Origin: Dimorphilus gyrociliatus
Taxonomy: Eukaryota > Animalia > Annelida
Length of the DNA: 64,000 bases
Direction: 5' to 3'
NCBI GenBank assembly: GCA_904063045.1
Contig: CAJFCJ010000024.1
Coordinates: 925,777-989,776 of the forward strand
Shown here: piece by piece, positions 1 through 64,000 of the stretch
Position numbering within the stretch: the first letter of the stretch is position 1
How the letters are laid out: the number at the start of each line of letters is the position of its first letter
Position numbers and translations under genes: made by a program
Notes under the pieces: generated by a model
What the model saw: only the letters and a program-made list of their open reading frames with translations
What the model was told of the DNA's origin: nothing
Databases searched by the model: none

Positions 1-178
1 TTTTTTTTCATTGTACCTTATCAAATATCTTTAATTTTTAATTTACATAATGAAAATTCGAGAAGAATAGTTTAGTCTCTTGGGAGTATCAGCTAAACAT
101 TTAATATTTTTTTGTCTATTCCTTAATTACAATTCTCAATTACAGAATTTATAATTCATGACTTTAAAAGAGACGATA

Positions 179-184
<6 letters not shown>

Positions 185-240
<56 letters not shown>
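185..240. repeat. (GA)28 microsatellite
   Basis: Uninterrupted GA dinucleotide run read directly. Confidence 0.97.
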
Positions 241-245
<5 letters not shown>

Positions 246-607
246 GGTAGGAGAGGGAGAGAGATGAGTAAGGGATGATAGCAGAGAATAACAATAGAGA
301 ATTGCTTGTAGAGAGAATGGATAACTAGAATAACTAAAGGCCTATAAAAAGTCTTGTTTTAGGAAATAAAATGAAAAAATCTCCTTTTTTTTTCTTTTTA
401 CAAATGAAATTTATACTTTCTTTGAAGGAAAACTTTTAAGTAAACGTTTAACAATTTCATCTAAGAATCCTTAAGTGAGAGAAAGATTCATTTACGTTGC
501 TCTTTATTTTTTTATATAAGCAATTATACTTGCCGCTATCATAACTTTCAGCTTCTTCTTTTTCTATTCTACAATAAACAAAATCTTGCTCTTTTTCTTT
601 CTGTCTG

Positions 608-611
<4 letters not shown>

Positions 612-642
<31 letters not shown>
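612..642. repeat. (TC)n microsatellite
   Basis: Pure TC run of about 15 units. Confidence 0.95.
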
Positions 643-644
<2 letters not shown>

Positions 645-1134
645 GTTTCTTTACCCCATTCCCTTGCTATACTCTTTTTCTGCCTCTCTATAACTATATT
701 TGGTATCTTTTAAAAGCGGAAATGATTAAAAGGTTATACATTTGTTAAATAAACTTTTGCTCGCTGATGCAAACAGAGAAACATTGTCTATTGTTGTCAA
801 AGTAAATATAAAAATGACAGTTTGTATATAAAAAAGCTACTTTATGATAGATTCTTTAATATTTTTTACGGCTAGTTTGTTTATAAATTGACGTTAAATT
901 GAAATAACAAAGTTTATAAGGATAAATTTTCCTTAAATGCGCCCTAAGTAGTTTGTCTCTTTTTTTAGGAGGGTAAAGAGGTAAGGGAAGGAGGTATGAG
1001 GCTGTAAAAAAGGTCTAGAGGTTATATATTAAACTTAATGAAAAGTTGACACAAAGGCAATAGGATAGGAAATACTAAAACGACCAAAATACTCTTTGGA
1101 TTTAATCCTTAAACTCGTCTAAACCGGCACTTAC

Positions 1135-1285
1135 TCTCGGTTCCCAGACCGTCGTAATGACGTCGTAAAGCTCGAATTTCCATGCGAACGCACTTGGCTC
1201 TACAAGCCTCTCCATCCAGCGCCCAAATCGAATTAGACGAGTTGAAAATCGCGCAAACGCTCAATAGAATTACACCAATCCTCAT
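1135..1285 (-). CDS. First coding exon of a secreted or cell-surface protein; downstream exons not located (probably left of the window)
   Basis: ATG at 1285 gives MRIGVILLSVCAIFNSSNSIWALDGEACRAKCVRMEIRALRRHYDGLGTE, which has a hydrophobic signal-peptide-like N-terminus. It ends at a perfect donor (GAG A|gtaagt, phase 1). A TATA box lies about 85 nt upstream. Not in the ORF track. Confidence 0.65.
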
Positions 1286-1366
1286 TCTCTTTTTACCCCC
1301 TTCTTTTTTCTCTCTTCTTTTCCTTCTGTCGCTACGAAGGGTGGTATGTAAGATATCTCTCCGCGT

Positions 1367-1375
1367 CTTTATATA
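1367..1375 (-). promoter_or_regulatory. TATA box for the secreted-protein gene
   Basis: Minus strand reads gcgTATATAAAGacgcgg, with GC-rich flanks, about 80-90 nt upstream of the ATG at 1285. Confidence 0.55.
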
Positions 1376-2605
1376 CGCCTGGAGTTGGAACCCTTCGTTG
1401 TTCCACGAACTCCTTCAGGAACCATTTATAATTTAGGCTCCTATTCACTTGGAAATATTACTGCTGTAAAACTAACGATGCATGGCCTTTTCTAAAACGA
1501 TATTTTCGACTAACAGGATATGCTATTGATAAATTTGTGTTGTAGCATTCAAAATATAAGAAAAGAAAAACACCGTTAAATAAATAAGAAAGTAAAAAAA
1601 ATTTCATTTGAAGAATGTAAGATGATTTATTTTGGGAGAAGAATTTCTTTCTCTTCTATATCACTTTTTCAATAGTTTTACTTTAAACTTTTATCAGCAA
1701 ATCAACTCTAGTTTATTATTGTTTTGAAAGTAAACTGTTCAAAATTTTAGCCTACTTTTCTAATCATACGAAAATATTACAGCTACTCCGACGGAAGATG
1801 CATGACATTTAAATGTAACACTTTGGCCTATAGATATAAAATATGCATAAAACCCTATGGAAAGGCAAATTGAAGAGTTCTAATGGAATAGCGATGAAAG
1901 TGAAAAAAATGAATGACAAATCAACAACTAATCCTGGTCAAGTTGGATTTCATCTAATAAACAATCGCATCTACACTGACAATAAAAACTAATCATTTGC
2001 CCGCTAGAGGTCACTGAAAAAGTTCATGTCAAATTATTAAATAAAAAAGTGAGTTTGGCATTCCAAATTAGTCTACGTATTCAAAAAATTAAAAAAAAAA
2101 TTGTAGAGTATAGGAAAACTCTTCTCATTTAAATATTTCTCATTTCCGAAGATTACTTTTTGAAAAGTTAATAGGTTTTTTAAGATAAAAAAAGCAACAT
2201 AAATAATGACGTATTTCCCCTATGGAAAAATAAACAAATATATATTTTAGACTATCCATCATTTTAACGTAACTGATATACCAAATATGCGTCTGTCTCT
2301 ATCTCTCTCTCTCCTTATCATTCTCTCTGCTCTATATCTCTTACTCTCTCTCTCTCCCTTTCTCTCTCTCTCTCTCTTTTACATATACTGTATATGATCG
2401 TTGAATATTCTGCATAGATATAATAATATCTATTTATATATATACAGTATATATTAACACTTGTCGCAACAAACAGATGTCGCTAGTTTACGGCTAACAA
2501 ATACAATGTTGAATTGTATAGTAAAAGCAGTACAACTAATGTGTTCTTTTTTCGTATTTTTAAAGATTAAGATATAGATTTTTATATTAAAAGACAGAAA
2601 AAAAT

Positions 2606-2612
2606 AAAAAAA
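2606..2612 (-). terminator. RNA polymerase III oligo-T terminator of tRNA-Val
   Basis: T7 run on the minus strand starting 2 nt after the discriminator base. Confidence 0.85.
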
Positions 2613-2613
2613 C

Positions 2614-2686
2614 TGGTCACGCCCAGGCTCGAACTGGGGACCTTTCGCGTGTAAAGCGAACGTGATAACCACTACACTACGCGACC
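2614..2686 (-). tRNA. tRNA-Val, anticodon TAC (73 nt, no intron)
   Basis: GGTCGCGTAGTGTAGTGGTTATCACGTTCGCTTTACACGCGAAAGGTCCCCAGTTCGAGCCTGGGCGTGACCA. Acceptor stem GGTCGCG/CGTGACC, anticodon arm TTCGC-TTTACAC-GCGAA, T-loop GTTCGAG. Confidence 0.97.
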
Positions 2687-2877
2687 ATAGTTGTAGAAGG
2701 TGAATTATTGCACGGATATAAATCGTAATTAGTCGGGTGTTATTATCGTGGACAATTTGAACACTATAACTCAATACACCTTAAGAACAAATTTAATATT
2801 GAAGAGAGAACTGTATATGGACATATAGAAACGTAATAGAAGGAAAAATTACACTAGGACAAATTATTTCGCTGTAA

Positions 2878-4548
2878 ATGAAGACTAATTGCCGATTTTT
2901 TAGGAAATATATCTATATTTTAATGATATTCCTTGTTGTGTTATCAATCTACGCTTTGGGAAGATATTCGATAGACTCTACAGTTAAAGAGAAGGAAGAT
3001 ATTTTGGAATTTATAAAAATTGCTAGGGGGGATGGACCCTCTCTTCTTAAAGTTCAAATGACTGATGCAGATAGACATATAGTTTTCGATTTACTGAAAG
3101 CTATAGATTTGGTTGCTAAAAGACTGAATATTTCCTATTTTATGTGGGCTGGAACACTTCTAGGATCTTATAGGTATTTAAATCACCTATTCTTTTCAAA
3201 GATATTACGCAGTGTATTTGATATTTAATTACTTGCAAATGTAAAAGATGGCGAAAGAGTAGAACTTAATTTTGTGTCGCCATCTACGTTAGAATTCTTA
3301 TTGAAAATGAAACTTTCTATCAGTGCCTAGGGGAGGACTTTTGGGAGTCCTAAGTGACCGCCGAATTCTTTTCCGTTTCTCTAAAAAAAAAATCGTTAGC
3401 AGTGTGACTCTTTACATCTTTTGATTGTAAAAGAAAACGGAGGGGAATGGGTGAGAGAGACAGAGAGAGAGAGAATGTGTGGAATATCTTCAATTTCTTT
3501 AACTCCTATAAGAGAGCACTGTAAATTATCGAATTATATTAATTATTTATAAATATGCCTTCGCTTACTGTTCTTTTGATTTTCTTTTCCACCAATTATA
3601 CATTAATACTATCAGAAAGTAAAATAACTATATAAGTAATGACTTTTTTTAGTAAGAAAGTCGTTTACCCATACTCCTTACTTACTCTCCGTCTTACTCA
3701 TCTATACACTTATCATCTCTTCATTTATTAAGTAGATATGCTAGAGGGTTACGTAATATGTTTTTGTAAATATTATATAGATTTATACATATAAATCCCA
3801 TGTCTAAGAGAAATACATTTTAGCGTTTAATCCTTTAAAGACGTATAAATAAATGCTGCATATCTTAAGGAATCACGATATCATTCCTTGGGACGACGAT
3901 ATTGATCTCATCTTTAATTTTGAAGATAGATTTTTATTAATGGAATACTTACCGAAAATCAAGGAAATCCTACCGGAGACATTAATAGAGAGAGCGAATA
4001 TGAGAATTAAAGTGTCGGATAAAAGAGGGGTTAGATACTATACAGATGATCAGGATTTTGCTTACAGATGGCCGTTCATTGATATAGAATTTTTTCAAGG
4101 TACAACAAGTTCACCTTAAATACTAATTTCTTACGACTTTTATCATCCGTTTCTCTTTTCCCGTGTTATAGAGAATGCAACTCATATTTTCACGATAAAC
4201 GATGAAAATACTCGTGTTTTTGATAGATCCGATATCTTTCCAGGACACCATAGACCATTAGGGAATCTCTGGTTAAGTTCCCCTAGAAATCCTGTAAAGG
4301 TCTTAAAGGCGTACTACGACGATCTTTCAGTTTGTTCTACAGGCAGATATAGTCATAAATTAGAAAGGTTCATGAGACTTGTGGGCGACAAGGCAAAGTG
4401 TAAGAGTCTTTTGAATGTATATCCATTCGTTAAGAGACGCTTAAGGAAGACGTCGAGTCGTCAGCAAGTTGAAGAATCTCTAATTGAAAGGGATAAACTA
4501 ATTCACACCGTATATGTTGATGAAACTGAATATGAACAAGTTATTTAA
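2878..4548 (+). CDS. LicD/fukutin/FKRP-family nucleotidyltransferase, type II membrane protein, 300 aa, 3 exons (2878-3173, 3870-4099, 4172-4548)
   Basis: N-terminal TM anchor IYILMIFLVVLSIYAL. Splicing rebuilds the LicD signature [22 protein letters not shown] (DxD), then WPFIDIEFF, IFP..RPLG, C-x-H-x-E and YPFV. All introns are GT-AG and the joined frame is open (903 nt). Confidence 0.9.
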
Positions 4549-7352
4549 ACAAGTATTCCATTCTATACTATTCGTTTTATGTTGTTTAGTATATGTCGTA
4601 TAGAAGATTGACTGTGTATTAATGATTCTTTGCCATGGAAAAAAATCACTATTAACTTTTTTTTCCTCCCTCCTCTATAAATAAATTATCAAGAAACGTA
4701 AATAAAATTCTACGATTTCTTTAGAAAGGGGATTAGACCACCAACTTATCCGCAGAGGCGTCTTAAACCGTCTAATAAGTGATCATTAATTAAAGAGGAA
4801 TATAAAAAAGTGAGAGCTGTCAAACGAAATGATTAGAGTTTGAGTTTGCAAAATACAATAAATTTCAAAGATAGAAATAGTTTATAGAAGAGCATCCCTG
4901 AAAGTTGCATACTAAGGACTGACAGCTACAATTAGATCACTTGTTGGTACACTAATTCAAAAGACATATACATAAATACGTAAAACAATCAAATGCTTCT
5001 ATAATGAATTTCTTTCTTTTATCGTTCTCAATTTCCCATCAGTCCATCAATCATAATTTTAAAGAAAGCTATAGAAAATTTATACAAAATGTCGAAATAA
5101 AAAATGTATTTTGTATAGAAGAGACTTATAAGACTAACTGGAGATGTATATTTTCTTCTTTATAGTATCACCATTGTAACAGAATGCAATTAATATACAG
5201 TATTTCGTAGATTGACAGAGGACGAAACTCGCTGACCATCAATCGTGATAAATCTAATAATTAAGTGAGAAATAGAGTGTACTTTCCCTTTTTTACCCAA
5301 CAAGTATATAAACGAGAGAGTAGATAATAGCTAATAGACTTGTAATTTGATTGGTTTCTCTCCTTCTCCCAAATCTGGAACTCTTTCTTGGGGCAAATTC
5401 TGTAAAAAAAAATTGGAATAAGAGGCATATAAATGATAATAGGTATAGAATTTGTTTCGTAAAAGAGAGAAATATAGCGCTAGTATTAGGAAATATAATT
5501 ATAAAGTCTATTTAGACGGTTTGAAAATATTTTAGCCATTAGTACACATATTTTCAATGGATTGATTAAAATATACAATTTGAGGATATTAAGTATAGTC
5601 ACATGATAACGTTTGAAGACTCTCTTTTTAATAGCAAATCTGTATTAATTTTACAAAGTCTCTAAAAGTAAATATTGAAAGAGCTAGGAAGAAGAAACAT
5701 ACCAGTTTTCTTACATAGAAATGATAGGTTGTAGGATATTTACTAGAGGTATATTTTTGTTATTTCTCTCTACCTCTCCCATCTCCCCCCTTCCCCCGCC
5801 CCTCTCTTTCTCTCTCCCTATCTCTCTTTCTCACACTTTATAACCGTTTTTTTCTTTATCAGCAATTTTTCAGTTGAATAAATCTAATCTCTACTTTCAG
5901 TGGAAAAACAAGATTTATTTATTGCAGTTTCCAAGGAAAAAGGTTGAAATTAACTAGTTTTTTTTAAAGACAGTTTCATTTGTTGAAAATACTTCATAAT
6001 CTTGTTAATAGATTAGGTTAGTACTAATATCCTCCTTCTTAACGAAATCAATAATTTTGTCATTTCCTTTACTCTTTTCTTTTCCTTAGAGTTTCTTTTC
6101 ATTGTATCAGCCAGTTAAAGTTCTCTTAGCAGTCCTGATAAAGGATTTTTGTGATCATATTGAATTGCTCTAGTTCTTTATTTCTCCATCTCCAGTCGAG
6201 TTTCACTTTACAAGACCTAATTAAATTTGCTATTTCTTTTTAGACACATTGATTGAAAACGCTCTAAACTTTCTGAAATGATAGTAGAATCATTGAAAAA
6301 TCAATTTTAAACGTTTTATACAGTTTTTAATGAATTTTGAGAATGTTGAACATTTTAAATTCGTTTATTACGATTAAATAAGCCAAGTTCAATATATATT
6401 GAATATGCAATGTACGACATATGTAAATTTATAGATATTATATACTTTCTATATGTAAATGACTTACGTAACAGTTGACCTAATTATCTTCCTATCTAAG
6501 AGTGATAAATTTATTGCCAGAGGACAGATATCTTTAAGCTAGGACATAAAAAGAGAATATAAAAACGAAAAGGTTGTTTTTTTTTCGTTTCATAAGAGTA
6601 TATGAAATCCGGAAATTATCAATATAGTCAGATGGAATATGTACATTGTGATTATTAACACGAATGGATATTCTCTTCTTTGCTTCTTTCTCTCGAGTGT
6701 AGATCGAGAAAGTGCATTTAGTAAGTATGGTTGCTGCATGACTTGCATGGCTTTTTTGCATAAAAATTGACTCCCAAATGCTTTTTTAAGATGTCAAATG
6801 CCACACGAATACTTTAGCCATAAAGGTTATCTACAATGAGAACGTTAACGGCCATTTTTAACACTTTATGCATCACAGGCGTCTTCGAGAGAAAACGAGA
6901 AAAAAATATTAATTATCCTTTAATTAACAAAAATAAAGAAAAACGTCTTACAATTTGTGATGTGATGTATAATCAGCCTGTCGAAATTGATTAAGACTCC
7001 ATCTTTGGCTGTCTGCAAAATTTTAAACTGTAATGTATTTAACAATACTGAAAAGAGATGTTTACGTTCCTTTAAGAATAGATTAAAATTTATTTCAGTT
7101 ACAGCGATCATTCGATGAATCTACTCTAACTTTATTATGTTTGTCTTCTTGACAAATATATCCTTTCATACATATAGACCTAAAAAGAGGTATACTTTTG
7201 CACTAGTAAGATTGGTTAGAAAAGGCACAAAAAGATTGTATGATAAAATGTAAAATGGGTAGAGGAGAGATAGACAGATAGAAAGATAGAAACAAGGGAG
7301 TGCGTGAGTGAGCTTGCGTGGAAGGGGGAAAAGAGTGTCTGTGTGTGTGTGT

Positions 7353-7387
<35 letters not shown>

Positions 7388-7667
7388 GAGTAAGAGTGAC
7401 GAAGAGAAGGAAGAAAGAAGGCCAATTTTTTCAAAGTTTAATTGTGGGCAAAATACTCGCTTGTTGTATTTATAAATCATTATAGACTGTAATTCTATTT
7501 CATCTTTGTATGTGTTAGGAAAATATGGATAAAAATGGCACGGGAGATGGAGAGTAGAGATATTATAGATTTCTTTGTAGTTCAAAGAATATCAAAGCGA
7601 TAAGCATTATTTAAATAAATATTAAAATTTATTCTAATTAATTATATATTTAATGAATAATTTAATA

Positions 7668-8464
7668 TTAGTATTTTAAATTGACTTCTTCTTCGCAATC
7701 GGTGGGCTTTTTACCATGATTTTTCCTCTTATACATATAGTGCAGCCTTGTTATAATACAACCACAGAATCCCAATATAATTGAGGTACATGGCCAAAAG
7801 AGAATGTGAAAAACAAAAGATGATTTTATAGTTCTTTCCAAGAAAGCTCCTTGATTGGGTTCGCTTTTGCTGTAATAGCATACATAGGGTGTTCCTTTTA
7901 TACCCTTATTTTTCTTGTACAATTCAACGATATCCCTGTTTACGTTAGAGTTTTTTTCGCATACGTAGAGAGAACACTGTTAAAAAAAAGGAAAAAAAGG
8001 AAAATGAATAGTACGTCGTTAAAAAAATGTTATTGAAAAGACTCAAAGAGTAATATTCTTCATTAGGAATATATGATATAAAGTACTCTTTCGTATAGTT
8101 GCTGCTTAGAAGCTACATATTACTGTATTCCAGTGTACTTGGAAAATCGATTGATTAGTTATACAGCTTCTTTTTTTATCCAAGATTTTTCAATTTTAAT
8201 CGTTAACAATCACTAATTTTAAAAAAAGTGTGTATTATTATCTTACACGATCTATATTATCCTCTTCTCGGTCAAGAACAGCATTGATTAATTGCTGGTC
8301 GGTTTTAAACATTGGAACGGACGGTAACAATTCCGAGTCAAGAGACATCGTTCTATTCAGAGTAGCGTAAATTAGTAGACATGGATAAGTCGATTTGCAG
8401 GCTGTTCCGCCGCATGAGCAAGTATACTGAATTGTGTACATAGAATTTTCCAAAACGCATCTAC
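7668..8464 (-). CDS. Calcium-activated K+ (BK) channel beta-subunit-like protein (KCNMB/CaKB family); last two exons (8464-8247, 7976-7668), 5' exon(s) with TM1 unresolved
   Basis: Spliced translation RCVLENSMY..TCSCGGTACKSTYPCLLIY..DR|CSLYVCEKNSNVNRDIVELY..PYVCYYSKSEPNQGAFLERT..FHILFWPCTSIILGFCGCII matches the KCNMB loop Cys pattern (SCG..C...YPCL; CSY.P.C; F.CY; LFWP TM2). Acceptors tttcag and ttttttaacag, donor gtaaga. Confidence 0.75.
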
Positions 8465-11391
8465 CTGAAAGATGAAGAAGACTGTAAATTTATTTAACAG
8501 CATAAAACAAAGAATAAGCCGTAATTAAAACGGGAAAGATAAATTACTTTTATGTTATCATTTTACCAACATATTTTGGATTTAAGAGCTCAAAGGATTA
8601 GTTGATCCGAAAGAGAAAGTTCATTTAATATCTGTTCGCGCATAAGTAAACGTTACTTAAAAAAAAAACTGTCTCTTCCACACGATTATCCAGTTTACAT
8701 TCCATTTTCCCATTATTTTCCAAACATTACTACAGGCTATATAGAATATTATAGCACTTACTATATTTTATCGTTTTTTCTACTCTTATTTTAACTCTTA
8801 TATACATCAATTGTACGTTTGCAACAAAATCCTTGAAAGTAGGTTTATGAAATTCAACTTATCAATGCCTACAAGTGATTTTTTTACGTATGTGTAAGCG
8901 TTAAACTACTAGGCTAACAGTTTAGATATTGACCATTAATTTTAATTTCATCTGAAGTATAGGAATTTTCTTTTAGAATCTCGCATATAAATAGGAGAAG
9001 TTAGAAATGCATATAAATATATATATATACAAGTTGAAGTATATAATAAATCATAAGTTTTCATTTATTTCTCCTTTGTATCATCATTAATTAAATCGTT
9101 TTTTCTCTCTCTTTCTTATCATAACACATTGTCTGCCTCTTGTTTGTTATAGTATGACAAAAATTTTCCTATTCCATTTATAGTTTGGATTAAATATCCT
9201 ATCGGTCTTAATGGACCTAAAGGTATAATTTCCTTTCTTTTGGATTCTTCTGGCACCGCATTTCGATGAAAATTGATAAAAATTATTCTATATAGGAATT
9301 TCTCTTTTCTTCTTACTAGTCTCAAATGTTATTCTTTATTTATTATTCCAAAACGATTGGCATTGTCTTATCTATTAATCTATCCATTTTTATAGAATAA
9401 GCTTGTGTAAATGTTTCCTACGTGATTAATACAGTTCAACCATAAAATATTCGTTAATTGAAGCTTAAAATTTTTACAATTTTGTCCATAAAAGAGACCA
9501 TGCATTACTAAAATGTTTTCCAGAACAGGACATTCCTGCTATATGCTCTGGGTATTGAGACTGTCATAGTCTGATAAAAATGAAAAGCCGATTACTGATG
9601 GCTCTTAGGTTCTTTTTTAAGACTATTTTATTATTCATCAGGTTTGTATTCCCTACATTTTATATTAAAAATGTAAATACATTACATGATTATATAGACC
9701 TAAGAGAAGTTATGTATAGTTTAAGTAGTTTTCTTATTTCCCTTATTCTTCTGCTTCGTCTTGTCTCGAATTTTCTTACTTTTATTTCTAATTTTGTTAT
9801 TTTATTGTCATTTTGCGTGATGCCTGCTAAAAGCATCATTTTCTTTTTATTTCCGTTAGATGTTCTCTCATCTAGTTTGATAGTGATTAATGTTAGATAC
9901 CTTGAAATTTCTACTGATATAATTTTTATGTAGACTAAGATTATCTTTCCTCTTTGGAGAAATGTTTACATCATCGTCATCAACGGCCTCCTTCAAAGCT
10001 TTTTACCTCAGCGTTTAAAAATGGACCCTAAGGAAGACTACTTTCATTTAGCCTTATTATTTTACAGATTAACTTTGAGTTGAAGCATCATGCAATGCCA
10101 CGTATGAGAATATTTTCCCTAAACATTTATGATATTAAATATGTTTCCTTCCTATTAATATTTCAAGGCTAAAAGGAGAAGACTTTTGTAACTACTTTTC
10201 TTTCCACACTATTAATAAAGTTAGTGAAAAACGGATAATTTACATACTTAAAGCCCTATCTAGGGAATATTTGAATAGGCCCAAGGTCATTATAACTCAG
10301 AAATGACAATAGAAAGGAAGTGTTGTATTTCAAAAATTTACATATCCCAAAATAAAAAAACTACAGTTTATAGTCTATATACTGCATATAAATTAATATA
10401 AATAGCTTGTATTGTTTTATTATATAAGAATTCTTATTATTATAAGTTATACCTTATTTATCTAATACAATACAGTGTATACAGATTAGTATATATTATT
10501 TATTTGCACTTGAATAAATTGAATAAATGCCAAAACTTTCTGTTAAAAATAAACTCCAAGTGTTCATGTTTCAATGAATAGACATATGCTTTTAATAATA
10601 ATAATAGTATTTTTTTAATGTGTCTTTTGTTATACAAGTGTCTGAGAAGGAATTAATGGACCTATCAGAAAGGGAATTTTATATATACGTTCAACAAATC
10701 GACAATAGGTAATTTTCAAAAGAAAATTAAGTTTGCAATAAAACCAATTAATTCTTCAATAAATGTGCAGTAGAATGGAAACTTTTTAATTAACGAAACT
10801 AATTATGAAACCTAATTATACTTGTGGCAGTATAGCCAGAGAAAAAGAGAAAACGTGTTATTCTCCTTAAATAGAATTTCGTAAAAACCTCTAAAAAACG
10901 TAAGCTTGAAAGATAAATCCCCTATGTCCTATATCAAATTGACGATAAGGAAAGAGAAATCGAGAAAATTTATCCTCCTCCAGAGCATTGTTCCTTACCT
11001 TTCAATTATTCATATTTCGGTTTAGAAAAAATGGCTAATATATATATCTATATATATATATATATATATATATAAATCTATGTAAAAGCATATATACAAC
11101 AAGTATATATAGATTAGCAAATACTTGTATATATTAATATAAAAATAAATATATTGATTTATGTTTCTATATATTGAAAGAGAGTGAAAGAGTATAAATA
11201 ATTAGTTGTGGAAATATTCGAAATATCTCCTATCAGCTATGTTTTATGATTTTAGCAAAAGATAAGAAAAACACTGCAAAATTTGGGAAAGTAACGCTTT
11301 GTTAAAATGTGTAAAACGGCTACTTGATCAAGCCGAAAAATTTTTTTCTACAAAGCGGATCGATACGTCCGTTGACGACCGTGGCATAAAC

Positions 11392-13602
11392 ATGACTGAT
11401 TTTCAAACGCGAACTCGAATTCACGGTTCTGGCTATTCGTTTACAACAATCAGGAACCCATGTCATTCATTTCATGAATTGTACAAGGAGAGAACGCAAA
11501 TACATTTTAGACGGCCGTTTCCGCACGATTGCAGGCTTGACGCTACAAGAAGGTACACTGACTCTTCGGTCTTTGAGGCGAAAGTTTTCTCTGAAGGAGT
11601 TAGACTAACAGCCAAATCTTGTGGACAACTAGCCAGAAAGGAAGAAAGACAGGTTTGTTGGCTTTATAAGTCTATTTATAGAATTTTACCAAAATTTCAA
11701 CGATATAAGTATATCGTCCTATATTGCTTCTCCCCTGTGTATGAAGAGGCACCAAATTCGAATAGCATTATCACCAAGATTTATTACTCGTTTTAAAAGT
11801 ATTTTAATAGTGTCTACAGACTGAATCCACTATGTCTTTTTCTCTCTTTTAACAACCACTTTTTCCTCCCCAGTCCACTCTCCTCTTAGCTCAGACTTAT
11901 CTATTTTTTTTACCAATTATTCGTTGAAAATCCACGGTTGAATAATAGTATTGATTGTTAAAAGAAAAAAAAATCTATCTTATTCTATCATTCTTTTCAC
12001 ATCCAAAATCTAGTTTCTACCACCAGACTTTCTTTCTCTTTAACCAACATCTGCCGTAATACTAAAGTCGTTTTTTTTTTCTTTTCAAAGTACTTGACAT
12101 AAATACTTGGTAACCTTAACGATTAACCTATTCGCTCTTCTCTTTCTTTTAACTATGACTTTAAATTAAATGGAAAACAATTAAAGCGAATATTTTATAA
12201 AAAACAGTCTCTATATAAATACATATTTCATTCTATTAGAATGGAATACATTAAAGTTTTAATGATATTCAGTTCAGTTATAATATTTGTTGAAGGTCAT
12301 AAAAGTTGCTATTGATTTTTGATAAACTTTCTTGTTTCTCTTTCTACGAATGAAGATTATGATAAAAAAGATTTATGGTCCAAAAGAACAAGAAAAGCAA
12401 TAATAGTTTCTCATTCGAAATGAGCTTTTCTTGTTCCCTTTTTATTAGAAAGAAATGTGATGGATATTCGGCTATTTTGTTTATTTAAACCTTCTAATCG
12501 AATCTTTTAAAAGTTAAAGTAGATAAAAAAAATCCAAAGACAAAAAAAACAATTACTCTTTTTTTTCCTATGTAGACTGGTGTTAGCAAATTAATCTATG
12601 CAGTTGGGGGAAGACCTTCGGCATTGGAGGGAAAGTTCAAATTTCCAAAGGGTCTTGCTGTCTCACCAAATACTGATATATTTGTCGCAGATTCAGGGAA
12701 TAATAGAATTCAAGTATTGAATCAGTGTGGTGTGTTCAAGTACAGTTTTAATGAAGGATTGAATCAACCGTCAGCGATTGCTGTTTTACCTAATAATGAG
12801 CCAATTGTTGCTGATAGAAGAAATAAACGGCTAAGATTATTTGACGAATATGGCGAGCGGAAATACGATATTAATCTCCCTTATCAACCTGCAGAAATAG
12901 TTCTCCTCGACGTCTCCAACGATTTGGCTATATCCAATCAGAACGGCTTAGTAGAGATTTTTGACACGGAAACTTTTAATAAAAAATATTCATTTAGGCC
13001 TAATTCCACGAAGATCTTTCAAATGGCTACAAACAATGAAGGGAATCTGTTAATTGCAGACTCTAATGCCAAAGTTTTAACATACTCTATCTCATCTAAA
13101 AGCCAGGTTTGTCAAAATAAAGGGCGAGCTTTAAAGTCCACTTTAACACCAAAACAATTTTTTATCGTAATGGTGAAGTTGGCACTTTTTTTTATATTTT
13201 TGTGACTAAATTTAGAATGCAAAACTTCAAAAGAACATTTGAATTTCTAAGAAATGCTTTTCACTTTGACCCCTACAGATAATCAACAGTTTTGAAGCGG
13301 AAGCCTGTAAAGATGGACTATTCTGCGAACCTGGTGGAATATACGTAAATCCATTTAATCAAATAATTATTGGGGATGCTTTGAATCACACAGTTAATTT
13401 GTATGGTGAAACTGGTCTTTATATCAAGGCTTTGGTAACGCCATCAGACGACTGCGGAGCTGTGAGGAGACTGGTTATAGGCAAAGAAGGTCATTTGGTC
13501 ACCAGCGAATTTTCAGCTAATTCCAAACACTACGTAAAACTTTTCCGATATCGGAAGTGTGTTTGTCACTATGGTAGGCCTAACAGCAGTAGAAGTGAAT
13601 AA
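11392..13602 (+). CDS. NHL-repeat (beta-propeller) protein, TRIM-NHL-like but no RING/B-box seen; 371 aa, 3 exons (11392-11652, 12576-13106, 13279-13602)
   Basis: NHL repeats GKFKFPKGLAVSPNTDIFVADSGNNRIQV, GLNQPSAIAV..PIVADRRNKRLRLF and EPGGIYV..IIIGDALNHTVNLY. All introns are phase 0 GT-AG. The start (aaacATG at 11392) and exon 1 are less certain than exons 2-3. Confidence 0.8.
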
Positions 13603-15881
13603 GATTAACATTCAGTAACAACGTAAAAATACGTATATGCATATTCAATATAGTCAAAGAGTTCTTCTTCGTTTGAATAAAATAATTTCTAGCCTACCTT
13701 CTTATTTCTTTATTATTTTCATTAAAAGAAGTTAAATATAAATTCAGCATTTAAAATAAAAAAAGAATAATAGCTCTAAAATTTCTTTTCTAATTAAAAT
13801 TTTAGACCGGAAAGTGAATTGTTTTTTCTTTTATTAAGCTCGTTGTGTAAAAGGAAAAAGAACCGGAACAGGAAATGAAAATATTTTGTATTATTCTATT
13901 TCTAATTCTTTTTTAAATTTCTCTTACGGTAATTCGAAACTGTATTATAATACTAATAGTGTATATATACATATATACATATATAAATATTTAAATGCTT
14001 CGTTTTCTTACATCCTACATTCGCTGCTTTGTTGTAGAGAATTTAGGGAAAGTAAGAATAAAGGAAAAAGAGACTAGAAGAGACAGAAAATGTTATTAAT
14101 GATCAAACTAATCTAATTTATAATTATCTCGTTTATTTGTTATATTATATATATAGTAAAATAGAAAGATATCTAACATGAAGGTGAAGGAGAGGGCGTA
14201 GAAATAGAAGGACAAAGCCATTTAGTTTTTAAGTAATTATTAATTAATTAATAGTTCAATTAGTTTAATTATTATCCTTCTTTGCTATTTAAATATTGAT
14301 AATACATATTTTTTTATAATTTATTAATGTTAACATTTCTATTATATTGATTATTATTCATATTTTCGAGGAAAAATATCTTGTAAAAAGCTCAAAGTAG
14401 CAGTTTTTCTCTTTTATTTTTTTTTTACTCCTCTCCAGTAGAAAGAAGTACTTTGTAGGATTGGAGAGCAAATGTCAATGACTGAAATGCAAGCAATTGA
14501 ATCTGTATCTAACACTTTATAGTGTACCTTATAAAAGCTTCGAGTGATTACCGAAAATATCATTGTTCAACAAATATTTATACCGCATTAGAAGTGATCT
14601 TTTAGGCCTAATTATCCATAATCTTTTCTCTTTTAATATTACCTGTTAAACAGAGGGAGAAAGGGAATGGGTGAGAGAGAGCGTGTATATATATATATAT
14701 ATATATATACTAATATATATAAATATGAATATGAGAGAGAAAAGAAAGAGAGAGAGAGAGAGAGAGAGAATCTAGGACTTTTTTTTCATTTTAATTCTAT
14801 TTACTTTACAATGCTAGCTCTTATTAAGATCAATTTTTTACAGAAATAGGCCTATTTTATCGTTAATAATAGTGTTTTTTTTCCTAGGGAAGTGATAAGA
14901 AAAAAAAAATTTTTTTCTCCACAAGGCCTGTTTGTTTACAGGAATTTTTCGAAGTTTTTTACCCTTATTTTTTTTTTCTTCTTTGTAAATGGTATTCAAA
15001 TTTTACAATAAATATTTAGATAATTTCGCAATTGTTTAATAAACTACTGATTTCTTACTAATTGATTTATAAATAAATGAGAAGATTACGTAATTTAGCG
15101 ATGATATTTAAAAAAAATTATAAAGAATATAGAGGTAGTAAATTATAAAACTAACCTTTTTTAAAGAACAGAACAACATTGATATATGATGAGTATTCAA
15201 CGCATAATCCAACTAATGTAAAAGCTGCTGTTAAGGTCCATGCAAACGCTGTGAAATAAGCACAGCAACGTGCAACACCCATCCTCCAAAAGAAAAAATC
15301 AGTAAAAGAGTTGTATAGTTCGAACGATTACCGTTAGACGGCACTCAAACCCCTCAAAACGAAAAAACGTAAAGAAAATATATTTCCCCCTCCCTAGTAT
15401 TCCTATATCTCTTTTGCTTCCCTCGTATACATTTCTTCTCTTATATTTCGTCTCTTTAGTTATAATTCAAGAAAACTGGAGAACGGAAGAGGGACGATAG
15501 AGGAAGTCAACTAGAAACAGATTAAAAAGAATTATTTAGAGTTTTAAAATTATGTTATAGTAGAAAAGGCTGCTTAATTAAAAACTGAATGCTCATTAAA
15601 TAGATTTGTATATCGTTATATAACATACAGGCATTAAATAGTATATTTATGGCAGATGTCACTTATATCTATAAATCAGTTTAACGCCATCTACTAATAA
15701 TCCTATTAGGTGTTTCTCTAAATTATAATAAATTATCGAGTTCATTTGATATAAATGATATTTACATTAAATAGTTAAATATAAATTAATATTAATTATA
15801 ATTAATTCATCAGTTAAAGGGGTTTTTTTTCGAGATTTTTTAAATTAATTAAGATAAATTACATATAAAAGGGAACCCGAT

Positions 15882-15906
15882 TAATAATAATAATAATAAT
15901 AATAAT
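15882..15906. repeat. (TAA)n microsatellite
   Basis: About 8 TAA units read directly. Confidence 0.9.
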
Positions 15907-16466
15907 ACCATTTCCTCTCTATGAAAGTACAAACAAATTCAATTTTCTCTCTTTCTTTTCCATCATTTTTTTTAATAAAGGATAAGGCCTATAGATGGCA
16001 CTTTACGATTCTCGCTTAAGATTTCTTGCCCTGTGTTTAAATATATATTCTTCTAATCAATTTAAGGTGTTCTTCTATTGAGTTTAAACACTAAAGAAAG
16101 AAACTGGAACAGGGTTGTTAGGTCAAATGAAGGATATACAGTTATAAGCAATCTCCCCGAAATATATGACGACATTTGTAAGAGCGATAAATAATTCGAA
16201 CGACACCATTTGCTAATATATTACGAATAACTTGGTCTTGACTCAACAACTCTTCGAGATAAAGCACGAATAAATGAACGTTAAAACGCTTTTGTTTTTT
16301 CATTTCTTTCGCTAGAGTTTCCTACAACGAAGGAGAGCGAAAGGAGGAAGAACAAGATAAAAAGAAAGTATTAATTATATATGCATGTATGTATACTGTC
16401 ATTATACATACATATAAATTTATATATATATATATATATATATTTTATTTTAAAAAATCACCAGTA

Positions 16467-18649
16467 ATGACATTAAATCAACTATCAGAAAGTAATGACA
16501 CTTGTATTTTTGATCTCGAATCTGTTGATTATTTATCGGCTACTAGTCCAGGTGATCAGGCCTATAAAATGTTGAATTTATGCCGTAAAGTTTTAGTGGA
16601 AAACTGCGAAATAGATATTTCAGAAGAATATTATAGATTATTGGTGGAAAATGCAAATTGCGGCAGGGAAGAGAAACTATTTGCTCTAAATATATTTACG
16701 TTAATCTTATGCTCGATAATTATAATTGCCAATTCTATTTTACTGACTGCATTGATTAAAGAAGAAAATGTAAGTAAGACAACAATTTGAAATTCTCGTT
16801 TATATTCTGTTTATTTTGCTTTCTTTCGCTAAAAATATTCTCTTATTTATGTATAGAAAACCGTTACAAATTCGTTTATAATATCCTTAACCTCCTCCGA
16901 TCTTATAATGGCCTTATCCTTCGTCTATGCGGCAGTTATGGACATGTTAATGGCATCTGCGGAATTAAGACTTAATAAGGAGTTTTTAAAAAGGCTAGTT
17001 ACAATTCGGAGTGACTATGTATTATGTTTATTATTGGATGGTCCTGGATTTCTTTTTATTTCAATGACCGCCAGTATTTTTACCTTGACTGCTATTGCCT
17101 TTGAAAAATACGTAGCAATTTTCCATCCTCTTCGTTATCCGGCTCTTATTACCAGAAATCGATCTATAATAGCTATTCTGATTATATGGTTCATTTCTGT
17201 TATGATTGGACTACTACCTTTAATGGGATGGAACAGGTTCATATATAAAGATCGTTTCTATGTATTTATATCAGCTAAATATGTATGTATATACTGTATA
17301 TACTTGAAAAAGTTGTATTAACGCTTTATTACTAGTTTTAACCAGTCTACGATTTAATCATACAGCCGATTTTTGTATAAGCAACAAATTTGCTTCCTTT
17401 TTATTATTAGACTACTAGAATGTTTCTTAGTGTATCGTACAATTCAAACAATTATAAATACTCCCTTTGCTATTATATATAAGGTCTTTATTGAATTTAA
17501 ACCTCTCATTACATTATCAAACGTCCTTATTATCTGTTTCTCTTTTATAATGTTGATTAAATGTGATTTTGATTAAGAAAAGTTCACAGTAACGTATGGT
17601 TGGAAAAGTGCAAAAGTCTATCAAAACTTTATTGGAGAGAAACTGCACGTGTCGTCCAAAATATAGTTAGATAAGAGCATATTAACCTTTTGCTGTACAT
17701 ATACAGTATATACGTTATACAATTGAATTTATATATATATATATATATTTATAGCCAATATAAAGAACATATAGATTTCAACATTTTCTTAATTAACATC
17801 ACAAAAAATAGCTAGGGAAATAGATCGAAAAATTATAATCCTTTACATTTTATTATTTGTTTCTTCAGGTTTGACGGAGTGTGTCTATTCGTTGAGAAAA
17901 TTTCTTACTCATACCTGGTTTCTTGGGGTGCATTAGGCCTAGCAGCAATGCTGTTAACCTTAGTTCTATATGCTAGAATGTTTCTAGTGGCTAGGAAACA
18001 TTCGAAAAGTGTTCATCCAACTGTAAACTTTAGAAAGGAGACTCGACCGTCTTTGATTAGCCATAGAACTTGTCCTGATTTAAAAAAGTTAATAATGATT
18101 AACGAAGATAGCGGACTAGGTACTTCAAAGGAACAGTCTGAAACTTGCTTTACAACTTTGAATAATGTATCAGAATCAAAAAGAGATAATAGAAAGAGAA
18201 AAAATGGTATTTCAAAATTGAATTTTGTCGAAACAATAACTAGAGTAGAATCGATAAAGAAACATACATCGGTTGGACTACCAGTTCCAAATGCAATTGG
18301 AACAGCCAGTATGGTAGAACTTCCTGTTTTATGGCGAAAAGAAAGAAAAAGAGCAAGACAAACAAGTAAATTATCGATATTTATTACAGAAAAGATACAG
18401 GAAATAGCTCCACCAATAAAGGCCATAAAAACAATTGCTGTAATTTTAGGAGCATTTTATATTTGTTGGTTACCCCTCGTGATATACTTGCTAACCAATC
18501 CAAGAAGGTATACCAACTTTTCCATATTTTGTTTAGCATTATTAGCTTTGTGTAATTCTCTATTTAACCCTTTGGTCTATGGATTTAGAGAAAGGAAATT
18601 AAGGAAGAAAGTACTAAGCTTTTTCTATTGCAGAAAGAAAGATTGTTAA
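16467..18649 (+). CDS. Class A GPCR, adenosine/MECA-like, 487 aa, 3 exons (16467-16769, 16857-17236, 17869-18649)
   Basis: TM1 IANSILL, TM2 TNSFIISLTSSDLIMAL, TM3 TASIFTLTAIAFEKYVAIFHPLRY, TM4 IWFISVMIGLLPLMGWN, TM6 KAIKTIAVILGAFYICWLP, TM7 NSLFNPLVY. Long third intracellular loop. Splice phases are consistent. Confidence 0.92.
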
Positions 18650-19601
18650 GATATCTTCTATTTCTTTATTGTTATTTATTTTATATTTTATCAACAAAAT
18701 ATTATTAGATAATACTGGAAAATGTCGTAATATGCTTGCTTGGCTCTTTTTATTCAACTTTTCCGGGCTGATATGAGCTGCATTAAAGAAGTTTTATCGT
18801 ATAAATATCTATAAATAAACAATACGCAGTATATATCTTTTATATGTATATACTGTGTTTAAAGATATATAATTCTAATAGTAACATATTCTATACTTAC
18901 TGTAAATCATTCAAGTATGCAGAAAAAATTAAGTAGTACAGGCTGATAAAAAATTTATGAGCCCAGATTTCTACCAAAGTCACTTTCTAGGCTAATAGAA
19001 CTTAGACAGTGAATAGGCAAAAATGGATATACAGTATATATATACTTTCCATCTTACTTAATACAAAAGTGTATAAGAAACAATACTAATATTTTTCAAT
19101 TAAATATCTTATTAGGAGTGACCTTTGAACTGTTTTATTAAAGAAATAAAAATATATTATTTCCTTATCTTATATAAAATGATTTAGTTTTCCAAATATT
19201 TCTATTTGTATCTTGTATTTCATCTAATCTGCTTGAATGTAAATTCTATTAATTATTAACAGATAAATTGTCAATTGATTAATAAATTCTATGGAAACTA
19301 AAAGTATGCTTACTTTTTATTTAGTTTTACTGGAATCGTGCACATGTAAACAATATATATGTAACCATATATATAATATACATATTCTAGACATACGAAT
19401 ACAAACATTTGCATAATATTTACATATGGTATATTTATAGTTTTAACTCATTGATACATACAAATATATATATATATACATGTATAAGAGTATATATATA
19501 TATATATGTATAAAAGCAGTATATATTATATATTTAAACAGACTTATATTTGTATAAATATGTAGTATTTCGTTACATACATCAAATACGACACTTACAT
19601 T

Positions 19602-20543
19602 ATGAACTCAACTGCATTCCACTCACTTGATGCCTCAGTCTGGAAATATCTAAATAGAGTTATACTACCTGTTTTTGGACTGGTTGTTGTTTCTCTCAAC
19701 GTTTTAATCATCTACGCTGTGTTTAAATCAAGAAAAACTGCTCAAGATTATTCATATGTTCCCAAAATATCTCTTTGTATATTTGATGCCTTGTTGGGTT
19801 TGGCTTTAATATGTCTTATTGATATTTCTACAACAGGCTACAAGATTGCTACAAACGCTATAAGATGTTTTGTTACATCCAATATGCTTGAATTCGTTAA
19901 TTGGGGGATTATGCTATCGACTTTCGGAGTAACTTTGGATGTTTTTATTAAAATAAACAATCCTTTAAAGTATCCATTAATAGTTACTTGGAAAAGATGT
20001 ATTGTTACGACAATTATCACATGGATAATAACCTTTGGTCTATTCGGTATGCACGCAATTTTATGGACAAGAGTCTTATGCTCTAACAAATCAAGTTCAA
20101 TATCAGATAGTAAATTTCAAAAGTATCTCTATATTACTTATACATTAATTTTACCATTAATTATAATACTTGTTATTCTCAAGATGCACGCCAAAATATT
20201 TATTATTGCTAGAAAGCATAGAAACTGTCGTGCGGCGGAATTGAATTGTTCAACTAGAAAAGGATGGAAAGATTTAGTAACTTTACTTATTCTAGTTGGA
20301 ATTATTATTACAACATGGCTACCTCTAAGGTGTTTAAATTTATATCTAATTTCAAATAAGACCGTTAGTATTACAATGATTGAATTATTATTTTATTTAA
20401 ATTGCTTAAATGGTTTCCTTAATCCAATTTTATACGCTGCACGTGATAAAGGTATAAGGAAACATATTCGGTGTGGCTGTTCAAATGATGTTGTATTCAG
20501 ATTTATGAGAAATATTCAAAATCTTTCAAATTCATCATCGTGA
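19602..20543 (+). CDS. Class A GPCR, intronless CDS, adenosine/MECA-like or orphan, 313 aa
   Basis: Single ORF with 7 hydrophobic segments: SLNVLII (TM1), TLDVFIKINNPLKY (DRY region), WLP (TM6), NGFLNPILY (NPxxY). Confidence 0.9.
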   Translation: MNSTAFHSLDASVWKYLNRVILPVFGLVVVSLNVLIIYAVFKSRKTAQDYSYVPKISLCIFDALLGLALICLIDISTTGYKIATNAIRCFVTSNMLEFVNWGIMLSTFGVTLDVFIKINNPLKYPLIVTWKRCIVTTIITWIITFGLFGMHAILWTRVLCSNKSSSISDSKFQKYLYITYTLILPLIIILVILKMHAKIFIIARKHRNCRAAELNCSTRKGWKDLVTLLILVGIIITTWLPLRCLNLYLISNKTVSITMIELLFYLNCLNGFLNPILYAARDKGIRKHIRCGCSNDVVFRFMRNIQNLSNSSS

Positions 20544-21148
20544 TTTTCCTTTTTCCATTTTTCTTCTAATCATCTTCCTAAGACATATATTCCCCGTTTT
20601 CGCTTATATCATAATGATATTTTTAGCTATAAATATAATAAGTGACCTTATTTGTTAATCAATTTATGAAGAAAAATAGCTCATTTCCAAATGTGAGATG
20701 TAAATTGTGCAATCCACAACTGTACGAAGTAATGTTACTTCAATGAGTAACCTAATGTATCACTTGTTTGATTATTTATAAAAAGTTTTATCATTGCCGT
20801 TGTATTATATAACGTATTTTTTATGATGATATTCAACTGTATAAAATTTATCATTCTTTCTTGTTGTGATTTTTCTTTATTGCTCTCGAATACAATAAGC
20901 TAAATATAATTAAAATGATCTCATTAAGAAGATAAATTACAATTTATATATACTATAGTTTATTTTTTTAAAATAACCCACGGTTCTTTAATATATTTCA
21001 TAAAAAAAAATAACTCATGGTGAAAATTGAATGATTTTTTTATTTGTAATTAATTTGTGTTAAAATAAATGTATAAATATATATGTCATTTTAGCAAATG
21101 TTTTTTCTTTGATTGATTAAACTACTAGGCGCCTAAGCGGAACTATAG

Positions 21149-22284
21149 ATGCGACATTTAACACTGCGGATTGAATATTTGATGCGTTCTGATTGGTTAA
21201 AAAATTCTTGGGAGTAGGTGCGAGCCTGTAATGGCAGAGTTTTAAAACCGAGTTTTTTCTTATTATTGGTTTCTTGACATGATATACTGGCTTTTTAATA
21301 AAATGTTGGTAGTAATTAATCATCTTAAACTTATGTCCATCTATACGTCTTTTACAAAAAAATCAAGGTTTGATCTAAGGCGTTTTTTATAATTTATTAA
21401 TACTCTTTCCAATGTTATAACGCTACAGGCAAAACAAGAAAAGAATTCTGCCTCTTCGATGGCTAGCCAAGTATATTCCGTTTAATATAGACGCAACAAT
21501 TGAATTACACCCGTATCTCGTGAACGATGAAGATACTACATCTTCTCAAAGTGATACAAGTTGGATGTTCGACAACTCTATTCTCAGTCTGTTCGATATA
21601 TCTATTTTATTTGAAAGGAGTTATCGTGATTGGGGAGTTCTTTACAGAGCTCAGTTCAGGCGTAAAAGTCAACCGGAAAAGCCGACTGAAACAAAAGCTG
21701 AAGAAAAGCCAGAAGAACAAGCTGCTATGAAGAAGATAAATGAGTTGGAAACAGAACTAGACGCTTTAAAATCTCAAATCGCTAAGCTCATAAATAATAC
21801 AGCTATAACATGTTCAACTCCCGTTCTTACTGCATTTCCTACTCCAGAAAATACACCAAAGTCTTCTAAAACAGCAGTAGTTGCAGCACCACCACCACCG
21901 CCTCCTCCACCTCCTCCTCCCCCACCGCCACCGATTGACAAGAGACCATCAGTTAGAGATATTATAATGCAAAACAAGAAGTCATCTAGCAACCAAACAA
22001 AATCAGTTAAACAGCCAAGTGGAGTTGATATGTCAGAAGTTTTAAAAGGCCTTGGAACAGTAAAGTTGAGATCGGTAGAAAGGTCTCCCGGAGGGACCCC
22101 TGTTAGGCGGCCAAAAGAAAATGAAATGAACGACGTAGGTTCTGTTATTCATAGAGCGTTGAAGAAGAGACTCGATAAGATAAGGCAAAGTGTAGGGGGA
22201 AGTCCAGACAAAGAAAACTGCTCCCCAGATAAATGGAGTCCCCATGAAAGCCTAGTAAGTATAATTAACAATATCTTTCATTAA
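21149..22284 (+). CDS. MTFR1: Mitochondrial fission regulator (MTFR1/FAM54 family), about 306 aa, 2 exons (21149-21213 putative, 21429-22284)
   Basis: Family blocks AMKKINELETELDALKSQIAKL, a poly-proline run, MSEVLKGLGTVKLRSVERSPGG and VIHRALKKR. Exon 2 extends upstream to an acceptor at 21428. Exon 1 is inferred from an ATG plus a phase-compatible donor (gtaggt). Confidence 0.82.
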
Positions 22285-22919
22285 ATTTAGGTCTACAGGC
22301 AAAATTTTACAACAAAAACAAATTACTTCAATTTCCACAAACTAACCAATTACAGACAAAACAATCTTTAGGCATATAGGGAAAAAACTCTCGTTATTGA
22401 CAACAGATGGCACGGTAAAAGTAAAACGTCGTCTTTCAGGAGATCTAAATTGTATTTAGAAGAAGTAGAAATATTATATGTATATATATAGTATGTACAT
22501 ATTATTTTATATACATAGTTGAAAGAGGCTTAAAGGTATTTAACCGTTATGAATATTATAATTCTTTCATAATACGATACAAGACTTCCGTGTATCATCA
22601 ATGACACCGAAAATTGATATTAAAATGACTATATTGTATTTCAATCAAGAAATAACAATATAAAATTCTACCATGCTTCACTAAAAATTATTTTCCACTC
22701 CATCAAACATTCATGATTTTTTGCATTTTTCCTTTATTTTTAATGTATTTACTTTGGAAAATCCCCACGTAAATAATTTTATTTTTAAAAAAAAAACTTT
22801 TACACAGCCGGGTCCTCATCTTCTCCGATCGTCTAATCGAAAGCTGGATAATCTTGGCAGAGATAAGCGTTCGAAATGAGCCGAACTACGTTGTATTTAC
22901 TTGAACTAGGCCTACAAAG

Positions 22920-22928
22920 GACCACCCT
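22920..22928 (+). promoter_or_regulatory. Candidate Gli/Ci binding site upstream of patched
   Basis: GACCACCCT, an 8/9 match to the Gli consensus GACCACCCA, about 340 nt upstream of the patched ATG. Confidence 0.6.
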
Positions 22929-23267
22929 GGTAGAACGTCGTGAGCAACGCCATCTACCATAAAAACGTTTCTTCCATTAAATTGCCTATGAAAACTATTA
23001 AAATTGTTTAATTTTGTTTTTTTTTCAATATTTTGTATTTTTTTTGTATATTCTGTTTACTCTGACGCATTATGTTCATTTAATAAAAATATATAGGCCT
23101 AATGACAGGCGGCTATTAAAGCTTAAAACCAGGTGGCGTTGTTAACAGAATACCTTATTGCAAAGTTCAGACCGCTTTTGAGTCAGTTGCAGGCCGGCAT
23201 GAGGAGCGTTTGGAAGTGTATATTAAATTTTCAGGGATAATCCACTAATCTGATTAATCCACGGATT

Positions 23268-25924
23268 ATGGACGAGGATTATCAGAATAGACCGAGTTGG
23301 ATTGATGCTAGAACTTGTTATAAGAAAGTCAAAAAGGTATATTATTTCATTTTTTAGGGCAATTTAGATCAGATAACCCTTTGTATTTGGTATATACCGC
23401 AAGAAATACTAACGTATTTGTCCAAATAAATAGCTAGAAACGGATAATCTTTCACAACAAAAGAAGAATCCTTTAGAGTCTATATTTTAAATATATAGAT
23501 GAGTATACATAATTATAGATGTTGATTGTATATACAGTATAACGTGCGTATATGAATAAAATAAGAGAGCCATAAAGGCTTACATTAAAATTGTATCTAT
23601 CTAGTTAAGTACACCTACCTTACCTTTAATAACGAAAATATCACATTCAGTAAAACATCTATAGAGAGCAAATAAATAAATAGATAATTGTAGAACTTTT
23701 CAAAGGTAATTAATCAACGTCAGTTAGTTGTAAAAATTGGGGAAAAAGTCAATTTATCTTTGGAAGTTGAAGACAAATTTTTAAAGTGTTTGTATTATTT
23801 GCTATAGTAGATGATGATTTGATGTATTTATTTATAATTTCAATGATATATGTTTGTATTTTCTCTCTCTCTCTCTTCCTTCTTTATAGCATTTATCATC
23901 TTTTTAATAGACTATTCTTTTCACATAAAATGGTCATTTCCTAAGACAAATGTATGTAATTCTAACAACAAAATACTTGTTTGCAACTGTTACTTTGAGC
24001 ATCTTCTTATTTTTTATTGCATCATTAAAAATATTAGATTTACTTAACGAAACATTTCTCGTTCCTCTCCAATAGAAAATTTTGGCAGAGAATGATAAGA
24101 AAGGGTTTAGGGAAGAGGGAGAAGAGCGAGACAGAAAGAGAGAGAGAAGAGAGAAAAAATGCTTTCAAGGACTTTTAGGCTATCTAATAGCTTTTCTTGT
24201 TTATCAATAGCAAACTCTACTTTTAACGTAGAAACGTGTTAAAGAAATTTTTTAGCTCATTTAACCTAATGCAAAGTAATAAATGGGTTAATATGAATAA
24301 ATAATAAAAGGTTTCATTTCAATACTCTATAGTTTTCATTGAAATAAAAGAATTCTTGAAAGTTAATTTGAGTTTTTAGAAGAAATAAGGTAGAAATTAT
24401 CGGTATACTTTTATACTTAATTGGTGTTTGTCTATGCTGATTGTAAAAACAAAGAAGGATTTCTAGGACCTATTTTCTTAATGGGTGGAAACGCGCGTAA
24501 AGAAAACTTTTACTTTTTGAGAAATAGACGCCAATTATCCGTGAAACTAGAGCACCTGCTTTAAAAAAGGAAATCGTTTTATAACGAGTCGTCTACGCGT
24601 GCGTCGCGGGGTCCTTTTTCACCTTTGAAGAGAACCGCCCCTGATTGACGGCTCCACCTGTTTATGCTAATTAGATATCTCTTTCAAATAGGGTCAAGTT
24701 GACGGTCAATCTTGCGGTTTATTTATAAGATGGAAACTACAAAGTATTTTCTTCTGTTTGGGCTATAACATTCAAAGACATTGTGGGAAAGTTCTCTTCA
24801 TTGGATTATTAATCTTCACCCTCTGCTCGCTTGGTCTGAGATTGATAAGAATTGATAAAGATCCAAAAAAATTATGGATTTCTCGTAAGTATATTTTATA
24901 TATTTGAAGTATATTAATTATGCAATAACAAGGCGATATAGGCCTAAAGGGATAAACATGAATTAATTAAAATTAAGGGAAAAAACACAACTAAAAGACA
25001 ATGTATTCTTTAAAAATATAAATTGTATATAATAGATGTCTTTTTCTGAAGTACTAAGCTACTTGTTTATGTCAGAATATTTAGGTTCTGTAGTATATAC
25101 TCTGCTAAAAACCGTATTAATAACATACATACATGCATATAAATTTATATATATATTAGGTCGATTTTTAAGTTTATTTTGAATGAAAAAAAGACAAAAT
25201 AAGGTCAACAAAAACCGTTCAAAAGGAATCTTATATTTTTTATTTTAAGTATACTTGTATATGTCGGATTATTCGAAACTTGATGTATTCTCTATATAGC
25301 AGACAAGAATAAAAATTGTTGATTTTAACGATGATATACGACAAAATATCTATTGAAAGGATCACGTTCATATATAGAAAAAAAGTAGTAAATTAAATAA
25401 CTTAAAAACTACATATAATAAAGAAAATGTTAAATTGTTTATTAAATATTATTAATAACATTATACAATTAAAAAATATAGTTCATCGCTTATCTATATT
25501 GAAATACGATAAGGATACAAATTGAAAAAGTTCCAAAGAAGTAGTGTCTTAAATAATTAGAATATTCATTTCAAGTACATACTCGACATTGTCAATGTAT
25601 TAATAATATTACCGATTTGAATGAAATTATAAGAGTTATTGAATAAACGACTTATGAATAAATATATTCTATAAATATTCATAAGATTAGTTATAAGTTA
25701 AAAAACAGGAAAGAGGATAGAATTAAAGTTCGTTGCAACTTTTCCTCTTGTGCATACAGTTGAACGTGTCAAATACATATGGTTTCTCACGTATGCAAAT
25801 TTTAAAAACATATATTTGCTTGCAGGAGATTAGTAATACTTAACAAAAGGTGTAAGATAATCATGATTCGTGATATTTGGGAGGATTTATTTTAATTTTT
25901 CCAATTCGTCTTTTATTCTTTCGA

Positions 25925-25969
<45 letters not shown>

Positions 25970-28900
25970 TTCTCATGTCTCTATTGAAATAGCGACTTAA
26001 ATATCAAAGTTTCTTGCGTAAAATAAAATTTATGGAGTACTTGAATTCTCTAGCGGTCGAAAGTTTTTTAGGTTTTTGGGGTATGGCCGCAGAAACAATA
26101 AAAAACTTCTTCTCGACCAGACGTTACAAAGTGTGAGAAAAAGAGCTAGACAGTGAGGGGCAGTTAGCAAAAACGAAGAGTAGAACGTAGTGGGGGGTAG
26201 GCTAGTGATTTAGATACTCTTTTTCTAGATGATACAGGAAAAGAGGCGTTTTTTTTTCTAGACCTAAGTTGACACACGCACTCCCTACCGTCCATTTATT
26301 TCGATACGGCTTACCAGTTCCAAACAATCCTAGCTTTTTTCTAAAGTATACACTCGAACGTGTCAGATGTATCGACCCGAAAGGGTAAATTGTTTGCATA
26401 GGCGGGGTCGGCCAAAAGGTTATGATACTCGACGCTCTCACACCTGCCACCATTTTTTCCTCTTCGTCAAACAAAAGAAAAATCTTTAACGTCGACACCA
26501 GCCAATTAAAATTTCCTATTCAAAACACTCTTTAAACATCCCTTTAGGGTGTTAAGTGAAAAATCCTGAGGATAAAAACGGGATAAATTCCTCTCTTCCG
26601 TTCTCTCCCCTCTCTGCGTCATACACATCCCTAGATGAAAAGAAGATGAAAAAGTTTCAAAATTCTATTTTTACTTAAATCGGATTAGTAATTTTATTTT
26701 CAAGTAGAAAGATTACATCATTACATAATAGCAGCATTAGCAACATCTCATTAACATTATGCTTTCATATTTTACAGCTTCCGGAAGAGTAGCGGAAGAA
26801 TTACGATACTCCGAAAAGTTCTTAAAAGACAGTGAAGGAGTAGATAGTCAATTTCTATTTCAGACCTCCGACAGCGACAATTTACTGTCTAAACGATCGT
26901 TATTATCCCATCTGGACGTCTTATTAAAAATAACCAACATTAAAGTCTCCCTATTTAACGAGTGAGTTTGCGTTTTCTATCTATACGTACAAATATTATT
27001 AGCTACATAGATATATCATGGGTCAAGTGGGAATTTTCTCTTAAGGTATTTTGTATCTGTAACCTTATATGCCTAAGGTGAACCTACTTTTTTTGTTGAA
27101 GGAGGCCACCCTCCATCTTTCTTTCTTTATTAAATCCTCTTCTCTAGTACTTTTCTCTTTATGCTATTTAAGCTACACAGAGCTTGATATATTTTCGTTT
27201 AACATTGTTTTCTATTTACACTTTGTCTTTTTACTTTCAGAGAATGGACTTTTGAAGATGTTTGTCATAGACACAGCTTTTATAACGGTCAAGAAGGAAG
27301 TAAACTGTTGAACAATATAATCGAAGGTTTAACTCCTTGTTCAATTGTGTCTATATTTGATTGTTTTTGGGAAGGAAGTAAAATATTAGGACCAACTCAT
27401 CCAGTTTATGTTCCTTCAACAATTTTTGGGTAAAAACCTCTTTATTTTTCTCTCTCTCTATCCGTAATATATTTCGTAGAAGAAGAAAAAATAAATAAAC
27501 ATATCTCTACGCTTACAAGACTTTAGATAAAAGTTTATTTATGGTTTTTCTAACCTAACAGACTTTTATTCGATCTACCACAAGAAATAACATGGAAAAA
27601 TCTTGATATTGATAAATTTATTAAAATATTGAAACTACACCATTTAGAAGGTTACGAAGCTTTGATCAGTTCGTTAAATAAGGTATATAAACTTTTGAAT
27701 TTTTCTTATTTTATCCAATTTTTATTGTAAATTGATAAAAAATAAAAATAATACCGCCTACTGTTCTTAGTCTGGTATTCGGAGCGGATACATAAACAAA
27801 CCATGTTTAGATAACACGGATTCGGAATGTCCAAATAGGAACGTTACGATAAATGCAAAGGAAGTTGTGGAATTAGAAACTTGTTCCGGCTTTGCCGAAA
27901 AGTTTATGGGTTGGAATAAGAAATTGTTAGTTAATGGAAAGTATGGCAGGTATGTTGAGTGTGTTGTTTTTCTTTTAGAGTAGATCTCTATAGGCTAAAT
28001 GTCTTATTGGTAGGGTTTTATGTTTTTACAAAAAATACTTTTCTAAGTTTGAACATTTATTTAAAAAGAGTAGTTTTAAAAAGGCGGGGATTATGGTTGT
28101 AACCTTAGATAAATTCTATTTATCGACTTTGACTTGCTCCAATTATTTCTAATAATTGGATTGAAGAACTATTGAATTTTAAAGGATTCATGAATACTTC
28201 ATTGTTATAAGACAATTTTTAAAGCTTTCGTTCTTCTTCTCTCATTCCTGCCTCCTTCTTATGCTCCCTTTCTTCTTTCGCCTCTTCTACTATTACATTT
28301 ACATACGCATTTTTAAAAGCAACAAGCACCTTCCCTTAACGTTATCTATTGCTTGTAAACAAACTTCCAGTACGGATTGAAGTCTGAAAATTGAATTATT
28401 GCCCATAAATAAGTTGATACAACGGTCGGTTAAAAATAATTGATAGCTGAATGAAAAAGTGGAAAAGGTGATAGGGTGAGGTATGCTGGGTCGTAAATTA
28501 TGCCTATAGACTAGTCGAGGTGACGTTTATTCGAAATTGAATTGGTTCTTTTGACGCCATTGAAATATTATAATTATTCCATTTTCAAGTGTAAACTAAT
28601 TAGAAGAGTATCTCGTTTTGGCGGGAAACGGGAGTCGGTCTAATTATAAGTCTTTCTCAATTAACTAGCCAGTGAACCGTATATGTTATTACCTCTTAAT
28701 AGTTCCGTCGCTGGGCACAGATCGTTTGTATAGATAATGACTTACTAAGGTCCTCTACTGTTACGAATTCAATGCCTTTATCTGGAATGGAGATCGAAGC
28801 AAAACACAACAAGCTTTCCACTGCCAAAATTAATAGGTTCCTCCTGAGACAACTTTTCCCCTATGATAAGAATATCTTTAAATTAATATGGGGACCAAGG

Positions 28901-31900
28901 TCAAAGAAAATAATATTATTCGAAAATTATCCAGACAGGCATTGACATATCTGGGCGGAAAAGGGCAGGTGTGCGTATGGCATATAAGTTTTAATAATAG
29001 ATTTTTGCAACGGCATGACACTTGTCGTCGTCTTGCGAAAGAATAATCGCATGCTGATAAAGCCGTAGCGGAAACAAGACTAACATGCTGGTAGGATTTA
29101 TTACCGGTCTACCGAAAATCGGACAATTTGAATGCTGGACTCTTTTGACAAGTAATAGCTGTCATACGTCCAACATCTTCCCGTTCAGTGTCTCCTCCCC
29201 TTTCCACCACTCCCACCGTCATTCCTATTGATAATCTGCCAAAACCGCCCCCTCCCTCCTTCCCCTCCTCCGACTCCTCCTTCTTCCCTTTCCTGGGAGG
29301 CCTACAAAACGACTTGTAGCTAACCAGATGTTATAAATTAAAGATATTATCTTACGAGAGAGGGAAAAAGAGAAAAATAATGAGAAAAACGGTCAGATTC
29401 CTAGCTAAAAACAAAATAATCTTGCAACACCTACAGATTATTTATAACCTTAATAAAAACGGTTGAAAATAACTTTTAGCATGGATTCTTCAATTTTATA
29501 GCCATATACTTTACTTTTACAAACACTATCTTATTTCTTATTATTATTGGTTTATCAATGTTTGTCAGTATATTTTGCGTTTATTATTCTAACACCAAAG
29601 TCCTTTCAACAACTTTAAAAGAGAATTAATAAAAGTAGGCGTTCAAGTAGAATTCCCTTGTGGCTATATGTTACTACCGGACATACAAAGAAGCGATCGT
29701 AGTCAAAGTAATTGATCCGATGGGTAATTTCCCGCTCTTCCGCCCATTTACTCTATTTTTATTCGAACGGAAGGAATGATTTTTTACCTGTTGTTAGTTT
29801 TTCTTTTTCCCCTTTCCTATGATTTGTCAAATTCTTTAATCTATTAGAATAAGAACTAAGAATAGGAAGAATTACAGATTATTTAACAACAGATATCTTA
29901 ACAACAAGTGTTAATAATTCTTTACATTGTTTGTCGAATCTATCTAAACTTTTTGATGTATAGATATTTATTTTAGCATACAATAATAGGCTTATTTCTT
30001 GGGAGATGATTTCTTTTGGTCTATCTGTCTTTCTTTTGTCTCTATAATATCTCTCTCTCCTCCATTCCTCTCCTTTACTTTAAAATCGTAAGACAACGTG
30101 GAAGAATCTTTATCGTTGTATTATTGATTGTATTGGAATAGCAAGACTATTGTTAAGATAAACTATGCTATTATATTTTGATTATCTTTACTGATGGATT
30201 TAAATGGTCAATTTCCAAACTGAAAGATTGGGAAGCTATACGAATTGAAAGAAATATAATAACATCTTTTTACAAAGAAGTCTTTCTTTCTCCTACAACT
30301 TCTTTTCAAGTTTAGCGCTCTTGCACCCAATTACGATACACTTTGTAAGAAAATAATTTACATATTCTCGACATCTAAGAGATTCTTATCTAACATTTTA
30401 TTCTTTAATCGCTTTGTTCAAAAATCGACTTTTTACCTTGAATTCCCTCCCACAGCTTCCCTTTTAACAAGTTATTTTAGGCCAGCTTCTTTTCCGATAG
30501 AAAAGAAAATTCTTTTTTCAACACTTTCTCCTGAAATCGAAAATATCTTGTTTATTATAAACAGTTTACAAGTGGAAAAATAAGGCCTAAGTTGCAAACA
30601 CTTTTATTATATATAGTGTTTAATATATTAACAGTGAAAGTAGACTGCGTCTTGTGTTCCTTATTTGGGACGAGAAAAATAAAAAGGGAAAAATGCTACA
30701 ACCCCTATATAACTATATATTAAGACCTTCGTCAATCAAATCTTTGAATAGGAATAAATTTCTCCACCTTCTATTATTTCTAAGTAGTTTGAATTCAATT
30801 ACTCTGAGGAATCTGTCTAGCCTTTTTATATTTATTAATATACTTTCATTGATGACTCGCAGGGGACTATTTTCTCTTAATTATTTTCTTGATAATTGAC
30901 TGGTACTTGAAAATGATTTGATTAGCCGAAATGTCACTTGAATTGTAAATATTGTTTTATAAATATATTGTGTATAAAGTCTCACTTTATCGGATATTAT
31001 ATCAAATATATTGAAATCGATTTGAAGATTTTTAACATTTCAGCAACATTGATTAAAATAGCAGAAATAATGAATTCCGAAAGGAAATGGTAGCTAATAT
31101 TAAATATATATACAGTATGTTTGGCATATTTCTTTCTTTTCTCCCTTATCATTGACATATTTCAAATAAATTTAAAGATAGAAATAATAATTCCTTGGGC
31201 GATTTTCACCGCCCACTTCCCCCGCCCATTTTCCCTCAGATAAAGTATAAAATGTTCAATAACAATAGAATCACAACAATTTCGAAAGGAACTAAAATTT
31301 TATTTCTCTTCTTATCAGCCTTTTAAGGGCTTAAGTAGTTTTATCAAAAAAAAAAAACTTGTAGGCTTTACTTCATTTTTCTTTTTTGGTGAAATATTAT
31401 GGACAGATGCCATCCTTTTCCCTGGAGCGTGATTATTATCATTCCCGTTTGGGACATGTTATACACAGACCACATGTCTTAAAATGTTTGCGTTCTTGAT
31501 GTTTTATCTCAAGATTGAGGTTTATTTTTGACAATGTCGAAATAATTTCTTTTTCCTTGTCCTCTATATAAACTTTTCACTACGAACGATTAATAATAGA
31601 CCAGCTAATTACCTATGGTGATAATTGACCCTTTTCCATCCCTTTTTCGCACCTTCTACCTTTTCCGACAACTTCCGCACTTTGAAAAAGAAAATGAGAA
31701 AGAAAAAAAACATCTGGATTTCTTTAAAAGTGAAAAGAGTAAAAAATAGAAAGGGGTGGAGGGGGAGAGATGATGAATTTCTGAAAATGTGCAGCATTTA
31801 TCATTTTAGTATATACTATAAAAAGCTTAAAATCATAATCTGATCTTCTTATTCCTTTCCGCTCTTAAAAGATTAGTAGTTGAACTAGTGCTTGAAATTT

Positions 31901-34900
31901 TCATAGATAAAAAGAGAAATTGAGCCTAACTAATGGATATTCAAAAGTTAACAATAAAAAATAAAAGATTTTGCCTCATATTGTTAAATAACTTTAAAAA
32001 GTTCTTGCGATCTTTCACTATTGCGGCTGGGAACAATCAACTAATTACTTACGTATCAAAGAGCTGTTTACAAAAATATTAAGTAGAGAGGGGGCGAAGC
32101 GAAAACTTGTAAGGGGAGAAGGTGAAGAAATGAAAGCGACCCCGATCTAAGGATATTTTCAATTTATGCTGAGGTTTATTAGGAGGAGGTTTAAAATTGT
32201 TGACGTAGTTTTATTCTTGTTTGATGTTGAGGAAGAAAACTAGCCCTTTAGGTGTTATGTTCCATTTTATATAAATCCCCCCTTTTATACTAATGTAAAT
32301 GGGAACAGATGACGATATAATCCGAGGGGCTGCCTTGATTGCCATCAGGTTGTATAGTTTGTGACCACTAAAATTGGAGTAAATGCATGCCACATGCCTA
32401 TGAAAACACAGGGAACCCTTTCTTTTATTTTAATAGGCCTAGCTGCCCAGTGTAAAATTTATTACCCCAATTGAATGAATAAAGAAAGAGACGTAACACT
32501 AAAAATGACCCGTGACTTGAATTTTATATTGGGCGTCAAACCGTCAGTTTTAAATTAAACATGAGTGTTTACGGCGCTCCAATTCTATTTCTAGAGTAGG
32601 CCTATTTAGTAGTCGAAATTTATTCCCGCGGGTGGTCCACCGCGTTTATTGACTAGATATGAGATATCCCGCCCGCAAGCGCGCGCCTATACAATGCGTG
32701 TGGTCTTTTATTAAAAACATAGGCCAATTTTTTGAACAGATATATCCTTAGGCCTAATTTAATTCTACGTTTATCTTTTTTGAACAGAACAAAGGCATTG
32801 CAATCAATCATTCATTTAATGGGACCCGAATATTTGTTTAATTATCACGATAGTACACAAAAGACCCAAAAGAATATGGAGAAATGGACAATGAAGGAAG
32901 CAGAAATGGTTCTAGCCAAATGGCATTTGGAAATGAAAAAAATTATCAATAACGAATCTACAAAGTTTTATATACTCACTTCAGACGATTTCGACGGAAT
33001 TGTCGAAGAATTTTGTAAAATCCCAATAGAGGGCGTAGCAATAGCCTATTCTTTGTGGGTAAGCGAAATATTTCCCATTTTTCAAACCCTACATAGGCGT
33101 CTAATTTAAGTAGCAATTAACAAACGAATAGATGATAAGAATGTCACAAACATATTGTGTATATTATGTACATATATACTGCATGTAACGACATCTATTA
33201 TCAGCTTAAGAAAAGAATTTGCCTACTTTCAATATTCAGTTAAGGACGTTAATCATAAATGATAATTCTGTTGAAAAACAATAGAATTCCTGTAGTGTCT
33301 TCTCTCCGCTTTAGTTCTTTTTATTTTTATCTAAGATACAAAAAAAACAGCGAAAAAAAATCAAAAAAAGTATCTTTACAAATAAGGTGCTATTGAAATC
33401 GAGCAATCAATTGAAAATAGGGGAGGAGGAGGGATAAAGAGAAAGAAATAGACAGAAGGGAGAACGAGAGAAAAAGATAGATAGAAGAAAATTAGAATTT
33501 GAGCAGATAGAGGGGTAAAAAAAAACTTTTACATCCTAACACCTAATCTATATATCTACTGTATATACTTTATACTATATATATATATATATTCTTACTT
33601 CTACTTCAATGATTAATTGACAATGCGCTCGTAATTAATAATGGAAAACTAAATTGCTCTTTTTTTAATTACAGATTATCTACTCTATTTTAATTAATCT
33701 CAGTCGAAATAAGAAATTAGCTCTGTCTCAAATATCTTTAAGTGTCTCCTCTATACTTATTATACTACTTAGTACAGCCTCAGCTTTAGGCCTATGTTGT
33801 GTCTTTGGTCTTGATTTGAACGCTCTAACGTTTCAGGTACAGTAAACTTTTTAGTATTAAACAATATTTATATATACATTAATTATATTATCATTATGTA
33901 TATATGCATAGATCATATTTCATAAACATTTACATAAATCCTTATAACGTGTATTGTTATCATATCAAGTATTTCTAAACGTTTTGCCTTTCTCTCTCCT
34001 TGTCTCTCTTTGAACTCTCTCTATTTCTTGAGAATAGCAAATATTTGATAAAAAGAAAATTGAGAGAGTCAAAAAGTATTTCTTAAGGAAAGTGATAGAA
34101 TGTGATTTTGTTTAATTCTTTCTATGTTTATTCTAGTCAATTTATCATCAAGAGTAAAGAGAAATTCTTTAATTCTTTTTCATCTATTTTCCCCATACAG
34201 CTGCTACCGTTTATTATAGTTGGAGCAAATTACGAACATATTATACTATTTTTACAAACTTATAAAGAAGTTTGTAGGAGCGATGTAGAATTTAGTGATA
34301 AAATAGGTCATGTAATGAAGAGATGCTCGTTGGATATTGTTCTTCCAATCGTTTGCAATTATTCTATATTGTTCGTCATCTATTTTGTATTCAATGCAAC
34401 GGCTATCGGACATTTTATACTTCAGGTAAAAGATGAAACATTTTAGATTGTTTACGTAATCATTCCTTTATACATAACTCTAAACTAAACATCTCCTTTT
34501 CAGCTTGGTATTGTAATTTTAATGAATCTAATTGGATTGTGTATAGTTCTACCGTCAATTATGAGCCTCGATCTACAAAAGCGATTAAACGAAAATCTGA
34601 CACAGCGGTCCGATTGCAATCATGTTTGTGTCCAAATTCCAAATTGTTCCAAAGATAAGTCCAACTCTTGTACGGATACCTATGGAGCGTTCCTTGAGAG
34701 GAGAAATATACAAATATTAATTATAATTTGCCTTTCAATGGCTATCGTCGTTGGAATCTTAGGAATTTTAAGGATTTCCGTTGGCATGAATATTTTAGAC
34801 TTTTCGAAAAAAGGAAGTGACCGGTACGAAGCACTTAAAACGAGGGAAACTCATTTTCCTAACTATTATACGCATATCATTACTACCGATGATTTTGATT

Positions 34901-37369
34901 ATACGTCTCCTTATAATCAAAAATTAATGTTTCAACTCGAAGAAGAGCTTTCAGAGGTTAAGGGCGTCGTTCAATCTAATAGAACATTCTGGTTGAGATC
35001 ATTCAGAGACTGGTTGCAAGGTTTGTTCATTTTTCCTTTTTGAACGAGAGAAGGCTTTAACAAAGGGGGAAGGAAAGTAGATTTCTATTGAAAGGGGTGC
35101 GAAAGACGTTTTGAGTACTACCCTTTTCTTTACAGAATTAAAGAGTTACTGCACATAGCTTAATGGACTTTTTAAATAAAAAATAGGTACTCAAATAAAA
35201 GAACGGACTAATGGGTAGGGAAGGGTTAGAAAAAACTTGTAACAATTCTATTGTCGCCACTCTATTCACACTTTATCATGGTCACTCTTCCATAATTTTT
35301 ATCCGTTTTCTTTAAATAGGCCTACAGAGGATATTCAACAAGGAGAAGCATATATTTAGAAAAGCTATCAAGAGTAGCCCTCGCAATATTCCCGAATGGT
35401 CAACAAATATGTCTTACGATGGTATAGTTGCTTTTAAACTATTAGGACAAACACCAACGAGATTTAGATCAAAGAAAGCTCTAACGACTAAGTTGGTGAG
35501 AGATGGAATAATTAATCCCAAATTGTTTTACAAACTACTGAGTGCCTGGACTTCCGAGAATTTACTGGCCTATTCGTTCTCTGAAGCGCAACTAAAACCC
35601 GAACCAAAGGAATGGAAGAACGACTATCGAAATGATGATTGCGAAGGTAAAAGAGAAATAGATAAAATAGCGGTAGTAATCTCAACTAAAATGTTACGTA
35701 ATAGTTTTATTGACAAGAAACAAATAAGAAATTTATTTACACATGTTAAAATTACATTTAACAAATAACAGATTAAATAGGGATTAGCTGTATTATCTTA
35801 TAAATAGGATTTAAATTAAATAAGTAATAAAATAGAGGGTATTAATAGCATTTATAAAATTCTATTTTGCTAATTTTCCTTCTTTATTCTGTTATATTCA
35901 TGTTTTTCTTTTTCGAACAGTGCAAAAATCAAAACCTTTAGCGTTTAGCCAAATGCCACTCTTAATGAGTTTTACCAACGAAGATGATATTCTGCCAAGC
36001 TTATCTAGAATTAGAGAAATATGTGAAAAATATACCTCAATGGGAATTACATCATTTCCAAAAGGAGAATTATTTACCTACTTGGACGATCTTCACAATC
36101 TTAAATTAAAAATTATCGTCGCTTTTGGGGCCTGCTTAGTAGTTCTATCAGTAATAATTACACTCTTTCTTATGCAACTATGGTTTGCAGCTGTATTGGT
36201 TTGTATAAGAGTTTTCTTTAAACAGAACACCCCTTTTTAATAACGTTTACCTTTATTTTAGACCTCAACTTTATTGTTTATTTACGTAGAAATTCTAGGA
36301 TTCTCTGGAATAATTAATCTCAAATTGAACGGCATATCGGCCGTTATAATGCTTACAACATTCTTATTCGTGTTGCCATCGGTTCTACGTTTCTTTATTG
36401 TAAGTAAATTCTTTAATTTGGCAAGTTAAAGAATAGAATGTATAAAAGTAATATAAATAAAGAACTCTTGATATAATTTTTAACTGATTAAGCAGATTGA
36501 TAACATGATTGTTTCTTATCGTTTAATTTATACATATGTATATGTGTCAGCGATTTAGAGTATACTGTATAGTTAACTTTCACAATGTTATATAGACTAC
36601 GTAGGGTATTTTACAGGCTATAATTGTTTTTTTTTATCCTTTATAGGCTTATGTAACGAATATTGGAACTAGAACGGAAAGGTTAAAGTTAACTTTACAA
36701 CAATTTTTACCAGTATACGTAAAGTATATATTGGGATTTCTGTTTGTACTTCTAGTCATTATTTTTACGCATTTCATCTTTATATTCAAGTAAGTTGAAT
36801 GATGGATAATAGATAAATTTGATAACGGATTAACTAATTCTCTTCCTTCTTTCCTCTCTCTTCTTTTTTGACAGATATTTCTTCATCTTGTATATTTTGG
36901 CTATTCTATTTCTAAGCTCGAATCTCTTGGTTACTATACCTGTTATATTATATTTAATAAATCCAAGGGCTCAGATTGAATTGGGTGATGAGCCTATGCC
37001 AAAACCGTCTCCTATGTTACCAAAACCTCGTAAAAAACCTCCCAAGGACTACGATAAGAAAAACCTAAGTACAATTACTGAAGAATCTAGTCACGCTGGT
37101 AGTGATAGTCAAATAAATAATAAATCTTGCCGGGTATTCGTTAGTACCCGGGCTACTCCTGTAAGTAATTAGTAAAACTTGCTGTTTATTTATTCTAAAT
37201 AACCTTTTATAATATAAATATTTTCATCTTTCTTAAATAGATACACAATTCGAATAATAACGAAAATTTTTCAACTAAAACTACCGATCAAGGTAACAAA
37301 AGCCAAAGGATGGCTTTAATAAAAACAACCACAGAAGTAACTGTAGAAGTGCATCAAAGTGACGATTAA
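23268..37369 (+). CDS. ptc: Patched (Hedgehog receptor, RND/SSD family), divergent; 1,136 aa, 16 exons (23268-23336, 24692-24884, 26778-26961, 27241-27429, 27562-27682, 27771-27949, 32788-33058, 33675-33836, 34201-34425, 34504-35020, 35320-35646, 35921-36198, 36262-36399, 36647-36789, 36875-37160, 37241-37369)
   Basis: Patched-type motifs in order: RPSWIDA, LGYNIQRHCGKVLFIGLL, GRVAEELRY, PCSIVSIFDCFWEGSKILGP, GYINKPCL..CP, FWLRSFRDWLQGLQ, DGIVAFKLL, FSQMP..ICEKY..G..FPKG, and C-tail LSTITEE and TEVTVEVH. All 15 introns are GT-AG with compatible phases, and the 3,411 nt total is divisible by 3. Confidence 0.93.
25929..25960. repeat. (TC)16 microsatellite in patched intron 2
   Basis: Pure TC run. 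Confidence 0.95.
32629..32637 (-). promoter_or_regulatory. Candidate Gli/Ci binding site in patched intron 6
   Basis: Minus strand GACCACCCG (8/9 match). A second variant, GACCACACG, lies at 32697-32705 in the same GC-rich patch. Confidence 0.55.
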
Positions 37370-38634
37370 ACTATTTTGTATTTATCTGTGATGCTTTTGG
37401 TGCTATTAAAATAAAATAAAGATTAAAAAAGTAATAGAATTGTATTTAATTTATCTCGATTTTCAATTGATAAACATAACAATAGAGTTGTTGTAAAGGA
37501 GAATATTTGTTTACCGAATTTTTCGGATGATACTGACAAGAATATAAGTTTATCTATAGTTAATTTTGTTTTACTTTTTACTCTTAAAGTATCCATCTTG
37601 ATAAGTGTCTTTCTCTCTCTCTCTCTCTCCCTCAATCTTCCGTACACCTTTTCTCCTATTTTATTCTTTTATACAACATTCCCTACCATTCGAATATTGT
37701 CCTCTCTTTTCATATTTCAAATGTAAATATCTACTCGTATTGTTTTCTTTCTTTCAATATTAACTTTGACTGTAAAAGATATAAACCTTGGCAATTAACT
37801 AATTATGAATATTTGTATTTGATATTTAATATATTAGTATTTACGAAAGCGTAAATAAGGGTTTGTTATCATCTATCAAAACCATTTCAAGCACTACTTG
37901 TAATATAGGTGAATATTTTTGCAAGTGCAACTTTTACTTACAGTACTAGCTACGCCATCTATAACCTCTTCTTTAATTCAATAGTCGAGTGCGTTGGAAG
38001 AGATTTATTATTTACACAATTTTAAGGTGACTGACTGGAAACAATTGTTTCCCCAAAACCACACCTCTGAAAAGCCTAAATTCTTCAAAACCATATTGAT
38101 CACGAGCATTTTGTGTCTGGACAGCTATCGAAGGTGTACAAAGCTATCGTCATTTACTTCTAGTTCTAAACTCTAGTCTTCTATTTCAAAATAGGTTAGT
38201 AAAAGCTAATTAAAATGTCTTATTATTTCTAATTAACAAACCAATCATATGTTACAATTATTTTTAGGAGAGAAGAAATAAGAAAATGGAAAAACGTTTG
38301 TTTTTTCATATTTTTTCCATAGTTCTGCAATAGAATAACATTTAATGTAAAGAGAAAAATATTAATATAGTAACTAATTATGAATTTTATAGTGCATAGT
38401 CCTAATTAACAATTACATTTAAATATCATTTAGATAAGTTTTCACATAAGTGTTTTTGCTTTCTTATTATCCATTTTTTGATGATTTTTTTTAATATGTC
38501 TATATTAATATATAATGTATTGTTGTCTACATTCTTTATAGACCATTAAAGTCAGTAAAGGCATTGTTTCAATTGTTTCAAAATTCAATTGTCTATAAAA
38601 AGTAAGAGTACATTATTTATCGTTAATTCTATAG

Positions 38635-41600
38635 GCTTTGGAAAGAAATTTCTTAGGCCAACAATTCTAGACGAAATCCATAAAATCTTTCAAAAATACC
38701 CATACGATGGTGGTATTTTAAAGGTAATTTCAATTAATTTCTCTACTATTTCTAACTTAATATCATATTCTAATAATTGCAGGAAATGATTCAGAATGCT
38801 GAAGATGCAGGAGCTAAAAATGTTAGTTTCATTTTTGATTGCAGAACATTTGATAAGAAATCGAGCTACGAAACCAATGAACAAGCTTCACTTCAACAAC
38901 TTCGTTCCATTGTTTCTTTTAATGATGCTCGTGTTACTGCAGAAGATTGGAAAGGCATACAATCAGTTGGTCTTAGTAATAAGGACAAGAAAGCTTATAA
39001 AGTTGGTAGATTTGGTTTAGGAATGAAGTCTCTTTTTCATTTAACAGGTTAAACTCATTTTTAATCTCTTTTAAGAGAAATAACGATATAAACATTTTGC
39101 AGACTGCATACAAATTATAAGCGGAGAAGATGTTTTATATCTTGATCCTTCATGCAAGTATTTCAAAGACGAAATTCATCATTATGATCTTTCAGAAATG
39201 CTTTCGAAATGCCCTGAAAAGAAAAGGGAGCTTGAGGAAGCTAGCAAATTAGTAGCCGATTATGATACCCGCTATAATGAAGATTATCCATTTACTATGT
39301 TTCGTTTACCATTAAGAAATCAACCATCTGATGTATCTGATCGAGTTCTTTCCGATTCAGATATTATTGAATTATTTGACCAGTTTATCGAAGATGGATC
39401 TAATAATCTGTTGTTTCTTAAATATCTGCAATCTATCAGACTGTATCGGCTTTCAGATTCGGGATCGGCACTACTTTGTAGCATAGAAATTACACTAACT
39501 GAAAATATTCAAAGACAAAGATTAATTTACAGAGAAAGTCTGGAAAATTCTAAACCATTTCAAATATGCTATGATTCTTGTTTCATCATACAAAATGGAA
39601 CAACAAGGAAAGTTGAGAGATATCTTGTTGTAGTTCAACAAAATTTCGATAATTCTGATATTAAAACACTATCAAATAAACTTCACTATCAACCTTGTGT
39701 GGGTTTAGCCGTTCCCCTTGATCATTCCCTTTTAGGGGAAGGATCATTGTTTACCTTTCTTCCATGTAGTACAAATATAGCATATCCTATTCATATTCAT
39801 GGATATTTTGCTTTAAATGATAGTCGATCTGGTCTGAAATTCTCAAAGATAATGAATGATGACGATTCGAAATGGAACATTTTAATGCTTAAACATCTAC
39901 TACCGAAAGTTTACAATCAATTATTTACTTCTCTGTCGGAGTATAAATCAGTTGATAAAATCATTGAATTTTTCCCACCTAGTTCTTCAAATGATCCTCT
40001 CTGGTTGATAAGTTCAAATGAAATAATCTCTAACCTACTTAGTTGTAAATTCATATCGGGTTCATTGAAAAAAACAACACCCATAAATACTAAATTTATT
40101 ATCGATGATGAATATGCTCAATTTAAAATTGAAATTCTAAAAGCTTCGAATGAAAACTTCGTCGTTCTTAACAAAGAAACTCTACAGACGTTGCGAACTT
40201 TTTTCAAAGGCCATTTCGTATGTGAAGTTCAAATAAAAGAAGTAATTCTTCAGTTACAGGCACGGAACTGTTGGAAAAACTTTATATCGGCTAAAACAAA
40301 AATAGGGATTCTTGAATATCTATTAGATTTAAATTTGGATGTCTCAAACTTGGAGCTTCTTCCAGTAAAAGATTCAAAATCTAATGTATCTTTCAGTACA
40401 TTTAAAAGGCATATTTTCTATAATTACATCTATTATCCATCAAACAACTTAGATGTAATACTGAATGGCGTGGGAATTGATTTTATTGCAGCAAATTCTT
40501 TAACAGAAAAATGTAAAAGACTAATTGAAGATATGGCTCTTAAACAGAATTATCAGCTTAGAAATATGGATATCTCTAAATTCCTATCATACGTAGAGCA
40601 TATGGAAGAAGAGTTTCAGGATCATTCGTGGCTGGAACTATTTATCAACTATATATTAAAAGAGCGCCTTAGTATCGTTACAGGAAAATTTGATAACTTG
40701 CCTGTGATAAGACTAACAACTAATGGAAAAGATTTTAAGAGCTATGCAGTAAAAAATCTTCCAGCTATTTTTGACGAAGCAATAGAAAGAAGAGTTGATA
40801 AAAACATTTTACAAGCATTTGGTATAATATTGGTTAAGAGTGTGTCAAAAATATCTATACCTTTTTTGAACATAAGAAAATCCAATAACAATCCTATTAT
40901 ATTCAATAATGTTTGCGAAAGATTGTTTCAAAATTTATTCTCCAGTGATTTTGTAAACACAGGTCAACATTTATCAAATTTGTTTGGTAAAATGAACAAT
41001 CCAAAAGCAAGCGACGTATTAAACTATCTTTCTTCCAATGTTAAAAGTATACAAGCACTATCTGCAAAGATACAAGTTCAATGGGAAGGACTAAAAATAT
41101 TTCCCCAATACGAAAGGGACATATATGTTTCGTCCACTTTAACTAATCAATTTATAGAGTGTGTTCCCTTTCCAACAAAAGTAGACCTAATTAAAAAATG
41201 TGACGAAGTTGAAACACTTAAACATGTTTTCGGTCTGGAAGAGATATCCATACCTATGCTACTTTTCTTGAAAGTAATTCCTAGCATTCCTGACAAGTAT
41301 AATACAAAGGAAATAGTTGAAATCATACAATATGCTTTTCAGAATTATCAAGCTAATGCAGTGAAAAAATATATCATAAATAGAAGAATTTTTCCAGCGG
41401 CAAACTTTACATGTAAATTACTAGATGAACTCTACAGCTTTGATGTTTCCTTCCCCTGTAAACTAAGAGAGGAAGCAACGTTATCCAACTATTTTTTGCA
41501 CCCCAATTTAAGGGAATTTGAAGAGATATTAAGCGAAATTGGTCTAAAGTCAACTCTAAGTGAAGAGCTTTTGATTAAACTTTTTCAATATGTTGTAAGA

Positions 41601-44600
41601 AATAATGACTTTGCTTTAAGTAAAAGTCTTCAAAATTACATAATTAAAAAGAATATATCAATTAATTCAGAATTAAAGTGGATAAGTGATATTGAAATTC
41701 ACCCTGAAAATTATCCCAATGGGATTAATTGGTTTGGTGGGAAGAAATGTCTGTATGATCGACATTCTGTTTTTAGTGATAATCATTCCTTGTTGGTTGG
41801 AGGTGTAAAACCAGTTATTCCTGACAAGCTCTACCATTTGTTAAATTGTGATTCTACTTTGTCGTTTGACATTGTAAATAAGCAATTTCAAGTTCTCCAG
41901 TTACAAATACGTCAATTAAGAGGCAAAAATATGGAAAAAGCGGAAAACATAATCAAAATACTTTACAAACAGATTAATGCCTCTAATGATTGGGTGTCCG
42001 AGTTCAAGGACCAACAATGTGCCTGGACAGGAAAGGAATTTGTTCATCCTACAAAATTCATTATAAATAATGGAAATATTCAACTAGAACCCTATCGATT
42101 CTATATTCCCAATAATTTTGTAGAATTCAAAGAATTCTATTTAAAATGCGATGCAAAAGAAGACCTGGATTGTATAAATGTAAGTTTCTACCTTTTTCAT
42201 ATTAATATCTGTGCTAAATTTTCATACAACCTTAAATTAGGTACTAATAGATATCAGTAAAAATCCGCCTTCAAGCTGTAAAAATGGTATTCGCATATGT
42301 TCAGATATTTTGAACTCTATTCAAGATACTAATTCCTACGAATTAAAGGATATAATGATTCCAGTGGAAACAACAGATTCATGTACTTTTTCTATGAAAC
42401 CGCTGAGCAGATGTACACAAGCAGCTATTTCAAACTTTACTGGAGTAGACGATGATTGTTACATCATAGAATTTGACGAAAATAGATTCAGTTACATTCT
42501 TCATAATCAACTAAGACTTAGCGAGGATACAAAAAATATATTAGATATTCGTTCCATGAATGAATCTTTATTGGAATTTGAAGACTGGACTCAATCCGAA
42601 GATTTATGTCGTAGATTGAAACAATTGATTTCAGAATATAAAGATGGAATTGGGCCAATTAAAGAGCTTATACAAAATGCTGATGATGCTAGAGCAACAA
42701 CCGTCAAAATCATGTTCGATGAAAGATCCTCATCTATTAAAGACGAAAGCAAATATTTTATCGGTCCATCCGTTTGGGTTTATAATGATGGACTATTCAG
42801 TGAAAGTGATTTTGACGCAGTTAAATCTATAAATTCTGGCCACAAAGAATTGAAAAAGTCAACAATCGGAAAATTTGGTATTGGATTTAATTCCGTATAT
42901 CATTATACAGAAACACCGTCATTTATATCGGGTAACAACTATGTTCGATTTGATCCCCATGCTCAGTACTCTGGAAGCCTTTCAAAGAAACAAAGAGGAG
43001 GTTATCGAATAAAATTGGATGAATCCAAATTAAAACCATTAAAGAGATTACTATCACCTTTTGAAGGAATATTTGGTTGTAAAGTTCCATCACAATGTAG
43101 ATTTGATGGAACGCTATTTAGACTTCAATTGAGAAGTCGTGAACAAGCTTTTCAATCTTTAATTTCTAAAATATCATACGATTCCGAAAATATAGAAGAA
43201 CTAATACAGATTGTACTTAATTTCTCTAGTGATCTTCTTCTATTTACCCAATGTATATGCGAATTTCAAATGTTTCATATAAATGCTTCAGGAGGCATAA
43301 AGGAAATTATTAATATGAAAAAAACACTTGGCAATGCGCTTAATACGAAAGCTCTTCAAATTGAAAAAATACCGAAATGCTTAAGGGAAAAAACAAATTA
43401 TATCGAAGTAATACAACATGCAAATGTCTTATTGGATAACTATGATTCACAAACAGTAGTCTTGATAAACATAGATAAGAAGGTGGGTTCGGCTTTTAAG
43501 TATTTGAACAAAGGTGAAGGTGACGAATCATATCAATGGATTATTGGACAAAACAAAATTACAAATGTCTTACCAGAACTGGAGGAGAGAGGAAGCGTAG
43601 CTATTGGGGGAGTTGCAATTTGCTTATCAGAGAATGTTTCATATGACAATTCCCTGTATTGTTTCTTGCCGCTTCCTATTTCTACGGACCTTCCTTTCCA
43701 TTTGAATGGATCATTTGCGACATCACATGATCGAAGAAATATTATTAGAAATACTAAAGGAGATAGACATGTAATTGAACATGAATGGAATAAATTGCTC
43801 TTTGAAAGAGTAATTCCGTTAGCTCTAAAAGATACTTTTTCTGCAATAAAAACAATAATTATAAATGGTGAAAGCTGTAGATGGTACGAGCTATTTCCGA
43901 CGTTAAATGTTTATACTGATCACTTTATTGAAAAACTCATTCGAATTTTTTATAGAGAAATGATTAAATCTTCTGATGGCTGGTTTATCTTTCAGATGAA
44001 CTGGTATGAACCAAATGATATACGTTTCTTAAGTGAGGAACTATACAAATTGGAAGAACTTACAAATATTGATTTAGACACTATTGCATTTGATCTATTT
44101 GAACTGCCATTTCCTAAATTGCCTATGAGTTTACGAAACACTATTGAAAAATGCGAAGAAGAATACTTTATGAACAGAGTAATTGATACCAAAACGTTTT
44201 ATTCGAGTCTTGTGGAGAACAGTGATTCAATTAACAGCAAACATTTTGATTTGATTATTAAAAGTGGTCTTGAACAATTTCCTTCAACGATAAGTGACAT
44301 ATTGGAACGATCGAAGTGTATAAGAACAAAACCAAATGGTATTTTAAAATTACCTAAAGAAGTTGTTTTGGAAAATTCTGAATTATCGCCCCTCTTCGAT
44401 TTTGAAGAGAATCGATTTTGTGATTGGGATAAAGAAGACGTCGAAAGTGTGAAAACTGAACTTTCTGCTATTGGAATCATATCTACTAAACTTAGTGTAG
44501 AACAAATTATTGAAAGATGTAAGGTATTTGAGGAGAATAGAAAAGATCCAGACTTTATTAATAGAGGACATTTGATATGTTCAGTTATTCACAAAACACA

Positions 44601-47600
44601 TTCTTCAGGAACAATTATAACCAATGAACAACTAAATAAACTAAAGAACATTTCATTCATTCCAATAAAAGTAAAGTCCGAAAAGTGGGAATTAGACTGG
44701 CACGATGACGGATGTACATATTTATATTCTTCTAAAGCGATCAGAAAATGTGATTTTCGATTGATAGCTTTTGTGAAACCAGCTCTATCAAACCAAGTAC
44801 CATTAAGATTGCCTCAACTCTTGAACATTGAAGAGGCATCTGTTGAAGAAGTGTTAGAGAATGTAAACATTCTTCAAAATTGTAAAATTTCTGAACAAGT
44901 AAAGACAATATACAATGAGATCATTACTTTTTTAAGTAAAAAAGACTTTAATTCACAAGATTTTCCACTTCTTGTTCACCATAACAATGGTTTTAAATTT
45001 GAAAAAGATCATTCAAAATGCTATCGGACCGGTATTTTTACTAATCTTGAACCATTTATGTTTGAATGCGTGCGAAACTCCAATGCTATCAAATTTTTAA
45101 ACATTCTCCATGTAAAACAAGAACCTTCATTCAATGATTTCATTCAAATTCTGAGCGAAATCAAGAAGAAAAGTGATGAGAGTTGTACCTCGATTTGTGA
45201 TGATGAAGTTAATATGATTATTTCAATTCTCAATGGCTTAATTGCTGATAAAACAAATCTGAAAAATTTCCTAATGAATAACGATAACCATATTTTTGTT
45301 CCTAGTACAAACAATGTTTTGTTAAGCCATAGAGATTTATGTTTTTGCAATATTGATTGGATTGATAAAAGTGAACTACAAGTTTGTCATGAGAAAATTA
45401 GTATTAATCTAGCTAAGAAACTAGAAATTCCAAGTAATCAAGATAAATTCTTTTCTTCAAAATCTATTGGAATAGGAGAAGAATTCGGTCAGTCAGAGGA
45501 CTTACTCAGTCGTATTAGAACTCTTCTTCGAGCATATCCAAATGATGGAACAATTATTAGGGAGATTATTCAGAATGCTGATGATGCTGGCGCTACTGAA
45601 ATTCAATTTATTCTTGACGCAAATAAGTATGGAGATGAGAAAATATTTGGAGATTCGTGGAAACCTTTACAAAAGTGTCCAGCATTACTCGTCTATAACA
45701 ATGGAAAATTTCGAAAAGAAGATTTCGACGGAATTCAAAGGTTAGGTGAAGGAAGCAAGAAGGATGATGTAACTAAAGTTGGAGAATTTGGTGTTGGTTT
45801 TAATTGTGTATATCATTTAACTGATGTACCTATAATTGTTGCTAATCATGAAGAGAGAGGTCCAGTATTTTGTGTATTTGATCCTCATCGTTCTTATTTT
45901 CCGAAAGCAGAAAATTTTTTAAAGCCAGGGCGAATGATAAGTTTAAAAGATATGAATTCATATTCTGATGTTTTACAGACACTGCCCCAAGAATTTGACC
46001 TAGAAAACGGAGTTCTATTCAGATTTCCACTTAGAGATAATAAAATGGCCAACAGGTCCAAACTGTCTGATCGACCATTGCGTTTTAAAGAAGCAGAAAA
46101 AATTTTAGAAGATCATTTTCATAAAACTGTAAAAGAATCTTTATTTTTCTTGAATAATATTCAAAAGATTGTATTTAAAAAGAAGATTGGCGATTCATAT
46201 GAGAATATATCTTGTATATCAACTTCAAGGGAACCGTTTAGTAAGAAGAGCCAGCAAACTAATTTCACTCAAGAAGTTTATAATAATGATCGTTTTGATC
46301 CTCTTTCTTTATGCTATTATCTCAAAATAAGTGATTCAAAGAAATATGAAAAATGGTTAATTTATCGTTCATTTGGTTTTAGGGAAATCGATAATTTGCC
46401 AAGCGATTTAAGTAATGAAAAGTTTAATCCTGAAGCTGGTGTTGCTCTTCCAATCAAATTGGAAACTTCGGAGGGAATAAAGAAAAAGATATTTTGTCAT
46501 CTACCTTTACCTATTGAAAGTCATATGCCTGTTCATATTAATGGACGTTTTTATTTAGACCATGAAAATCGAAGAGCTATCCGAAAAAATGAAGACTCAG
46601 ACAATGCAATTGAAGTTCGATGGAACTTGTACGTTTTCAATAAACTAATAGGCTATTGCTATGCTAGAATTATTGAAAAATTAAAAATTTTAGTTACGGA
46701 AAAAGAATTGACTTTCAATAATTTTTATAGTTTTTTCCCAAAATTACACAAGGAAGATACTTTCATTAAGGGAGTGTGTGAAGGCTGTATGAGTTACTTA
46801 AAGAAGAGTAAAATATTTGCTTTTGAATCCTCAAATTCCGCAATAGAATGGTTGTCATACAATGAACATAATAAGAATTATCTGTTATATTTTCAATTTG
46901 ATCGTAAATCAGTCGTTAATATATTAAAAGATATTGGTATGAAAATAACAGAAGTACCTACAACGTTAAAAGAAGAATTTGCAGCAGGTCATATGGATAT
47001 TTATGAAGTGAATGAAACTGAAGTTGTCAAATTTTTACTATCGAAATACCATTGTTTTGGTAAACTTCCTCTTCATATCACCGAGACACCCTTTATGAAA
47101 GTACAACGGTTAGAGAGTGTTATTAAATTTATCGATACGGAATTTGAATCAAAGCATAATAATCAGAAGAAATGTGACAGCAAAAATGATGATTTAGAGA
47201 GGTTGCCTTTATTTTTGAACGAAGAAGATGAGTTAGATGTATTCGATCCATATAATTTGATAATAGCAACAGAATACACTCTGTTATTTCAAAATATGAA
47301 AGAGAATGTTGTAAACAAGAAAATCATTAAAACAAGTTTGATTTATAAACTTAAAAAAACGGGAGTAGTACGAGAAGCCACTACGGATTTGTTAGCTCAA
47401 TATATAGTCGATAATATCCCAGAAGAACTTGACAAATCAAAACAGATTGTAGAATATCATGAGAAATATGAAGAATATATTGCCAACTTCTGGAAATGGG
47501 CGAAAGATCAACACAAGGGATCACTAGTAGCAATTACAGCAATTTTACAGCAATTTTCAAATTATTCCCTTCTACCTTGTAAATCCAGTGACAAAATTTA

Positions 47601-50600
47601 CATTATCCCTTTAAAGTATCATAAAGCAATTTGTTCGGAAAATAATGACATGATTACAAAGTTGAATATTTTTCAACGAGACAACAATAAGGTGGAATTT
47701 AACCAATACATTCCAGATTTAATTTATACCAAAAATGATAACATTTCTGATTTTATTTTGTGTTTGACATTATATGATGGGGATATTCTGCCGAAGCTGA
47801 ATTATCAAAACTTGGAAAAGGAAGAGTTAAGAAAAATATTTCGTTGGGTTTTAGAAATTGAAAAAGACGCTGATAATACTAAGCTACTTCATCTACCCGT
47901 TTTCGAAACGATTGGTGGAAAATATACATCTTTATTTGAAAAGCATATTTATACGTTGAAAACCTGCGCGTATCTAGATTTTACAAATGAAAATTCATGG
48001 AAACCTAATGATATTCACATTTTAGACTATAAAGTTTACAAGACAAGTAATATTTGGAACAATTTACTTAAGTACAAAGCGAAACTTGTTTCACCGCTAT
48101 TTTTCTTTGAGAAATATATTTTAAAAAAATTTCCTGATCTTGAAATAGAGGAACAAATTAAACATTTACGTAATTTATCAACGTGTCTGAAACTCGAACA
48201 AGAAATTAATGAAGCGAAATATTACACTGAAAGTCTGAAATCCATTGAATTTGTTCAATGTTTAGATGAAAAATATCGGAAACCATCAGATACATTTAGT
48301 ATGAATATGAGTAAACTTGCAGACAAATTTGATTTCAAAAGAATCCCAATTTATAAAAAGATATTATCTGAAACAGATAGTCACTATTATAACTCTTTGA
48401 ATTGTTTGGAGGAACTTTTGATAGATTTAGGAATGAAAGAGATTATTTCATCTGATATTTGTCTTGGATTCTGTGAAATAGCTTCAAAAAATCCCGAACA
48501 GCAATACGATGTGCAAATACTTCAATTCCTTTTCTACAGTGATATATCTGAATGGCCTGCCTCTCAGTTAGACAAGGTTATCAATTATCCTTTTATTTAT
48601 CCTGCTAAAGTCAAAAACGAATATGAAAAGTTGAGCAAATGTACTAAAACTCTAATTTCAATCAATAATTCATATCTAAATACTAAAGAGGCAAAATATG
48701 CATTGTTTTGGACAGCTTTTCCAATGCTTCCGTATATCGATACAATATCAATTGAAAATTTTCCTAAATTTAAAACTTTAAACGTTAAAACTAAAGTTTC
48801 CATTACAGATTTGATTGAACATCTGAAAAATTTAAATGTAATTTTGAGGGAAAAAATAGAAAATGACTGTGACAAAGTTAAAATGATATTTGAAATATAT
48901 GGTTATATTTTTAAATATTTAAGTGAAGTTAAAGAATCAAAAGAAGACGTCAAAAATATTCTACGTGTACCGATCCCCGATGACGATAATAATGCAATAA
49001 TTGATATGATCAAAATACAGAATTTATACGAAGACAAAGATAATTACAATATTCCTGGATATTTTTGTAAGAGACCAGAATACTTGTTTCCACATCAATC
49101 ATTATTATATGAAATGGGACTAGTGAAGAAGGTTGAACCTCAAATTTTATGTAATATTATGAGTGAAATTTATGAATATACTAATCAGGGTAATGTTCCT
49201 TTAAATGAAAAAAATTTACATGCAGCTAAGTCAGCAATAAAATATCTTCAATTCATCATTCAAAATCGAAAAATTGATCAAATTGAATCACAGCTGTATC
49301 TGATAACAAGAGATGAAAATGGTAAATACTTTTTAAAACCTTCGCAGGAGCTTTATTTTATTGATATAGAAATTCACAAACAATTAGAAGCAAAACTGAT
49401 AAATTATAAAATTATCGTATGTTTTGACTTGAATTTATCAAAAGCTTTCTTTGGTCGCTGGAATAAAAAATTTTTGCCTAAAAATATATCAGAACTTGTT
49501 GAAGAAACAATTGAAAGTTTCAATGAGTGCTCGTCTAATTGTAGCTCTGTTGGTGATTTCTGGAAAGATCGTTTGAGGTCTCTGCTATTAAAAACAGCTC
49601 TAACTTCAATTCTTTGTCAAATTGGTGTTGAAAGTACTAAAGAAAAATATCTGAAAAGATTATCAAATATTGAGATCAAATTAGTATCAAACTTGATTAT
49701 TTCGTTGCGTTTTGCAGCTAAAAAACATAAAAAAAGCCACAGCTACTTCATCGATAATAGAAATGAGCAGATTGTAATTTACCTAAATGTGGATTTTAAA
49801 AATGAGGTATTGAAAATTGATTTTAGAGAACAAGCTAAACAGTTGGCAAAGTACATTTTGTTCGATTTAAAAGTTGACGAAGAAAGGGTTGTACACGTTT
49901 TCTTCGACTGTCTTTACACGCAGAATGTAAACGATATACAGAAAATATTAGAAGAAAATGGCTTCAGTTTACAATACTGTAATGAATATGATAGCCTATC
50001 CTGTAGAATCTTGCTCGAAGGAGAGATTTTAGAACTGTTTTTCCTAAGATCAGAGTTCCAAAAAAATGAAGTAGTAGTATTTCAGGAAACAACCAGTTTA
50101 AGTCGTTTTCTCCCTAAAAACGCTAGTGATGAAAAATATGAAGCTATATTTTATGTTAGTCAGGTTATTGAAATTTTTTCAACCGATAAAGACAATATCT
50201 GGAATAATGAATACATTATTGAATATCAACCGCAAAAGCATATAAAAGTAAAAGGATACGAGCTGTTTTACATCAAAACGGATACTAACAAAGAAATAAT
50301 TGATAATTATGTAAAAAATTCTGAAAAAGAATCAGTGGAAAAAGATCTGTTACTATTAAAACTATTTGATACAGAAGTACAAAAAAAGGTAGGCATTGTC
50401 GTCGAAACATTATATTAATATAATTTAGGATCGTATCAATTCTTTATGTTTTTATATCAGTGTATAATTGAGACATTCTTCAACTGGTTGGAAGAAAAAC
50501 ATAATGACAACTATAAAGCTAAATGCGCGAAGATGAAAACAGTCATTCATGAAATTGTAAAGCTTAATTTTACACAGGAAGTAATAGAATTTATTGAAGA

Positions 50601-51316
50601 GTAAGTAACTTCAACTTTGTTATTATTCATTTGTCTTATAGCTTTTATTATTTCATTCTATTTTTTATATTATAAAGAAAACTGGAAATTACCGCAAAAG
50701 AAAGAATTAAGGCACACCAAACGTTCCAATCGAAAATAGAACTTTTATCAAAGAATCAAGGATTTAATAATTCACAGTATTAAGAATATATTTAAATGTT
50801 TTTCTTGTTTATAAGTAATTAATCTTTTTTAGTTCTTGCCTGTTTTATCGCAGCTGTGAAGAACCCAGCCCCCTTTCTGCTAAACAGTATATTCAATTAG
50901 CTAAGGAAGACTTGCAAGCAGTTCCAAACGATTATGCCTACGATCATATAGCGAGCCGATGGGCACTATATAAATGTCATCAAGTTTGTATTATTATATC
51001 CTAATTTAATTTTATCTATGTCAGAAGTGTAATAAACACATACTTTCAGGCTTGTGAAAAGGCTCTTAAATCTCTCAGATTCCTAAATTCTTCAGACAAC
51101 TCTCACAGTCACAGTTTAAGCGCTTTAATGCCTTTTGATGTGCCAGATGATATTAGAGAAGCTGTAAATACAGTGACCAGATTCATATGTGATCCATCCA
51201 GTTTAAGATATTCTTTACGGAACAATTCGGAAACTGTAGAGACTATTCTATTAATTGAGAAGAAGATTCGTATAGTTGTAGACTATGCACAAGAGAAGAT
51301 AAAAAATTTTAAATAG
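38635..51316 (+). CDS. SACS: Sacsin-like protein, about 4,040 aa; exons 38635-38723, 38783-39047, 39103-42179, 42241-50388, 50461-50600, 50833(or 50854)-50983, 51050-51316; start exon unresolved
   Basis: Three sacsin-repeat HATPase-like modules (ILK|EMIQNAEDAGA..GRFGLGMKSLFHLTD; ELIQNADDARA..GKFGIGFNSVYHYTE; EIIQNADDAGA..GEFGVGFNCVYHLTD), a J-domain-position segment, and a C-terminal HEPN (AKQYIQLAKEDL..KCHQACEKALKS..SHSL..SLRY). The gap between the two giant ORFs is a 61-nt intron (42180-42240). Confidence 0.93.
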
Positions 51317-52654
51317 ACCATAATCCTAACCAAAAGACATTTATTCGTTTAAAACAGTAGTTTTATTAAAAACGCTTTTATTGTATCAAATGATGAATAA
51401 TCGAAAATATTTCCTTTGAAAAATAAATTTTTAGCATAGACACATACTTTTATTTGTTGCGCATTTTATGAATATAATATATTCATCTTATTATACTAAC
51501 TAGATAGTAGTGTGGAATTTATAGTACACCGCAAATCCGGATAAGGTACCAACTGAAAGAAGATGATTTATCGAATCAGATCTGAAAGAAATATAGAAAC
51601 TCCTCCAAAAGCTAAAGAACCCTACCCAATCTTACACTCTACCCAAAGTTCTAGGACGAAAGACTTAGACTCAAAAGCGGATTGTAACAATTACGCACTG
51701 ATTATTTCGAGGAAAAGTAAAGGAGATAACCATAATCCTTCTGCTGTAGAATTACAGATAAACTGGTAAGTTTTCTCAGAAAAAAAGACCTAAAAGAGAG
51801 TGACTAAGAGATAAATGATACTTAAAGTCTAGAAAGAGAAGAGATGAGATGCAATGGTCACATGGCAGGACTGATACAAAAGAAAGATGCAGTCTATATA
51901 ACTTTCCTGCATAATATCCTATGAGATACCAAGCAGAAAGAGAAAAAACCTATACAAATATACATTGTACCAGTAACAATTGAATTGAAGAAACACTTGA
52001 AAGACTGGTATATTATATTAATTACGGATTTTCTATTTTTTACAGACATCTTTTACCGAACCAAATAATCCTCGAAATAATAAATTATATAATTATTAAG
52101 TATATATGAAATCAATAAACCATCAGGGAAATTTTACACGCTTCATAACGTTTTTCCCTTTAAGATTACTATTATCTTTCATAGAAGACATTTTTTTAAT
52201 TGAGAAAAGAGTTGGTTGAGAAAGTATCTACTTTTTCTTTACAGAAGATTCAATTAAGACTGTTTAAATAGCTAATAATTTAATTTCCATAGACTTCAGA
52301 CTTGGAGTGCAATTTTCATTTCACTAAATCTTTCGCATGAAACAGTAAAGTTAATTTAAAGGTATCAATTTCAAATATAGAGATAACATTCTCTATTTCT
52401 GTGGTTAATTTGGTAAATTTCAGCTATTTGTTAAAGTTTGCTGTTGATTAGCTAAAGCATGTCTGCCTTATCAAAATGACAGTAAATTTTGTTGATTGTA
52501 AATGGATGTCAACAACGAATGTTGCAGTTTCCTAATCAGTTTGTATATCTTACTATAAGAGTAATAATAATAATACTCTGTACTCAATAGCTATGCTTTA
52601 ATACAATGTAAATGTTTATTTAATTAATTATATTTTTCAATCTGCTTCTTTAGT

Positions 52655-53360
52655 TTATCTTTTATCCATTAAAGGTTTCTTTTCTTCTCCTCCTTCTCCA
52701 TCTTCTTCATCACCTAAAAATATTTCTTAATTACTTTTTACTAAGCAATTTTACTATAATTTGTTATTAGTATAAAAACCTCTCTGTTCTAGATGAATAT
52801 CCTTTATTACTTGTTTTTTCCTGTATCGACAACGACAAATGATGCATATAACTATTAATAATAAAATTAATCCTCCAACACCCGAACATATATAGATGAA
52901 TAATTTAAATGGCCATTCATTTTCTTCATTGCTACAACATTTTGCTTCGGTATTTTGTAAATATGATAAAAATTTCCAATCCAATTGGCAACAAGCTGAT
53001 TTACACAGTTGAATATAAAAGAGTGATGATTTTTCTTCTTTTGTCTGATTTCTCCCTTTCCAACTATTTATAAGTTGAACATTTTTCGTCCTACAGTCGT
53101 TGTTTGCCTTTTATTTTAACAGATAAATAAAATTTTAATTTGCTAATTAGAAATTGCACTTACAACTTAATGATCAAATATTTGTTTACCTTAAAATAAT
53201 CAACATTGTAGCATTCGTTCTTATGTAATTTATATACGCATGTTTCTTGTATATTTCTCGCTTTTCTTCCAATTAACTCATCTTTTCTTTTGTGATGTTT
53301 ACCATATGTAAAATGATTGATAGCTACGAATAGCATTATATTCGTCAGATTAATATTCAT
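52655..53360 (-). CDS. Uncharacterised single-pass type I membrane protein with Cys-rich ectodomain, 185 aa, 3 exons (53360-53190, 53107-52780, 52713-52655)
   Basis: Weak signal peptide MNINLTNIMLFVAINHFTYG, 8 ectodomain Cys, TM FIYICSGVGGLILLLIVICII, stop-transfer CRCRYRKK and an acidic tail GDEEDGEGGEEKKPLMDKR. Introns of 82 and 66 nt are GT-AG with compatible phases. Confidence 0.7.
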
Positions 53361-54676
53361 AATTAATAAGTCTCTTTCTTCCTCTCTCTCTTTCACACAC
53401 ACACACTCTCTCTCTATCTTCGTATCACAAACTTTAGATACAACTGGTAATCTTTTATTTAAATAATTTTCATGATGCAAGTATAAATTTAAATGGAATA
53501 AGATTTTCAAATAGACTCTATATATGCAATAGAAGAGATCTCTTGAAAAGTATAAATTTCTTTTAATAGGCAACAGGAATTATTTAGAGAAGAGAAGAGT
53601 GTATTACCTTTCTACATATATATTTTATAATTATTATAATTGTATCAAAGAAATGAATTCTTTGAAATTCGTTATACATACAACTAAAAACGTTTCTTCT
53701 CAAAGTCAAAAGACAATCGTAAGCTAATAAAATAAATATCCAACAGTATTACATTTTCAATTATTTAAGTTTTAGATAAAAATTAATAAATATTAAAGCA
53801 GCTAATCAACATTTTATATTCGTTTGTTATCCGTTTGCTTTAATTCCTTTAGGACAGATTTTTATAGCAATATTTTATTACATCTTTTAATAAAACATTA
53901 ATTATTTACTGAGAATAAAAATTCAAATATTGTAGACAACATAACATTTTGTTGCCTGTGATACTGTTCCAAATTGTAGACGAACTAGATGGCGCTAAAC
54001 ATGGCAAATCTATCATATTTAACTATACATATATATAATAGAATGTGTGCTATACTCATATAGATATCAAACTTGGAATGCACAGTTTATTCATAGATTT
54101 TCAGCGTTAATAGTTATTCATTAGTTTTCTTTTAGCGATAAATAAGCTGGAAATATATTGTATAATAAAGGCATAAAAAGGGGTGTGTCACTTGCCAGAC
54201 AAAATTAAAACTTTTATAGGTATTTGCCTCTTCCGCTCTCTCTTTCTCTCTCTCTCTCTGTCTCTATTCATTAAGATATCTAATCAACATGAGTCATCGG
54301 ATTTCAAAATGACTTAAATTAAGCGATTACTAACGGAAAGTAAAGGGGAAAGTAATCTTCTATTCGCTTATGAGTTTGAAAATAGGATCTTATCCACCAA
54401 CTATGTCACATTCTATTATTATCTCGCCTCTTATTGTTTAATCTGAATTTAATTTTTTGTTATTGATGAAAAAGGCATTAGCTTAAATCAAAACTTCATT
54501 GAATTTTTGTAAAATAAAGATACTATATATTCATTATACAATGTTTGCATTTCCTTAGGCATTTTCTCCCTCCCCAAATATCTTCTCTTGACGTCGAATA
54601 AATTTAATAACTTTACTGAAAATATCGAAAATATTCGTATAGTTGTTTGTCATCTTACTTTTGAAACTTTTTCTTA

Positions 54677-54708
<32 letters not shown>

Positions 54709-56455
54709 GATGGAGAATAAGATATCGATGGTAACTAGTTTTTAGCAAACTAATCGAAAGGAAAAACAAAGTAGCAAAGCTTCTTCGTAATAGCTACTTA
54801 CCCGCAATTACAAAAAATAGTGAGCGCTCCTTGGCCGAATAACCCAGCAGCTATATTTAAAATGAAACTGTGAACATTCTTTTAGAAATAAAGTACCCTA
54901 TTAATAAACCCTTATAGCGTAATTAAAACATCTAAATCTTGTTTACAGTCTTCTCTGGAAAGAAACGAACAGCTATGGCCGATATAAAATTTATATTTAA
55001 ACAAAGCTTTGTCTTTGTTATAAAAATAACATGAGTATAAAACATGGAGGAAAAACAACAATTGTTCAAATATCTAAAGAATTTTTCTATTGTCTTTTAG
55101 GATTTCATTACTCTTCTTTAAATAGTTTTATTACAAAGACTGTGTATATTCTAGAAGAGCGTGATGAAAGAATAAGAGAGGCATAAGAAGACTAAGAGAC
55201 ACTTGTCAAACTGTCTCTAAAAGCATCGATGTACATCCGAAAGTGCATTAAGAGAGGATTGTAATATATTTTCTATATTTCGACTTATTTTTACACAATA
55301 TGTTATCCCAAACTTGACTTTGTCGTTGATATCTTCATTAAAATTCATAGTTTTTGCATTTTGTTTTCCATTTACTAAAGCTGAGGACAAATAGATTGCT
55401 GATTAAACATACAAGTAGAAGATAGTCAGAGATGTTACTCTCTTACTGGATTGTTGCATCATGGACAGCGATATTTTGCATATATTTCAAAAACATATGT
55501 ATTTAATCTCCAAGATTCATAAATTAGCATAATACCCCATTTAAGGCTGTTTCTCTGTATTCTCTAGTCTCTCTCTCCCTCTCTTTCTCCTGTCATCTCT
55601 ATCTAAGCTGTTTATTTATTATATATCTAATTATTTCTCTATACTTCTTTCAAAATACACAAAAATAAATCTAATCAAGATATTAATAATTCAATAAAAG
55701 CAAGTAATATAAATGAAGAGGTGTCCTTTTTTGGCATATTCATAAATATTCACGTTGTCTCGTACTTACAAATTAAGGGGAAATGACTTTAAAACTACAT
55801 ATAGCGATATATGGCAGGAGGCTTTTTGAAATTGTGTCCATTAAAGTCTAACTCTTTTGCAAATGACTTTACTTAAATTATATATAAGTTATTATTTTTA
55901 AATTCTTTATATTTAGACTAGCAATCATTATTTCATTTAATTTATCAATAGCTCTTTTTATGCTTGTTTATTTATTATATAGATGATTCTTTTGCCCATT
56001 TGTAAATGAAAAGCTATACAAAGTATCTACACCAGCATACAAAATATAGATTTATAATAATCGTTATTTAATTTATAACTTTGTTTTCTTATTTTGGATT
56101 TAGGAAGTATTTTCTATATCTGAAAAAAGAAAAGAGAACTATTAGATTTATCAATCATTCTGCAAATATTTGTTACTTACCTTCTCTACCAGACTTTGAT
56201 TTCACTTACCTATTTTGTTTCTTTTCTTCCTTGTTTGCACATATCACTTTTTCATTACTTAAAATATTAGAGTAAAAGGATATAAACTTTACAAATTTTA
56301 GTAACCTCTTCCCCTGCTCCTCTTTACAGTTTTAATGTTGCACTTACAAGAAGAAATCGTTTAGGATTACTTTTTTCAGCTTTTAGTGCTTTTCCTTGAC
56401 CGTAGCTTTTTTAAATTAAACGCATGCATAAGCTATTAATACCTTTTTATTTAAA

Positions 56456-56458
<3 letters not shown>

Positions 56459-56490
<32 letters not shown>
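56459..56490. repeat. (TC)16 microsatellite
   Basis: Pure TC run. Confidence 0.95.
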
Positions 56491-56493
<3 letters not shown>

Positions 56494-57280
56494 CTCTACA
56501 GATTTAATAGTCTAATAGATGTAAAAGTATGTGTTTTTCTAAGTTCTTTGTTTATGTAGAAACGTAAAAATATTCACACATTTTCGTAAATATGTATAAA
56601 CACTTTATACATTTAGTGTAAATGAGATAAGCCAATATTTACTTTTACTTATGCACATTTACTTTCTATTAAAATGTGAAGGTAAGGAAAATATGTCATA
56701 TAAGCTTTTTTCAAGGTAGCAAAAAATATACATGATCAGATTCTTTTTAGCCGATAAAAAGAGTAAACTTAACAATACCCCTCTTTACATTATTCTCTTC
56801 CTTAAACTAATTAGAGAAATTTCTTTTACAGTTTTCCCCCATATATAGCTATTATACAATTATCAAAGAATTTCAAACGCTTGTTAATACCATGTAGAAT
56901 ATGCTGACAAAAATCTTGATAACAATGTAATTATATAATTAAAGGTTTGGTTTACGTGACCGAAATAAAAGCTCAACTTTTATTTATTTATGACGCAAGC
57001 CAAATCAGATTTATTAACAAATCGTTATTTATAAAACTATCGATAAACTTTGGCAAACATTATTTACCTTATAAAATTCAGTATTAAACAATCTATTCAA
57101 TTGTCTAAGTAGTATTATACTTAAATGACAAGTGATAGAAAATTTAGAAAATTTTCTATCCTATTTAATTGCATCAGAATTTGTTTTAAGATCTATTCAA
57201 CCTTTTCTTCCTTTTAACCATCTTGCAATACTATAGTAGTTTATGTAAACTATTTTCTAGATGATCAAAAGACATCCATC

Positions 57281-57297
57281 TATATAAGGCTATAAAA
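57281..57297 (+). promoter_or_regulatory. Candidate TATA box(es) for the prepropeptide gene
   Basis: TATATAA (57281) and TATAAAA (57291), about 120-135 nt upstream of the ATG at 57416. The background is AT-rich, so support is modest. Confidence 0.4.
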
Positions 57298-57415
57298 ATG
57301 AGGAAAGAATTTACACTTCTCTTAAAATAAGATACAGATACATACACATATATATATAAAGAGTAAAACAGAAAGAGAGAGAGAGAGAGAAAAGTAATTA
57401 AACCGACAGAAAAAA

Positions 57416-57898
57416 ATGCTGAGAACCTTTATCATTTTGCTTATCTGCATGTCCTTTATGGCAGCCGTCAACTGTGGTAAGTTGTTCAATGTATATCAAT
57501 ATATATTTATTTGTTTGCTTTATATCTCCTACTCTGAGAGAATTATTAATAAATTACGCTCTTAAATAATTAAAATATATCCTTATTAAATAAATAAATA
57601 TGAATTGAAACTGCCTTTATATTTAATTACCAGTTTTCTTTGTAAGAAATGCTTATTTTATTGTAATCTTTGCTTATAGACGATAAACATATATCTATAT
57701 ATTTGCATTTTTTATTTATCTTTAGATGGCTATGAATCCCTAGAATTGGGAATGGACAGATCAAGACGTAGATGGGTTGATCCTCGTCATATGATGTTCA
57801 AAATGTACCTTCAATGCCTAAGAAACAATAGTGACGAACCAAAGTGCCTCCAAGCTTATAAGACAATGGGTGGAGAGGACCAATTTCGAAAGATGTGA
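57416..57898 (+). CDS. Small secreted prepropeptide (neuropeptide/hormone-like), 77 aa, 2 exons (57416-57476, 57726-57898)
   Basis: MLRTFIILLICMSFMAAVNC-DGYESLELGMDRSRRR-WVDPRHMMFKMYLQCLRNNSDEPKCLQAYKTMGGEDQFRKM*. It has aaaATG, a perfect donor G|gtaagt, acceptor tttatctttag, and AATAAA at 57979. Absent from the ORF track because each exon is short. Confidence 0.82.
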
Positions 57899-59509
57899 AT
57901 TCTTTTAGTATAACAAGCACCCCTTCTAGGTTCTACAATAGTTTTACATCTGTTTTTGCATGTTTTTGACCTTAACCAAATAAAAAATCACGTCTTTTTT
58001 TCTTTAGTATTTTTTTATGCCTTACTTCTTAATATGTTATTCAATGACTTATGTTGGTATCACAGAAAAAGGAGAAAGACATCTTGTAAAATTTTCCTTT
58101 CGTTTGTTGCAAATACAAAAAGCCTTTTTCCTCTTTTCTTCTTCTCCTTCGTCTCGTTCCCAAACTAAATGTCGAAAATTTAACAAGAGTATTATGTGAT
58201 AAAATAATTCTTCTCAGTTAAATTAACCCTTGGTCACAAGTTACGGATCTATCAAGCAACTTTCTATATCTATAAGTCACTTAAAGTAAAAAATAGAACA
58301 ATAAAGGAAAGGCCATTTAGATGGACAGTTAAATAAATTAAAAGAGAACGAATAATAGAAAAAACACAAAAAAGAAAAAATACTTCCCTTTTACTTTCTT
58401 TACCAGTATTTAAAAAACAGAAAGGCAAGAAGTCGTTCAAAAGTGACAGAAGCCTTTTAAATGTGTCATCAATTTGGTTAGTATTAGTAGATCTGTCGAA
58501 AAACTTTGCCAATAGAGTACTTAGTGAATTTAATGAATATTTATCAAAATATACAAGTACATTACTTATTTAATAGAGGTTATACGACCCGTCCATTCTG
58601 ATATATCCTGATAGTAAGAAGGTCGTAATGGGCAATTGATATTAATAGGGATGTACGATTAGATGGTAGAAAATAGGGGAAAGATGAGATCATTAGATTG
58701 TTGTTCTTTCCATATATACACACAACTATCATTTTTTTTATAAACATAGGACAGACTCTTTATAAAGAATACCCTTTTTATGACGAGTATTTACAGAAAG
58801 GATGACTGATACTACATGTCATTTTCTCTCTAATGTATTTGAAATCAGATATATATCATATAGTAAGTATATATACGGTATCTACAATATTTCATGATTA
58901 TTGAAAATGAAACAAAAATAGATTACACTCATATTAGATAAAACAACTCCTACTTGAAATAATAGCTGCTTTATCAGTTGGCAAGTTCATTGCTACTATT
59001 ACAAATTCTTTCGTTTATTCATACTAATATAAAAACGGATTTAAATTACTTGTATAGCCTTTGGAATATAACGTAGAATCTAATCTTTCATTCCCAGTTA
59101 TGGTTTAGATGCAGTAAATTAGGATAATTATCTCCTTTTCTCTTAGTATGCTGTCGAAATTACCAACCTACGAGACTCTTCGTTTATTACTTAAGAAAAG
59201 AAAGAGCAGCTCGAGAAAAGGAAAAACTATTAATTACTAAGGAAGAATTACATGCATCGAAAAGAGAAGAGTTCAATAATCCAAGTTGAAAGATTATAAT
59301 AAAGAATCCAGAGTTATATTTATATATAAATACACTGTATAGTGTCTTGTAAAGGAAGAATAGTATAACACTTTTGTAGATGTTTATACAGATATTTTAA
59401 GTACTTATTTGTTATGTTCGCTTATATTAAAAAAAAAATTTTTAGGACCATATTCCCATTATAATACGCCTCACTAAAGCGCCCCCTTATTGGCAGTCGT
59501 CTGTCAGAA

Positions 59510-62500
59510 ATGCAAAATACTACAGAGAGTCAGAATCTTTTTGTAACTGCTATAAACTATTTGCAGCCGTATTTAACGGGTTTAATATGTTCTTTAGGTA
59601 TTATTGGAAATTTATTGAACATAGCTGTTTTGGGACAGCATAGAATGAGAAAATGCGTTTCTTTAGAGAGAACGTCCATACTCGGTTTTATAGCACTTTC
59701 TATATCGGATACGCTTGTATGCTTATGGATGTTACCTAAAATCTTTCTTCATCATTCTCAACTTGTATTTAAAGTGAAATCCTTTGGTGTGTTTTACCAA
59801 AAATATGGACACGCGATCTTGGATGTTTTCGTAATGCTCTCTACTTGGATAACTGTTGTAATGGGTATTGTTAGATTTATTATATCCAAGTATCCTTTTG
59901 TGGCTAAATCTTACGTCAAATCAAAGAGATATATTATTATATTAATCCTTTTACTTCCAGTCTGCATAATTTGTAGTATACCTTCTTTTTTCTACTATAC
60001 ACACGTAACTTATAATGGATCCTACGTTGTATTTCCAACGTCATTCGTCATGAATAAACAAAGGAAATTAGCTTATATCATCTTTAAATTTTGGATCAAA
60101 TTCTTTCTGCCAATACTTTTAATGGGCTTCTGTAATTTTCAACTAATCAAAGGTAATTGGAAAATTATTAAAATTATTCATATACAATTCCCTATCTTGC
60201 TAGAAATTTGTTTCTTAGAGACAAAATGATAAGTATTTTTTAATTTTCAATTCTTAGAAATTCTTTTGCAGTTATTCATATGCATAATAATTATTCATAT
60301 ATATAATTGGTATGTCAATTTTAATTACGAAGATAAGTCAAATGAGTACTTGATGTGCAAAAGAACTATTTATAGAAGACTGTAGCCATTGTATCATTTT
60401 TAGCCAAGTAATATAAAACGAAAAGTAAAATTTAAATAACAAAAAAGAAGGAGAAAATAAATGAAGAAGAGGCAATGAGAATGAGATTTGTAATAAAAGC
60501 GTAAGACAGAGAGAGAGTGAGAGAGAGATTGAATATCCAAACTTGAAATACAGAATAATGCATGTTCGTCAGTCATTAAACAAATCTTTGACACTATATT
60601 TTACACAAAGGTATCTAACTTCTTTCGTATGCTGTTGATAAACGTACAGCATGTAAATGATAGATTAAGAAAATTTTATTGGTCGGTCATGTTCATGGCC
60701 TAAATAATTAAGTATTTTATATGTAGTATCATATAAACTTATATAGTTTTTATTAAATCTAACAAAAACGTAAGATGTTAGACTGTACAGAATGTAACTC
60801 CAAAGCTGTACAGTCACAATCTTACATGATAGCTGAAAGATACTAATGCAAGATAGAGATAAAAAAAGAACACATAGAAACGAAAAAAAGCGACGATAGT
60901 TCTCTTTTCTTCCTATATCCGCAAAAAAGTCTATCTAGTCGTTCTGTATAACGTATTCTTGTATTTTAATTATTACTATCTTGGGTTTAGGTAAAAAAAA
61001 AAAAAGTAGAGAGGGAGACGAACGTTTCAATTCGAGAGAGAAACTTACTTTCATTTCATAGTGCTTGTCTTACATTCCCTTTAACATAAAATCCCCGGAC
61101 GGTCATCTGCTCTCAAAAACTTATCCTTCAACTCTTTTAAAACAAAGGGAGAGAAAATATATAAATCAATACTTTCCTTCTCCTTTATCTTACTAGTTTG
61201 ATTGATTTATAACGAAAATTAATTAAATTAAGACGAATTACTTTCGTAAAGACAAAAAGTTTTGGGCGTGCTGAATTTACTAATCTTGCATATTTCCCAA
61301 AATAGGATTTTAACGAAAAGAGAATAAATAAAATATAATGAACATTGATTAATTTGTTATTGTTCATATAAAAGACAGAAAGAAACACTATATTGTTTAG
61401 CATCGTGATTTAGCCTACTAGCTTATTGTTTAGATTTCATGGCCCAGAGGATATAATCAATCAAATTCTTTTCTCTTATGATTTATCTTAAATGATGGGA
61501 AAAGTAAAAACAAAAATCAGAGAGTAAGGAAGAAGATGTAAAATTACCGTTATTTTTCAATAGGTCACTATGTCATGTAAGATGTAAGGAGTATAACTTT
61601 TCCCAAAGTAATAGCTATCATCATCTGGTAATTTTTCCAATTCTCTTGTCTCCTCTCGGCCGCCTATCCACTGAAGAAGAATAAAACTCTCGTTGATGAA
61701 TATACTAATAATCAAATTATAGATAACTAAGTATGTAGTAATTACTAATTATTAAAAATATAATATATCGTAGCTTAGTAACAGAAAAGGGTAGAAAATA
61801 GAAAAAAAGAACGATTGAAATTCGCCAAAAAAATTCATAATTATTTATTTATGTGTAATTTAAGTATAGGATTGTTTTGGAAGGCAATGGAACAAGAGCC
61901 ACAGAGAGAGAGCGAGAGAGAGCGAGAGAGAGAGTTTAAACTATGAAAAATTAAACGAGAATCGATTGTTTATATTATTACGCAAACAATCATATCAAGT
62001 GATTCCTTCTTCCTCCATCTCTCTCTCTCTCATTCCTTCTTCTTTCTCTCTTTTATCATTGATTAGCAGACTATTAAACAACAAGGAACAAAAGAAAATT
62101 TTACCTTTTGATCTCCTATTGACTATTGAAAAACGTCATTTACCAATTAAATATATCGAATATGCAAAAGAATTTTGACCACCACTTTAAGTTTATTCTA
62201 ATTATCAATATTTTTCTATTTAATATCAAAAATCAGTAATTTATAAAATGTTTTCCAATTTCCTTTGAAAGTTTTGTACCTATCGAGTGTTTTACGTTCT
62301 CGAATATGTGCTCATGCTCATCCTACGACGCACAGCAAACACGTTACGATTACTCTTATCGTTATTATCCTTCTCTTTATCCTACTAATGACACCTGCAG
62401 AAATCATTGATTTAGTTTTAAATATAAGATCACCATCGAAAGGAAAAGGCAAGTTTTTAATGGCTTGCTGCAACTTGGTTAATATTATACAAGCTATGAA

Positions 62501-62708
62501 TTTTGCTTTAAACTTTCTACTCTATACTTCATTTAATGCGACGTTTCGAAAAACTTTAATCTCTTTGACTAGAAGATGCTTTAGATTAAGAAGACCTTTT
62601 GACGATAGAAATAGCCTAAGAACATCAATGACCAGCGTTCGAGTTAGAATAAAGCATACAGAAGAAATTCCGCTGCATCACTTGCACAAAAAACACTCGT
62701 TTGCCTGA
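59510..62708 (+). CDS. Class A peptide-type GPCR, FMRFamide/sex-peptide-receptor-like orphan, 359 aa, 2 exons (59510-60152, 62272-62708)
   Basis: LGIIGNLLNIAVL (TM1), ALSISDTLVCL (TM2), LSTWITVVMGIVRFIISKYPF (TM3), FFLPILLMGFCNFQLIK (TM5), TITLIVIILLFILLMTPAEI (TM6), AMNFALNFLLY..NATFRKTL (TM7/H8). Phase-1 intron G|gtaatt..tttgaaag|TT. Confidence 0.9.
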
Positions 62709-64000
62709 AGAATCATTTGAAATTTACAATTCATTAAAAGGCATTTTTACTTTTGAAAACCGGAAGAAAAGTTGATAATTTTCAGATGATCTACGTTGTT
62801 TTTCTTCTCTGAAAAGAAGAGATGCCTGAATATTATAATAATAATTTCTATTTCTTATTATCTTTGCTACAAGTAGTATTTGAAGGGTCTATTTACTTCA
62901 TAAAATAAACATATTCATACATCTTTTGTAACTGTTTAAAATTATTATTGATTGACAGACAGACAAACAGACAAACAGATAGACAAGAAGAGGTAAAAAA
63001 AACCATGAAATCGCAAAGGATATAGATAATATAATTGATAGAAAAATTTTAATTTACACGCGTTACAAGGACTCTTAAATTAGAAATAATTCCTACAATA
63101 AAAAAGCTTTCAGTTGAATTGTGTCGAGTTGGGTTAGTACTGGGAATAATATAATCAACTATTGCCTATTAATTAGTTACTGTTCAAATATGGTTACCAC
63201 TATATCTGGGTTTGAGAAACAAAAGAAAAAAAATACAGTTTCATTAAAAAACCTCTCATATATAGATATATATTTATTTCCATTACTATAAGCGCGAAGT
63301 AGACAGACTGTCTACAAGCAGAGATCGTGAGACACATTCGCAAATAATTAAAAACATATTTAGGGAATTGATATTAGTTTCACCCTCTTAGCGATATCAA
63401 ACTTTTCTTATTGTGTTTTTTATCTATATTTTATCATTTTTCCCTTCTTTATCCGAGCAGTTTAACTATGTCAAAAACAGGGGAATGAATGATAGCGAAA
63501 TGACTATTACTAAGAGTACAAGTTTTCTGTTTTTCTTATAATTCAATTAATTTTTATTTTAATTGAATTTTTCATTTATTTTAAATATTTTAGTAATATT
63601 TTTCTTTCTTTCACGTGACATTTGTCATTAGTCAAAAAGTGATTTTTATATCTATAAAATGTCTCATTTATTAGTACACTTCAGAAAAAGTGAGCTATAA
63701 AACTTCATGACCCAAATATACTAAAGTATTAGTTACAACAACTTGTTTGACACTCTGTGACATTTATCATCTAACCATTTATCCATCTATCCATCCCTCC
63801 CTCTCTCTTTCCTCTTCCTCTTTTTCTCTCTTAATAATTAAATTAAACAAATGATACTTATTTATGGCTGTAATATACACTATATATATTTATATATAAC
63901 TAATTAAATTATCATTAATACCCTTAGGACAGAACTAGCCATTATATCATATATATAAAAGTAATGAGAGCGTTCTCGGAAAAAGTTAAGGAGAGGCTAA

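Follow-up and report, generated by a model that had tools for sequence, protein, structure and literature searches.

An altered TM4/TM10 cation site in the predicted Patched ortholog of the annelid Dimorphilus gyrociliatus

Introduction

The way in which Patched holds Smoothened in check remains a matter of debate, and the model of an ion-coupled sterol pump leans largely on the acidic triad of the vertebrate protein. In other animals, ptc is itself among the targets of the pathway. Drosophila Patched is the founding member of the family, and another member, TRA-2, resembles DAF-6/PTR-7 (below) in working without the full pair of GxxxD/E motifs. The Patched-family motif has been defined as GxxxD/E (PMC3078328). 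The C. elegans protein DAF-6/PTR-7 has no TM4 motif and functions without permease activity, and both motifs are found in just 7 of the 26 worm PTC/PTR proteins (PMC3078328). The vertebrate triple mutant D499N/D500N/E1081Q (NNQ) is inactive yet retains ShhN binding (10.1101/352443), and the single mutant D513Y is likewise inactive (PMC9949057). Because these PTCH1 triad mutants are inactive, the cation site matters in PTCH1.

Here we describe a Patched gene in a window of 64,000 nucleotides from Dimorphilus gyrociliatus (GCA_904063045.1 CAJFCJ010000024.1:925777-989776). Its product shares with vertebrate PTCH1 (6DMY, 6OEU, 6E1H) a twelve-TM, RND-like layout, two large ectodomains and a sterol-sensing domain (SSD), but differs from it at several residues of the cation site.

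Results and discussion

The gene is complete, transcribed and under strong purifying selection

The gene comprises 16 exons at 23268-37369 on the + strand (Table 1) and encodes 1136 aa in an unbroken spliced ORF. All 15 modelled introns are GT..AG. Spliced RNA contigs, drawn from two studies and four runs, prove nine of them outright, and a tenth (27949 -> 32788) is backed by a loose contig end seen in each of four runs. The RNA-confirmed introns include those flanking the TM4 exon and the TM10 exon; the latter exon (36262-36399) joins 36647 over a 247-bp GT..AG intron, and the RNA joint 37160 -> 37241 bypasses an in-frame stop that terminates the genomic ORF. The TM4 and TM10 peptides, their splicing and their coordinates, as claimed in a first-pass annotation, are thus present in the window, with the junctions seen in RNA contigs. 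Exon 1 lies outside the stretch compared with RNA reads: its ATG is at 23268, with a GT donor after 23336 and phase 0 into 24692, and RNA contig X2 extends 1005 nt upstream of 32785, which leaves room for exon 1 and about 73 nt of 5'UTR.

Table 1. Exons and cation-site elements of the Dimorphilus Patched gene (window coordinates).
Feature	Position	Strand	Evidence
Exon 1: ATG and 23 codons, conserved N-terminal RPSW.DA motif	23268..23336	+	tblastn with Ptc N-termini
Exon 2: TM1	24692..24884	+	tblastn to PTCH1 TM1 E=1e-11; AG/GT sites and frame agree
Exon 3: ECD1 start	26778..26961	+	splice sites, frame, unbroken spliced ORF
Exon 4: ECD1 with DCFWEG motif	27241..27429	+	splice sites, frame, unbroken spliced ORF
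Exon 5: ECD1	27562..27682	+	splice sites, frame, unbroken spliced ORF
Exon 6: ECD1, then 4838-bp intron	27771..27949	+	loose end of RNA contigs, four runs
Exon 7: ECD1 end and TM2	32788..33058	+	RNA contig joints
Exon 8: TM2-TM3 of sterol-sensing domain	33675..33836	+	RNA joints; sub-cut-off Pfam matches
Exon 9: TM4-TM5 with GANYEH	34201..34425	+	RNA joints; HMMER to PTCH1 499-573; Pfam PF12349
Codons GAA CAT: Glu468 (34234-34236) and His469 (34237-34239) at PTCH1 D513, D514	34234..34239	+	HMMER, L-INS-i; same in relative
TM5 D-I-V-L-P: Asp501 at S547 position, Pro505 at T551 position	34333..34347	+	alignments; kept in relative
Exon 10: TM6, cytoplasmic loop, TM7, ECD2 start, SSD Asp (D599 position)	34504..35020	+	RNA joints; PTCH1 E=1.2e-12
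Exon 11: ECD2	35320..35646	+	RNA joints; sole PDB match PTCH1, E=7e-12
Exon 12: ECD2 end and TM8	35921..36198	+	RNA joints; sole PDB match PTCH1, E=3e-12
Exon 13: TM9 and first part of TM10	36262..36399	+	RNA joints; 41/46 residues same in relative
TM10 core L-F-V-L-P-S-V-L-R	36364..36390	+	ungapped anchored alignment
Exon 14: TM10 end and TM11	36647..36789	+	RNA joints
Exon 15: TM12 and cytoplasmic tail	36875..37160	+	RNA joints
Exon 16: tail end, stop codon 37367-37369	37241..37369	+	RNA joint 37160 to 37241

Orthologous genomic contigs of a related species retain GANYEH, D-I-V-L-P and VLPSVLR. Protein identity to this relative is 76% over 587 codons, with a dN/dS of about 0.09 at saturated dS. 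Altogether the gene is complete and properly spliced, it is transcribed, and purifying selection on it is strong. Extreme divergence alone might suggest a decaying pseudogene or an assembly artefact, yet this idea is practically refuted by the RNA contigs, which are the same in all four runs with zero differing letters, by an ORF that stays open across the stop-skipping splice and 15 regular introns, and by the low dN/dS.

The gene groups with spiralian Patched on a long branch

Judged from sequence, the gene is the Patched (Ptc) Hedgehog-receptor ortholog of a dinophilid-type annelid. Three exons of the ectodomains and loop match PTCH1 only among 177,635 PDB sequences (E 1e-12 to 7e-12), and the protein aligns with canonical Ptc from end to end, although its cytoplasmic loop and tail are short. 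A hydropathy scan finds most TM segments at the aligned positions and misses TM12. In Pfam, the TM4-5 exon scores 25.7 bits with PF12349, over the cut-off of 22.3. The TM2-3 exon reaches 22.1 bits for Sterol-sensing (cut-off 22.3) and 18.5 for Patched SSD (cut-off 23), and these scores are low because the exons were scanned singly; the ectodomain exons gave zero Pfam matches when scanned in the same way, which says little for exons this short.

In trees built without PTCHD, Disp or NPC1 outgroups, the protein falls within the spiralian Ptc clade (SH-aLRT 96; site-heterogeneous LG+C20 PMSF model, other long branches left out). A pairing with a tardigrade in the first tree is read as long-branch attraction, after the tree had been rebuilt under the mixture model with the other long branches removed. 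Among canonical Ptc, the annelid Owenia has the most similar protein, at 33% identity. Pan-animal invariant residues are kept at 42% in the transmembrane domain and 68% in the ectodomains, and the membrane core is the most eroded in our sample, jointly with that of one mite clade. The first-pass annotation was right to call the gene a true Patched and to describe both ectodomains as recognizable.

The end branch is about 8 times the spiralian Ptc median (3.68 vs 0.44). Such a branch is typical of a released duplicate, and a canonical ptc elsewhere could do the standard job while the present copy is free for a new or partial function. However, the best 120 matches to a mollusc and to an annelid query, listed by word search, include no canonical Ptc that is labelled Dimorphilus or obviously related. 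This is weak evidence against a duplicate, since the lists also miss several annelids expected to have Ptc; the two Logan proteins nearest the annelid query, from unrelated recent runs, were left out. When an exon of the gene was searched among 1.84 billion representatives, the sole close relative was the sister-species ortholog. We regard a diverged paralog as rather unlikely.

The TM4 motif is kept and the TM10 motif is erased

TM4 reads GANYEH in Dimorphilus Patched and GVGVDD in PTCH1. The TM4 exon alone finds human PTCH1 499-573 by HMMER as its top match (E=0.007), with the motif ungapped. In TM10, FLFVLPSVLR stands in for the PTCH1 segment bearing E1095. Here three L-INS-i alignments agree on 34 ungapped residues between anchors on either side (LKLNGIS / IKLSAVP and AYVTNIG / AFLTAIG), and give Leu940=G1091, Val942=G1093, Pro944=E1095 and Arg948=H1099. 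They bear out the claim that the proline codon at 36376-36378 falls on the E1095 position. A faster FFT alignment puts gaps into this region, and the TM10 exon alone has zero matches in PDB; the Pro944/E1095 pairing is thus a proposed equivalence based on an anchored ungapped alignment, strong local similarity being absent.

Relative to PTCH1, the changes comprise D513E, D514H and E1095P in the triad and G1091L, G1093V, T551P, H520Q and H1099R around it. The first-pass annotation described the triad as lost, replaced by E/H/P. All three residues are indeed altered, but D513E retains a carboxylate and the TM4 GxxxD/E motif is present (G-A-N-Y-E, with Gly at 509 and Glu at 513). That of TM10 is absent (L-F-V-L-P). 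What is left is one of the three triad acids, Glu468, together with His469, Arg948 and the new TM5 Asp501. In simulations of PTCH1, Na+ reportedly contacts D513, D514, V510, E1095 and T551; four of these five groups are altered in Dimorphilus Patched. Also kept are G509, P504/F505, the SSD Asp at the D599 position and all six invariant ECD1 cysteines.

The triad varies widely among natural Patched proteins

We compared these positions with a census of 288 scorable full-length Patched proteins, which is a biased sample. At least one triad acid is missing in 121 of the 288. Seven Drosophila-species Ptc have GLGVDH in TM4 and Cys where PTCH1 has E1095; in Anopheles Ptc, D/H in TM4 goes with Gly at 1095, and most other insects have His there. 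Because the TM10 acid is missing in Drosophila and most insects as well, it is not family-defining. TM4 is Asn-Asp in some bivalves and Asn-Asn in spiders, and there are zero acids in TM4 or TM10 in a clade of about 35 proteins that groups with an eriophyoid mite and in the tardigrade Paramacrobiotus (XP_055339601.1).

Other features are rarer. No other sampled Ptc has Pro at 1095, and Asp at the 547 position occurs in just one other among 296 Ptc proteins. The G1091 position, Leu here, is Gly in 288 of the 296, every triad-less lineage included.

Drosophila Patched resembles that of Dimorphilus in TM4, with a lone carboxylate followed by His, and it too has no acid at the TM10 position (Cys in the fly, Pro in Dimorphilus). 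Unlike Dimorphilus Patched, the fly protein has Asp instead of Glu and retains G1091 and T551. In both, the transmembrane domain is eroded more than the ectodomains; the invariants kept are 69% and 100%, respectively, in the fly.

The mite-affiliated and tardigrade proteins are likewise fast-evolving orthologs with an altered triad, and the mite-affiliated clade also has a new TM5 acid, a Glu at T551, while the Asp of Dimorphilus lies one turn off at 547. They differ in that Gly1091 is retained and TM4 carries no acid at all, whereas Dimorphilus Patched keeps the TM4 Glu and has lost Gly1091. The triad losses of the mite clade, the tardigrade and Dimorphilus are independent events in different phyla. 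DAF-6/PTR-7 and most PTR proteins share with Dimorphilus Patched family membership and an incomplete GxxxD/E pair (PMC3078328), but they are nematode-specific or sit in the Ptr/PTCHD branch and so are no orthologs of the Hedgehog receptor, in contrast to its grouping with bona fide spiralian Ptc.

A proposed working receptor with a reduced or re-sited ion site

The first-pass annotation proposed that this Patched may be transport-dead. In that case its core would no longer couple ions to sterol, and it would bind, sequester or endocytose Hedgehog, or signal without a pump. The vertebrate-type triad is indeed broken: the TM10 acid and both glycines are gone, and T551 and H520 have become Pro and Gln. 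Ectodomain invariants are kept far better than those of the transmembrane domain, the NNQ mutant of PTCH1 combines inactivity with ShhN binding, and DAF-6/PTR-7 provides a precedent within the family. On the other side, the key TM4 position retains Glu, and fly Ptc functions with D/H/Cys. Functional fly Ptc also has better-kept ectodomains, so this pattern is not diagnostic of a dead protein.

Selection points the same way. By exon, dN/dS is 0.05-0.09 for TM exons and 0.13-0.19 for the ectodomains, which makes the membrane exons the most constrained portion of the gene in this two-species comparison and argues against a role as a mere anchor. The low values in TM exons may, however, merely reflect a requirement for hydrophobicity. 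Taken together, we consider a transport-dead receptor possible but doubtful, and the "rewired mechanism" that the first-pass annotation also raised accounts for the data no worse than its "decoy". As evidence against its proposal, that annotation had named such substitutions if they were common among functional spiralian Ptc orthologs. The census comes close to this, with examples from arthropods and bivalves, none of them close relatives.

We favor, with about even confidence, a highly derived but still-working Hedgehog receptor with a reduced or re-sited ion site over an inert decoy. On this reading the lineage evolved very fast at the protein level, and its central cation site in TM4 and TM10 was reshaped in the process. 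Glu468 is the carboxylate left at the key GxxxD/E position, and His has taken the place of the second TM4 acid, which is also the case in Drosophila. In TM10 the motif is erased, with Leu and Val for its two glycines and Pro for its Glu; Thr551 has changed to Pro and His1099 to Arg, and the new Asp501 lies one helical turn away in TM5. The membrane domain presumably does something selectable. Its likeliest activity would be sterol handling coupled to an ion site that is reduced or re-sited; the same must hold for fly Patched. What we say about transport, Hedgehog binding and Smoothened control is inferred.

It is tempting to speculate that in dinophilid annelids the reception of Hedgehog is no longer coupled to an ion-driven pumping of sterol, with the TM10 motif erased and the cation site either rebuilt, Glu468/Asp501 serving for the triad, or abolished. 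We think this improbable; if true, nature would have tested here what Patched requires for Smoothened control.

The Dimorphilus gene and the census together show that, among natural Patched proteins, the triad is by no means universal, and a near-universal TM10 glycine appears dispensable in an annelid Patched that is nevertheless strongly selected. Such natural variants could show which residues the Patched mechanism truly requires and are ready-made for rescue assays. The Dimorphilus genome study, in paper and supplements, leaves Patched and Hedgehog unmentioned and describes all developmental pathways as retained; our results single out the Hedgehog pathway as departing from the "conservative" nature that this compact genome is said to have.

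We note, finally, that the fly ptc-S2 mutation D584N does not affect the GxxxD Asp, which lies near residue 504 in the fly. Fly D584 is a separate SSD aspartate that matches human D599, and we take the SSD Asp kept in Dimorphilus to be the ptc-S2 site because the motifs are spaced alike in the Ptc of fly and worm.

Triad residues in the window Patched

The Patched protein of the window (window Ptc) carries the substituted triad reported in the first-pass annotation, with human PTCH1 D513/D514/E1095 replaced by E/H/P. When the TM4 exon was aligned to PTCH1 499–573 with HMMER, the alignment was gapless across the motif, setting GANYEH on GVGVDD and thus Glu468 at D513 and His469 at D514; the same alignment places a Gln at H520, Asp501 at S547 and Pro505 at T551. 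For TM10, three anchored L-INS-i alignments gave an ungapped 34-residue match with anchors at both ends, equating Leu940 with G1091, Val942 with G1093, Pro944 with E1095 and Arg948 with H1099. A faster alignment, unlike L-INS-i, gapped this segment, so the TM10 assignment rests on the flanking anchors and equal length rather than on strong local similarity. The annotated positions 34201 and 36399 coincide exactly with exon boundaries, and the TM10 peptide had been spliced correctly across its intron. The sterol-sensing domain aspartate (D599 position) is present, as are all six invariant cysteines of ectodomain (ECD) 1; motif spacing, which matches between fly and worm Ptc, leads us to equate D599 with the position altered in fly ptc-S2 (D584N).

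The triad across Patched proteins

We scored the triad in 296 Ptc proteins (length ≥900 aa), a query-biased sample from our searches whose counts are not population frequencies. At least one triad acid was missing from 121 of the 288 scorable proteins in this biased sample.

Triad residues among sampled Ptc proteins (human PTCH1 numbering)
Proteins	513/514	1095
163 proteins	D/D	E
Seven Drosophila species (P0269–P0275)	D/H (TM4 GLGVDH)	Cys
Anopheles (P0266)	D/H (TM4 GLGVDH)	Gly
Termites and many other insects	D/D	His
Hymenoptera	H/D	His
Lepidoptera	Q/D	His
Several bivalves	N/D	E
Spiders	N/N	E
A copepod	D/A	Gln
Varroa	N/S	E
Ixodes, an aphid, a tardigrade, and a ~35-protein eriophyoid-mite-affiliated clade (P0002, P0007, P0014, P0018, P0028/P0227, P0050, P0234–P0263; Logan, ENA and JGI assemblies)	no acid	no acid (one exception in the mite clade)

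Given the dipteran residues, the triad that vertebrate work treats as "conserved" comes down to one acid in Drosophila Patched, the founding member of the family. Window Ptc, with a single TM4 carboxylate followed by His and no TM10 acid, therefore shows the same pattern as fly Patched itself.

This bears on the earlier suggestion that the protein may be transport-dead, acting as a sink or decoy, or else rewired. PTCH1 D513Y is inactive (PMC9949057), and a mouse NNQ triple mutant is inactive with ShhN binding intact (10.1101/352443). The step from a lost triad to a transport-dead protein is nonetheless borne out only in part: the motif is defined as GxxxD/E with TM4 as the essential copy (PMC3078328), and window Ptc still has it through Glu468, in the pattern seen in the fly. 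We consider a ligand receptor with a dead pump rather unlikely.

Distinctive features and a possible relocated ion site

Glu at 513 and Asp at TM5 position 547 each occur in only one other protein of the 296, and Pro at 1095 in no other. Position 1091 is Gly in 288/296, every triad-less lineage included, and Leu in window Ptc. Among 141 columns identical in 20 canonical Ptc proteins from cnidarian to mammal, window Ptc keeps 68% of ECD invariants and 42% of those in the membrane domain (TMD; TM2–6 and TM8–12). The corresponding values are 100% and 69% in Drosophila, 80% and 56% in the tardigrade, and 82% and 39% in the mite-affiliated clade. Fast-evolving Ptc proteins in general, functional ones included, thus lose TMD invariants more readily than ECD invariants, and window Ptc is at the extreme end of this pattern.

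In simulations, Na+/K+ is coordinated by D513, D514, E1095, the backbone of V510 and T551 (PMC9949057); the last of these positions is occupied by Pro in window Ptc. An acid at 547 or 551 was found in 33 census proteins, all without a TM4 acid and nearly all from the mite-affiliated clade with Glu at 551, where the coupling carboxylate may have relocated to TM5; none of the 240 scorable proteins keeping a TM4 acid has one. Window Ptc has both Asp at 547 and Glu at 513. Because T551 touches the ion in the PTCH1 simulations, it is tempting to speculate that a carboxylate in TM5 could serve an ion site that has moved, although with one or two evolutionary events behind it this is only a lead. The reading we favour, at about even odds, is that window Ptc is the sole or principal Ptc, highly derived but working, with its ion site reduced or re-sited.

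Divergence and conservation

In the PDB, the ECD exons hit nothing but PTCH1 (E ~1e-12). The longest exon, searched against 1.84 billion representative proteins, has a single close relative there, a genomic ORF of 201 aa (74% identity), followed by Ptc proteins at E 1e-11 or weaker, so window Ptc is very divergent; its highest identity to a canonical Ptc is 33%, with the annelid Owenia. Under a site-heterogeneous model with other long branches removed, it nests within the clade of spiralian Ptc (SH-aLRT 96) on an end branch of 3.68 vs a median of 0.44. Such a branch might also be that of a diverged paralogue alongside an undetected canonical ptc, which we regard as improbable.

An orthologue in genomic contigs of another species (four runs, loci L001–L004) has an identical exon structure over seven exons and keeps GANYEH, the Gln, D-I-V-L-P and VLPSVLR. 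Over 587 codons, identity is 76% and dN/dS ~0.09 (two species; dS saturated), with 0.05–0.09 in TM exons and 0.13–0.19 in ECD exons. It follows that the derived state is an old one that has become fixed and been maintained; the same observations exclude a pseudogene.

Gene model and transcription

The window is AT-rich eukaryotic DNA (GC ~30%), and the gene comprises 16 coding exons and 15 GT..AG introns, with 1136 codons and no internal stop. Compared with 31500–37400, Logan contigs of four runs drawn from two studies contain nine GT..AG joints, each in 4/4 runs with zero differing letters. These contigs are restricted to exons and therefore represent assembled RNA, showing that the gene is both transcribed and spliced. 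A loose contig end joins 27949 to 32788; the five exons 5′ of this 4.8-kb intron were positioned from splice sites and reading frame.

Features of the Patched locus
Feature	Position	Strand	Basis or remark
ATG exon	23268–23336	+	homology to conserved N-terminal motif
Sixth intron	27950–32787	+	4838 bp
Pro944 codon	36376–36378	+	
TM10 intron	36400–36646	+	
Stop codon	37367–37369	+	spliced model
Next gene 3′	38777–42260 and beyond	+	starts ~1.4 kb past the Patched stop

Introns in the Dimorphilus genome have a published median of 66 bp, and long ones are linked to open-chromatin peaks (PMC7854359). The sixth intron and two others of 1355 and 1893 bp may contain regulatory elements. In one run, a low-depth contig (3.7 vs ~106) covering 32306–32642 links exon 6 with a cryptic acceptor at ~32306–32308 within the 4.8-kb intron; since its frame stops after two codons, it represents either splicing noise or a minor isoform that is unproductive.

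The downstream gene begins with an HATPase-like motif (QNAEDAGA), after which comes an open exon of 1020 codons; it resembles a gene for a sacsin-type giant protein.

Follow-up and report, generated by a model that had tools for sequence, protein, structure and literature searches.

Immediately upstream of an orphan GPCR gene in the annelid Dimorphilus gyrociliatus lies a short two-exon gene that resembles a peptide precursor. The locus raises the question of what this peptide might be, and whether the two genes form a ligand–receptor pair or are neighbors by chance. The window analyzed here comprises 64,000 nucleotides of contig CAJFCJ010000024.1; positions refer to this window and all features lie on its forward (+) strand.

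Structure and expression of DgyrCDS13318

The stretch from 57416 to 57898 is a genuine, expressed, single-copy gene of D. gyrociliatus, DgyrCDS13318. The coding part of exon 1 (57416–57476) contains Met1 to Cys20, the predicted signal peptide, and the first base of codon 21. An intron of 249 nt (57477–57725, GTAAGT...TTTAG) splits this codon as G|AT, giving Asp21, and the coding part of exon 2 (57726–57898), including the TGA stop, matches residues 21–77 of the public protein P0001 exactly. The joined product is identical throughout to this uncharacterized protein of 77 residues (DgyrCDS13318, CAD5125077.1). A spliced two-exon gene had been proposed in the initial annotation, and the exact junction 57476/57726 (GT..AG) is present, with the intron removed, in one contig each of the sequencing runs X1 and X2. 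Run X1 is a marine metatranscriptome, recorded as RNA and 95–99% alike to the window, and X2, whose kind is not on record, is 100% alike to it. The same annotation described the gene as missed, which holds for the open reading frame track and the published neuropeptide list but not for the public annotation, where it already appears as DgyrCDS13318.

A putative core promoter is located at 57281–57297, with TATATAA at 57281 and TATAAA at 57291. The ATG at 57416 is the first downstream of both TATA-like boxes and has a good context. The X1 contig extends 44 letters upstream of 57411, placing the start of the 5' UTR before ~57367. At the other end, an AATAAA polyadenylation signal is found at 57979–57984; the X1 contig ends at 57991–58017, and the X2 contig continues to 58133. 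Contig depth in X2 falls from 452 over the peptide exons to 6–7 in the intergenic stretch toward the GPCR, showing that the two genes are separate transcription units.

Comparison with the X1 strain suggests purifying selection on the peptide, as far as three substitutions can indicate: all 3 coding differences are synonymous, though synonymous sites make up only 18%. At least five differences occur in the 93 nt of 3' UTR after the stop, so that divergence is 1.8% in the coding sequence versus ~7% in the 3' UTR. Transcript levels also differ between stages. In the published "adult vs juvenile" table, DgyrG13318 has a baseMean of 418, a log2FC of +4.07 and a padj of 8e-8 (PMC7854359, Supplementary Data 3). 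DgyrCDS13318 is thus probably ~17-fold up in adult compared with juvenile females; the correspondence of DgyrG with DgyrCDS identifiers is likely, because DgyrCDS numbers are assigned per gene. Expression is moderate, with a baseMean of 418 against 820 for 7B2 (PMC7854359).

Predicted precursor and mature peptide

The precursor is laid out as a signal peptide, an acidic spacer, an RSRRR convertase site and a peptide of 41 (or 38) residues with one C-x9-C pair. Read in silico by rule, the N-terminus has one basic residue and a hydrophobic core of 14 residues, followed by V-N-C, which fits the -3/-1 rule ahead of the predicted cut. This region reaches a Kyte-Doolittle 11-residue maximum of 2.9 with a GRAVY of 1.98, and residues 2–22 are modeled as a helix. 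The codons for R-S-R-R-R (57758–57772), a furin/PC-type site (R-x-R/K-R) at which cleavage is predicted, directly precede the putative mature peptide of 41 residues (57773–57895; P0001 residues 37–77). The codons of Cys51 (57815–57817) and Cys61 (57845–57847) give a spacing of exactly C-x9-C. Besides RSRRR, the only dibasic site is the C-terminal R75-K76, a possible second cut that would leave a 38-mer, and the precursor sequence is devoid of an amidation signal (Gly-basic). In agreement with the prepropeptide design originally claimed, the architecture is that of a secretory, convertase-processed precursor with RSRRR ahead of a non-amidated 41-residue peptide. The genome also encodes processing machinery, with nine convertase P-domain loci and one 7B2 gene.

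The AF2 model of the peptide shows a helix at residues 40–54, a loop at 55–57 and a second helix at 58–67, with core pLDDT values of 76–81 and overall moderate confidence (mean pLDDT 66–67, single-sequence prediction). Both Cys residues flank the loop, and the segment between them reads N-N-S-D-E-P. A Foldseek search of the PDB gives no fold match (best hit E 4.4). The mature peptide has a net charge of +2 and a GRAVY of -0.95, and the hydrophobic moment of either helix is not above that of shuffled sequences, about half of which match it. A cationic amphipathic antimicrobial peptide does not fit these properties, given the low charge, the hydrophilic composition and the unexceptional moment.

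No Pfam profile scores above its cut-off for the precursor. A phmmer search of 1.84 billion representative proteins returns only DgyrCDS13318 itself and a spurious repeat protein, and a word search across 5.8 billion clusters only DgyrCDS13318. Likewise, no relative is found in JGI metagenome contigs and no paralog in the animal's own genome. The peptide is absent from the called proteins of a relative whose GPCR ortholog (P0002) is in the collection, and from the published D. gyrociliatus neuropeptide precursor list (PMC7854359); supplementary file 5 of that study lists the allatostatin-C, excitatory peptide and whitnin precursors of this species. The nearest language-model neighbors are small prohormones (AKH, neuropeptide S, GnRH, NPF, PDH and corazonin), with scores of at most 0.83 that we take as a lead only. 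The earlier statement that the peptide matches no known family thus stands across Pfam, phmmer, word, language-model and Foldseek searches, and the gene appears to be lineage-restricted as far as current databases go.

In its layout, DgyrCDS13318 resembles the disulfide-looped single-peptide precursors of invertebrates, among them allatostatin-C, elevenin/L11, CCHamide/excitatory peptide and Drosophila sex peptide: a small precursor encoded by few exons that combines a signal peptide and spacer with a basic cleavage site and one two-Cys peptide. It has, however, no sequence similarity to any of these (Pfam, phmmer), and its ring spacing of 9 residues differs from that of sex peptide (11) and of the other families (6–8). 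At 41 aa the peptide is also much longer; it is non-amidated, and a helix is predicted to flank the ring on either side. A second likeness is to Aplysia attractin and Euplotes Er, water-borne helical peptide pheromones with at least three disulfides. These are secreted, non-amidated mini-proteins of 40–60 residues with disulfide-held antiparallel helices, an arrangement that is predicted here too. In contrast, a single disulfide is predicted in DgyrCDS13318, and the searches return neither a sequence nor a fold match.

The downstream GPCR gene

The next gene starts 1,611 bases after the stop of the peptide gene, on the same strand. Its exon 1 (59510–60152; 214 codons and 1 base) runs from the N-terminus to TM5, followed by an intron of 2,119 nt (60153–62271, GT..AG) and by exon 2 (62272–62708, stop at 62706–62708), which encodes the third intracellular loop, TM6, TM7, helix 8 and the tail. 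The exons join in frame to a total of 359 codons, and the splice joint 60152/62272 is present in run X2 with a 26-letter anchor. Exon 1 scores above the Pfam cut-offs for both 7tm_1 (E 3e-8, 33.9 bits, cut-off 30.5) and Srw (E 5e-8, 33.0 bits, cut-off 22.2), and seven hydrophobic spans can be read from the translation. The next gene, ~1.6 kb downstream, had been described as an orphan GPCR, and this is what the locus contains.

The gene is conserved: exon 1 is 78% identical to the relative's protein P0002 with a dN/dS of 0.07, and every one of the 5 differences listed against X1 is synonymous. Among solved structures, MCH receptor 1 and galanin receptor 1 come closest, as weak matches (E ~5e-6), and the TM6–TM7 region of exon 2 has weak matches to TRH, C3a and QRFP receptors. 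In the Atlas, the neighbors are rotifer and nematode 7tm_1/Srw/Srsx clusters (0.94–0.96), unnamed orphans; no named ortholog is found. The initial annotation called the receptor FMRFamide/SPR-like; what these matches show is class A and Srw-like. With both Pfam cut-offs passed and 33 or more paralog loci in D. gyrociliatus, the GPCR resembles the Srw-like class-A orphan expansions of invertebrates (PF10324, PF00001). It deviates from typical class-A receptors in carrying V-R-F in place of DRY, with the Arg kept, and N-F-L-L-Y in place of NPxxY; both the top of TM3 and the second extracellular loop also lack a Cys. The V-R-F motif is conserved in the relative, so the receptor is derived but constrained. 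On sequence grounds, the product is one of a family of at least 30 Srw-like orphan GPCRs of class A, both conserved and fast-diverged.

Possible roles of the peptide

We favor, at about an even chance, the view that DgyrCDS13318 encodes an extracellular signaling peptide (hormone, neuropeptide or pheromone), produced mainly by adult females, and that its adjacency to the GPCR is coincidental. We infer secretion, cleavage, a disulfide and a signaling role, whereas the structure, splicing and transcription of the gene, its lack of relatives and its purely synonymous coding differences are observed directly. The 20-residue signal peptide would direct the precursor into the secretory pathway, where a furin/PC-type convertase may cut after RSRRR and the short acidic spacer would be discarded. 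This would release the 41-residue peptide, or one of 38 residues if the C-terminal R-K were also cut. A Cys51–Cys61 disulfide would then staple the two helices across the N-N-S-D-E-P loop of a non-amidated peptide. DgyrCDS13318 is accordingly named here as a candidate new signaling peptide without detectable relatives, and the hormone or pheromone role proposed earlier is likewise a candidate one; in the absence of a homolog, on the other hand, the gene could be young and of little function.

A secreted product of adult females with a structural, protective or reproductive rather than signaling role, for example a component of the egg capsule or of a gland, or a defense peptide, appears unlikely. 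The same secretory design applies to such a product, and lineage-restricted small secreted proteins often belong to this category. A signal peptide, an anionic spacer, an RxRR site and a mature peptide form the classic layout of antimicrobial precursors. Furthermore, the adult stage of D. gyrociliatus marks the onset of oogenesis and capsule production, with which the probable ~17-fold rise coincides. Because hatchlings already have a complete nervous system, this rise also fits products of the gonad, gland or egg capsule; neuropeptides do not typically increase 17-fold between hatchling and adult. Conversely, the hydrophilic mature part, with its low charge and a moment no higher than that of shuffles, is poorly suited to a membrane-active peptide. 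The gene is single-copy and non-repetitive, unlike those of many structural secretions, and its moderate baseMean differs from the very high values usual for capsule and gland proteins.

The neighboring receptor invites another explanation, in which the GPCR has the 41-mer as its cognate agonist and co-evolution keeps the pair of genes linked. We regard such a module as quite unlikely. The close linkage on one strand is compatible with it, as are the expression of both genes, the signs of purifying selection on both, and their shared orphan status, the peptide being without a family and the receptor without a close named relative. A complex prediction with GPCR exon 1, exon 2 (residues 1–105) and P0001 residues 37–77 as input gave an ipSAE of 0.45 (runs 0.47, 0.45 and 0.39) versus 0.00 for the best control, with contact agreement of at least 62% and partner pLDDT of at least 58; the method rates this as weak support, peptides lying outside its calibration. 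This result leans slightly against coincidence. In calibration, however, passes at or below 0.60 included only 5 of 78 solved pairs but all 4 passing mismatches, and 7 of 44 blind neighbor pairs also passed.

To our knowledge, animal ligand and receptor genes are unlinked as a rule. Linked loci of this kind are known from the basidiomycete P/R mating-type locus, with a 7TM receptor, and from the Brassica S-locus. As in these, a small secreted peptide gene adjoins a receptor gene in D. gyrociliatus; P/R and the S-locus, in contrast, are polymorphic, serve mating or self-recognition and have had their linkage selected, whereas chance is the likely explanation for the adjacency of DgyrCDS13318 and the GPCR. 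Class-A GPCRs account for 211 sequences among the 14,203 genes of D. gyrociliatus, or ~1.5% (PMC7854359). At this frequency physical linkage alone is weak evidence, and a compact genome holding some 70 peptide genes or more would be expected to show about two such adjacencies by chance. The initial caveat that the adjacency could be accidental is therefore well founded, and coincidence is the most likely explanation.

Of the co-evolving pair suggested earlier, the linkage is confirmed but co-evolution is not established. The receptor has its many paralog loci and the peptide none, indicating that the pair was not duplicated as a unit. A weaker point against the module is that the candidate receptor identifiers, 13319 and 13320, are not among the ~3,100 rows covered from the adult-vs-juvenile table. 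In the relative, the contig carrying the GPCR ortholog (1,286 bases) reaches just 517 bases upstream of it. A more specific version, in which the peptide and the Srw-like GPCR are a private linked signal–receptor pair of dinophilids, a hormone or pheromone system that is specific to the lineage and arose with its receptor, strikes us as very doubtful; if true, it would be a rare animal case of ligand–receptor linkage.

It is similarly improbable that DgyrCDS13318 is a young transcribed open reading frame of little or no function, arisen de novo or diverged past recognition in an AT-rich genome, whose prohormone look is fortuitous. Its short length (77 aa) and the lack of homologs in the protein, Pfam, JGI and own-genome searches are consistent with this, as is its absence from the called proteins of the relative even though the GPCR ortholog is present there. 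Against it stand the synonymous coding differences, with a divergence lower than in the 3' UTR, and the ordinary gene features, from a promoter-like box and a first ATG in good context to a canonical intron and a polyadenylation signal. The probable stage regulation also argues for function, and the signal peptide, convertase site and paired Cys form a coherent set.

Finally, it is extremely unlikely that the product, instead of being secreted, stays inside the cell as a CHCH-like (C-x9-C) protein of the mitochondrial intermembrane space: the one C-x9-C with helical flanks is shared with twin C-x9-C proteins (PF06747, PF16860), its stretch has weak Pfam matches (CHCH E 0.007, 16.9 bits; CX9C E 0.14) and a CHCHD10-like cluster is among the weak structural neighbors (TM 0.39), but both scores are far under the cut-offs (27.2 and 26.4 bits), the family needs two motifs rather than one, the helix that is continuous in CHCH proteins is interrupted here by a Pro and an N-N-S-D turn between the Cys residues, and the cleavable-looking hydrophobic N-terminus and RSRRR are foreign to that family.

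Structure of the peptide gene and its predicted product

The peptide gene lies on the plus strand, downstream of two TATA-like boxes read from the sequence (57281 and 57291), and opens at the first ATG 3′ of these (57416). Exon 1 (57416–57476, 61 coding bases) ends before GTAAGT, and an intron of 249 nt that closes in TTTAG at 57725 leads into exon 2 (57726–57898), which continues in frame to a TGA at 57896–57898; an AATAAA signal follows at 57979. The conceptual product is letter-identical to the public 77-residue protein DgyrCDS13318 (CAD5125077.1, UniProt A0A7I8WAB3), whose record carries no functional name. The gene, described as missed in the initial annotation, is therefore already annotated, and the term holds only for the ORF track behind that description and for the published list of neuropeptide precursors of D. 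gyrociliatus, from the whole of which DgyrCDS13318 is absent (PMC7854359, supplementary file 5). What is new about this protein is its character as a precursor, previously unrecognized. A literature search with the identifier ‘DgyrCDS’ returned no paper, and Rfam gave no match on window positions 56000–64000.

Residues 1–20 contain one Arg and a 14-residue hydrophobic core followed by V-N-C (GRAVY 1.98); they are modelled as a helix and constitute a typical predicted signal sequence. An acidic spacer (residues 21–31) separates this segment from R-S-R-R-R (residues 32–36), which fits the furin/PC consensus. The predicted peptide comprises residues 37–77, in which exactly nine residues separate Cys51 from Cys61, and no Gly-basic amidation signal is found in the precursor sequence. 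The only other basic pair, R75-K76, is located two residues from the end, giving a 38-mer as an alternative product. For such processing the genome is equipped with nine convertase P-domain loci and a 7B2 gene. The predicted peptide is hydrophilic, with a net charge of +2 and an amphipathic moment not above that of shuffled sequences, properties that do not resemble those of a membrane-active defence peptide.

Single-sequence AlphaFold2 models, one of the whole precursor and one without the signal peptide, show a helix (residues 40–54), a three-residue loop and a second helix (residues 58–67), with a core pLDDT of 76–81 and means of 66 and 67. An N-N-S sequon is situated within the modelled loop, and the two cysteines flank this loop at a distance of three or four residues, a position that fits a Cys51–Cys61 disulfide staple across a helical hairpin. 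The two-exon structure, acidic pro-region and RSRRR site proposed initially are borne out, the signal peptide and the 41-residue peptide stand as predictions, and the sequence agrees with one likely C-x9-C disulfide and no amidation signal, the disulfide itself being drawn from the model.

Transcription and stage of expression

The 57476/57726 splice junction, by which the initial annotation proposed to check the gene, is present with GT..AG ends in contigs of two public sequencing runs, here called X1 and X2. X1 is a marine metatranscriptome, recorded as RNA and 95–99% alike to the window, so it stems from a close strain or a sibling species. X2 is 100% alike to the window and has no kind on record; it contains both the peptide-gene joint and the joint of the neighbouring receptor gene, with contig depth at 452 over the peptide exons and 6–7 between the genes. 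X2 behaves like RNA. In a search of the species' own genome the peptide exons match at this locus only, so there is no retro-copy able to mimic the spliced form.

Published data on ‘adult vs juvenile’ females list DgyrG13318 with a baseMean of 418, a log2 fold change of +4.07 and a padj of 8e-8 (PMC7854359, Supplementary Data 3). This identifier probably denotes the same gene as DgyrCDS13318, a mapping tested indirectly via 7B2. The latter is DgyrP13078/13079 in the genome paper (PMC7854359) and DgyrCDS11345 at NCBI, where the other isoform is entered as an ‘unnamed protein product’. On this basis, DgyrCDS numbering runs by gene, like that of DgyrG. If the mapping holds, expression of the peptide gene increases about 17-fold between hatchling and adult, and its mean level (418) is similar to that of DgyrG11345 (baseMean 820; PMC7854359, Supplementary Data 3), which by the same mapping would be 7B2. 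In the same paper, Supplementary Data 1 and 2 seem to have their row counts interchanged when compared with the figure legend: the ‘late vs early embryos’ sheet has about 1,900 rows and the legend gives 8,341 genes, while the ‘hatchling vs late embryos’ sheet has about 8,300 rows and the legend gives 1,870 genes.

The reading we prefer, to which we assign an even chance, is that DgyrCDS13318 is a lineage-restricted secretory precursor from which a convertase would release a disulfide-stapled helix-loop-helix peptide. The released peptide would serve as an extracellular signal, chiefly in adult females, and the adjoining receptor would be a coincidental neighbour. That the secreted product instead has no signalling role is unlikely. 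The initial annotation stands as an observation and, as an interpretation, in part only.

D. gyrociliatus is a miniature marine annelid whose nervous and endocrine systems are among the smallest and best-mapped in annelids. Should the peptide prove to be a signal, this system would gain a family without known relatives, and the published ‘canonical’ neuropeptide list of the species would be incomplete. Lineage-restricted signalling peptides also bear on the origin of new hormone or pheromone systems, and a small, single-copy and probably adult-enriched gene is easy to test.

The neighbouring receptor and its possible pairing with the peptide

The next gene on the plus strand encodes a class-A, Srw-like orphan receptor. 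Its in-frame model (359 codons in all) joins exon 1 (59510–60152), which scores above the Pfam thresholds of both 7tm_1 and Srw, to exon 2 (62272–62708) through a joint seen in X2. In searches made exon by exon and not on the joined protein, the nearest solved receptors were MCH receptor 1 and galanin receptor 1 for exon 1 (E ~5e-6) and the TRH receptor for exon 2 (E 5e-3). In the Atlas it has 7tm_1/Srw/Srsx orphan clusters of rotifers and nematodes as neighbours (0.94–0.96), and the genome holds at least 33 further related loci with 22–39% identity. One external relative (Logan contigs, SRR23372229 and SRR23372216) is 78% identical and shares the same exon end; against it the dN/dS is 0.07, with dS saturated at about 2. 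Relative to X1, five differences in the receptor gene are listed, every one of them synonymous. V-R-F, kept in the external relative, replaces DRY, N-F-L-L-Y replaces NPxxY, and no TM3–ECL2 cysteine pair is found in the translation. It is a derived receptor, for which the designation ‘peptide-type’ is plausible and the initial label ‘FMRFamide/SPR-like’ is a putative one.

The peptide gene and the receptor gene are separate transcription units. They do adjoin, as in the co-evolving ligand–receptor pair proposed initially, but the adjacency is near what chance would give. In D. gyrociliatus, the 211 class-A GPCR sequences counted against 14,203 loci (PMC7854359) give a chance of about 1.5% that a given neighbour is such a receptor, and with some 60 published peptide precursors and further ones, one or two chance adjacencies are expected. 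The single-copy peptide gene is not duplicated alongside the receptor family. As for gene order, the contig of the external relative covers only 517 bases upstream of the receptor.

In favour of a linked module, complex prediction scored the receptor with the 41-mer at 0.45 (runs 0.47, 0.45 and 0.39) against 0.00 for the best control, with a contact agreement of at least 62% and a partner pLDDT of at least 58, a result classed as ‘weak support’, with peptides outside the calibration. The two receptor exons were entered as separate chains, leaving out the split-codon residue 215 and ending the tail at residue 105. According to the calibration, most passes of this kind are false unless the pairing was probable beforehand. 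We do not count the prediction as a pass; it moves the module from very improbable to improbable. The pairing would be notable if true, and the evidence lifts it little above chance.

A word search with receptor exon 1 (length window 118–375 aa) returned no D. gyrociliatus protein, though the 359-aa model is within range; the receptor may be absent from the public annotation or modelled there at another length. A spliced antisense transcript overlaps the receptor gene on the minus strand (59713–59993 and 60123–61892). One of its introns (62 nt, 59853–59914, GTAAGA...ACAG) is seen in X1 within receptor exon 1, and another (61 nt, 61487–61547, GTAATT...TAAG) in X2 within the receptor intron, accompanied there by a contig of 1,365 nt (60123–61487). 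Minus-strand ORFs here reach no more than 72 aa, so the transcript could be a long UTR or an antisense RNA without coding function. The X2 contig over receptor exon 2 and the 3′ UTR carries 255 letters past 62808 that are absent from the window; a mis-joined graph at a T-rich stretch could account for them, as could an additional exon lying outside the window.

Signs of constraint on the peptide and search for relatives

Between X1 and the window, the coding part of exon 2 shows three differences (57808, 57856 and 57859), every one a third-position synonymous change (Tyr, Ala, Tyr), where synonymous sites make up only 18%; the next 93 nt, in the 3′ UTR, contain at least five. This pattern points to a peptide protein under constraint, in a small sample, and we regard a young open reading frame of little function as quite improbable.

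As initially proposed, DgyrCDS13318 reads as a prepropeptide without a known family, and the Pfam, phmmer, word and PDB fold searches are all without match to one. A CHCH-like intracellular protein is highly improbable, as the C-x9-C stretch matches the Pfam families CHCH and CX9C below threshold only (16.9 and 12.6 bits; cut-offs 27.2 and 26.4). A word-indexed search of 5.8 billion clusters matched the precursor only to itself, and exhaustive phmmer over 1.84 billion representatives added only P0003, a 1,995-residue repeat protein from an ENA metagenome contig (E 7e-7, summed over five repeats). We rejected the latter as a homolog: tandem helical repeats inflate its score, BLASTP on the pair is not significant (E 4.7) and neither Cys is kept. 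The species' own genome holds no paralog, and none of 210 back-translated pattern matches in JGI metagenome contigs was confirmed. The databases searched cover annelid transcriptomes poorly, so ‘no relatives’ means none detectable, rather than none existing.

Foldseek with the pro-peptide model, itself of moderate confidence, found nothing below E 4.4 in the PDB, the top rows being short saposin-like helices. In the ESM Atlas, a search by features returned generic small prohormone clusters only, with scores up to 0.83, a value attained by shuffled proteins in one third of cases; a structure search gave no TM-score by query above 0.51, the matches covering short helical stretches. Upstream of the peptide gene, an open frame of 2,702 aa (42310–50418, plus strand) contains repeated ‘IQNADDA’ ATPase-like motifs and is presumably sacsin-like.
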